DNA of 63,130 nucleotides, filler included, from Blastocystis sp. subtype 4 (Eukaryota), in NCBI RefSeq assembly GCF_000743755.1. It is 16 parts of 16 records of this genome, joined end to end, with 100 filler letters (N's around TTAATTAATTAA, not from the genome) between each part and the next. Parts side by side here need not be neighbours in the genome. Positions count along the whole stretch, not along the records: positions 51,093 to 54,391 come from NW_014568969.1; 15 more parts are not named here. One strand, given 5' to 3'. The notes under the pieces were generated by a model. That model saw only the letters and a program-made list of their open reading frames with translations, did no database searches and was not told the origin of the DNA. Below, one piece after another: positions 1 through 63,130 of the stretch (its first letter is position 1; each line of letters opens with the position of its first letter). The position numbers and the translations under genes were made by a program.

Positions 1-1
1 G

Positions 2-511
2 ATTGGTTCAGGTAAGTTCAGTGATTGGATGTCAAATGCATGGAACAAACTGAAAACGATCTATAACAGTGAACAATTCAAACCAATCAAGAATGCACTC
101 GTTACTGCTGCTTCAAACACTGCTCAGAAGTACATTGACAAAGGAGTTGATACACTTGCAAGTAAGACAAATAATGAAGATTTGAAGAATGTAATCAACA
201 CTACTCGAGATGTTGCTAGTAATCTGAAGAATGAAGCGATTGATCAAGTGAATGGTAGAGGAAGTGTATTTGGAGGTGGATTGCATGTAATAAGAAGTAA
301 TATCGATGATGAGGTAGATGATTATGATATGATGAGTGTTGGTGTGAAAGTATATGATGATAGTGTTACAAATGATCCAGTAGAAGAAACAGAGAATAAG
401 GGAAAGGCATACATAATTGACTCCAATTATGGTATTGTTGACACACTACTAACAACCCATCTTACATGTTTCTATCCAGTTATTATTCTGTACAAATTAG
501 TGACAAAGTAA
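2..511 (+). mobile_element. Putative endogenous virus virion-protein fragment (amphipathic helix flanked by Gly motifs), 5' truncated
   Basis: Intronless frame open from nt 2: IGSG-KFSDWMSNAWNKLKTIY...NGRGSVFGGGLHV. A Gly motif, then a Trp/Phe-rich amphipathic helix, then a VxGG-type motif, resembles protease-processed proteins of adenovirus/Polinton-like viruses. Motif-level inference only. Confidence 0.4.
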
Positions 512-1257
512 AATAGCATGTATTTTCAAGCAATCTGTTTTCTTCATCCCACACTTTAATCACTTCAATAGCTTGAATAGTTGTTTGTAGTGAGTTAACT
601 ATGATGATCAAGGAAGTATAGTTGATACCCATCAGTGCATTTGGTGACTCGGACCAATATTCTTACGCATGGAAATTGAAGAGCATTACACCAGCATAGA
701 ATATCCTGATGCAAATCGTCACTGTCACCATAGAGAACAGCAACACAAGTTGAATCAGGATTCTTTTATTTGTATAAGAACTGTTCAGCAATCATATGAG
801 TTAGCGTTTTTGTTATCCCATTTGTGAGTACTAATGATCGATATGTTTTCTATATTTCAAACTTGTTCTTATTTCAACTGTTTCTTGAATTCTTTGTATC
901 TGATAACAACATCCATCCTTTGTATGAATGCATTTTCGTCAGTTTCTAGCAGCCTTTCAACTACTATATTAACCCAATGGCATTTGTAAATAAAATACTA
1001 TCATTATTCTTGCTACGATTAATCAATTAGTTTATATCGTATCATTTCTTGAGAAAGTATTTGTACCTACATTATTTTACTGTTTGTTTTATCCATTCAG
1101 TCAGTTCGAGGCTAGAAGGAAGCAGAGACGAAGGCGAAGGCTACCTTTGTAGTCGAAGAACACATAAGGCCTCAGGCCTTACGTAACATGCATCAATTAA
1201 CTACTCTAACCCTGTTAATTTGGATTTTATATTATTGTGAACAAACTAATTGAAATC

Positions 1258-3488
1258 ACTAAATTATCGAACAACAGTCTCGATTGTGTAGAATATATCG
1301 ATAAAGAGAATCGGCATTATCTCAATAATTAGCAATTAATAAATCATACTCATACTACGGCATATTTCAACATTCTTGAATGAATCAACACCTAACTTAA
1401 TTCCCTCTGAAGTAAGTGATGGAATGTCTAAATCAAATACATTATTCAATTATCACTGTTTAATATCACTTTACCAATACGAATGAAATTGAAGTCATCT
1501 CCTTTGATTAGAGATAGAGAAGGGAGATCTCATCAATCAATCATCACTATCATTCATACTCTTCATTATCAGTGTATTGGATTTCACGGTACTAATATCG
1601 CCATTAAATGCTCCCCATCCAAGAGTGATAGATTGGAGTTGAGGTAAATCTCATTCATCATTCTTTCAACCATTCATACTCTCAAGCACTATTCTACGAC
1701 ATTCATAGAATGCTTCATGACCTACTATTAGAGAATTAAGGAAAGAGAGATTGGAGAGATAGAACGATTTGCTTGCTCTTCCCACATTTGCTTGAATAAC
1801 AAGACATTTAACTGAACGAGGTATCTCTTGATTGACTGTTGAAACCCATATTGCTGATGGATTAAGAGATATCAAATGTTCAGTCGGAGTTACATGACTA
1901 TTCAATGTTACAACATATTCAAGAGAGTCAGCATCTTAATCATTAACAATCAATCAATCATACTTGAACAGATCATTTCTCTCACATTACGAAATGCTTC
2001 TGACCCGATCTGAATTCTATCTTTAGAGAGTGATGGAATATCTAGTTCATATTCAATCATCAATCACCACTATCCAAAACCACTCTGCCTATAAAATAGA
2101 ATCTGAAATATCCTTTGAATATAGATAGAGAAGGAAGATCTCATCAATCAATTATCATCATTCATACTCTTCATTATCAATTCATTTGATTCAATAGTAT
2201 TATCATCACCATCAAAAGCAATGGATTGAAGTCGAAACAGATCTCATTCATCATTCATTCAATCATTCATACTCTCAAATACTATCGAATGAATCTCCAT
2301 AAATGCACCACTATCAAATTGAATGGATATCAGAGAAGGAAGATTCTTCAATTCAAATGATTCATATAACTCGAATGATTTCTCTCCAATATGGATTTCC
2401 CTCAATTGATCACAATTCATTATCACCCATTTGCTTCCTCCTCTCTTCATATAATGCAGTTTGAAGCAGTTCTTTCTGATGATAATAGTCTCCAATTCAT
2501 TCAATCCATCAATCACAAATTGAGTCACTGTCTTGTAATTTCCATTTCCAATTTCCACTCTCTTAATTCCTTTCAAATTGTCAGTATTGAATTCACTCAA
2601 TTCATTTCTATATCCATCTTCTAGTCGCTTGGTGGTGTTATTGTCACATTTTTTCTCTTTCTTTAGTGGATAAACACTCATCTGCCTTATGATTCGATCA
2701 AGAGAGTCAGCATCTTAATCATTAACAATCAATCAATCATACTTGAACAGATCAATTTTTGAACATCACGGAATGCATATCTCATATCAATACATGTATA
2801 AGTGAGTGATGGAATGTCTAGTTCATATTCAATCATCAATCACCACTATCCAATTTCACTTTGCCTACATACCTGAAATTCTGACCATCTCCTTTGAATT
2901 TAGATAGAGAAGGAAGATCTCATCAATCAATTATCATCATTCATACTCTTCATTATCAATTCATTTGATTCAATAGTATTATCATCACCATCAAAAGCAT
3001 GGATTGAAGTCGAAACAGATCTCATTCATCATTCATTCAATCATTCATACTCTTAAATACCGCTGAATGAAACTCCCAGAATACCATACGATCCAACTGA
3101 ATGGATATCAGAGAAGGGAGATTCTTCAATTCAAATGATTCATAACACTGGAATGAATAATCTCCAAAGCAGATTATTATCAGATGATCACAATTCATTA
3201 TCAAACATTTGCTTCCTTCCCTACTGATATTACCAGAATTGAAGCTGTTCTGCCCAATGATAACCCTTTTCAATTCATTCAATCCATCTACCACAAATCG
3301 AGTCACATTCGCAAAACAATCATCTCCAATTTCAATTTGTTTCAATGATATCAATGAATAGTTCAGTATCAATGATGATATATCAGGTCGATTGAAATGA
3401 TCAGCAATAATCAGAGATTCAATACAACTAGTAACAATCAATTCACAATCATCAATCCATTTCATTCTCATATCATCATTAACATCAA
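1258..3488 (-). CDS. Multi-exon leucine-rich-repeat protein (three tandem LRR modules), 5' truncated; possible frameshift near 3000
   Basis: Repeated units such as FELKNLPSLISIQ, DLPSLS and DIPSL, separated by 28-30-nt GT-AG introns (e.g. 2243-2272, 2140-2167). After splicing the modules are linked in frame by DADSL linkers at ~2710 and ~1930. Confidence 0.75.
1921..3060. repeat. Internal direct repeat with ~780-nt period in the LRR gene
   Basis: 1921-1975 is identical to 2701-2755, and ~2130-2280 is near-identical to ~2910-3060 including intron sequence. Confidence 0.9.
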
Positions 3489-3588
3489 NNNNNNNNNNNN
3501 NNNNNNNNNNNNNNNNNNNNNNNNNNNNNNNNTTAATTAATTAANNNNNNNNNNNNNNNNNNNNNNNNNNNNNNNNNNNNNNNNNNNN
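3489..3588. other. Artificial contig-joining spacer (44 N + TTAATTAATTAA + 44 N), first of 15
   Basis: Identical 100-nt spacers at 3489-3588, 7023-7122, 10563-10662, 14075-14174, 17608-17707, 21104-21203, 24592-24691, 33827-33926, 37282-37381, 40809-40908, 44229-44328, 47604-47703, 50993-51092, 54392-54491 and 59780-59879. The core has stop codons in all six frames, and genes are truncated at the spacers. Confidence 0.99.
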
Positions 3589-6500
3589 ACTCTTCAGTTG
3601 TTCACGAAACTGCTTGAGAATGAAGAGGAGTTGTTGACAGTGCGTGAAGTGGTGTTGTTGCTCTCTGGATCACGAGATGTTCATATGGCTCAGGAGAGTG
3701 TGTTGTATGAAGGATTGGTGTCAGCACACTGGAGATTCATTTATGCTGTCTGTAAGCGTTATGTGAGACAAGAATGAGAGAATGATGAATAGTATGGATG
3801 TGAAGCCAATACTCCTGATCTCGTGAAGCTGAAGGAGACTGTTGAGTTAATGATTATTGGAGGTGTGACTGTTGTGAATCCTGAGATTCGTAAGCTCTTC
3901 CGACCTCTGTTCCTCCATCTAATGCCTAATTCTCTCTCTGATCAATTGTTGCGTCTCTTCACAGAAGTAGGAATGATGTCTGGAGTGAAGTGTAGTCCAA
4001 ATCATGTTTCTACAAGCGACAATGGCTCCCATTACTTGTGGAAGTGTTGCTACGTTCACTGGATCCTCATAGTTCATTCCAGTTAGCACCTGAGATGTCT
4101 CGCTTTCCTCCAATTCGTGTTGAGGCTGTAGGTGAAGGTAAGACAGAAGATTGTGTTCAGAGTGTGTTGGCAATGGAGCGAAGTGCGATGCAGATGGAAG
4201 TGGGGAGTATATTGGAGGATCTGATTGAACTTGCTTATGGAGATATGCGAATGGCTTATAAGCAGGAATGAGGAGATGAGATGATTTGTAGATTGTGGGT
4301 GGAGTTGTTCCCTGTGGCTTGGAGTTCATTCACAGTAGAAGAACAGAAAGTGTTGACGTCAGGGTTGAATAAGCTGTTGGCTTCAGATATCCATGGAATT
4401 CAACAGAATGTGTCTACTCATGCTCTCTGGGAAGAGCTTGATAAGGATTACAAACAATGGGGTTCATCGACTTCTCATCCTTTTGGTTCTCAAGCCAATT
4501 CTTGTTATGGTACTATTCCTGTGACTAATGGTCTTCAGGCAGTTCTTGAAGCTGTGTTACGTTGTTCACCTCAACCTCGTCTGCCTCCCACTCTGCTTCT
4601 ACATCTGACAAAGACATATGGTTGTGGTCCTCAGGCTTCTCTGCTTCTGGAGATGGGATTACGTGAGGCAACAGATACGGATGAGAAGAGAGCATATAGA
4701 CAGTGTTTGAAGGCTGTATTTGTGAGTATGTGATGAGTATGTGATGATTAGATTGAGATGCAGGAGTATGATGCTCTGGCTGCGATGTTGAATGAAACTC
4801 CCATTTCAGAGTTACGAAATGGAATGACTCTGGAGCGTTTTGGTAAACCTCAAGCTGCTGAGATGGCCTATTTGGAAGGACTGAGGAACCAAAGTGTGGT
4901 AGGAAGTCTGGATGCTCTAGAGATTCTGGAAGAGCGATGGAAGGAATGCGCGTATAATCTGAAGAAGTGGAAACTCCTATTTGAATATGGAAAGATGAAT
5001 CATGATATTTGGCTACTTCTTGACTGTTATGGGAAGTGTAATATTTGGGAGTATTTGTGTCATTGAAATGTAATGAATAGTCAATATCCGAAACTTCTGA
5101 CAAATAACCCTATTCAAACAGAACGAGATCTCTCAACTTTACGTTATGCCGTAATCGCAGAGCGACTCTGGATTCTACGCTCGATACGAGAGCCAGCCCT
5201 TGCTCATCAGTCTCGGCTACGTGAGTTGATTCTTGCTGCCTATCGAACCCTTCCAGTTCAGCCAATCAATCACTATGATAGTATCCTCCATCTGGCCAAT
5301 CAGCTAAATGAACTGGCTGTCTCAGCTCAGTTTGTTCAGTGGCGTCTTTCTTCCAAAGAAACAGACATCAGTGTGGTAATTAAAACCTTCAGTGACTGTC
5401 TGATGAATCCTTGGGATCCCCTCTCTCTATGGGAAGACATTCTGATCTGGAGGGCAAATCTGTGTACAGAGGTTATGAAACAAGGAATGCGTGAAATCAC
5501 GTCTCCTTCTCTCACAGCAACCTATCCTACTCTTCTCATTGCTCGTGGTGCTCGCTTGCAAGGTCTACCTGAAGTAGCATTGGAGTATCTCATTCCACTC
5601 TTCAGCGATACTTCCAACACTTATGGAGAATTTGACAAGTGGAAAGAACAAGCGCAGATCAGTCTGGATATGAATCAGCATGATCCAATTATCTTCACAG
5701 AGCTTGATAAATTGAAAGTAGAATCGTTAAAAGATGTCCAGAAAGCGGCTTGTCAGTATATTCGTGGTTTGTATGCAGTGAAGGAGCATCAATATGAGGA
5801 AGCAGCAGCCTACTTCAACAATAGTGTTCAGACAAATCCAAAGTATTATAAAGTGTGGGAAGCATGGAGTAATCTGGTTTATAATCAGTGGGAACAGAAA
5901 GGAGATCTACGAGATGCTCAACAATTCTTGAACTGCTGTTTCCAGTTACTTGCAATCAAACCCGATGGAACGAAGGTCATTCCTCGATTCCTTGTCGTTC
6001 TCTTTGCCACACTCGACAATACTCCGATTGCAACAACAACCACGAACTACATTCAAAGGATTCTTCCTTCAGTGTGGCTTCCATTCCTTCCATTCCTTCT
6101 CTCATTCCCAACTGAGGCTCAATTCGCCATCTTTCAACCAGTCTTCAAGCCATTAGTCCTTAAGTATCCGCAAGTCATGTTTTATCCTCTTCATACTCTT
6201 TGTCTGAACCTTGGAATGCCATGTAATTCTCTCTATGCCAAACCTACAGGGTTCTATGAAGGTACCATCGGTAGTACTCTGGGAACCAGTGACACTACTG
6301 CACGGCCTGATACTAAGATCGTTTCACTCAGTACTGTCGTAGCACGACTCAACTCTCTTTTGTTCCTCCCTTCTCATATTCCATCTCAGCTCCTTCTCTT
6401 CTTGGATACATTGCATGCTACTCCTCATGATCCTTATCGAGAGCTCATAGCGTCAATTGATCAGATTCTTCGTTTCGCTTATTCTGAAGTCGCTGCTGGA

Positions 6501-7022
6501 GGATTACAAACCTTATCCAATCCTGTGAGTGTTGATCTCCAGAGACGATTAGCAACACTATGTTCTCTCTCCTTCAATCTGGATTCTGCTCTTCCATCCA
6601 CATTTGCGTTCCTCTCTCAGTATGCATCTGCCTTCAATCAGGATTTCAATCCATCTCTCTCTGAGGATAGCTCTCAAGTCAATCCTTCCTTCCCACACTC
6701 ACTCAATGAGCTACTTCAACGATTACTCTTATGGAAAGATCTTGCTCTTCATGAGATGCAGAGTCTACGCAGTCAAATTTCATTTTCTTTCAACTGGGCT
6801 GGTACACACTTCCTTCCCTATAGTGTCGAAGTCCCTGGTCTCCATATCATTCCTGTCGACCGTCACGTTTTTACCCTACAGCACATTCACAGTTACCAGC
6901 CTAGTTTATATGTTGAATGTCACGGTTGTCGTCATGTGGAGATGATAGATGAGCAAGGTCATTCATTCCGTTTCTATTTGGAGCAGGTGAATAGTGTTGA
7001 TAGTATAATTGAGGAGCGTACT
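3589..7022 (+). CDS. TRRAP: TRRAP/Tra1-like PIKK-family protein (FAT region), partial at both ends, multi-exon
   Basis: AYKLWVELFPVAW, PRLPPTLLLHLTKTYG, EERWKECAYNLKKW, WEDILIWR, VWLPFLPFLL and YPQVMFYPL match the Tra1/TRRAP FAT region. Short introns at 3967-3995 and 4262-4291. Confidence 0.8.
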
Positions 7023-7122
7023 NNNNNNNNNNNNNNNNNNNNNNNNNNNNNNNNNNNNNNNNNNNNTTAATTAATTAANNNNNNNNNNNNNNNNNNNNNN
7101 NNNNNNNNNNNNNNNNNNNNNN

Positions 7123-10100
7123 TCTTCGACTAGTTCTGTTTTCCATAGTACTGCTGAGGGTTCTTGGGATGAAACATTGTGTTTGCCTCTTGGTCAATAC
7201 ACGATTGTGATGACAAGTTCTAGTTCTGCTTGGGCTCCTTCTTCTTCTTTGTCTGTGTATTCTCTGATTGGTCTTAGTGATTCTGTACTGATTGCAAATG
7301 TTCATTTGGATCCTGCTGGAGGTGCTGAATCTTCTGTTCCTCTTTCTCTGTTGTTCCCAATTGAAGTTGGATCGAATTGGAAGTATAATGATCTTGGTGT
7401 GGATTGGAAGGAGAATGATGGTGAATCATGGTCTGAATCAACAGGTGGACGTGGACAATTCCCTATTACAAGTCGTATTCAGACTTATAAGAAGATGATT
7501 TCATTGAGTGAATCTTTGGCAAATGAAGGAATGGAACTATCTGTTCGTTATCAACATGGATGTGTTGTGTTAGTGAATGGAGAAGAAGTGTTCCGTGATG
7601 GAGTGAATGGAGTGATTAGTTCTTCTTCTATTCCTTCTCATAGCTATGATTCTGTGATGCCTCATGTGATTACTCTTTCTGGTTCTGTTTTCATGAGTGG
7701 AACGAATGTGATTACAATTGTGTTAGTGAACACAGCTGAAGGTGAATCGACATTCAATGGAGTAATGCGAGTTGTGGGAAATGGAGAGAGTCGATTATTG
7801 GATCATAGTGTGACAACAAGTGGAATGAGTGTTGAAGGAGATTTGACAAGTGGTCGATCAGGTATAAGAGTGAGTGGTAATTGTGAATCTAATGAGATTG
7901 TAATCAGTTTTAGTAATCATTTTGAGAGTATTCAGAAGATTGAATTGTTTTATGATTCAAATGAGTACTCATATCCTTCATCTCTTCAAATTGAAGGTCG
8001 TCGAACATCAAATGATTCATGGAACACTTTGATGAGTGTAGGATGGATGAATCGTGAAGTTGATGTGAACATGGGTGAGATTGTGATTGGTTCTCCTTCT
8101 CCTTATGGAATGTATCGGTTATCAAATCTATCTTCAGATGAATGTGAATGGATTTTAACTGGATTGAATCTGAAGATGAGTTCTCTTCCTACAAGTGTGA
8201 CTCCATTATCATATCCTCCTCTCTCGACTTCTCAATTCCTTGATGTGAGTGTTTCTCCTGTAACTGCAATTGGTTATACTGAGTTTGCATTGAATGGAAA
8301 TGTTCCTAATGGATTGAAGATTGATAGTGTGAGTGGAGTGATCTCAGGAGTGATTCGAGTGAGTGGTTCTATTAGTATTGGAGTGAGTGCTATTCGTATC
8401 ACAGATGGAGAGAGAGTGTTTACAGTATGTGAAATGAATGTGAGTGTGTGTAACGGATCGGTGATTGGAGTAACAGTAATGAGTGATGTTGATGTGAATG
8501 TGAGTATAATGAGAGGAGAAGAAGAGATTGTGAGTTACAATGATTTGAGAGCTGTGACTCATCATGTATGTGTTAGTTATGATACGTACAGATTGAGAAT
8601 TGTTAGTGTGAATGGTATTCCTTCTCCTCTATCAAGTATGTATGCAATCACAATGATGGAAGAAGAATTGGATTTGAGTCGTGGTGTGATAAGCAGTAAC
8701 GATATGAGTGTTGAATTCTGTTCATTGGATCCTATTGCATCAAATGTGAATGGTTGGAAGATGAGTGAAAGTGTGAGTGAGGGTTGGATGAATGAATCAT
8801 TTGATGATGCTTCATGGAGTGTGTTGAATGATGATGTGATTCCAAAGACTACGACAAGTTATCTTCGTCGAGTATTGAGTGTGAGTGATGTGAATACTTA
8901 TCCTGTACTGAACTTACGAATGCGATATAATGGAGGAGTGATTGTGTATTTGAATGGATTGAAAGTGGGTCGTTTCAATCTCCCTTCATCTGTGAATCAT
9001 TCAACCAGTCCTTTATCAAATGAAGAAGTTGAATCGAATTTCCATATTCTGTTGTCAAGCACAGGTCATTCTGGTGACAATGTATTGTGTATTGAGTTCC
9101 ATCATGGTTCTGCGAGTTCATCTGTTTTATCATTGAATGGAGGATTGAGCATGGGAGAAGTAGCTGTTGTGAGTGATAGTTGGAATGATGATGGAAGTGT
9201 GGCTAATTTGGAAGGAAGTTTGTTCAATGTGGTGATGATTGTTCCTTCAAATTCTGGTAGTTTGGAGTATTCCTTGACTGCTAATGTGAATGATCTGAGT
9301 GGTGTGATTGGTTCTGTGAATGAATCTGTGAATGGTCCTATATCGATGGATGTTGTGATGATTCCTGGAGCTACATTCACTAGTAGCTCATCGATTCCTT
9401 TATCGATGACTATCTATGGATTCAATCGAAATGTGATTTCAAGTGGAATGTGGTTAGATGAGTCTGGTAATACTGTGATATCTGGTTTGAGTCGTTTATC
9501 GAGTGGTTCTCATGAATTGCATCAAGATGTGATATTGTCTGCTCTGATTGAAGTGGATATATCTTGTGATAATTGTGAAGTGAGTGTGAGCATAAACAAT
9601 CATTTGATTGAATCATTTGGTTCAAATGCTGTGAAGAAGGTATTTGTAAGTACGATGTTGGATCACTATGTGAGTGGATTGAATACGATCAGTGTGTCAA
9701 TCTCTTCTGTTGCTGATGAATCTGTATTCTCTGGAAGTATTCGTTATGTTGCTTCTCATACTCGTTTGATGGATGGAAGTGCTACGATCACTCCAAATCC
9801 TTTGGGTCCTGTTAGTTATTTGACTGATAATGATGTGAGTACTACTGTAGTGGTTCGTAACACTTGTGTTGGAACTGTGATTGAATGGAGTTATGCTGAT
9901 GGTGTGAAGGTTCCTGTGAATGAATATTGGATGACGAATGGTAATACTTGCAACATCTATGCTCCTTCTGGTTGGAAAGTATATGGAAAGGAAGGAAATG
10001 ACTGGATAATGCTTCAAGAGATTGAAGAAACAGCCTTTACTGCTTATACTCAAACGAAGACATTCAATTTCCCCAATACTGTTGGTTATTCTAGTTTGAA

Positions 10101-10562
10101 GTTAGAAGTGACCANTTCTTTCGAGATAGCTGAATTGGGATTCAGTGCGAAGGCAAGTGAGGGTTATTGTGTTCGTGATGGTGAATATGGTCCTGTGGCT
10201 TCAGGTGAAGTATCGAGCATTGATTGTCCTCCTCTGTACAGTGGAACGATTTCTCGTGAGTGTGTAAATGGAATCTTTGGTGATCCTGTGCGGAATTGTA
10301 GTGCGATTGCTCCTACAGTGAGTTTGAGTGTGACAGAGTTCAATGGAGTAATGGGTCGTTCAATCAGTCCTATTGAACCTGAGATTGTTGGAGTTGAATA
10401 TGTTGTCTCAATTGATCCTTCTCTTCCTACTGGATTGAGTGTTGATTCTGAGACTGGTGTGATTTCTGGTATTCCTATTGTTGCATCTCCTGTTACGAGT
10501 TACACTCTGACTGTGATGAATGAAGGTGGTTCTGATTTTGTGACATTTACTCTTATGATCGA
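7123..10562 (+). CDS. Large surface protein with galactose-binding-like and putative Ig (He_PIG-type) domains, partial
   Basis: Long intronless ORF with YQHGCVVLVNGEEVFRD and YNGGVIVYLNG motifs, P.GL.IDS.SGVISG Ig repeats and a Cys-rich module. Same architecture as the genes at 14175-16469 and 60363-63130. Confidence 0.75.
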
Positions 10563-11005
10563 NNNNNNNNNNNNNNNNNNNNNNNNNNNNNNNNNNNNNN
10601 NNNNNNTTAATTAATTAANNNNNNNNNNNNNNNNNNNNNNNNNNNNNNNNNNNNNNNNNNNNCTTTAGCAAAGTTATTCTGATTCTATACACACTTTCAT
10701 GGTTATTCCAACAAGTGCTGTCACCGGAATAAATCACACATTCACATACTCTTTTCTCTATTCATTCTTATTTACAATCATTGAATTCAATTGATCGATT
10801 TCCACAACTAGACCAGTTATGATCCTTTTGATCATGCAATAGAATAGAAAAGAGGTACTATGAATCGATAGGATTATCTATGATTGATTATAGATAATAG
10901 CAAGTGTTCCGCTAACTGAATGTTTGAGTATGAACACAACACAGGTCTTTCCCGTTCATCTACAATCTAGCACATCCAAAATGATTGTGTTTCTAACAAA
11001 TAGAC

Positions 11006-13801
11006 TCATTCGAGAATTTCAACCAAACCCTTGTTTCCATCAATACGAATTCGCATTCCAGTTTTCAACTTGGTTGTCAGTCCAATCACATTAACAACAC
11101 AGGGAATTCCCATCTCACGGGCTACAACACTTCCATGAGTCAGTGGACCTCCGATTTCAATTGCAACCCCTCCAGCAGGAACAAAAAGAGGTGTCCAACC
11201 AGGATCCGTAGCTTTGGCCACTAGAATATCACCTTTATTCAACATCGTTGTATCTGGATCTGTCGCCACGACAGCTCTACCCTCCACAATACCTGCAGAG
11301 GTTGGCATTCCCTTAAGCATATTCGGTGGAAGATTTTCCATTTCCTTTATAGTAGCCTTCGAGACAGATCGCATTACACATTCAGGACCAAAAATAATAC
11401 GAGGAAACTGCATAGTCCGACCTAATGCATCCTCTTCACGACGTTTCTTCACCAACTGGTCAAATACAGCCACTTTTCCTTCTTCGTAGTCACACAACTC
11501 CTCCATCTTGAGAAAGAACACATCTTCCACGGATTCAATCAGTCCTTGCTTCTGGAGTTTTTCTCCTATTCTGAGAATCAATTCACGGAAGAAGCCAAAT
11601 AGTGTGATGATGAGATACTTGGGACTCTCACGGTTAATCAAGAAGCATTGTGCAACAGGTAACAATGATTCTACCTTCTTATGATCACGTTTCGATAGTT
11701 TTGATAAGACGCTCTGTATTGCAATTTCACGTTCACGATCTCCTTCGTCTTCATCTTTGTATCCATTAGTATCCAGATTAAACACCATTGCAAGAACAAG
11801 AACAGGACGATGTTCATATCGAGGGACAGCAATATCAATCTCACCAGGACCACGACGACCAAATCGTAACATGAAATCATTCCACTCCTTTGCAAGGTTT
11901 TGTTTCTCTGGATCGGATGACTCATGACATGACATAATGAAGGCTCTCACAGCATCATTATCCTTATTCTCAATGATTCTAGTTACTTGTTCTTCGATTT
12001 TCGGATCATTCTTCATTATAGACTTCAGAATAATAGCAAGACGAATCATTTGATGATTCATCTGATTTGCAACGTTCTCACGACGATTCCCCCAGGTAGC
12101 CTCTACCTCTTCTTCAGGAATGTCATATTTTCGAGTGATTTTCTTAATATTCAGTTGGGTAATGATCGTGATTATGAGCATAGGAATACACTTTGGTACA
12201 ATCTCATAGAAGACATTACCAAACACAGTACGTGCCTGATGAAGTGAGTATTCAGGATCGTTTTCCATCTTCTCTGTTTCTTGTTTGATTAAATGATGAA
12301 CACCACTGAATGTAGTATCAAACGTCGATTGAATCACTTCAGCACTCGGTTTATGAATCATATTTCGAATCAAGTTGGATGCAAGACGTTTCCAAATCTT
12401 CTGATAAAGCACTTTCAATTGTTTGAATGACATGGACTTCTTATAGCATGAATAGTCCTCATCATAACCTTCTTTGACAATCTAACTTTCATTCTACATT
12501 ACAACTCAAACAGCTCCAATTTCTTTGTCGATATGACCTCCAATTATTTCTATTCATGATTCATAGCAACAGTTCTTACTCACAAAGATACGTCGAATTG
12601 GTGCCAACATCAACAGTACAGCTATGTTAACATACAAATATCCATTAACTTGGGTAACGTACTTCTCTGAACAACCCACCAAGAAACGAAAAACAGATGC
12701 ACCCATCGGAGACATAGGATCTGTTAGCATCTGAACATTATCTACAAATAACGGAGTGAATCAAATCTAACTGAAGGACATCCAAACACTCCATTGAGGA
12801 GTATTTCTCAGAGGATTCAAACTCTCTGGTACTGATATCAGATGGGTGATTGGACGTGCCTGAACGATGTACAGAGATCCTTGATAATAGCAGAACTCTA
12901 TATCCATTGGCTTTGAGTAATACTTTTCAATCAAACACGATGTTGAAGCCACTTCCATCACTTGATCTGAAGTGAAACTGCATTTTTTCCCTTCTTCTCC
13001 TAACTCAACCTTTTCTGTTCCTGGTTCAGGGAATTTCGATACAAGTTTGTACTCCTGATGACCAGGACAACAGTCTACAATTCGCATCTTACGAGAACCA
13101 TATGCTTTGCGAATCGTCCAGTGATCTGTACTTACCATACCACTAACTAACGCCTCCCCAAGCCCTTGGACTCCATCGAGGGACATTTCACCTCGAGAAC
13201 CAGTCTGAGCATCTGCCGTAAAAATGACACCAGAGCATTCAGAAGGGATCATCACCTGAATAACTACAGCAATTGCAGTGTTGAACATTGAAAAACCATT
13301 CTCTTCACGATACGTAATTGAACGTTTGCTAAATAGGGATTTCCAACACTGCTTGATTGCATTACAAATAGCAGTAGTTTCTGCTGGGACATTGAGAAGA
13401 GTATCATTCATTCCAGCAAAACTAGCTTCGTCCAGATCTTCCATTACTCCCGAAGAGCGAACAGCAAAAAGTGGGGCAGGATCAGACTGGAACTTGATTA
13501 ACATATGATCAATAGCATCATACAATGTGGAAGAGATAGGCGTATCCTGAAATAAGGAATGAATCATATTGCATTTCTCGTCGAGAGATCCTAGATAGTC
13601 TTCGACCTTCTGAATAAGAGAACAAGAACTAGCAAATTCCATAAAAGCAGATGCCTTTACGACAAAACCAGATGGGACACGGAAACCACCACGTGTCAAC
13701 TGTATAAGATTATACCCTTTCCCTCCTAGCGAAGCGACGGTTGGCTCCTCTTCTTTCTCAGTAAACTAGGGTTTATTCAGTGTACCCACTTGTAACGTCA
13801 T
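11006..13801 (-). CDS. Rifampicin phosphotransferase-like PEP-utilising enzyme (ATP-grasp + central domain + C-terminal His swivel), ~893 aa, 4 introns
   Basis: Motifs LGGKGYNL, AVRSSGVMED..ASFAG, GLGEALVSG, DIEF...YIVQARPIT, VQMLTDPMSPMG, FGRRGPGEIDI, RESPKY and TDPGWTPLF...GGPLTHGSVVAREMGIP. GT-AG introns at 13766-13789, 12742-12771, 12550-12579 and 12482-12511 restore one continuous frame. Confidence 0.85.
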
Positions 13802-14009
13802 AAATGTGATTCATTTCAACAGTAACCCAAGTGCAAGTATTACCAACTAAGAAATAGCTTTCGAAATCTCATTGGCGCAATCTTGGGCTGAATACCACAT
13901 TTGAGGTAAAACTGCCATATGACACAAGAAGGAAGAATCTCAGTAGAAACTAATTGTCGAAAGACTTGTTGTATATTTATTTTTGTTTCGGTCCTAATTT
14001 GATAGAATC

Positions 14010-14074
14010 ATGCCTGAAGTACATTATAAGACCCAAACAGTAACTGGTAATGATGCCGCTTCTTATATTGCGTA
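14010..14074 (+). CDS. Possible N-terminus of pyruvate:ferredoxin oxidoreductase (truncated by spacer)
   Basis: MPEVHYKTQTVTGNDAASYIA resembles the PFOR N-terminal xGNxAAAxVAY motif. Only ~21 codons are visible. Confidence 0.4.
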
Positions 14075-14174
14075 NNNNNNNNNNNNNNNNNNNNNNNNNN
14101 NNNNNNNNNNNNNNNNNNTTAATTAATTAANNNNNNNNNNNNNNNNNNNNNNNNNNNNNNNNNNNNNNNNNNNN

Positions 14175-16469
14175 CGAACAACTGCATCGAAATAGGATGT
14201 GGTGTAACTGTCAGTAATAGCAACAATGGCAATAGCAATCGTGTTACTTCCAGATTGAAGGAATGTCACTGGAGTGGTTACTGTTGAAGTCTGCATCTGT
14301 TTACCTGGAAGAGTCACAACATAGTACTTCAAATCAGTATATGAATTGTCAACAGTGGATGAAGTCGACAAATCTCCAATCACTCCATTTCTCCATGCTT
14401 CATTTCCATTCAAATACACAATCACTCCATATCTGTATCGAATTGATACAATCAATCCAGACACTTCATTCAATGAGGCAATGTTGAATGTCTTCTTGTA
14501 CAACTGAATACGATTTGAAGAAGTAGGGAATGATCCTCTAGCAGCCTGTTGCCAACCTGATGTATCATCACCAAACCAATTGGTAGGCACTTCACCCATC
14601 TTATAATACCATTGTTCTGAATGATTGATAGAAGGACGACGAAGATACTGACTAATCATGTTATTTTGATAGCCATCATATCTACCCTTCACAACCATCT
14701 CCTGTTCACCCTCAGGGAACAGAGAATACATATAGAAATAGGAATTCGAGTACCATGCTGTTGCTGTAGTATAGAAGGTGACATCGAATCGATCGACAGT
14801 AATGCACATATACGTTTCCCAATCTGTATCAGCAGCATGAGAATGACCAGATTGAACCTCAAAAAGAATATCATCATTAGATGAATCACGAATTCTGAAA
14901 TACTCATTCTGAGGATTGTACTTGTAGGTTCGAACAATCTTGTAGAATGTCCCAACACATTCATTAAAGGTAATACTAATAGTAGTTTGAAGTTGGCTTG
15001 TTCCTATCGTAGATGTAATCTGATAAGATGTTGATGGAGAAGCAACAGTTGCTGTTCCAGAAATGATACAATCAATCGATACACCAGAGGGAAGTGCAGG
15101 AGTAACCGAGCAACCACTGTAACCAAACATAGTAGGAACAATAGAAACGACATCATAGTCCTTGTAGAACGAATATTGGCTTTGAGGATAGGATATACTC
15201 GTTGGAGCAGCCCGATTACAGACAAGAAATTGGAGTTCATGCACAAATATAGCTCCTGCCTGAGATGTTTGAGCATTGAATCGAATCAGAGGGTACTTGG
15301 GAAGTGTACTCACTAAATCCCATTGAGCCCATGTACTTGATTCGTAAACTTGTCCAGAAATGAGTATAATAGTATTCCAATCAGATGATGTGGACGTTGC
15401 ACCTTCAATCGAAAAACTACTTGGTCCATTTGTCGGATTCGTATAAGTCCATAAACGAAAAGAATTGATTTGAGGAATAGATCCGGATATCTCGAAAGTG
15501 AGTGAACCAGGAGGATCAGAAAGATATGCTCCAGTGTTCCGTGAAAAAGTTATAGCATAACTTGGATTGGAGAATCCTGTTGATGTAGCTGTTACTTCAC
15601 TCGGAGTGACAAAACAATTGTTTGTAGAACTCAAACCAGCCATAAGTGAGATGAATCCATCAAACTGAATTTGTCCAGAGGTTGAAAGATCCACAGGGTG
15701 GACTTCAACTGCTAAAACACTCAACACAGTCACGTCACTAGCTGGACGAATGACTCCATGAAACCCATAGATTGAATAGTCTCCTACGGCTGCAGTACTA
15801 CTCGTTGGTTCACCATCAGGCATGTTGTCTCGATAAACTTCAACACCATTAATGTAAGCCACAACTCCAGATTGATAGTTCAGTTGTAATTCGAAAGCAG
15901 CCATATTGTCAATTCCAGTGAACTGCCTACGGAAATACTGAACTCCTTGTCCGTAAACGGCTTCACCACCTGCTATATATTCAGTCCAGGTGCTATCATC
16001 AAAGCTGTACTCTTTCCAGGTTCCAGAGGGGTTATTAGTGTATTTCCATGCCTCATTCTTGTTAATGGGAGAGTATAAAGACAAAGGCTCTGTTTGAGAA
16101 CTACCGGCTGTCATCATTGCCTTGTATACCACATTCCCATTAATACTCTCGAACTTGATCCAAGCTCCATCAGACCAAGAATCACCATAACCATCGATCA
16201 TTTCTAGAGTATACTGATGGTTTGTAGAAGCTGATAAACACACTTCAATCTCTCTTTCATCATTATCAGTCAATGAAGGAGAAGTATAAACTACTGTTGA
16301 ACCAGAATAGATCCTGAATGACTCTTCACTAGAGAAGTACGCAGTCTTCTTCGTAATCTTTGTATACACCTGGTCAGAAAGACAATCAAGAGCGGAAGCA
16401 AATACAGCTAATAATGATTTAGACAATATGCAATATACAAAGAACAATTAAAATCAAATATCGATCCAT
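14175..16469 (-). CDS. Large surface protein, N-terminal half (signal peptide, galactose-binding-like and Ig-like domains)
   Basis: ATG at 16469; a 31-nt intron gives the signal peptide MDRYLILIVLSVFASALDC. Motifs DGYGDSWSDG, YQSGVVAYINGVEVYRDN and PALPSGVSI. Confidence 0.8.
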
Positions 16470-16650
16470 TCTGACAAAAAGAATATGTGATGCTAATTGT
16501 GATTACTAGTGTTTCGAATTCTATTAGAATGCACGAACAGTAATCATATATAATAATAGCAGCCTTGTGTTTCAATTATCGGAAATGTGTCGATCGGAAG
16601 TTTAGAATTGATTTTTCTATTAAGTCAGTTATGTTGTTTTCTTTATTGTA

Positions 16651-17107
16651 GTTGAAACAATGTACACTGAAGTTAACCTGGTAACTGGACATGAAATCAC
16701 CAAAAGAGAGCGTCAATGCATATTAGACCTTTAAAATATGTGGATTATTTAATGCTTCTCAACTAGTCTCCTTTCATATGTTCTGGGTTACATTTAGTCC
16801 ATGACAACTCTTAGGATTCGATGTGCTCATGAAAACAGTTTGAAAGGAAGAGAACAAGTGGATTTATCAAATGGATTGAACTGTATTCGAATCTACAGTA
16901 ATCTGGTAAAGCAGATGATATCATTTGAAACAAGTCCATTAGTGGATTGTATGATCTATTCAATGTTCGTTTAGTCATTTGAACATGCCAGGAGTTCATA
17001 TGAGTGATTTGCGTTCGGTTCAGTTTGATGTGTATGATTGCGATGGTGAAGTAGTATCAATTGCTTCTGATATCTACATCTGTTTGAGCTGTAATGCAAT
17101 CGATTAA
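16651..17107 (+). pseudogene. Decayed penton/minor-capsid-like viral gene remnant
   Basis: Reading through stops and a frameshift gives PGNWT..., LLSYVLGY, VDLSNGLNCIRIYSNLVKQ and SVQFDVYDCDGEVVSIASDIYICLS*. This is the motif order typical of single-jelly-roll pentons of Polinton-like elements. It is absent from the ORF track. Confidence 0.55.
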
Positions 17108-17707
17108 CCGTGGTAAACCTGTGAATTCGCAGATTGAAAAGGTAGTTGAACTGATTATTTACCGTGGACTGGGTTCTATAATAAGCCTGAATTGTTCAGA
17201 TGCCCGAGTATAGCTTGATTATTTAGGTGCACTTGGTTAGTTAAATGCATCTGAAAAGAATTGCAGTACTCTTTTAACCAATTCAGACGCCATAGTACAA
17301 CTACAATTATCCCTGTAGCTATCAACTTGTGTACAATATCTCAAACCCTGTGTTCAGTGCCAACTGCCTTGAAAACAGTCCAGTTGATATACATAGATGT
17401 TGATGAGATCTGTGGTTGTTTAATGTATTATTATGCATTATTTGTCATAGGGTAGTTTGAGATTCGAGACACTACAAACTTGTGACCTCTATTATATCCC
17501 TTATCATCATTCCTTTCCATTTCCATCTCGTTTCACTCCTTCAATCCAATCTCCACTCCATCCTCCTTCATATCTCTTATTCCCTCTTTCATCATATTCA
17601 ATCATTCNNNNNNNNNNNNNNNNNNNNNNNNNNNNNNNNNNNNNNNNNNNNTTAATTAATTAANNNNNNNNNNNNNNNNNNNNNNNNNNNNNNNNNNNNN
17701 NNNNNNN

Positions 17708-20456
17708 GGAGGAAGAGGTGGAAGTGGATTCCAATGGAGAGGAGGTAGAATATGTGGAAGAGGAGGTGGAGGTGACGGATGATGAAGATGAGACAGTTGC
17801 AGAACCAAAAGCAGAATCTGCAAAGAAAACAACAAGTGTTTCAGGAGCTAAGTCCAAAATGGAAGAGGTATTTGATATTAGTATTGATTAATAAATAGCT
17901 GGAGAGTCAATTGGAGGAAGAACGAGAAAATGTGACGTTGCTTCAAGAGAGTGTGTTTCTTGGGTTTATGTGATGGGAATAGAGGTGGATGAGTTAGAAG
18001 CGGATAATAAGGCGAAAGATAAGGAGATTGCAAAGCTAACCAAAACAATCGCTAAGAGTAAGTCAAAGAAGGAAACTCAATCCCTTGTTGAAGAATTAAT
18101 ATCCTTGTTTCTCATCATCTGTAAGTGTCCTTCATTCGTACGAAGAGGCACGAGCAGAAGCAGAACAAGCCATGCAACAAGTACGTGCTCTTCAAGAGAT
18201 GGTTCGAAGTCAACCAAGTGGAGCCAGTGGTTCCAGTGCTGATAGTGTGGAGATGAAGGTGCTTCAACGGAATCTGGAGGCAACACAGGCAGAATTGGCA
18301 AAAACAGAAGCTCGTGTGAATGAAGTTCTTCAGGAGAAGACAAAGTTGGAACAGAATCTGTTTCGTTCTCATCAAGAGTTGAAGGATCTACAGGATAGTT
18401 TGGATGCTCGTGTGGCGAGTAAGAGTAACTCTCTGAAGTTGGAACTGGATACAGTGAAGACGGACTTGGATATGATGCGACAGACGGTGAGGATGAAGAG
18501 AGATGATAGATAGAAAGAACAGTTGGAGAGTCAAGTGAAGAAGCTGGAGAAGGAGGTGGAAGAAGCACATTTGACGAGTAGCAGCACAGCAGCAGAGAAT
18601 GAAGAAAGAAGAGTGAATGCAGTACGCAAGGAGTACGAAGATCAGATAGCAGCATTGAATGAGCAAATCACGATTATGCAAACAGCTTTGAATGAGGAAG
18701 AAGTCAAAACAACCAAACTCCATGAAGAGATGGAAGTGAATGTGAAGGTGAGTGTGAGAATAGAGAATGAGAGATAGCTGAATCGAGAAAAGGAAGAACG
18801 ATTGCAACAACGTGTGGAATCTCTGAGTTGTGAGTTGAATGATGCAAATGAGCGAACTCGAGCTGTTCAGAAGGAGAAGGAAGAGAAGGAAATGGAGATA
18901 GTGGAGTTGAATCGTCGTGCTGAAGCAGCATTAGCAACAGCCCGTGTAGTACAAGAGAGACAGACAGAACAGGAAACTGTGAGGATGGATGAAAGAATTA
19001 ATGATAGATTGTGGCTCAAGAGAAAGCAGCACGTTCTCAAGCAGAACAACGCAGTATCGCTTTGTTAACAGAGAAGAAGAACTGGGAATCAACGTTGAGT
19101 GATCGTGATGTGAGAATTGCTGAGCTGGAGAAACGTGTATCAGAGTTGGAGGAGTGTGAAGCTGATCTGAAGTTGGAACTGAAGGTAGGAGTTTGTAAGT
19201 GAGTTGAGATTGAGACTGTAACGAAACGAAGTGCATCTACAGTGGCTGAGGTGCGTGCTGAGATGCGTAATATCCAAGAGACTTGTCTTCAGCAGATCGA
19301 ACAGGTACAAGCCGAGAAGGAAGCAGAAGCAGCTGTATGGGAGAAGGAGAAGGTTCGTTTGGGAGCAGAGACAGAAGAACTACAAAATACATTTGTGAAA
19401 CAACGTGAAGCATTAGAGAGTGAGAACGACAAGGAAAAACAACGAATCATCAATCAATATGAGAAGGAGCGTACGAAGCTGTTAGCAGACTTCGAGAAAC
19501 AGAAGAAACAGTTGGAGGCTGAGAAGGAAGGAGCTGTGAATAGTGCGAACAAGGAAGAGAAGACATTAACAAAGAAGCTGAAGGCTGAAGCAGAAGCTGA
19601 ATGTGCTGCGAAGTTAAGTGAACTGAGAAAGCAGCTTGAAGCCGCTCATCAAGCCACCATTCAACGTCTCCAAGCTGAACAGGCAGCTCAATTAAATCAA
19701 GTTCAGACAGCAGCTCAAGAACAATTGAACAAGCTGAAGGAAGAGTGTATACGCCGTTTGGAGCAACAGAAGAAGGAGTTGGAGTCAAAACAGGCAACTA
19801 TGCCAGATCTGGGTTTCTCAGCAGCCGTTATGATAGATCCATTCGCAGGAATCCCTACAGGGACAACACCTAGTTCGTCTCCTCAACCAGAGCCAGAATC
19901 TGTTGGAAATGCTCTTGAAGACTTTGGTGACTTGGGAGACTTCAAGTCGATTCCAATTCCTGAAGTGACTGTGCCTGAGGTAACAATACCTGAAGTGACT
20001 GTGGATACGAGTGCACTGGATTCATTGCGAGCTGTAAGGATTGGATTTAGGTGTGATGTGTAGGAGAATGAGTCATTGCGAGCTCAGCTAGAATCCCTGC
20101 GAGAAGAGAATGAACAGAACACCCAAGTATTGACCTTCAAGATGGAACAGATTGCAGCGATGCAACAGGCAACACAGGAAGTGGAAGAGAAATTGGCACA
20201 AGTAACTGCAGAATTGAATGCTGAGAGAGAAGCACGAGGAAAAGAAGCAAGTCAAGGAAAAGAGGAGAAGGAAGTGAAGTCATTGAAGGAGACGAAACAG
20301 ACGAAGGAGACAGGTAGCAAGAATAAACTCCAGAAGAAACTGGATAAGAAGAGTGCTGTGAAGGAAGAGAAACCCAAGAAGAAGTCATTATTCAGTCGAA
20401 AGAAAGAAGAAACGAGTTCGAGTGATTCTGAGGACAGTGAGGAGGAAGCACTTTAA
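17708..20456 (+). CDS. Long coiled-coil protein, multi-exon, 5' truncated
   Basis: E/K/Q-rich heptad-like ORF segments separated by short GT-AG introns, ending SEDSEEEAL* at 20456. Confidence 0.7.
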
Positions 20457-20495
20457 GTTTGTTTGCCTTGTTGTAGTCATGTTTGTTTCCTCCCA

Positions 20496-21094
20496 ATGGC
20501 AAGTAGGTGATTGAGACTTGAAACGATTTGTAGCTCCTGTATCAACACCAAAGATCATCAATTTGGGAGACTACAGCGTTCCTCAACTTGAGAACCTATA
20601 TCAGACAATGGCTAATGTAATTTGTTTTTCTATCTTGTGACATAAATAGCAACGGGATAATTACTTGTCGATGTTGAGTCAAATGGAAGATACGTGTCAA
20701 AAGGCAGACCAAGCGGTAAAAGCACTTCAATGTATGCAACCCATTAATGCTTGTACTAGGGTGATGTGGATAGAGTAATAGAATAGCAAATGACATTCTG
20801 ATTCCTGTATCTGCCAGTGTGATGGTGCCAGGAAAGTTAGAGAATGTTGACCATGTGTTTGTATCTGTGGGAGCTGGATATGTGATTGAGAAGAGTGTGG
20901 AAGAGGCGCGTGAGTTTTTCAAAGCTAAATCGGGTATCATTGAACCAAATATCAAATCTCTACGAAACCAGGCAATGAGTGTGGAAGAACAGTTGCCCAT
21001 AGTTCAACAAGTGAGTAATTCTTCCAAGGATAAAGGGTAGATGATTGAAGTGAAGAAAGCTCAGTTGAAACAACAACAAGCAGCAACCAAGTGA
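20496..21094 (+). CDS. PFDN5: Prefoldin alpha subunit (subunit 5-like), multi-exon
   Basis: DILIPVSASVMVPGKLENVDHVFVSVGAGYVIEKSVEEAREFF is the prefoldin-alpha beta-hairpin signature. Confidence 0.8.
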
Positions 21095-21203
21095 ATAGAA
21101 TGANNNNNNNNNNNNNNNNNNNNNNNNNNNNNNNNNNNNNNNNNNNNTTAATTAATTAANNNNNNNNNNNNNNNNNNNNNNNNNNNNNNNNNNNNNNNNN
21201 NNN

Positions 21204-21263
21204 TCAACATACAATTCTTATTATCATTCAATACACTCTCTTTCAAGTACTCTTTCCACTTCA
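21204..21263. repeat. 60-nt segment shared with 51125-51184; both lie near contig starts (multicopy gene-family sequence)
   Basis: TCAACATACAATTCTTATTATCATTCAATACACTCTCTTTCAAGTACTCTTTCCACTTCA is present in both places. The minus strand reads KWKEYLKESVLNDNKNCML. Confidence 0.85.
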
Positions 21264-22357
21264 TTCTCCATTCTACTCCATTCATCTTCTTTGATATCGA
21301 TTCAACATTATCTACACTCATATTCTTATTATCAATCATTCATCAATCAAGAAATCAACATGATCTATCTGTTCAACATTACCTGTTACTAATTCACGGG
21401 AATCAATTCAATTCATTGCCCTCAATATACTTCTTCTCCTTCAATCATTCTCTTCAAGATGGTATCAAATATGTCGATTGTCATTATCATCATACAGCTT
21501 CTATAAATGGTCCATCCTCATATGTGTCTCGATTTGTCAATGGATTCAATACTCTCTTTCCTTCAAATATTCTTCTTTGCTCCATGAATCCGTTTTGAGA
21601 TCATATTTGTGCTCTTTTGATTAAATTCTATAGTATGTCACTGACTTATACTCCATACCATGACTCTTGGGACTGAGACTTGATATGTGGAATATCATAT
21701 TCCTTTATTAATCCAAAGTGGAATCAAATCTTGAAATCAGTTCAAAACTGGCATACATCAAACAGGGATATTCGTTCATTCTCATCTGTCTCAATTCAAA
21801 CGCTCATACTTCCAAACATGTTCTTAAGCACACTTCCTGTTAAGTCAAATCTACCCTACCATCCTTCATATACATTGCACATTCATTATTTCATTCTTAT
21901 TCTTATTATAGAACTTGGTTGAATCTGTAATGAAAGCAGTGATTGTATCATCCTTAATCATTCTGACAACCATCTGTATCACTCAAGAATTGAACAACAG
22001 TCTGGTCTTGTTTGTTACTAGGTTTATACTTGATTTACTTTTTCACTTTGGAAGGATTGATTGATATTGTTGGATCACCTGATAATCCTACTGAAACACT
22101 GATGATTTGAGATATGCTTATCATTATGAATGATTCTCTTGTTATTGACTTCAATCAGATCATTTTGAATGTGTATGGAAAAAGATGAAAGAATAATCAT
22201 TTAGTAATAGTGAACAAAACGAAACACGTATTATATTCAGATTGATTTGAAGATATCATCACAGTCGTTGTTAATAATACCCAACAAATTGGCTCAAAAT
22301 GGTAAAGTGAGTCTTCTATTTTGATAACTGTTTTCGAAAGTGACCCCGCATAGCCAT

Positions 22358-22600
22358 CTAGGGTTGGAGGACCATATTGGTAACAGTTGTTGCTTTCAAT
22401 TTGTACGTGATATACGTCAAAACCTTACTAGTAGTATTCCAATCACTTGACATATCACTCTGTATCACTTTCCAATCTGTGTATTCAATATGGAAAGGGA
22501 AATACATTGAGAACACAGTTGATACATAGATCGGTATGAATCCTGTCTGTTCATTTCTATGATATCCAACTCCACCTCTCCACATCAACAGTATAAGGTG
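22358..22600 (-). pseudogene. Degenerate fragment of the large surface-protein family
   Basis: PIYVSTVFSMYFPFHIEYTDWKVIQSD nearly matches PVYVSTVFSTYFPFQIEYTDWKVIQSD in the 60363-63130 gene, but it is an isolated fragment flanked by frame breaks. Confidence 0.7.
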
Positions 22601-22760
22601 AACGTTTCCTCATAAAGTAGATGGAAATGGGGATCAAGATTATCCTAGAGTATCCGTATTCGTTATTGCTATTGTAGTGCCCTCAATAGTATTAAGGAGA
22701 ATAATATCAACAAGCTCCATATTCTAACCAAAATTCATAAGTTATAATACTGTTCCAGTA

Positions 22761-24591
22761 TTACCCTTTGATCAAACCCATCGCACTGTAACAACATGAC
22801 CGCTTCTGTCGAATAAACTGAAAAAGAGCAATATCTCAATAATAATCAATTCATGAATCATACTTGTACAAGTCAGTGTTTTCACTCTGCTGAATGAATA
22901 ATCACCTAACTGAATTCCATCTTTCTTGAGTTTTGGTATACCTACTTCAAATTCAATAATAAATAATCACAAGATATTATCACTTTTCGTAGGTATCTGA
23001 AATTGTAACCATTTCCTTTGAGTAAAGTCAGAGAAGAAAGATCTGATCAATATCATATCATTCATACTCTTCATTGTCAATGAGCTTGATTCTATTGCAG
23101 GATCATCAATGTCGGCTTCAAAAGAGAATGATCCAAGAATAATGGATTGAAGTCGAATCATATCTCATTCATCATTTATTCAATCATTCATACTCTCAAT
23201 AACAATGGTATTACAATTACAAAACCCATAGCTACCTATTTCAAGAGTGATGAGAGAGGGAAGATTAGAGAGATGCAATTCATTTTCTTCTCTTCCTACT
23301 CCTCCTTGAATCATAATCGATTCAATAGAATTGGAAATCTCTTGCATTTGATCGAGTTCTGTGATCCAGAATACTGATGGATGAAGAGATAGCAAATATT
23401 CAGACGGAGGAACAAAACTTGTACAAGTGATGAAATACTCAAGATCAGCATCTCAATCATTATCAATTTATATCTCATACTTGTACAAATCAATTCATTC
23501 ACATCAACAAATTATCCTTTCATCTGAATTCCTTCTGAAGTGAGTGATGGAATGTCTAATTTAAATACAACTATCAATCAGACTTTTGATTGACATCTTT
23601 TGTATCCTATTGAAATTCCATGTATCTCCTTTGAATAGAGTCAGAGAAGGAAGATCTCATCAATCAATCATCATCATTCATACTCTTCATTATCAATTCA
23701 TTTGATTCAATTCTGTGACCACCATGAAGAGCCCATAATGCAAGAGTGATAGATTGAAGTCGATTCAGATCTCATTCATCATTAATTCATCATTTATACT
23801 TTCAACTACTATCCAATGGCAATTACAAAATGAAGCACGTCCCATTTCAAGAACAGTAAGAGAAGGGAGATTCTTCAATTCAAGTGATTCATACCAATAG
23901 AATGATCTATCTCCAATGTGGATTTCACTCAATTCATTACAATTCATTATCAAACATTTGCTTCCCAATCGAATCTTATCATCCAAGGGAAAACTCATCT
24001 TTCCAATGATGATAGTCTTCAATTCATTCAATCCATCAATCTCAAATCGATTCACTTCCTTAAAACAACCATCTTAAATCTCAACTCTCTCAATCACTTT
24101 CAAACAATCAATATCAAATACACTCAAATCATTTCCATAACCATCTTCAAATCGTTTGATTACCCCTTCATATGTTCCGTCTATCCATTTTCCTCTTCTA
24201 ATCAATTCTCCATTCTCATTCAATTCTTCTCCAGTTCATCTTTCAATCCATTCTTCCATTCTCCAATATAAACAGGAAAACAGTCTTTGAATTCACTTCC
24301 TTCTCCTTCTCTCTTTCCTTTCTTCCATCCACCTACATACAATGCACTCTTTCCATCAATTCCATATTCAGTTCCTTCTCCTTCTCGAATGAATCCTTTC
24401 GTCATATCTCCCTCAAATCCTCCTTCATATACTCTCATTCCATTCACATCATATTCAATCATCACTTCTCCTTTCCATTCTCTCACTACTCTCATCATTA
24501 CTCCATTCTTGTATTCACATTCTCTAACCATTCTTCCTCCTTCATACTCAAAACACTTACCATTCTTTCTCCATTCATCATCATATTCACT
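22761..24591 (-). CDS. MORN-like repeat + leucine-rich-repeat protein, multi-exon, 5' truncated
   Basis: YEGGFEG, YVGGWKKGKREGEG and YIGEWKNG repeats followed by LELKNLPSL-type LRR exons with ~29-30-nt introns. Same family as 1258-3488, with at least one frame disruption near 24220. Confidence 0.7.
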
Positions 24592-25045
24592 NNNNNNNNN
24601 NNNNNNNNNNNNNNNNNNNNNNNNNNNNNNNNNNNTTAATTAATTAANNNNNNNNNNNNNNNNNNNNNNNNNNNNNNNNNNNNNNNNNNNNAAAGTGTAA
24701 TGAATTGATTAACAAACCACCAATTCTTCAAATCTATCGATAATCGAGTTTCATTCCATTCAGAACAAGACAAATGATGATGATGAGTTGGTTCACATGA
24801 GGATTCATTCTATTCTTCTATCTCATCCAATTCTTTCTTTCATACTTCATTCTATTCATATTCATTACAATCTATCTCAATCTACATCAACAATCTGATT
24901 CTATTTAGTTTAGATTTGTAGAAGATGAGAATGAGATTGATTCAATCATTCCCGTGATTCTATTCAGTATTCCTAGTTCCTATTATTATTCAATCATATA
25001 CGTCCATTAAAAAGCTTTACATTTCTAACAAACAAACTTGGTTAC

Positions 25046-26774
25046 TTAGAAATCAATAATGGGAACACCCCATGTGCAACCGCTTTCAATATCGAGATTA
25101 TCCTTGTCAGTCTGGATTCTGAACCAGCCATTCTCTCCCCAGTACTCACCCCAACTGTTACGACCAATCCAATACTCCTGACCATCCTCAGAAACACCCC
25201 ATCCAGCAACTTCAATAATATGACCTCCAAGCATCTTATGATCGTGCTCCACGAAAATACCACCCGTGTAATCAAGGAACTCTTGACTTACACTGACATA
25301 GCAAGAAACAGGACCACGAGCAAAGATCTCAGCCTTCATATTATCCTTGCCACTCACATCACCAAAGTCACCAACCTTATAACGCTTGTAATCCTTCACA
25401 GCAACACAAGGCTCACCAGGCTGACAATCTCTGCAACGATTGATATCAGTACACTCCTTATTCACAGCTTCATAAACAGCACAGGTCTGATCAGGAATAC
25501 CCTCGTTATGAGCATAACTGTACACACCTGAGTCCCAACCACCATAACAGCTTCCACTGTTACCACAGTTGATCACTTCCTGAACAGATAACTCCACAGT
25601 AGGCCACTTGCCCTTTCTCATGAGATTCATACGATCCATGATAGCAGAAGTGGAACCCTGAGCCCAACAAGAACCACAATACACAGGAATGTGCTGGTTC
25701 TTATTCCAAGTAGCATAGTTATGTCCATCAATGTTACGAATATCATAGGACTTAGGAATCTCCTCACTCTTCAGATAAGTGTGAGGCAGAGGCTCAGTGA
25801 TCACAGGCTTAATCTTGTTCCAATCATTACGAATGGCACAAGAATGAGGGAAGTAACGAGCACGATTCGAAGCAGAACGCATCTTATCATTGCGCATCAT
25901 CTTCTGAGGAACTTGAGGAACAGCCCAAGTACACTCGCTTTCAATACCAAGATTGTTTATACCACGAGCAATCTTGAACCAACCCTTCTCTCCCCAATAA
26001 GTACCCCAACTGTTACGACCAATCCAGTACTTCTCTCCATCCTCAGTCTCACCCCAACCAACCACAGAAATGGCATGCTCCAAAGTAGTCACTCCAGTCT
26101 TATCTCTGTACACTCCCTCCTTGTAAGCAAGGAAGTCATCAGGAACAGCAATAGCGCAAGTAATGGGACCACGAGCATAGATCTCCTTCATCATCTTCTC
26201 CTCTCCAGTGACATAACCGTACTCCTCAACATAGTACTTGGTGAAGTTCTGCACAGCATGACAAGGAGTATCATGACCACAATCACGGCAGATGTTGAAG
26301 TCAGTACACTCGTTATCAGTAGCAGTGTAACGCATACATCCTTCTTCAGGCACTCCCATCTCCTTCATCATTCTGTAGGCTGACAACATGTCACCTCCAT
26401 GGCAACCAGAAGCAGTATCAGCGCAATTGACAATCACCTGAGGAGAAAGCTCCTGGGTAGGCCAGGCACCCTTGGTCATCAAACGCAGACGATCAGAAAT
26501 AGCAGAAGCAGCAGAGAAAGCCCAGCAGGATCCGCAGTACTGAGGAATATGCTGGTTCTTGGTAACAGACACGTAGCTCACTCCATTGATGTCACGAGGA
26601 TCATAAGACTTGGGAAGCTCCTCATTCGTCATGTACTCCCAAGGCTGGGGTGTCTTGACGTAGGGCTTGACATCAGGGTTCTTCTTGTAGCAGCCAGAAG
26701 CCGAAACAAGGGCGACAACTAGGTATGAGTAACGATAAACAGAACAAACCCAAAAGCAGAATAGTGTACTTCAT
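25046..26774 (-). CDS. Secreted cathepsin Z/X-like papain (C1A) protease with two tandem catalytic domains
   Basis: ATG at 26774, intron at 26719-26749, signal peptide. Two copies of NQHIPxYCGSCWA, each followed by a catalytic His (EHAISVVGWG, GHIIEVAGWG) and RNSWG. Confidence 0.92.
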
Positions 26775-26920
26775 TGTATAAAAATGTGAACCGTGTGTTT
26801 AGAATGACGCATGTCGAAAAATGGTTAAAATAAGAATGTACCCATTTCTTTTGTTATTTCCTAAGCATATTTGGGGGTATATAATAATATAGTCTTTTAT
26901 CGGTTTTCGGTTTATCACCT

Positions 26921-27818
26921 ATGTACAGTGCAAATGTATTTAAAAATGCATTGAACTGTGGTATAAATGTTGTGAATTGAATAGATATCAACGATGTGTA
27001 TCATCGAGAATCGAAGAATACAAAGGTTATATAACTGAAGAATTGTTTTTGTGATGGCTCCAGGATTATGCAGATGATATTTGTAAAGAGACTACGGAGA
27101 CTTTAAGTGCCATTGATTCGTGTGCAATTCGGGTAAGGTATTTGAGAGATAGGTGATTGTATAGTATTCTGGAATCACTTCAGCCTCTGCTGGTGCTTAT
27201 GAGCAGGAGATGATGAGAAAGACTCTAGCTGAGGGTCTGCAGAGTAGTGGTGTGGCATCAAATCAAGTGATTCTGCAGTCAATGGGAAGTGCTGAAGTGA
27301 CTCTGGCTGTGGGTGTTGCTGGAGTGTATCGTATTGAAGTGGGATCTGAGAGTGTGGAATCGATCAAGACGACTCTGGAGGATTATGTGAACACAAGAAA
27401 GACATATGAGAGTGAGTTGAACAAACTGGGAGGTAATTTGGCTGGTGTGAAGGCAAGTGTAAGTACTTCAACATATAAGGTGAGCAAGTACAGCTCGATG
27501 AATGCTGTGGTTGTAGTCCTGTTGGTGATTCTGATTCTGTTCATTATCCTCTTTGGTGGATTTGTGTTTGTCTACCTCAAGGTACGTGCTAAGCCTACAC
27601 CAAAGGGAGGACTCAAGCATTCTAACGAGAACTACATTCCAGCAGGCAATGTTGGAACTCATTATGACAGTCAATACTCGCCTACAAATGTATCTGATGA
27701 GGAAGAGGACTATAAACCTCGTCGTTCTCCTAAGAAACAACCACGATATGAAGATGACGAAGAGGAAGAGGAGTATAGACCTCGTCATTCAAGAAACAGT
27801 CGTAAAGAACGTGTGTAA
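26921..27818 (+). CDS. Hypothetical single-pass membrane protein, multi-exon
   Basis: Short introns join upstream exons to the 27210-27818 ORF, which has a hydrophobic TM segment (VVVVLLVILILFIILFGGFVFVYL). TGTTTGTT follows at 27822. Confidence 0.6.
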
Positions 27819-27821
27819 TAA

Positions 27822-27829
27822 TGTTTGTT
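27822..27829 (+). promoter_or_regulatory. TGTTTGTT 3'-end/polyadenylation-associated motif
   Basis: 3 nt after the TAA at 27816-27818. The same motif recurs after gene ends at 36840, 38703, 47248 and 50721 (+) and at 25027, 27862, 30771, 33729, 53491 and 60345 (-). Confidence 0.8.
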
Positions 27830-27875
27830 GTCATGAATCATCAACTCAACAGTCATTCTCTAACAAACAATGAAC

Positions 27876-30584
27876 TTAGAATACCTTGGTAGCACACATC
27901 ACTCCCTTCTGTTCCACCATCTCAAATCCGAAAGCAGTAGCCAACTTGGTCATACCAGCATTCTCCTGGAAGAACTTCATAGTCAGCTTCTCCACACCTT
28001 CAGTCTTGGCAATCGTAATACACTGCTCCATCAAATACTTTCCTAATCCTTGCTTCTGATAACTATCAGCCACTTCCACCAGAATACGAGCATTCTTGGT
28101 CAGAGGCAATTTGCTCATACGAGCAGTACCCACAATCTTTCCATCCACCAAAGCAATCAGAGGCACTTGACGATCAAAGTCAGGATGACAGATGGCAGCC
28201 AGACGCTTGTGGCACTTACGAGTCTCCAGACATACCGACTCTCCCATGTAAGCCTTCACAGACTCTTCACTCAGAGATTCCTCGAAACTCTTCATTGCAG
28301 TCTCATCATCAGGACGAATCGGACGCACATCACATACCACACCCTGAGAGGTGGTGAAAGAGCTCACATACTGATGAGGATATCCACGAATTGAAGGTCT
28401 TGACAGCTTCTCCACAGGAGTACCAGGAGCATGCAACACAACACGAGCATCCAGAGCAATGATATCTGTGGGAGTAGCCAACATAGGATTGATATCCAAT
28501 TCCTTGATCCATGGCTGATCTGCAATCAGTTCAGAGAAACGAACAAACACCTGATCCAACAGCTCCAGATCACAAGGCTTCTTTCCTCTCACACCCTTCA
28601 ATGCCTTGTAGATCTTAGTCTTCTCCATACAATGACGAGCTGAAGCAGTATTCAGAGGAGGCAGAGCCATGCTTGAATCCTTATACACCTCCACCAATGT
28701 ACCTCCAGTACCAAACACAATCACAGGTCCAACCTGACTATCCAGATTTGAACCAAAGATCAGTTCATAACCATCACTCAGATTCAATTGACGCTGGACT
28801 GTCACACCCTGGAAACCATCCAACTTGCCCAACTTCTCCAGATTGTTTCGAATCGTGTTCCAAGCAGTTGCCACACCTTCCTTATCCTTGATGTTCAACT
28901 GAACACCTCCAACATCCGACTTGTGAGTGATCGTCTCTGAGTTCAGTTTCACTACCACAGGATACTTCATACCCTCAGCCACTTCCTGAGCCTTCTCCAC
29001 AGTTTCACACACCACAGTCTGGACTACAGGGATACCATAACTGGCCAACAGTTGTTTTGACTCATTCTCTGTCAACAGATTACGACCTTCGCTCAGAGCC
29101 TTCTCGATGATCTTGCTGGCTCCCTGAGTATCAGCAGCATGAAGAGGAGTTCTGGGCTCTTCGTACATCTGATTCAGATTGCTTGAGTACTCCCAACAAT
29201 AGTTGAAAATCTTTGCAGCCACATCAGGTGAACCAAACACAGGAATACCAGCTTCACGCAGGATCTGACGACCCTTCTCCAGATCTCGACCACCCATCCA
29301 TGAGGCAAAGACAGGCTTACCCTCGATATGAGCATACTTGGCCAATTCCACAGCTGTCTCTGTGGGCTTGGTCACTGACTGAGGAGTCAGAATGACCAGC
29401 ATTCCATCACTCTCCTTATCGTCACCAGCCACCTTCAGAGCCTTAGCATACATCTCTGGAGGAGCATCTCCCAACACATCCACAGGATTGTTGTGTGACC
29501 AGGCACCAGGCAGGAAACTGTTGTAAGCCTCCATTGCCTCAGGAGAGATCTTAGCCAGTTGACCACCACCAGTCACAATCTCATCAGTCGTAATCACTCC
29601 AGGACCTCCAGCATTCGTGATTACCGTCATACGAGGACCAGCTGCCAGAGGCTGCTTGTCCAGCACAGCAGCAATATCAAACAGCTGCTCAATGGTGTCC
29701 ACACGCACCACTCCAGCAGTCTTGAATGCAGCAGTCAACACATCATCTGAACCTGTCAATGAACCAGTGCAGCAGCAGCTGTACGACCAGGCTTGATCAC
29801 AATAATGGGCTTACGAAGAGCGACTTCACGAGCAGCCGAAATGAAGGAACGAGCATTACCAATACTTTCCATGTAAATCAGAATAGCCTTAGTCTTAGGA
29901 TCATTACCAAAGTAATAGATCAAATCACCCCAGTTCACGTCAGCCATTGAACCAATCGATACGAAGGCACTGAAACAAACCGAGTCCCTCCTTCTTCAAC
30001 GACCAGTCCAACATAGCGCACATCAAAGCACCACTTTGAGAGATGAAAGCCACTTCTCCCTTCAGAGCCATCGTACTAGCGAACGAAGCATTCAGTCCAT
30101 TCGTAGGAACCATAGCTCCCAGACAGTTAGGTCCAATTACACGCATATTGTACTTGCGAGCCTCAGCAAGACAAGCTTCCTCCAAAGCAGCTCCTTCCTT
30201 ACCTACTTCCTTGAAACCAGCAGAAATGATGATGAGACCACGGACACCAGCCTCTCCACATTCAGTCACAGCACCAAGGACACGCTTGGCGGGAATGCAG
30301 ATTACAGCCAGATCACATTGCTCAGGAACATCCTTAATGCTCTTGTAAGCCTTGATACCACACACCTTGCTACGAGTAGGGTTCACAGGATACACACCTC
30401 CTCCGAAAGGTGTAACAATCAAATTCATGAGAATTGTCTTACTGACACTTCCTTCACGCTCCGAAGCACCAATCAGAGCAACATTATTAGGCTTAAAGAT
30501 GGCATCCAACTGATTACACACTTCAGGAGCAAAGGCACCATTTACATCAGAACCTGTGCTATCCCAGACCATTGAGGAAGACAT
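27876..30584 (-). CDS. Bacterial-type ADP-forming acyl-CoA synthetase/Pat(YfiQ)-like fusion (CoA-binding + ligase + ATP-grasp + GNAT), with two frameshifts
   Basis: [65 protein letters not shown] and a C-terminal GNAT motif ([10 protein letters not shown]). Intronless; frame breaks at ~29975 and ~29770. Confidence 0.85.
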
Positions 30585-30782
30585 TATTAAAGAGAATAAC
30601 TAATTAATACCTAGAATCTGGGCGTATGCACATCGAAGCTTCTTTTCGCATCTCCGTTAAACTACCCCAATTCCCGTGATTTCTAAGCAAGCAATCAATT
30701 GCTTGCCAAAATTCGTTCGCCCAATTGAAATAGATATTCTCAAAACAACAGAACAAAGTTTGTGGAAGCAAACAAACAACGA

Positions 30783-31600
30783 TTAATCCATATTGACCGA
30801 ACCATCACAGTAGAGTAGTAGCCGTGTTTGCAGCTCAGGAGAACCAATTTGCAGTTGTCTACTCCTAATTCCACTTTACCATTCTCACAAGCAGATATTC
30901 TTTCCAATCAAATTTTTATCTAAATCAACGATACGCACTTGAGGGTTCTATCATTCACAGACAAGTCCAATCATACCGAAGAGCAGAACAAAGAAATGTC
31001 TTTTGGACCATTATTCGCTTCTTCGGCTTCTTCCGTCATTAGTTGTTTCTAGTTCATGATCAATCCAAAACTCTTACTTGGCGTTCATACTCTCCAATAA
31101 TCGAGTCACTAAAGAGATCGTGTTCACTTTTCGTTTCTTGAATATTCGATGAGGATTCAGAGAGCTGTGCTTCCAAAGAAGATATCCGATTCTCATATAT
31201 TGCCAATTGCGTTCTCATGTTTAAAACTCCATTTTATAGATTACTTTAGTTTGGCAACCTCAGACTCTAATTGCATCTGATTAGCATGACAACTTAACTG
31301 GTCGTTCTGCAGTTGTTGGATGTTTTTTTCTGCTGCTTCCAATTGTTGCACATCTTTTACGTGTTTCCGCTGAATAATATTTACTTGCTGAGTCTAGGAC
31401 ATCAACAACAACAATAGAATTCACGCAACTACTGTACAACTGCTTCAATTTTCCATTCTCTGTTTGTAGCTCCTCTATCCTCTTTTCGAATCTGTTGAAC
31501 TGATCAGCTATACATCAGTTCTTTTCAACTATCATCACCTTCTTGACCCAGAACCAAAGCTATTAGCAGAGCTATTCTTATAACATTCGATATGTCTCCT
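30783..31600 (-). CDS. Hypothetical coiled-coil protein, multi-exon (start not resolved)
   Basis: Spliced segments such as DQFNRFEKRIEELQTENGKLKQL and ELQTRLLLYCDGSVNMD*. The stop is followed 4 nt later by TGTTTGTT. Confidence 0.45.
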
Positions 31601-31789
31601 ACAACAAACAAGATAAAAGTGAAGCATTTCTGGGTGTCAATTAGAAAGAAGGTGCAATGCTGTAAACAAAAACAGTCTCTAAAATCTTCTCGATCTGAAC
31701 TGAGTTCAATAGAGAGATATTACAATAACAAAGATCACACAAAATCTGTTTGTTTTCTGGGTTTCCTGTAATTATTGTCATTGTTTTCT

Positions 31790-33714
31790 ATGGAATCTCT
31801 GGGTCAAGAGGAATCGGATATTAAATTGTTGCAAGCAAAAGTTGCGTTCCTTGAAACACAAGTAGCAGCACTTCGGAGGAGTTCAGTAGAGACAGAGTCA
31901 GAGGTGCGATGTAAACCTTTAGTATCAACTACTAGTCCCAGAAAAAGAAAGAAAAAACAAGAACGAAAGCAAAGTATAAATCCTTGTATTGTCATCTCCT
32001 TTTGCTCATAAATAGCGATGAATTGGTTACTGCTTTCGATGATTCAAAAGAAGAAGACATCAAAGCCAAAAGTCCAGTGATAGAAGCAGACACAATTAAT
32101 ACGCGCGAATTCTTCCTTGTAAGAACTACTCCATCATTGTAATGTGATTAGAGCCAGATCCAATGGAAAAGGAGAACTGGTGAGTCCATCCAGAAGGCAA
32201 ACCATCGTTTGATTACCAACTTTTTCCGTACTCCATTCTATCAAGAGTGTTACATGAGTTTTGCTACCCTATTGTGTTTTGATGTGATCTTGTACATGTT
32301 CAGTAATCTCATTTTACGCTTTTTTATTCTCATTGCTTCTGTTTTTGAGTCCATTTTCCATGGTACCTTTCATTGTTCCATATCACATTAGTCGATAAGT
32401 CAAGAACCAACCGAGGGCGTCGAAGTTTGGTTTTTGACTTTATCCGGCTTATCCTCGTTTGTTGGGGTTGTTTCATTATCTCTATGTTGAACACTTCGTA
32501 CATGTCACATTGAATTCTCTCTATCATATCCAGTTATCACTACATTCGTAGCATCAGTGGATTTAAGATTTATCTGATTATGAATATTCTAGGGACGTTT
32601 GACAGTCTTTTCACCTCCATTGAACATGTTAACATTCATGTTCATCATCATCTTTAGAATGTTAGTGATGCATTATTCTACTCTATGCATTGCAAGCCAT
32701 CCTTCAAATCAACTCTTCGATTTGTTCAAGATACATTTCTGTCTTTGATATTTGTCTCTGTTTTGGCTGTTACAAAATTTCTCTCATTTATGACATTCAA
32801 TGTTGCTTTAAACGTATTGACGTTATTCTTCTCTTATTCAGATGAATCCTCAAACCTATATTATCTATACAGTCTCACGTAAATTTAAATATTTGAAAAA
32901 GACCATTTATAAGAAATGTGATGAGATCAATCTGTTTGATCATAGTTGTCGAGGTATCATTATTCTTTCTCTTTCTCTCTCTAGATATTGAAGAACGATT
33001 TACATTCTTTGTAAATGTTATTCTGACGGCATGGATGCTCTATCAATCGAATGGTATCCTTCTCATTCTCGTTGAACATAGATTTGTCTCGATTGTACTG
33101 GGAACAGGTTGCAGCTCTGTTTCTCATTGATGAGGTATATCTTATTCTGAGATATGAATTAGATCGTGGTGATTCTCAAGCATATGATACTTCTTAAACA
33201 GAACCGATGGCCTCCTGAGATCTATAACAATTATCGTGCTTTACTAAAACGAGACTATTTGTTGACTGTTCAAAATAACTATGATTTGGACATATCCTGA
33301 TTCTTCATTTGTTTGTGTGTGTTCTTAATGTTGACCCAACACATGTTGTATCAGAGAGACTAGGAGTTAGTGTAATTGCGACCTCTTCTTTGATTCTATC
33401 AAGTCTTCTAAAGTTTGTGTGCAAGCCATTGTATCAGCAACTCTCTCTTCCTGTGTTCATCCTATTTGTCATTGCTCTGTTGTTCCTTCTGTGTATCTTT
33501 AAGGTAGGCAATTTGAATAGGAGTGTGATGATAGTTCTTATCGTCTGCATGGTTACTTTCCTTATGTCGACATGGAATCAATTTCGTGAATATCACAACA
33601 GTGGATAATGAAGTGGTTGCTACAGAGAAACAAATCGGAGATGAGAAGAAAGAGATTCCTGAACCAATCATTAAAGAGAGCTTCTCAATTCCTTCAATGA
33701 AGAAGGAACTGTAA
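31790..33714 (+). CDS. TAPT1/Emp65 (DUF747)-like multi-pass membrane protein, multi-exon
   Basis: MNILGTFDSLFTSI, TFNVALN, DIEERF, LKHMILLKQN...IYNNYRALL and VSERLG resemble TAPT1 conserved blocks in the same order. Confidence 0.55.
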
Positions 33715-33926
33715 TCTTGAATCTTTGTAACAAACACATACTAAAACAAACTTCCTAACTGATAACGAATCACTACTGCAAGACATGAACAAGCCACTTG
33801 AAGGATTAGAAGACATCGTGTTAGAGNNNNNNNNNNNNNNNNNNNNNNNNNNNNNNNNNNNNNNNNNNNNTTAATTAATTAANNNNNNNNNNNNNNNNNN
33901 NNNNNNNNNNNNNNNNNNNNNNNNNN

Positions 33927-35140
33927 CTTATCTAGTAAGGATTGAGAACTGGATTCTTGGAATCCAAACGAACACTCTTGATGTCTTCGAAGAAGAAGAA
34001 CTATCATCACACAATTAACAACAAATATAAGTACACAAGCACACCATAGAGGAAGAAAGAGATTAATTCCATTGAATTCCAATTGATAGGCAATAGCATT
34101 CCACACATTCTGCGTGATGAGAAATACACCTATCAATCCAACCCACTGAAGAATTGATAGGGATGAAGATGGAATCTCAAGGATGAGTGGAGCAAGCCAC
34201 CAAAGGAAGTATTGGGCAGTGACCACTCGATTGAAAGTGACAAAGAGAAGAGAAGCAACAACAACAGCAAGAAACACCTGATGATACCGACGAATGGATA
34301 GGATCAATAGAAGAAGGGCTTGTACTAGAAACGAGAGATAGGTTGAAGTCTTATCTGACAAATAGGAAGAATAAAATAGAAGAGAATAACTATGATGATA
34401 ATCGAGACGTGTAGCATGATACAACAAAGCCTTGTTAAGATACTCTTTTCCATAAAAAGTCCAACTGCCTATGGTGAAAAATGAAAAGGAACAGATAGTG
34501 AGAAGAGCGAACATAATTGCCGACTTCCCTTGGGATCGTACATAGAGAAAGAAGATAAGTGCATAGATAACTGGAAAGAGTTTAAAGTGAATAGCAAGCC
34601 CATATACAAATGCACTACATCCAATCCATCCCGTTTGGAGAAAGTAGAGCGTGCAATAGACCAAGAAACATACAATGGTATCTGCACTTCCTCTAGTTGA
34701 GATAAACATCACAAAAGGGTTTAGAATCCAGAAGGAAGCATAGAATGTGGCCGTTTCGGCTTTCATGCGTTGGTATCGAAATATCCTGTAGATCAAAAAG
34801 CCACAAAATAAATCGAAAAGCGAAAATAGAATCTTTCCAAAGAGAGAAGAAAGCATACAATTCGGAACAAGAAGAAACGCTCTGAATATTATATGACAAT
34901 AAATCTAAATTACAGAAGAGGTGTGTAACGGTATGTCTCGTGTTGATACGGCGATTTTCCAGAATACATTAAATATGCAGCATCTGAAAACACAGAATAG
35001 TCAATATCTGTATAATGAAGTGAAGAGGCTAGAAATCAGGAAAAGATAGGAGATTGACAAGTAGTGTCCATATAATGTCCAAATGCAATTAGAATCAATC
35101 TACAGACCAAGCCAAAGAGTAGCGTTTGGGTGATTTCCAT
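33927..35140 (-). CDS. PIGM: GPI mannosyltransferase 1 (PIG-M), 3' truncated
   Basis: [39 protein letters not shown] and [13 protein letters not shown], with two short introns near the 5' end. Confidence 0.92.
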
Positions 35141-35432
35141 ATGATAATAAAGAATAAGCGGCACAAAATGGACTAACTCTTGGAATTTCAAATGTATACT
35201 TGACTTCAATTTCCAACAGACACTGGAAAACAAACAGTGATAATCACAGCAACATGATTCTGAATTGTACAACACAACTGCAAATCCGTCACAAGATCTC
35301 ATTGGCATTAATGGAATCATGAATATCCATCTATTACACAGATCCTAATTGTAGATGGTGATGACCGCCAACAATTACCTATTCCCGCTATTTCATTCAT
35401 ACAGCAATATCGAAGGAACCTACTGATGAGAG

Positions 35433-36852
35433 ATGAATTCTGTTGACTCAAAGACTGAAATTCCATCAATCCAACGATTCGAGAGAGTAGGAGTGGTGCA
35501 TCTGAGATCATGTCTAGTCCAATACGGTTCTACACGATGGTCCCAGACAGAAGATGTCGATTTGAGTGGAAAGGGAATGAGTTGTAGATATGCTGGAAAG
35601 GATAAGGAAACTGGGGAAGTAATTCGGTGGATTGAATCAGATATGTCGGGAGTTGACATTGCTCCATTCCATGAATCCTTTAAGAACACTGTTGACCTTT
35701 TTAACGAATCACCCAACTATTTTGCTCATCTTTTCGATTCCTGGTATGATATTGGCACAAATGTTATGATCACAATCACATCTGTAATCGAAGGAGAACT
35801 GATGGTCGACTACATTCGAGAACATCGTCCAAGCTCAGACATAGCCATCCAGAAGTGGGTACGTTGTTTACTTGAGATCCAAACCCTTATTGAGAAACAT
35901 TCGGACCGGATATGTGTACCTGTTCTTGCAAATTCCTTGTTGTACAGATGTGAAGGAGATATGCTTCGATTACAATATGATCCAGAAATGACATCCTTGT
36001 CGACAGCCAAGAATTCGATGGATTTGTTACGTTATCTTGCACCTGAAATCATAAGAGATGGAATTGTGGATCCTAGGAGTTGTGTTTATTCTATCGGGAT
36101 GTGTCTCACCGAAATGGTGACAAATCAACCTGTTTATATGGAGTGCACATCAACTGACGATTTATGTAATAAGATAGCGAATGTAGAGGTCGTTGCTCCT
36201 TGTGATCGTAGAAAGTCCCTCCTGATGCGTTGCGCCAGGTGTTAAGTATGGGTTATCGATGTCTCATTGAACGATGTATCGGAGCCATCGAAGAGCGTCC
36301 TTCTCTCGCTGACCTCTATCAAAGCATTAACACAGACCATTTGTCTCATCGACTCAAAGACACATCTAATGCCCGCTCTAATATGGAAGTACAATTCAAT
36401 GAACGATCTGTTGTGTCATCCCTACGAAATAGTCAACATGTTGCTGAAGAGGAGAATACGGTCCCAATCACTTTTTGCAAGGTTAAATTCGACCATAATA
36501 CTGAAATCTAGTTGAATCTCATGTTTGACAGTAAGCAGAAGGGTCCTTCAGTCGATCGCCTTGTAGTGTCTATTGTATCACGAAAGGATAATCAGCTGCG
36601 ACTTAAATGTGTTCGATCCTATAGTAGGTGCTTACTGGGACTTGTTAGGTAGATGGCTTGGAAAGACTCAATTCTGTATTTGTGGATTTCCCATACGGTG
36701 GAGAGACTTGCTCGCAACTTGCAAGTCGGATGGCGGCCATGGACTTGATTCCAGAGATTCTTCTAGATGGAATTGCCGGAAATTTGAGTATTTGGTTTGA
36801 CAATTTTATTAAAACGGAATTTAGCTCAAGTAGTTGGGTTGTTTGTTCTTAA
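35433..36852 (+). CDS. WNK/NRBP-like kinase-fold protein (probable pseudokinase), multi-exon
   Basis: YLAPE...[19 protein letters not shown] and ERPS match the WNK-type C-lobe. No HRD or DFG is seen. Confidence 0.6.
36840..36847 (+). promoter_or_regulatory. TGTTTGTT motif inside the apparent last codons of the kinase-like gene
   Basis: The motif lies upstream of the genomic TAA at 36850-36852, and a codon-initial T sits 5 nt before it (36835). Confidence 0.6.
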
Positions 36853-36874
36853 GCATTTCTTTTTTCTGTACAGT

Positions 36875-37265
36875 ATGCTGCGCTTCTTGCGATCCTTTCC
36901 TTCGGTAGTTCCTAGAACGTTGAAAGAAAGCTTACTGTATCGACAGTTCTCAGCCATGACTGCCAATGGACTGGATTTGTCTTTTGTGTTAGATGAGTCG
37001 TTTGTCAACAAGTACAAAAATATTCAACCTCCCTTTGGATATGCTCCTTTGGGCGAACTTGTGTATCGTCGAACCTATTCGCGTATTCTTGCTGATGGAA
37101 GCAAGGAAGACTGGTGGCAAACCGTTCGTCGTGTAGTAGAGGGAACCTACTCCATCCAGAAGGATCATATCAACAGTCAGTGTCTGGGTTGGGATGACGA
37201 GCATGGCCAGCGTTCAGCTCAAGAGATGTATGATCTCATCTTCAATATGAAGTTCCTTCCTCCAG
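36875..37265 (+). CDS. nrdJ: Class II (adenosylcobalamin-dependent) ribonucleoside-triphosphate reductase, first exon, with N-terminal targeting-peptide-like extension
   Basis: [19 protein letters not shown]...[13 protein letters not shown]...[18 protein letters not shown] is the N-terminus of monomeric class II RTPR. A GT donor follows at 37266. Confidence 0.85.
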
Positions 37266-37381
37266 GTATGTGTCAGTAAGANNNNNNNNNNNNNNNNNNN
37301 NNNNNNNNNNNNNNNNNNNNNNNNNTTAATTAATTAANNNNNNNNNNNNNNNNNNNNNNNNNNNNNNNNNNNNNNNNNNNN

Positions 37382-38699
37382 CACTCTTAATCCATCAAAT
37401 GGAATGATTTCTGGAATACCTGATTCTCCTTTCTATTTGTCTGTTCGGATTCGTGCTTCTAATGATCTTGGAGACATTACCACAGATATCAGTCTCATTG
37501 CTCAGATTCCTTTATCAAACTTCAGTTATCCAGAATCATCATTCTTCCTTGTACAAGGTTCTTTCTTCCAACTCGACCCTTCTATCCTTGGAGATGATCC
37601 AACCTATCGAATCAATTCGGGTGAATTGCCTACAGGTCTCTCTCTCAATTCAACATCAGGGAGAATCTCAGGAACTCTATCTCGTACAATGTCATCTCGA
37701 ATAGCCACAATTGGAGTATTCAATCATGTGAATTCACTGTCCTTCCAACTAACCTTCACAATTCGTATTCTTCCTTCATCATTCTCATATCCATTTTCTG
37801 AGTATTCTTTTGAGACAAATCGTATTATCCTCAATATGTTGGTGATAGAGTTCAATTCACTGTTGAATCTGGAGTTCTTCCATATGGTTTATCATTGAAT
37901 CCATCAACTGGAGTCATTATGGGACAGATCGATAACACAACTATACGTAACATTGTCACAATCAAAGTATCAAATGAAGTTGGTTTCTGTTTGTGTACTC
38001 TTTCTTTCTCTGCTTATCAACCTCTAACTCTCTTTTTCTATCCTCAAAGTACCTTCAATCTCACTAAGGGAGTATTCTTTACAATATCACCTGATATCAT
38101 TGGTGATTATCCATCCTTCAATATCACATCAGGATCTCTTCCAACTGGAATAACTCTCAATTCTGATTCTGGTATTATTTCTGGAATTCCCTCTTCTTCT
38201 GTTATCTCCCAGAATGTTACTATTGAAGTATCAAATCCAGTAGGAAGAATTACAACTGAACTACAGTTCATAATAATGAATCCTCCTGTCAATACTCCTC
38301 TAATCGGATCTGTGATTGTGCTTGTTGTTAATCGGATCTGTGATTGTGCTTGTTGTAGTCATTCTACTCCTAATTGTGATTGTTGTATGTTATCGAAATC
38401 GAAAGCCTACTCTTCCTATGAAGACGATTGATGAGGTGAAATCTGTTGAGAAGCGAGTATCCAAGCCTGTTATCGTTGATAATGATTCTGAATTGGTATC
38501 TAATGAAGATAATCCAACTATGTCTACTGGACCTCTTGAGATTACTGTAGAACTTGATTCTACTACTTTGACAGTTGTTGAGTCTACAACAGCTGTTGAA
38601 CCTACTACTATTGTTGAACCAGTTGTTGCTCCTCAGGGAGATGAGAATATCCCTCAAGTAGTTGAAATCCCTAATCCTACTAGTGAGAATAAGGAATAG
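37382..38699 (+). pseudogene. Ig-repeat (He_PIG-type) type I membrane protein, 5' truncated, two frame disruptions
   Basis: Repeated LPTGL.LN..SG.ISG.P units and a TM segment. Frameshift at ~37830 and a 28-nt tandem duplication at 38301-38356. Confidence 0.65.
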
Positions 38700-38702
38700 T
38701 CC

Positions 38703-38710
38703 TGTTTGTT
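38703..38710 (+). promoter_or_regulatory. TGTTTGTT 3'-end/polyadenylation-associated motif
   Basis: 3 nt after the TAG at 38697-38699. Confidence 0.75.
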
Positions 38711-38799
38711 GATACAACCACAAAGAGAAGTTCAAACTAACTGATACAGTAACTGGGATGGAGAAGAGTGGATGGAACAGATCAACTGACACTATTCCA

Positions 38800-40808
38800 T
38801 GATTTGGAATCGTTTACAGAGATGAGATCTTTGATCACACCGTTATTTCTTGTTGTTCATTATGATTGGTTTCACAAATACAGAATGATACAATCATTCA
38901 CAAGGTTCAGTATTCTCATTACGACAAGAGGAACATAAGTGTTCAATCTATCATCCATTTCCCAGTTCCAAGTGAAAGACATTCACTTCCGTATCATTAC
39001 TCATATCATAGTATCTCAGATTGTTAACATTCGTAGTAGAAAACACTGTATCATATGATACTGACACTTACATAGCACGAATACTCACTCCAGTCTCAGA
39101 TCGATTACAAGTATCTCTCAATGCGCTATCGAATCCATCATTGAATTCGTTGTAAACATTACTGTTGACGTTCATTTGTGTCAGTTTAGGGTATTTGGCA
39201 TCTTCACATACCAACATCTTCTGAATGATAAGAATACAGTTAGAACCTCTTTTGAACACTCCATAGGAAAGAATGGATCATCCCATTCATATGTCACATT
39301 TTTCACTTTACCATTATGTCGAACAAGAATATATGCATTTCGTTCATATCTTCCAACGTATATGTAATCATTCGTGTATTCTCTGTATCGCTTATTAACA
39401 ACATTGATAATACCATCACCAATCTCTTTGACAGTATGTTTTCCTGCTTTGATTGTATGTTCAATATCAACAGTATCACCGCTAATTCTAGCTCTTATAT
39501 GAACATCATTTCCTATCCATACCTCATTTCCATAATCACATTTACTAGATATCCATCGATTAAATACTCCTCCTCGCTTATCACTATTCGTTGTTACTAA
39601 TACCTCATCATCATCTTTGTAATCAGCATTCATACTAAACTCCAAATCTGGAGCATATTCATTTGCATTCCAAACATAACTCCATCCAGATGCATTTGTT
39701 GTCCAAGCAATCGCTTCGATATCAGAACTTGTTAATCCTTTAACACTCTGATATTCACCATTCAATTCATTCATACATTCATTTGCTAATGATGATATTG
39801 AGTAGTTTCCTGTATCAAGATTAATNGTACCACTTGATAGAATACTACCATCATTATTACTCATTCTATACGTAATTCGAGGTTTTACCAAATATCGATA
39901 ATCAGATGTAGTCAACTTCCAGTCATATTCCAAATAAGAATCTTCAAGAAATGCATATCCATTTGTACCATCCATTGATTCATCTGGTCTTTCAATACAC
40001 AAGATTCTTAACACCACTCAATTTGAACCAAGATGTCCAACCACAATCAATTGTAGTATTAACAGATTCACGATCAAACCACCATTCTTCAGCAGTATTC
40101 ATTGTATTGATACCAACATATTCATCTTTATATGTTAATCCTCCCACATCTACCACTTACAAAACTCATTGAATGTGTAATATCCAATAGCTACTTTCAA
40201 GATATGTTCATCATTACCATTTGTTAATACAATCTGATTACAACTTGTAGATACATAGTACTTCTTAATCACATCCATTCCTTTCTCAATATAATCATTT
40301 TCAAATCCAAATATCTCTTTCAACAAATGTGCATTTGAGCATTTGAGAAATCAAGTGTATAGAAGTAATTAGCAGCTATTCTGAAAGCATTCTCACCACT
40401 ATAGATTAATTCAAACATAGCATCACTACAATTCAACATTGCTATCAATTCTTCAATCTCATATGATCCTTTTGGAATTGTGATTATTGAATGATCTGTT
40501 CTATTTCCATCAATTACTACAATTTGTTCTTCTGTTACATTGTATAACTCGAAATCTGTATATAATGAGATTGAAGAGATGAAACACTTCTTAAATGATA
40601 ATGGATTATCTAGTTTCACTTCTGTTTTAGACCTATTACATACTTGAGACAATGAGAATTGTGAATATGATTCATATCCATCCATGCTTTCATTGATATC
40701 CAGAACATTATCTATTGTCAATTGAAGTTCAAAATCAGCATTCAAATTCATTAGATTACCATCCAAATCTTTGAATGAGAAGTAGATACGATCAAATCGA
40801 TTGATGAT
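38800..40808 (-). mobile_element. Decayed viral gene with tandem penton/minor-capsid-like domains plus a long extension
   Basis: DRIYFSFKDLDGNLMNLNADFELQLTI (penton C-terminal motif) is followed by LDNPLSF...ISSISLY...YNV...ITIPKGSYEIEELIAMLN...LLKEIFGF (penton N-terminal motifs). Intronless, with several frameshifts. Confidence 0.6.
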
Positions 40809-41061
40809 NNNNNNNNNNNNNNNNNNNNNNNNNNNNNNNNNNNNNNNNNNNNTTAATTAATTAANNNNNNNNNNNNNNNNNNNNNNNNNNNNNNNNNNNN
40901 NNNNNNNNTAATATCGCCTTCAGGGGATATGATCCCAAGTTTATTTTGGAGGGTTGTCGTCAGCACAATGGAGTGCTTTCTTCACCTTATGCGCTGATGT
41001 TAGAAGAAAACTGAATGCGTGCATTCATTGACTGATTGATTGATTGTTTATAAACATGATA

Positions 41062-41924
41062 CTATAGAAAGTGATTGTGTTGACTCTCATATCCAATCGA
41101 GGTTGTTCGATCATGACCACAGAAGACAAATATCGATGGATCGAGACGAAACAAAGTCTTGAGAGATTCTTTCATCTTCTGAGAACTATCAATCATACAT
41201 CCACACAAATCTCACTTCCCACCTTTCAAGTCCGTTCTTCCATATCCTCGATAAAATAAAGTATCTCCAGAAAAGAGAATCTTATCAAATTGAAAACAAA
41301 AGCTTCCCATTGTGTGCCCAGGAGTGTAGATGCACTTCCCCTGTCCATGATTACTCCATTTAAACAGTACCTCACGATTACCAACATGAATCTTTTCTCC
41401 TTGATGGATAGACTGGAGCTGTAACTAGGATTCATGAATCATCCCATCACACACTTCAAGTCCCTTTTCTCTTGCTTTTTCAACATACGATCTCACCATG
41501 TAAACATCGGCGTCATGAATATGAACAGGGATGATTCCAGTGAATTCCTGAAGATCTCCAATACATGTAGAATGATCACTATGACCATGTGTAAGGTAGA
41601 TATGCTGAACATGGAGTGAAAGAAGATAACAAAGACAATCCAAAGGATATGATTAATCCTCTTTCCTTAATTTCTTTTACAATTTTCTCTACCTCTTCTC
41701 CAGGATCAATTACAATCGCTATTTCATAATCTGCAATTATCTCATCCCCTACCCTCATCTGGGTGTTTTGAATCCCATACCAAATAGGCATTCTCATCCA
41801 AATGACCGTTTACGATACATACGACATTGAGTGAATTCTCCCTAGTCACTCTAGGTTCTTGTTTCTTTTGATCAAACAAGTTTTGAACTAAACAATCTTG
41901 TTCAGTATAAAAGATACCAGACAT
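41062..41924 (-). CDS. Metallo-beta-lactamase-fold hydrolase (glyoxalase II/YcbL-like), multi-exon
   Basis: ENAYLV, VIDPG, THGHSDH, YTPGHTMGS, FSGDTLF..GYGRTDL and FCGH: the full set of MBL metal ligands after splicing. Confidence 0.85.
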
Positions 41925-42029
41925 GGAAAATGAATCACATTATTCGACTAAAATTGACTTCCATCCGAATAATGCCAGTTGGTTATACTCATTAAAAACG
42001 TCTCTATTCATCACCTTCTCCAAACATCT

Positions 42030-43180
42030 CTACTCAGAACATGTAAACGTACAGATAAACCCAAGAGACTCATCAGAATCCATGACTCCGACGAATGACC
42101 CTTCAAATCAACTTTGATCCGAATCCTTACATGCTTGGACACCAATAGTTCCCAAACGTCCCGAGCTCATAAATGACACAGTAGGAAGAATCTGACCAGG
42201 GGGAACGCTAACTTCATGAAGCAGACTCATCGACTTCTGTTTCTGCAAATTCCGCAAAAAGACTGCCTTCATTTCTTCCATTCCATTCCCAGCCCGATGT
42301 CCCGGTGTCTAGATGAGAGAAAGGGATTTTGCTTACAAAGACAAGATCAACAATCAAGTAAGTAAGCGAGAAGAAATGCGGTTCATACCGCGAACAAACA
42401 CTCTTCACAAATAAATGCGATTCCGTCTGGATTTGAGTCATTGCAAAAATACCTACAACTGTTGTTTCCCAGTGGCTTGGAACTTGCACACGACAACCTC
42501 GTAATGAAACATCTGTCCATGGAACTGACAGACAGTTACTGAAAGTTAATGGATGTTCTTTCTATGCATTATCCAGTCCTATCTTCATAACTTTATCCTC
42601 CAGAGTATCAACAACGACAAATGAATTCAGCATGTATAGAAAAAGTACATGGAGATGTGGATACAGGAATGATGTACATAAGTACGTCAAAGTATATCCC
42701 CGCTGATTTTCAACGAATACTACAATATTGGCTGTTGTCTTTCTGCCATTCCGTAAGAATGCATATGTGAACTGATATCCAGTTCGGTTCCCGATATCAA
42801 TTGAGGATCGATCCCTTACATCAAGAGTTGGGTTACCAGCAATCAACTGTTTGATAATCTACAGTTCATGTGAATCACAAACCTAAACTCGTTCAGAAAA
42901 GGATTTTGCAGTATATCCGGTGTAAGAAAGATCATCGACAGTCTACATCAGAGTTCTAAATGTCCCTTACGATGCTCAATTCCTGAACACCACCTTCCGA
43001 TTCTGGAGGGGAAAATGCCACAACACTGTTTTCTCGACCACCATTCTGAGGAATAGCGGCCCAATGCGAAGGATACATGATGGAATACTGCATATTTCCT
43101 GCTGAAAATACCATGAAATGCATATTATCCACGATGTTCCTCCTTGAATATAGATTGATTAAAGGAGTGGTCATCGCCAC
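42030..43180 (-). CDS. Hypothetical protein, multi-exon (boundaries approximate)
   Basis: Successive minus-strand ORF pieces (43180-42956, 42846-42562, 42489-42214) are separated by intron-sized gaps. No family recognised. Confidence 0.4.
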
Positions 43181-43263
43181 GAATTGTTTCTTTAACTACG
43201 ACTAAACAGTACTAATGGATACTGACTCGCGCATCAACCCAAGACGAGTAATTCAACTCGCTC

Positions 43264-44228
43264 CTAGAACGTCTCCACCTGCACCACACACAGATCCCTA
43301 TAATTCCGAGGATAATAGCAAGGATAATTAGCCAAACGACAAGAGCACTCATCGTACTCAAATCGTGAGCACCTGAAAGTTAATGTAAACAAACAACACC
43401 ATCTATTTCCAAAAACGAAAATAACACAATAATGACACTTTCTAACATAAAAGAGACTGAAAAACACATTAATATCTACATTTAAACCGGTCAGGGTTTT
43501 CTCGGCACATACGCATCCACAATATATCCATGGCTCGTGTACCCTTCCGTTGGCTACTCCAACTATTACTGGCAGAAGATCTATTCATCAACAACCAAGC
43601 ATCAATCACCTAGGATGTGGAATATCATATCCAAAAGCTTCTGGTAATAAATAGAATTGATATTCTATTCTAAATCCTCAATAATATCCCCACTTTCCAC
43701 AATCAATCGATGGAAGAATTCAATCTTATTGAACCCATAATCCACATAGTAAGGATGATAAAATGTATTCAATGCAGAACGACTCACAGTATTCAAGCTC
43801 TCTTACGGTTCTATCTCGCCTGTAATATGTACCTGTGTCGCGTATACATCACGACTCTGAATCCATTTGTTGCCATTCTGATATTTCTATCAATCATTCT
43901 CTAAATACTCTCTTACATGAAAACGACCTTTGAATGCAATTACTCGTCTTTTCCTAAACACTCGTTCCAGATCCTTTCGCACCAGAGGTACCATGTCCCA
44001 TCTAGAATCATATGTAACTAGCAATAATACTCAGCTTTGCAAGAATAGAATCTACATCTGTAGCGTTTGGCTACTGTAGGACTAAAGAGAGGTAGAATCA
44101 GGAAAGTATCAAAACGAGTGAGAATAGACTTTTGTCTTTCAATATCTTTCATGGTATCAGCTGCATATGATCGGTCATACTTCATCCCTACCTGATACAA
44201 ACACATCTCCATCAATCATTAAGAAATG
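43264..44228 (-). CDS. Hypothetical protein, multi-exon, 5' truncated
   Basis: Minus-strand coding-like segments with short GT-AG gaps, ending DLCVVQVETF*. No family recognised. Confidence 0.35.
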
Positions 44229-44591
44229 NNNNNNNNNNNNNNNNNNNNNNNNNNNNNNNNNNNNNNNNNNNNTTAATTAATTAANNNNNNNNNNNNNNNN
44301 NNNNNNNNNNNNNNNNNNNNNNNNNNNNATATCGAGTTGAGTGGGAAAAGGAAGTTATGAAGAAGAAGAGGAGATACCGAAGAAGTGTTACTGATAATGA
44401 AGATGAATCATTATTGAAAGAATAGTCATGTGAGATGATGTTGTACCTTTTTTGATTTTGCTTGTTTGTATGGACGTTCCCACTCTACTCTGATTAAATA
44501 ACACTAGATACCAGATGATAGTATTCAGTTAAGATTTCTACTTTTTTTCTATCCTTGTCAAGTGGCTTCTCATTTTCTGCACGATTTTCCA

Positions 44592-47237
44592 ATGAATTCT
44601 GTGAAGAATAAAAGTATGGAGGCGGAAAATGCATTTCGATCGTTACAGGAGAGTGTATTGCATCCTCTGTTGAATCATTTCTTAACATGGGAATGCCATC
44701 CTGTTGATCGTATCATATCAAAGGCAGACTTAATGAAGTGTTATACGTTCGAAATCGTTGTTGTGAATGAATCTGTAGTCTTCTATTCTCCCTCTTTAAT
44801 TCACGAAATCAGAGCAATGATAATTATCAAGAATACGTATATATGCAGACGAAGAATGTGGGGATAAGGAAGTTTTGTAAGCCTAGGTTCTGAAGGACTA
44901 TTATATATCTCTTCAGAAGCAGAAGATCGACAGTGATTCTTCTGTAGATGTGTTAAGTTCAATGTGCTGCAAGTGGGAAGAAATGCAGTATATCTGCGAA
45001 GTGTTGAGAGTTGTGTTATTGTATGTTGTATTCATCGCTTCTTCTATATTATGAATAGGAAAAGAACTATGTTACTCGTACTGATAAGCAACCAATCGAT
45101 TACGTTGTACGACAGTACTATGCCAAATATGTAATTCAAGAACATGAAAACTCAATTGTAAATGCAATTCGATATTGTGTTCGCTACTATCGACAACATA
45201 ATGGCGTTATTCTGACAGATTGTGCTCGAAAAGCAGTTCAGATTATCTATGAAAACAAGGATCTCGATTTTCTGATGACTGCAACGAAATTGGATGTAAG
45301 CATGTTATGAGTTTATCATCACAGCGTGACCTGAAAACGGATATTTATCGTCATTACATCAATAACAAAATCACTTCTCTTGTATCGATGGAATCGATTC
45401 TATCAAAAGTATTCTTGTATCTGTTTCTTCATTGTAGTTGGATTCAGCCCTATCATTGGAATCAACAATATCTTCTGTTTTTGGTTTCAGTCAACTAGAT
45501 TCAGAATTTCAAGTGATTGTGGTTCGTTGTCTAATTGAAGACATTGTAGTGATTTGTTCTCTGTTTTACACAAAGTTTCCATCTCTCTTATCACGATATC
45601 TACCTCATCTCTTCCCAAGTGATCTTACAACTATCAAGAAACTCCTGGATTATGCGAAGAGACTTCATTTAGGTGTTGATCAGATTGCAAGCAGCCTGAA
45701 AACAGTCTTTATTCAATCTGGAGAAGTTCTGTTCAATTCATATGCTTCACAATACGAACAGAGTCGGAATAAGCATCGTGTGAACTGGGAATATGTTAAA
45801 GCATTAGCCCATCATTATCACAGTGTGTATTTGGTAGCAATAAGAGACGGATTTGATGTATAGATCATTCAGAATGAATTGGATGCTGTTCCTTCGTTCT
45901 TTCAGTCTTTGTATTCTGCCGTGGCAACAGTCACAGATCGTTGTTTTGGGTCAGAAACATCTGTATCAAGTGGAATAGCTGAGTTGATTGATCATATCAT
46001 TCGCAAAGAGAAGTTGACTTGATGATCCTGATTAACATGTAGTTTATCTCCTGTTGAGTTTTCGTCCCAACTTACAGAACTTATTTTCTTGTATAGTAAT
46101 ATAACAAATAAGGTAGGAATTATGGAATCTACATATTGTAGGATGATTTCTTAACTACCTACAATATTCTGTTATCTCGACGTCTTCTCTATTCTACAAC
46201 GAATAATTATGATATTGAAAGAAGTATCATCTCACGAATTCGAACATCGTAGATACTGATTTCTCTTCTGATACCTAGAACAGGTGTTTTATCAGCAAGT
46301 GTGATGGACAGCATTCTAGGTGATATGAATAACGCGATATCTGAGTAAGAGAAGTGAGAATTGCAAATGTTTAGAGAATTTGACAGAAAACTCCACAATT
46401 CTTGTCTTGTCGATTATCAATATCATTTGAATGTATTGACAAAAGGGATCTGGCCATCGTTACCTGAATCGGAATTTGAGGATCTGGATAAGTCGATGGA
46501 GATTACTTTACCATCAGAGTTCCAGCCTCTTGTGACTACCTTTAATCAAGAATCAGTAGATACAGAGCGATCATTCAAATGGTCGTTTGTTCGAGGATTC
46601 GTGACAGTCGAATTGTTGATTCAGGATCAACCTATTCTCGTTCAGATGCTTCCTATTCAAGCCATCGTATTACTACTGTTCCAAGGAGATGAATGTTATT
46701 CATTTGAGATGATCCAGAACAGAACTCATATTAGTGAATTACTTCTGAAGCAGGTCATTTCATCATTACTATTCTCTCAATTCCAAGTCCTTTTGCATTT
46801 TTGTGATGATAATGTAGTTATTGAAGAAGGAACAGGGTCCTCCGAATGGTATTAGTGAACAGGATATCTATACCTTCAATACTGATTTTGTTCCTCCAAG
46901 CTCTTCCATTCGACTTCAGGGAGTATGTTTAATTATTGTTTGATGAATATAGTTATCATATAATCAACGCTGTGAACAGAACAGTTCAAGTGTTATTAAG
47001 TATATTGAAGCCTACAAAGCAGCAATTGTGAAGACTGTGAAGAAGAAGAAGTGTATTCATATTAATGAGGTAGATATGGATTGTGGAAATAAGATGTAGC
47101 TGCAGAAGGAAGTACTACTGTTGATGAAGGACTGGAACATCACAGAAGAGGACTTCAGGAAATGTGTGGAAGGACTCATTGAAAGTGAATATATTGAGCG
47201 TGATAATCAGAATGGAACTATCATTCGCTATGCTTAA
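44592..47237 (+). CDS. Divergent cullin-family protein, many introns
   Basis: NVLTKGIWP, RSFKW..VRG, MLPIQAIVLLLF and the C-terminal KAAIVKTVKKKK...CVEGLIESEYIER neddylation/winged-helix motif. Confidence 0.8.
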
Positions 47238-47343
47238 ATCTATTACTTGTTTGTTGATTAATCTTCGCGAAGATTCTATAAAATAGGGGCATTTTCAACT
47301 ATCTGTCCCTATTATAGTTTTTTCTCAATATCTCATTTCTCTC

Positions 47344-47603
47344 ATGTCTAAGCCTGTTGTTTTCGACGATTTGTGTAAGAAAGCCAAGGGTACAACCATG
47401 TATCATTCACAATCATTCGTAGATGTTCTCAATGATGATTACTTCTTGGGAACCAAAATGACCATGAAAGTCAAGAATGTCAAGGGTATTGTAGGAAAGG
47501 AGAGTATGGAGATGATTTGAATAGAATATGACAGCTGAAGCTCGTGCTGTTGAAGGAAAGCCTGTAGTGAGCAAGATCTCTGGAGATTTCGTTCCTTGTG
47601 ATT
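47344..47603 (+). CDS. VDAC: Mitochondrial porin (VDAC), N-terminal part, two introns
   Basis: MSKPVVFDDLCKKAK|DVLNDDY matches the VDAC N-terminal helix motif P.F.DLGK.A.D....Y. Confidence 0.7.
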
Positions 47604-47703
47604 NNNNNNNNNNNNNNNNNNNNNNNNNNNNNNNNNNNNNNNNNNNNTTAATTAATTAANNNNNNNNNNNNNNNNNNNNNNNNNNNNNNNNNNNNNNNNN
47701 NNN

Positions 47704-48080
47704 ATTATCATTGAATGAATTGGTATTCCAGAGAGAATGATAACTATCACTGTATCTCCAAGTATCATTCTTATTGATAGGAGAATACAAACCAAATTGA
47801 TATCTTTCTTCACTTACACCATATCTCATGAAGTTCTTGAAGACAGTATTATCATTGATATCATTCATTGAGATCCATCATTCCAACCCCAACTATTTGA
47901 ATCTTTCATGATAAGAGTGTAGATATGATTAGAAGAAGCATTCAAACAGACTTACACACATATTTTCATAATAAATAATGAAGGAGAAGTGAATAGAGTA
48001 GATGATCCAGATACAATACGAAAAGAATCCTCAGAAGCCCAATAGTCAGCGTATATAGTGATCTTAACATAATCTTGGAT
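47704..48080 (-). pseudogene. Degenerate N-terminal fragment of the large surface-protein family
   Basis: SEDSFRIVSGS...LFTSPSL and LYSPINKNDTWRYS parallel the 14175-16469 gene, but the frame is broken. Confidence 0.65.
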
Positions 48081-48239
48081 GAACATTGAATAGAATAAGA
48101 AGGGATAACTAGAAATGAGAGTAGAATGAAGAATGAAACAGAATGTGATTAAAGGAGATAGAATTGTGAATGAACAGTGTAGTTGATGATAAGTATAGAG
48201 AATCGGATTAGAGTTTGTTGTAAGGATATTGGTATTATT

Positions 48240-48570
<331 letters not shown>

Positions 48571-49328
48571 TCAGGCCAGTGGGTTCAGTGAAGAGAAGAG
48601 AATATAGTTGGAGGTGGGAGGGTGAAAAGAGGATGATAGTTAGATGGCTGATATGGTTCATGGAGAAGAAGAAAGAGGTGAAGAATGGAATGAAGAAGAG
48701 AATTGTGATGAAGGAGGTGATGAAGAGGAAGGTGGTGAAGAAGATAGGGAAGTTATTGATTATAAAGAAGAAGAGGAGAAGGGCGGTGATGAAGAAGGCA
48801 TTAGAGAAAGAGATAACGATGAAATTGAAGTTGCTGAGAATGCAGAAGAATACGAAAAGACGCTTGATTCACTCAGAAGAATACTAGTCGCTACTGTCAC
48901 CAACCGGGTCATAAAGACGGAAATGAAGCCCAAGAAGGATGTCACAGAACTGGAAATCCGAGATCGAGTAGGAACTAGAGAAAACATACAAGGTAGATTT
49001 GAAGAGAACTTGATCATCGAACTGAATGGATGAAAATCACGAATCGCAATGTGAAGAAGAATCGAGAAAGAAGGAGAGTAATACAGTCCCTTCAAGAATT
49101 CATTTAGTACATCTTTGTTGTTATATCGTTACCAATCAAAACAATTGATAAGTATATCAACTGACGTCTGAAAAAGGATAACATGATTATTATCATTCTA
49201 CAATCGTGTAGAATGCAAGGGGAATGAACATTTCTTTAGTAAAGAGAAGATAAGAGTGTGATATTACGAATCAATAAATGAATCTCTTCAAATGGTTTCA
49301 ACAGAATCAGTAGTTATCTATTGAATCA

Positions 49329-50708
49329 TGAATTGTCTGGTTTCTGTGTTTTTCTTATTAGTGATTCTGTTCTATTCTTCTATCTATCGTAAACTGCAAG
49401 ACTCCTCANCATTCTCTTCCTTCAATAACGAATCGTCAATCTATTTTCCATCGACATCAATCAGTATTATCCAAACCATTTTTGTTCTTCATTCCCGATT
49501 ATCATGATGGAACAAGATATGATCTGACATCTCAATTAACCTTTATGAATCAATCAGTTATTCTCTCAAGTACAAAGGGTGGAATCAAGAAATGGTTTCC
49601 TCTCAGAATCAATCAAACACAAGAGTATGATCCTTCTTCTTCATCTCCACAAATTGTTGTTCCAAAAGAGAATATGTGGGGTCCTGATGAAGCGATTCAT
49701 GTATGGAATGAATCGATTCTTCAACGAAGCTACTCCAGTATTCTCAACTACAAACCATTTCAACAAGCAGATTGTGTTGTGTGTATGTATTTGCCATCCT
49801 ATTGTCAGTATTATGTTCCATTCAATAAAACAACCATATTCATTCCAGCTCATCGATTCTTCTTGAAGAAATGCAATCAACAAGAATATGATCATCTCTT
49901 CAGAATCATGTTCACGGATTTCCCAAATGTTCATGTGGTTGCTTCTGGATTGTATGATTATGAACACATCTATTACTTCTCTGGAAAGCGAGTTCCAATT
50001 ATTTATTCTACTTCTCTATTTGGGTATAATCAACCTGATTCTTATCATCCTATTCGAGATGACTATCTTGTTGGTCCTTTCAAGAAAGAAGAGATTCCAT
50101 TTGAAAAGGAATTGATGGCAGCATGTAAACGAAACAATATAAAGACTTGTAACTTCACAACAATGATAAAGGCGTTTGGAAAGGGATGGAGCTATGAGAG
50201 TCTATTCCAGTTTAAAGCAGCTATTATCTTTCCTTATGCCACTCTATCATATTTCATGAATGATCTGTTTGCTTCCTGTATTCCGATCTTTGTTCCTTCT
50301 CCAGCATTCTTGTTTGAACTCAAAGTGATGCGAGAAACGTTGGCAAGATCATTCTGTTGGTATGGTACTGGAGATGGTCGTTTCTATTCTGAAATCATCA
50401 CCAATTACACCAAACATCCTTTCAATCCAGAGGATGAATCACGAGAAGCACGTATCTATTGGAATCAATTTTCAACATTCTATTCTCCATCAGTGACAGT
50501 CTTCAACAATTGGGATGATCTCTTTGTGAAGCTTCAAACCACCAATTTGACAGAGAAGTATTTGTTGCGGAAGAACGAAAATGATGCCATTAAGAAGAAC
50601 AATATCAGAGAATGGAAACGGATATTTGGTTTGATTGAAAGGAATCGAGAAATGCCACCATCTTATGAAGAAGCCCTAAAGAGATTTGGAGTGAAATCAT
50701 TCGTTTAG
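49329..50708 (+). CDS. Putative type II membrane glycosyltransferase-like protein
   Basis: N-terminal signal-anchor (LVSVFFLLVILFYSSIY) and a long intronless lumenal domain with FKAAIIFPY...DLFASCIPIFVPSP. Apparent frame slip near the ambiguous base at ~49409. Confidence 0.45.
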
Positions 50709-51599
50709 AATCCTATTGATTGTTTGTTGATATCAGTCTAATTATCAACATTTGAATATAAGAAATACCTGATCTCATACAAGAATTGTTTCAGTTCACC
50801 TTATTTCGATTCTTCAGTAATTCACGCTATTCAAATACAAATTCAATCTCAGTTACATCATACTGTGTTCAAAGAAAAAGAATGGAAGAATGAAAGATGA
50901 GTCATATGATTAGAAGATCAAAACGGGGAAATGGTTAACTGAATAGTGTGACTACTTTGATTATCAATATCACTGAGCATACAAGAGTTTCANNNNNNNN
51001 NNNNNNNNNNNNNNNNNNNNNNNNNNNNNNNNNNNNTTAATTAATTAANNNNNNNNNNNNNNNNNNNNNNNNNNNNNNNNNNNNNNNNNNNNTCCTCTCA
51101 TTTCTCCTTTATCAACATTCAAATTCAACATACAATTCTTATTATCATTCAATACACTCTCTTTCAAGTACTCTTTCCACTTCAGTCTCCAATCTACTTC
51201 ATTCACCTCCAATGATAATCATTCTTTATTACTTACTTTTGTTCTCTTATTATCACTCATTCCCTCATACCTTTGTGTCATTATCATTAACCTGGTGCTA
51301 CGTACTCCAACCACGGGAATCATCGCTATTCTCATATTTCAGTCCATTCCATATATTCGCTGTCTCAATTAATAGCAATGGGAATTCTTTCTTCAAATCA
51401 CTTAAATAGAGAAAGAATCGAATGATTGTTTTAGACTCGATCTTAATCTATTTTAATGAATCTATTCAACATTAAATCATACTTTCTGGTATCTATGTCT
51501 TCTATCTCCATCAATACATCGACAATCAATAAATTATACACAATCCTTTATTATCAACTCACACTGTACAAACTACTGGACGTGCATTCTTTCAGATGT

Positions 51600-53200
51600 A
51601 TAAGATATGAATAATGGCTACAAATAATCAGTTAATTCGATTACAATTCACAAGCCTTATGATAGCAACATGAATAGAATGCTGGATCTCTACTCCACTT
51701 CTGCATCAACCATTAAGCCTTTGAATACTTAGAGGAACATTCATCAAATTGTAGAATACTCCTTTTCTCTCATAAGTCTCCCATTCAAGTGGTATTCCCT
51801 GTGTTGAATTGCCAAAGAAGAACACAAGTCGTCTTATTCGTCACAGTACCTTTCAGACCATATTTGTGATTCACAACCTCACTATCAGTCACTAATTCCT
51901 TTATCTTATTCACAGTATCAATTGATCTGTCATGACATTCATTCACCATTACAACACACTTAGCTGCATCTTCACTGAAATGCTAACAAGTCCTTCAATT
52001 GTTGTTTTGGCTGTTTCACTAGGATCATACCACCTTGAAATGATGTCAAACAACACATCTTTTCCAAATCCTTGAATAGATACAATACAAGGATACCACT
52101 CAATATGAGTTCCTGCTTTTACAGCAAGAATACCAATGATGTTCTTCAATGGTTGAATCCACTTCAAACACTGTTCTTGTGAATATGGACTATCAGGATC
52201 CAATGCTACTTTTCCTAATCCGAATGTGTTCACAAACTCTTCATAATCCTTTCCAATCTCTTCTTTGTACTCTCCATTCATGATATCAGGTCGAATATCC
52301 AAGAAGAGATTGTAGTACTTATCACCACTTGGTTCAGTATATAACCACTTCCTTGGTTTGGTGATATCATCTTTTCTAGAAGCGAATTGAATGATCTTGA
52401 ACAGATACTCACAACTAGCATGAGCCAGTATTCCCTTGAATTCCTGTGGTGAGTAGATGTTCAGTTTCTTGTCAATTGATGTTCTCATTACAATCTTGGC
52501 AACATCAATATCATAGACACAATATCGATTCAGATATTCAATCTGTCTATCAGTTCGATCTCCTTGTTTGAGCTCTGTAAAACATTGATTCAGAAGTACT
52601 CATCAGGAAATTCTATCTCCTCTTTGATAGTATTTCTTGATAACACAGTCAACCCCTCTTGATAATTTCGGTTTGTCAAGGTAGTCTATGATCTTATTGT
52701 GACTGGCTTGCAATAGGTGTTATAGTTAATGACGAAGTCAGGTGGTTGAACACTCTTATCATCGTTTCTAACCATGTTTGATAATTACTACCAAAACCGA
52801 TCATTCAGAACAGCTGCTTAGCGAGATCACGTGATACATGACAACTGTCCTTCACTTCCTTGAGATGTTGATCTCTGTTCATAATGTATTCACCAAGGAA
52901 TAGTCCTTTCGTGATAGCACACATGAAGTTGGGATAAACTTTCACGATAACCAGTTCAATGTATCGTTCAGAGAATAATGCAGCTTGAATCTCTCTCATG
53001 AAGTGATAAGCATCATAGACAACTAACCCATCACCGTCAGCATACCTACGATACAATCCGAACCTATCGACATTTCCTGATTTGTACACTATCTTGACAG
53101 TACCATTAAAACCACTTTCAAGATACTTGAAGTAAGCTTGAGGATTGAAGTTGATACATCATCTAAAAGTGTTATTACGACATAAACTATATAACCTGAT
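51600..53200 (-). mobile_element. Decayed PolA-like (TVpol) domain fused to a superfamily 3 (D5-like) helicase; Polinton-like/virophage-type replication gene
   Basis: N-terminal part: GTVKIVY...GLYRRYA...MREIQAALF..RYIELVIVKVYPNFM...YIMNRDQHL...VSRDLAKQLF*MIGFG. C-terminal part: Walker A SIQGFGKD, Walker B CVVMVNE, then KIKELVTD...NHKYG and motif C VFFFGN, read across frameshifts. No introns. Confidence 0.75.
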
Positions 53201-53514
53201 AGAAATTACTTGCATAAAAAGAAGAATTCATTTTGCTGACCGTGTATGAACAGTTATCATAATCTATAGAATTGGATCAATAAGTTGTATTACACACTTT
53301 AGATCGTATTATATTGAAAATCAAGATTATAACGGTGTATGAATGGTTATCTTGAAACAGTAGCTAAATCTCATCTGTTCTATTTGAATTATTCTTAGAT
53401 AGACTTGTAAACTCTCTACGTATACACAGGGTGATTTTGTGTATCAAAATGGAGGGGTTATTCACAACTGGTGACAACAACTCTTTTCTGAACAAACAGA
53501 ATTGGTGGAATCCA

Positions 53515-54391
53515 TTAATAACCACTGAAGGCCTTAGGATTAGCGTTGCAAATGTTAGCAAACACCTTGAAGTACTTAAGAGCGTAGTCACTGTAGCCCA
53601 TAGTTGAGGTGAACTGCTCAATAGCACTCTTGTAGCAGTTCACATTCTTCACACCACTTACATCCTGATACATTCTAGGCTCTGTGGTGAGGGAGGCAAA
53701 GTACTTGTCAATAGCCTTTCTGTTAGCAACTTCCTCCTCATAAGCAGCTCTCCATTTCTTCTGTTCCTTTCCAGTAGTATGGTCAGCCATGAAGAGACGG
53801 AACAACATCTCGTTATCACGAGAATCCCAAGTCTCAAAGGACATCTGATGTTCAACAGCAGTCTTCTTGGGATAACCAATGTACTCTCCAATAACATCAT
53901 TCATGAAGGACTGATCACCATAAATGCTAACATGACTCTTAGTCACTCCACTAACAAGGCGATGGAACTGCTCATCAAGAGTTTCGGTCTCTTCCTCACC
54001 CTTATCAGCATCCTCCATCCAGTACACAGAGAACTCATCTCCCAAACAGGTACCCAGCATCTTACCCTTGACAACAGACTCCGAACCACAATACCAACCC
54101 CAGCTCGACTCCTTATCATTGGCAGCAGTAATGGCAACAACATTCAGATCCTCAGGAAGGTTCAAGAACATGGATCCAGAGTAGCAAGCCTCAATATAGA
54201 GAACAAACTTCTTGTACATCTTCTTATCGTGCATTGTCTGAATAGCATTCAGAAGATCCTTGCTATGGAGATAGCCACCAGGCATGGCAAGAATATCTGC
54301 ACCACCATGATCCGAGAAGAACAGGAACACATTATCCTCTTCAGTCGACTTGAGAACCTTCTTTCCAGTGCTTTCATCTCCAGTCAAAACC
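53515..54391 (-). CDS. Legumain (asparaginyl endopeptidase, C13), 5' truncated
   Basis: Catalytic dyad motifs FLFFSDHGG and YIEACYSGSMF, plus ESSWGWYC and TCLGDEFSVYWMED. Confidence 0.93.
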
Positions 54392-54491
54392 NNNNNNNNN
54401 NNNNNNNNNNNNNNNNNNNNNNNNNNNNNNNNNNNTTAATTAATTAANNNNNNNNNNNNNNNNNNNNNNNNNNNNNNNNNNNNNNNNNNNN

Positions 54492-57400
54492 TTGTCATTT
54501 TTCCGCTTCTTTTTGTTATGTTATCAGTTTATTCCTGTTTCTCTATATGTGACATTGTCTCTTGTATATACCATGCAAGCTATTTTCATGCAGAATGATT
54601 TGAAATTGTGAAGAATGATGAGATTGATTGAGAGAATAGATATGATGAGGTGAATGATGAACCAATGCGAGTTCGGACATCTACACTGAATGATGATTTG
54701 GGTCAAGTGGGTTATATCTTCACAGACAAGACAGGTACGCTAACAGCCAATCTGATGCAGTTCAGAAAATGTTTGGTAGATGGAGTATCGTATGGAGTTG
54801 GTGATAGTGATATTGGTCGATCAGTAAAGGGCAAGCAAGATGGTTGGTATGAGAGAGAAGAATGATGGATAGAAGTAAAAGTGGTTACAGAGCGATCACC
54901 TCCTCGGAAAGGAATCTTCCGTTACAGCAATTATCAGGATGGAAGTGAATCTCATCCAGGTCGAATGCTCCTCAGGGATATTCGAGGTAACGATGATCAT
55001 GCTGAAGTGAGATTGAGAAGAGAAGAGTGAGGACTAGAAACTGATTGACTTTTTCATTCATATGGCAATCAATCATACTGTGATACTTGAAGAGAAAGAG
55101 GATGGTACGATTGGATTGAATGCTTCGTCTCCTGATGAACAAGCATTTGTAGCCGGATCGTATATTGCTGGTGTACAATTCTTAGGAATGGATTATGAAA
55201 CCAATCTCATTAAACTGAATGTGTTGGGTTTGAATTGAAACAATGAATGAGAATTAGGTCAGATTGTGGAACTTCGAGTTCTTCATATCATTCCATATGA
55301 GTCTTCTCGTAAGAGAATGTCAGTGATTGTAGAGATGCCAGATGGATCAATTCGACTGTATTGCAAAGTGAGAGATGAGAAGATGAATCAGACTGTAGGG
55401 TGCTGACAGTATCATGTTGGAACTACATGATCCTTCTGCAAATAACCCTCGTTTTGTGGAATCGATTGCTTGTCAGGTTGGATCATGGGCTGAAGAAGCA
55501 TTCCGTACCATGGTATTTGGATACAAGATGCTGAGTCCAGAGGCTTTCTATTCATGGATGAATGATTATGAAGCAGCCAGTGAAGATCCAGTTCAGAAGG
55601 AGTTACGTCGTCAGAAGAAACCGAATCAAATTGACCAGCTCCAGTTCAATGTGGAAAATGGTCTGATTCTCCAGGGAGCTACAGCTATTGAAGACAGTCT
55701 GCAGGAAGGAGTTCCTGAGGCACTAGCTCAGTTGACTGATGCTGGTATTCATGTGTGGATGATCACTGGAGACAAGGTTGGTACAGCCAAGAACATTGCT
55801 GTAGCTTGTAATCTAGTGAAGCTTCCAGATATGAAACTGATCGAGTTCACAAAGGAAGCAGTGGATCAGACATTGTTGAGTAAGGGAGCACATGCTGAAG
55901 ATTTGACAGATAAAATATCACCGTAACAATGATGCGATGTATGTGAAGGATAGATCAGTCATTCAAGATGTCGAATGGAAGATGATTGAAGCAGAGAAAG
56001 AAGGAGATTTGGAGAAGGCAAATCGGATTCTGGGTGAACTTGAGCGAACTCATCCAGGCTTGTTAGCAACAAGAATGCATTGTGAAGTGAGTGTGAAGAA
56101 GAAGGATTAGAACTAGGCATTGGCAGCCAGTCTTCTGAATAACTCTGGTGAGTTCCAGTCAGTTCCAATGGCTCTTATAATTGATGAACTGTTTATCGAT
56201 TTCCTCGCTCTCTCTTGCCGACAAGCTGTATCATTCATCCTATTCTCTCATATCTAGTTCCTTGTCGTTGCACAATCTTGTCGTGCTGTGATTGCATGTC
56301 GAGCACGTAAAGATCAGAAGGCAAAGCTTACTCGTTTGGTTCGAAAAGGCAATCGAGAGGTGGTCACTCTAGCAATTGGTGATGGTGCCAATGATGTAGA
56401 AATGATTCGTACAGCTCATATTGGAGTTGGTGTTATTGGTAAGGAAGGTACTCAAGCTGTGAATAACGCTGATTATGCTATTGGTCAGTTCCGATTCCTA
56501 ACACGTCTTATTCTGATTTATGGTCATAGGAATTATCGAGGGATCACATTAGCTTCATTACTCATATTTTATAAGAATATTCTCTTTACTCTGATTCAAT
56601 ATCTCTATACATTCATATGTGGTTTCTCAGGTACTCGAAATCAATCATTTATTGCTGTTATGTTATACAATACGCTCTTTACTGCATTTGGACCTTTTTC
56701 TGTAGCTGTGTTTGATCGTGATCTTTCTGATGCTAATTGTTATCGTTTCCCTCAGATTCATAGACAAGGAATGGAACATCAGTTTTTCAGTGTGAAATTA
56801 TTTGTTTTGATGTTTCTCAAGGCTATTTGGGAATCATCAGTTATTTCGTTTATTTCGTATTATTGCTGTTTGTATGTGGATTATGGTGGTGGTACAGTTG
56901 AAATGTACTTATATGGAATGATTACTGTCACAGCAACAATACTTGTGGCTAATGTTACAGCCTCGTTATTTCAGGATTCATCTTCATTTATCTCAATAGC
57001 AGGATTCTGGTTATTCTTTTTAATGTGGCCAATTGGAGTTGCTTTGACTTCTCAATTCCGAACTCTCATGCCATATTACTATAAGTATATTGATGCTTTG
57101 ATGGATACACCGGCTACGTATCTCATTATTCTTATCTCTGTTACCATTGCAATTCTTCCTTCTTTGATTATGAAAGCTATCATGTTTAACAGAAGGCCTA
57201 ATCTCACAGAAATCATTCAAAATATGCAAGAGCAGAATGTAGACACAGGTGTGTTGAAAGAGATTCTTGAAGAGATTGAACGAAAACGGACGATTATGAA
57301 GGAACTAGTTACATTGAAGGTTCTACCAAATGAAGCAAAGATGCCTCAGTTAATGACCAATGCTGAAATGGAAGAGGAAGTGGAAGAAGAGAATGAGAGT

Positions 57401-57619
57401 TCTATAGATGGTCTGTCACCTCATGTGGCTCGTAAGATGAATGTGCAAATGTCTATTCGTTCGATTGCTGGAATAAGAGCTCTTCGAGTATGCGAACAAC
57501 TGCATGGTCCCTATGATCAGATGTCTGTCGATATAGAATCTCAGAATGCACTTATTGAGATGATCAATAGTCATGATTGGCGAGTTGGTAAACGACACGG
57601 ACTCATTAATGTATTTTAG
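54492..57619 (+). CDS. P4-type ATPase (phospholipid flippase), multi-exon, 5' truncated
   Basis: [58 protein letters not shown] and [11 protein letters not shown]. Confidence 0.95.
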
Positions 57620-57656
57620 AATATCATGTTTCTGACAAACAATGAGTTAAATACAC

Positions 57657-58424
57657 CTATTGTACAGTGGACTTGTCCATCAATCCTCGACAATTGGGAC
57701 AGTACCAAGAACCTTCAGGAATCGTATCCAGACCGACACAATGCAGATGGAACCATTTGATCGTGCAGTTGTCATTATCACATCCTATCATCTCTCCATA
57801 TGAAGGCTACACATAAAAACGAACAAGAAACAGTACCTGACCACAAATGCAATAGGTCTGAGGTTCTTCAACCATGGGAGTCTCTGGAGGAGTGAGAACG
57901 ATGTCTTCCTTATGCTTCTTCTTTGAACTCTTAGCCTCTATAGATTTCGATATATCTGCTTGCGTAGCTTCCATAGCCTTTCGTTCTTCACTATACTTAT
58001 CGACTTTGCCGGAAAGCCGCTCAATGGCATTGTCCATCAGCCGCATCATTCTCTGCGAAAGTTGGACCTTTTCTTCCGATAGAGCAATCGCCTGATCCGT
58101 CTTATTCTTGAGTGTGAGAAATAGAGGATCTCTTGCGAGGAGTTCATCGACATTATCAATATCTATATGTTAATAGAGAACAAATGAAAATACTGCTAGC
58201 TTTAACCCGGGTTTCTGCAGATTCTAAGAGTTCAGATTTGAGATTCTCTATATCGCTCATAAGAGAAGTGAATTTCTAAGAAAAAAACTTCCAATAAAAT
58301 AAACTTCGTCCAATTCCTTGATTAACTCTAAATCCCTTCGAATCTCCTTCGATTCCTCTCCAATCTTTTCCATATACTCTTCTAAGAAAGTACTAAGATT
58401 GTCTGCGATATCTCCTCCGTTCAT
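57657..58424 (-). CDS. ING-family PHD-finger protein, multi-exon
   Basis: N-terminal ING helical region (LSEEKVQLS) and C-terminal [31 protein letters not shown]...WYCPNC. Confidence 0.9.
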
Positions 58425-58561
58425 TACAAAGGTTTTGGATTAGAAGATGACTTAGTTCTAACCGAATGATTGGATCATTTTATTGGTGCTTCCATCCATT
58501 TCATATCCTCTGATTGTGTGGTATTAATAATTCTTTGGTTCATATCTTCCTTACCTCAGCA

Positions 58562-59531
58562 ATGAGTGAAAATAAGGTTATTGTAGTTAGTATGCGTTTC
58601 TTTATCAAGTCGACGATTAGATCTGCCTTACTCAGTTGACAATGACGCTCTTTATGATCACTTCAAGGAGTGTGGAGGCATTACTGAGAGCACCGTAGTA
58701 TTTGTTGCATTATTTGACAGTTAGGTTCTGACGGATCGTAAGACTGGTAAGTCTCGTGGCTTCGGATTCGTTACTTTCACAACTGAGGCTGGAATGAACA
58801 GTGCTATTGAGCTTAATGGTTCTGTAGTTGATGTTTGCAGTTCTTAGGAATAGGATTGGGAAGGCCGTTCAATCAAGGTGGAGAAGGCGGGAGAAAAGCC
58901 AAAGCAAGATAGAAACAATCGTAAGGAGCGTTTCAACAAGAAGGAACGTCCTCAGAGAGAACCACGTGAACACAAGGAGTACATTGATACCAACAAGATT
59001 ATGGTAAATCGATTATCATGGGGAACCTCTTCTGAGGGTTTGAGAGAGGCTTTTGCAAAGTTTGGAGACATCGAAGAGTGTCTGGTATTGACTGATCGTC
59101 AAACTGGAAAGAGTCGTGGTATGGGTATTGTCCGTTTTGCAACGGAAGAGTCTATGAACAAGGCTATTGAGGAGATGAATAATACTGTATGGATAGTGAT
59201 TGGATAGTGATTGTAGGAGTTGGATGGACGTACGATTACGGTTCGTCAGTTCCTTCCTAAGGGACAAATGGAGAAGAAGGATGATCTGAATGCTCCTGTT
59301 GTTAACAAATCTGTGACTTTTGAAGAGGAAGAAAAGGAGGAAGAGGAAGAGGAGGAAGAGGAAGAAAAAGAGGAGGAGAAGGAAGAAGAGGTGAAGGAGG
59401 AGGAAGAGGAAGAAAAGAAGGAAGAAGTGATGGAAGAGGAAAAGGAAGAGGTGAAGGAAAAGAAACCTACAGAGAAGAAGCAAAAGAAGGAGAAGAAGCA
59501 GAAGAAAGAGAAGAAGGCGAAGAAGGAGTAA
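58562..59531 (+). CDS. Two-RRM RNA-binding protein with acidic and Lys-rich tail, multi-exon
   Basis: DRKTGKSRGFGFVTF and DRQTGKSRGMGIVRF RNP1 motifs, a poly-Glu tract and a KKEKK tail. Confidence 0.88.
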
Positions 59532-59671
59532 ACTCCTCTTCGATCATACTTTTGTTTTATCATTTATCGTCCCTTGATTGCTGCTTTGTGATCTTTTCTG
59601 TTTGTTAAAATATCTTGAAGGTCCTACAAGTGGATTACTCTGTTTCCACATTCTCACACAATTCAGATTCA

Positions 59672-59779
59672 ATGTTCAGCGCTTCCAGAAACGTGTTCCA
59701 GCGTGTCTCCCGGATGGCCATGAGAAGTGGTGTCTCTCAAATGAACATGGCTACCACTGCTTCTAAAACCTATAACAAA
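59672..59779 (+). CDS. N-terminus of a probable organelle-targeted protein (truncated)
   Basis: MFSASRNVFQRVSRMAMRSG is an Arg/Ser-rich, acid-free, presequence-like peptide. The mature part is cut off. Confidence 0.45.
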
Positions 59780-59879
59780 NNNNNNNNNNNNNNNNNNNNN
59801 NNNNNNNNNNNNNNNNNNNNNNNTTAATTAATTAANNNNNNNNNNNNNNNNNNNNNNNNNNNNNNNNNNNNNNNNNNNN

Positions 59880-60113
59880 CCACTGTCTTGATTCCCATAC
59901 GCTTAGCTGTCTTGAACACACGACAAGCGATTTCTCCACGATTAGCAACCAGAATCTTCTTAAAGGGAAGTTCCGCTACTCATCACTCTTTTCCTTCTCA
60001 TTCACTTACCCTCAGTACCAAAACTTCTCGCTATATGGGAAACCTAGAACATAACTCAAATCCATCCCCAATCACATACACTACGAATTCCAGCGAATGA
60101 ACGTCCGAACATT
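59880..60113 (-). CDS. Biotin carboxylase N-terminus (propionyl-/methylcrotonyl-CoA carboxylase alpha-like) with presequence, truncated
   Basis: [29 protein letters not shown], with upstream short exons starting [10 protein letters not shown]. Confidence 0.85.
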
Positions 60114-60362
60114 GTCTAATGGATATGAAAGGATGATTCTTTGAGTGGTTTGATCAATTGTGGAAACGTCGAAATGTGAAGGAGTTTCATTGATGATGAA
60201 AGGACAAAGAAACAATAATATTCAATTGCGACAACAACCGAATAGACATGAATTCCCAAAGAGTGTATCAGGCCTATACTGTTATAGGATGATCTTCATC
60301 CATCATATCTGAATTGAGTAAAACTGATCACTTGAAGTGATTCTAACAAACACCCTCAGTAA

Positions 60363-63130
60363 TTAAACCTTAATCTGCTTTCCAGAAGACTTTGTGGACT
60401 TCTTCGTCTGCGCAGACTTTACTGATTTCTTACTTTTCACGCCACCTACCGCCTTTGGTTTCTTTCCAGATCTCATCAGAATGATAACGACAAAAGCAAT
60501 AACCACAAGCACAACAATCACAATTAACACAATAGCAATAACGGGTATACACACTCCTGATGCATTCTGCCACACTCCATCAGTCTCTCCCAATACACAA
60601 GCACGCTTCTGAGTACCCACATAACTACCATGCATGGCGCAATCATATTCAGCCACCTTATCAACTTCAGTAGCAGGGAATACACCCTCTGCAATGCACT
60701 GACCCTTACGCACATGGATTCCAATAGTGGTTTGAGTAGCTCCTGACTGATTCTCACCATAAATAGTGAAAGCCGTCAAGTCCTGAGTATCTGTAGGAGT
60801 ACCTGAGATTTCACCAGTCTTCTCATTCAGACTCAATCCAACAGGAAGGAACACTCCAGTATCAACATACCAACGCTCCACAATATTCTTCACTGTGGGA
60901 ACACCTGTAGTCACAGTCGTTCCCATTACAAATCTGTACTGAGAGTGTGTGTAGTGAGCATCAAATGGAAGCTTCTGTACACAATGATCCATCTTCACCT
61001 CACCCAACACACCTCCAGAACACTCACGATATGAATAACCTCTGTAACCCTCAGGACAATAGGATGGCGAGATTTGACCCTCAGCTACCGAAGGATAGTT
61101 GCCAATTGAAGGACACACGTTTCCAGTTGCCTTGCAATATGCCATATGGACAGAACTCAGATCAGTTGTAGTGGAGCCAGTATCCGTGACTTGCCAGCGA
61201 TATCTGCGGAATCCAGCCAGAGCCACCGGAACGGGGATTTGAGGCTTCTTTCTGTCAGTTACAGTCTGATCTAGTACATTCAGAACCGTAATAGGCTCCT
61301 CTTCCGTATTGTCAGGGTTGAAAAAGGCATTGATCCTGAAGCCCCAAGAAGAGACGGTAGATCCTCCAACCATGTTGAATGAATTCCATTTGCTTCCTTC
61401 CAGATTCTCAACAGTCCAATCAATATAGGCTCCAATCGTATTAGGAAGCTGGCCCACGGTGTAAGGATCCAAATCCATGATATCAGCAAGAGTACCTGAA
61501 CTGGGATTCGTAGAAGTGAGAGAAGAATAGGAATCAACAACAGTAGAACAGTCATCAACTCCAAATACTCCAGTAGCATCAAACACAACAGGATCAGAAG
61601 ACGTACCACCGACACGACGATGAATCTCGAAACTGAATACATTAGTACCTTCTTGAATTCCAGCTGTTGCCAGAATCACATGGAACTTCGAGAACACACT
61701 AGAATCATGATCAGTGATTGATAGACTCGAAGAAGTAAATTCTTCTTCAAGATTGAATCGAGCAACCAGATTTCCATTCAGATAGGCAGCCACTCCTCCA
61801 GAATACTTCACTCGAACATTCAACACTTGGTAATCATTCAATTGGTAATCATTCACTCCACTCATTGTGAAACTCTTTCGGATATATGTTGTGATTGAAG
61901 AAGTCGAAGGAATGACAGCAGCCTTGTATGTGTTCCAAGTGGAATCATCGAAACTGACAGTATTCCAATTACTGGGCACATCGTCACTCTGTATCACCTT
62001 CCAATCTGTGTATTCAATCTGGAAAGGGAAATACGTTGAGAACACAGTTGATACATACACAGGTTTCGTTCCACTATTCATTTCCATGATATCCAACTCC
62101 ATCTCTCCCAAATCAACAGTCAAAGTGTAACCAGTTCCTACAGACCATCCATCTCCATATGAATCAGATCCTTCAAATGTGTATATTCCATCATTCAAAC
62201 AGAAATCAACATAGTAATAAGCACTCGATACAGGGAATAAAGATACTGATTGAAGAACAGTTCCTGAGGTTCCTCTTCCCTGATACAATTTCCATGAATT
62301 CTCAGCCGGAAAACTATCAGCTCTGAAACGAACAGTCATCAGACTCCTGCCATTTGTGCAAATTGTAACTGATAGAGAGATAGTGGCAGTCACATCTCCT
62401 CCACTAATCTTTGTACCAGTGATAGTGTAGGTTTGAGCAGGACTCTCAGCAGTGGCAGTACCTGAAATCCAACCAGTGTGAGGATCCAAAACAATACCAG
62501 CAGGGAAAGCAGGAGAGACTCTGAAGTTCATGTAATGATCATTATTCTCAGGAATCACTTCAGCCATTTCAACATCCTTGAAAATAGTGATTGAAGAATC
62601 ATAAGTGAAGTTAGGAATATCAGCCATCACATTATCAGCAAACAGATCCAGAGATTGAACATACCAAGTGCAATCAGAGGTATCACCAGTAGCAAAATCC
62701 TCAAACTTGAATTGATTGTAAGGAGTATTGTTAGCTAAATAAATCTTTCTCTTCTGACCAGCAGTTGAATAAGTGATACCAGTGACTTCCTTCAGAAGTG
62801 TCCATTCATCTGTTCCCAAGTTACGACCATACAATTTGAACTGTTTAGCCTGTTTACCACTGTTAGTTCCTGTGTAATAGTTCTGAATCTGAACAGAACT
62901 GATCCATTCACGACGATTGTTTGATAGAGTTACAATCAGAGAATTGGTAGCACAGGTTGAATAATAGATGTAGGTACTAAAATACATATCGAAAGGATAA
63001 GTAGCACCTCCACTCATTCCAGACATAGTTCCAGTATATTCCCAGATATGAGATTCAGATTGTTCTGATGCCATCAAACGAACAACTGCATCGAAATAGG
63101 ATGTGGTGTAACTGTCAGCAATAGCAACAA
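60363..63130 (-). CDS. Large type I membrane surface protein, C-terminal half
   Basis: Open frame to the window end. YSGGVAAYLNG, two Ig repeats (PAGIVLDPHTGWISG, PVGLSLNEKTGEISG), Cys modules, a TM segment (IAIVLIVIVVLVVIAFVVIILM) and a basic tail. Confidence 0.85.
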   Translation of the reverse strand, partial: VAIADSYTTSYFDAVVRLMASEQSESHIWEYTGTMSGMSGGATYPFDMYFSTYIYYSTCATNSLIVTLSNNRREWISSVQIQNYYTGTNSGKQAKQFKLYGRNLGTDEWTLLKEVTGITYSTAGQKRKIYLANNTPYNQFKFEDFATGDTSDCTWYVQSLDLFADNVMADIPNFTYDSSITIFKDVEMAEVIPENNDHYMNFRVSPAFPAGIVLDPHTGWISGTATAESPAQTYTITGTKISGGDVTATISLSVTICTNGRSLMTVRFRADSFPAENSWKLYQGRGTSGTVLQSVSLFPVSSAYYYVDFCLNDGIYTFEGSDSYGDGWSVGTGYTLTVDLGEMELDIMEMNSGTKPVYVSTVFSTYFPFQIEYTDWKVIQSDDVPSNWNTVSFDDSTWNTYKAAVIPSTSSITTYIRKSFTMSGVNDYQLNDYQVLNVRVKYSGGVAAYLNGNLVARFNLEEEFTSSSLSITDHDSSVFSKFHVILATAGIQEGTNVFSFEIHRRVGGTSSDPVVFDATGVFGVDDCSTVVDSYSSLTSTNPSSGTLADIMDLDPYTVGQLPNTIGAYIDWTVENLEGSKWNSFNMVGGSTVSSWGFRINAFFNPDNTEEEPITVLNVLDQTVTDRKKPQIPVPVALAGFRRYRWQVTDTGSTTTDLSSVHMAYCKATGNVCPSIGNYPSVAEGQISPSYCPEGYRGYSYRECSGGVLGEVKMDHCVQKLPFDAHYTHSQYRFVMGTTVTTGVPTVKNIVERWYVDTGVFLPVGLSLNEKTGEISGTPTDTQDLTAFTIYGENQSGATQTTIGIHVRKGQCIAEGVFPATEVDKVAEYDCAMHGSYVGTQKRACVLGETDGVWQNASGVCIPVIAIVLIVIVVLVVIAFVVIILMRSGKKPKAVGGVKSKKSVKSAQTKKSTKSSGKQIKV

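Follow-up and report, generated by a model that had tools for sequence, protein, structure and literature searches.

A decayed TVpol (PolA-like)-SF3 helicase gene fragment beside a legumain gene in Blastocystis sp. subtype 4, a likely remnant of an integrated Polinton-like virus

The window analyzed here, meaning the whole 63,130-nucleotide stretch of Blastocystis sp. subtype 4 DNA, is composed of 16 small contigs with spacers between them, and the viral fragment described below is confined to the contig at 51093-54391 (3,299 bp). It is made up of a legumain gene's 3' part, a 360-bp spacer, the viral fragment, and a 550-bp flank ending in a host repeat. No capsid, ATPase, integrase, terminal repeat or other viral gene was found on these 3.3 kb. 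The features of the contig, all on the minus strand, are as follows.

51642..53155 (-): decayed TVpol (PolA)-SF3 helicase gene fragment, identified by tblastn and by its position in a tree; blastn matches to the metagenome loci L001, L005 and L006 stop at 51642.
52772..53155 (-): N-terminal PolA piece, aa 42-169, with motif A; TGA at 52805-52807, and Val in place of the motif A Asp at 52949-52951.
52615..52619 (-): junction of a 425-nt deletion with loss of polymerase motif C; the 5-nt repeat GAGAT stands at both reference breakpoints.
51949..52599 (-): longest surviving ORF, 216 aa from stop to stop, with the linker and helicase start; Walker A at 52057-52080, out of frame before Walker B.
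51785..51982 (-): Walker B piece (Walker B at 51938-51958); DUF5906 (NrS-1-like helicase) E 0.0014, under the cut-off.
51647..51825 (-): SF3 motif C piece (motif C at 51808-51825); Lys at the arginine finger position (51763-51765), frameshift near 51730.
51448..51482 (-): 35-nt GT-AG intron within the 3' flank; an RNA-like contig that includes the last part of the viral fragment has it spliced out.
53491..53498 (-): TGTTTGTT motif, a Blastocystis-type 3' signal, immediately following the polyadenylation site of legumain, which a loose T-run marks at 53502.
53515..54391 (-): legumain gene, 3' part, a host flank outside the element (Peptidase_C13 E 4e-60; Legum_prodom).

Six-frame translation placed the peptides quoted in the initial annotation on the minus strand, as had been stated, and set the exact extent of the region, given there as 51600..53200, at 51642-53155. 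The peptides GLYRRYA...MREIQAALF...YIELVIVKVYPNF...VSRDLAKQLF*MIGFG share one frame, SIQGFGKD lies at 52057-52080, CVVMVNE follows in another frame at 51938-51958, and VFFFGN lies at 51808-51825. Three stop-to-stop ORFs of at least 60 aa carry the fragment, rather than the two pieces originally reported. When P0001, the best intact homologue (808 aa, 78% identical to the window copy), was used as a tblastn query, its residues 42-169, 175-188, 191-222 and ~358-694 mapped onto 53155-51647 with E values of 5e-62 (aa 42-222), 1e-113 and 3e-33, far beyond chance, and with 77% identity over aa 42-169. The fragment corresponds roughly to residues 42-694 of this 808-aa relative minus residues ~223-357; residues 1-41 and 695-808 of the intact protein are absent as well.

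Compared with the metagenome locus L001, which is a broken copy too, the window copy carries the TGA, five 1-nt net frameshifts, a 3-nt deletion and the 425-nt deletion, the last of these being an addition to the TGA and frameshifts that had already been correctly recognized. The frameshift near 51730 is common to both copies. The 425-nt deletion is bridged without difference by a DNA contig (run X1, 52543-53517) and by an RNA-like contig (run X3, 51894-53156). In the protein alignment, the window copy reads Val at the motif A Asp, a gap at the motif C Asp and Lys at the arginine finger, and no open frame of this copy contains the catalytic Asp residues of motifs A and C together. The ratio pN/pS against L001 is 0.28 in the 5' part and 0.38 in the 3' part, values expected if the two copies descended from different working variants and then decayed; they fit a gene that once coded and later broke down. 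As a member of the TVpol-SF3 replicase family, the window copy is a pseudogene: no polymerase can be made from it, and its helicase is divided over different frames.

Two other readings of these lesions were considered and rejected. Chance GT-AG pairs lie near six of the eight breaks of the window copy; however, the frameshifts are not unannotated introns, as the RNA-like contig runs unspliced through 51894-53156. The original description of the region as intronless holds wherever the RNA-like contigs have no gaps (51894-53156 and 51642-51826), and the 35-nt intron lies in the flank only. The metagenome locus L005 was likewise dismissed as proof of a recent deletion, since it is fully identical to the window only distally and ~95% identical proximally; with identity this uneven, L005 may be a mosaic of copies.

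The identity of the decayed gene was established on its intact relatives. A search with the 216-aa ORF among longer proteins yielded four matches of 806-817 aa from 769 candidates, 48-78% identical, and a search with P0001 yielded 12 proteins of 776-817 aa from 5,659 candidates; altogether the intact homologues span 776-817 aa and are 45-78% identical. An AlphaFold2 model of P0001, built from 12 aligned relatives, had a mean pLDDT of 74.8 and a pTM of 0.46. Residues 1-334 of this model aligned to Pol theta (Z 13.8, rmsd 4.3, 285 aligned), Klenow (Z 12.2) and T7 polymerase (Z 12.1), placing a family-A polymerase fold N-terminally, as in members of the TVpol-SF3 family. Residues ~450-785 aligned to the NrS-1 helicase (Z 19.8, rmsd 10.1, 280 aligned) and also to ASFV PrimPol, SaPI5 and poxvirus D5 helicases. 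The best named viral matches of the model were the replicases of Qinghai Lake virophage (E 3.5e-25) and Zamilon (E 2.6e-19). Profiles also recovered the helicase of P0001 (DUF5906 E 1e-10; NrS-1 E 6e-9), and Walker A, Walker B and motif C, the marks of an SF3 helicase, are present in the window itself. Pfam gave no DNA_pol_A match for either the window pieces or the intact relatives, so the PolA call is based on folds and motifs, and a single-sequence PDB search with P0001 returned noise only. The profile and fold comparison proposed in the initial annotation gave PolA plus a D5/NrS-1-like helicase on the P0001 model, the window pieces themselves giving only the weak DUF5906 match at the Pfam level.

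Motif conservation points in the same direction. The motif A Asp, motif C Asp and Walker A/B are kept in every full-length family member among the matches listed (67 of 67). The two Asp residues and the arginine finger vary in none of the 12 family sequences compared and in none of the 28 distant ones. When 1.84 billion representatives were searched with a profile, 2,848 matched at E 0.001, and the best full-length sequence outside the family scored 147 bits versus 1,392 inside. In a FastTree phylogeny of 42 sequences (14 family members plus 28 distant sequences, taken as the first with a suitable length in a list of 150), the gut replicases form one long-branch clade with support of 1.0, and the window copy groups beside L001 and P0001. 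On the intact relatives, a PolA-like plus SF3 architecture is thus confirmed at the level of modeled folds and, likewise, of conserved motifs, and the initial reading of the gene as a PolA-like TVpol domain fused to an SF3 helicase was borne out. No match was found in IMG/VR in any of six scans (P0001, alignment A1, P0018, the pPolB-like ORF, the integrase and penton alignment A2), in GTDB genomes, in a phage search or, for the replicase, in NCBIfam.

Four sequencing runs were compared with the contig at 51093-54391, among them a DNA run (X1), a run from another study (X6) and an RNA-like run (X3). A 975-nt contig of X1 (52543-53517) covers, with 0 differences, the deletion and the 5' junction as well as the legumain stop, and a 606-nt contig of the same run spans the 3' junction. 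A contig of X6 (52845-53209) passes into host DNA at the 5' junction, with 54 letters beyond the fragment, and L005 matches the 3' flank at full identity for 390 nt. Host DNA is therefore joined to the viral sequence in independent data (X1, X6, X3 and L005), as in an endogenous viral element, and the recurrence of both junctions in other sequencing runs argues that the contig is no chimera. The TGTTTGTT motif, a Blastocystis polyadenylation motif, occurs once per 2,943 bp in the window, compared with a density of one per 2,751-3,097 given in the text of PMC5608401, and the GC content of the window, 38.7%, is close to the 39.4-39.5% given for ST4 strains in the text of PMC10690189. Blastocystis is strongly indicated as the host of the fragment. 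When X1 was compared with L001, two additional variants appeared where the window copy has its deletion, along with several indels, meaning that the X1 strain holds other broken copies. X1 has no cover over L001 1-79 and 554-632, which would fit the lack of an intact copy in that strain, although contig holes prove nothing; no intact replicase copy was seen inside host DNA.

The host flanks gave some observations of their own. A legumain variant with 16-17 differences over 53488-54391 is present in runs X1 and X6, and loose ends of X3 over the same interval point to further legumain paralogues, and hence to a legumain gene family. A high-copy host repeat, 84% identical between its two occurrences and of very high depth, is shared by 51093-51250 and 21204-21341.

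Evidence for transcription comes from run X3, whose RNA nature is a software guess; it was taken as RNA on account of the T-run and the splice. Its contigs are unspliced over 51894-53156, and another, over 51155-51826, skips the intron at 51448-51482 (-), the length of which falls in the range of ~30-38 nt given for Blastocystis introns in the text of PMC5608401. Together with the spliced GT-AG intron, these contigs make it likely that sense RNA runs through the fragment into the flank. This spliced RNA from the viral fragment enters the host repeat at 51093-51250. X3 has no cover over the deleted stretch or at 53183-53402, where a hole would fit a separate transcript start, although here too contig holes prove nothing. 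The longest ATG-started ORF in the fragment RNA encodes 179 aa, lies after at least three shorter ATG ORFs and is without Walker B. The RNA runs X10 and X14, with 0 and 1 contigs on L001, give no support for transcription, and absence is not implied. Transcription of the fragment is likely leaky and weak, with no working enzyme made.

A metagenome scan confirmed seven loci of 102 pattern matches. Six of these are close to the window copy, short, and mostly frameshifted where covered. One of the six, L007, has at 1-268 a 265-nt piece that matches the window helicase at 92% identity; the piece lies at one end of a bacterial-looking contig of 57% GC, and this join is probably a mis-join. The remaining locus, L002, holds an intact gene, 56% identical to P0001, that lies 245 bp from the contig end and is followed by densely packed intronless ORFs. 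Its annotation covers 12,672 of 17,137 bases and one contig end only, and the tree places it in a sister sub-clade rather than in the window's own.

The neighbors of the L002 replicase are of viral type. An rve integrase was recognized by Pfam (E 6e-8, above the cut-off) and a KilA-N domain fell below the cut-off (E 9e-4). A 568-aa ORF at 6924-8630 (+) has DNA_pol_B_2 as its nearest Atlas clusters (0.88, the Atlas line being 0.9), with no Pfam or PDB sequence match, the single-sequence PDB search giving noise; we treat its pPolB-like character as a lead only. By eye, we take this ORF to carry PolB-type motifs, with one Asp in the motif C region where two are usual, and the single Asp suggests that it may be reduced or inactive. 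Another L002 ORF presumably has an adenain-like His/Asp/Gln/Cys order. The model of a 228-aa ORF aligned to PBCV-1 capsid chains (Z 10.3 and 9.3) and, over 122 residues, to the penton of mavirus (Z 8.4, rmsd 3.5); its two best matches were proteins of "MELD virus sp." (E 6e-16 and 9e-9), one of them named penton. With Z of 8-10 in these model comparisons, there is moderate support for a putative minor capsid (penton) gene, in the relative L002 only. No double jelly-roll major capsid protein or packaging ATPase was recognized in the 12.7 kb covered; the inspection of flanking genes that the initial annotation had called for yielded a penton-like gene and an rve integrase and neither of these other two.

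The replicase, pPolB-like protein, integrase, penton-like protein and three other proteins of L002, or their exact cluster-mates, each have a longest contig of 27,958 bp, and many other family members among those listed are on contigs of 26-32 kb, which suggests a unit genome near 28 kb. Clusters of intact gut-metagenome replicases contain up to 130 members. For a Polinton/Maverick sensu stricto, the rve integrase is present in L002, and the only candidate for the second hallmark, pPolB, is the pPolB-like ORF with its Atlas value just under the line. Polinton-like viruses have linear genomes of 14-40 kb with terminal inverted repeats; the contigs of 26-32 kb may derive from genomes of this type, and there are no terminal repeats at the window remnant. 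Viral context is confirmed for this one relative of the seven loci, and its pPolB-like and rve neighbors argue for a Polinton-like/MELD virus rather than a Sputnik-type virophage. Of the initial suggestion of a virophage or Polinton-like element, the Polinton-like half is the more likely.

Further observations on L002 concern its gene ends and a conserved ORF. A T-rich plus YACTTTG motif lies 13-29 nt past the stop on the coding strand in 8 of 15 genes, with 18 matches versus 4.4 in base shuffles (e.g., 2691 +, 3271 -, 6572 -, 8645 +); it is a candidate virus-specific 3'-end signal, unlike the host TGTTTGTT. A 183-aa ORF at 5139-5690 (+), from a 160-member cluster, has no family match, and we take it to resemble an OB-fold single-strand binding protein.

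The window contains other traces of virus genes. On another contig, a host surface-protein-like ORF is followed at 16828-17086 (+) by what is left of the penton-like gene of this family, frameshifted and 74-83% identical to P0229. The closest penton-like cluster has 408 members, and one of these is an annotated protein from a 484,869-bp contig of Blastocystis sp. BT1. This remnant shows that virion genes entered this genome too. Separately, a long, intronless, broken stretch lies at 39181-40808 (-), with a weak likeness to the penton-like family at 40323-40808 (hhalign probability 39, E 3e-4; HMM E 0.011), and by its sequence it may be what remains of another, more distantly related virus, with penton-like domains in tandem. 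A 169-aa open frame at 2-511 (+), cut by the contig start, has no family match; we assume a resemblance to a Polinton core/pVI-type protein.

Taken together, the locus is a dead, internally deleted PolA (TVpol)-SF3 replicase fragment beside legumain and the likely remnant of a Polinton-like (MELD-type) virus that integrated into Blastocystis, an account that we hold as a whole to be very probable. The initial view of a decayed integrated virus is upheld by the host junctions in independent runs, with the viral gene present only as a 1.5-kb single-gene fragment. A ~28-kb Polinton-like virus with an rve integrase would have inserted into the Blastocystis genome and then eroded to single-gene fragments, with 425 nt presumably lost by microhomology-mediated repair. 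From what is known of the family, the intact protein would unwind and prime or copy the viral genome, and the window copy is likely transcribed weakly, into spliced RNA from which no working enzyme could come.

An alternative source would be a capsid-less mobile replicase, either a stand-alone TVpol module or a transpoviron-like element, that spread by itself rather than in a whole virus. The locus itself is compatible with this, as only the replicase gene is present without viral neighbors, the contigs of the P0001 cluster are gene-sized (2.5-3.1 kb), and PolA/AEP replicases may move alone according to the text of a 2026 preprint (10.64898/2026.10.13.758929). However, short contigs are expected for repeats in short-read assemblies, related replicases are found on many 22-32-kb contigs, the ragged ends within coding sequence fit erosion rather than a bounded module, and the penton-like remnant at 16828-17086 lies in the same window, if on another contig. 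We regard independent spread of the replicase as unlikely.

Integration of a whole virus also has to be weighed against readings that concern the fate or the reality of the fragment. In one, the host has co-opted it, such that the spliced RNA or the 179-aa ORF is functional, for example in antiviral silencing of a related virus. The recurrence of the locus in several studies (including L005), together with an X3 contig carrying the exact allele across the deletion and splicing of the downstream intron in viral-gene sense, would agree with such a role; yet the catalytic residues are lost, the 179-aa ORF is poorly placed and incomplete, and leaky transcription suffices to explain RNA seen in a single run, leaving co-option quite improbable, slightly more so than a mobile replicase. 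In the other, the contig is a chimera created during assembly, or a host gene to which viral DNA from a contaminant became attached, the condition under which the initial annotation would have been withdrawn. The assembly is fragmented, related free-looking viral contigs exist in gut samples, and X1, the best DNA source, might be the same strain as the window. Nevertheless, the 5' junction was found again in X6, from another study, and in X1, the 3' junction recurs in X1, X3 and L005, and a contaminant virus would not bear so many inactivating lesions. With the linkage to host DNA reproduced across these four sources, an artifact of this kind is extremely improbable, and a decayed, integrated viral replicase remains the preferred reading.

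Blastocystis is the commonest gut protist, and decayed Polinton-like pieces are common in protist genomes. The main lead is the intact two-polymerase gut lineage and not the fossil; the fragment serves as a host tag and probe, tying a tight clade of intact gut-metagenome replicases to Blastocystis. We consider it a serious possibility, if a somewhat less than even one, that ~28-kb Polinton-like viruses of Blastocystis still circulate in the human and animal gut, stably combining two replicases, TVpol-SF3 and a pPolB of short length, and also carrying an rve integrase along with a 3'-end signal of their own (T-rich plus YACTTTG), that they are distinct from the published MELD virus, and that they could explain some old reports of virus-like particles. 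Two questions become testable from sequences: whether there is an active DNA virus in Blastocystis, and whether one small genome holds two polymerases. In the text of a 2026 review, Blastocystis viruses are a neglected open question based on old microscopy (PMC12835684).

TVpol fusions, endogenous viral elements of protists and a Blastocystis MELD virus are all already published. The searched literature gave no description of TVpol in Blastocystis, with subscription papers and the figures and supplements of PMC8502044 and PMC10120064 beyond its scope, and the replicase family is not described in the consulted text of PMC12077102, PMC13215967, PMC10690189 or 10.1101/2024.03.23.586382. The genomes that Bellas et al. 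screened included Blastocystis (PMC10120064). The TVpol-SF3 architecture is described in the text of PMC3671162 for Sputnik, OLV and YSLV1, and the main text of the 2026 preprint (10.64898/2026.10.13.758929) calls such fusions particularly common in these viruses, presents genomes with two replicase classes as occasional cases and does not include Blastocystis.

Sputnik/Zamilon, the Organic Lake and Qinghai Lake virophages and the Polinton-like viruses share with the gut family the domain order, the length of ~800 aa and the catalytic motifs. In contrast, the gut family is only 12-18% identical to its top virophage structural matches and forms a single long-branch clade, the window copy is dead, and the rve and pPolB-like neighbors in L002 speak against a gene complement of the Sputnik kind. 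The MELD virus that Starrett et al. (2021) described from Blastocystis hominis has the host genus in common with the fragment and combines PolB, an integrase and divergent virion proteins (text of PMC8502044), a set resembling that of L002 with its pPolB-like ORF. That text names no PolA or TVpol, its figure and sequences being outside the comparison; the best MELD match of the L002 penton-like model is only 24% identical, with the host of the match not stated, and no named MELD protein is among the 50 matches listed for the P0001 replicase. Polintons/Mavericks and endogenous protist PLVs (PMC10120064) are integrated, multi-copy and decayed like the fragment family, and L002 likewise has an rve integrase, a pPolB-like ORF and a penton-like gene. 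Relative to Polintons/Mavericks, its pPolB-like ORF is short (568 aa), and it carries a full TVpol-SF3 replicase in addition.
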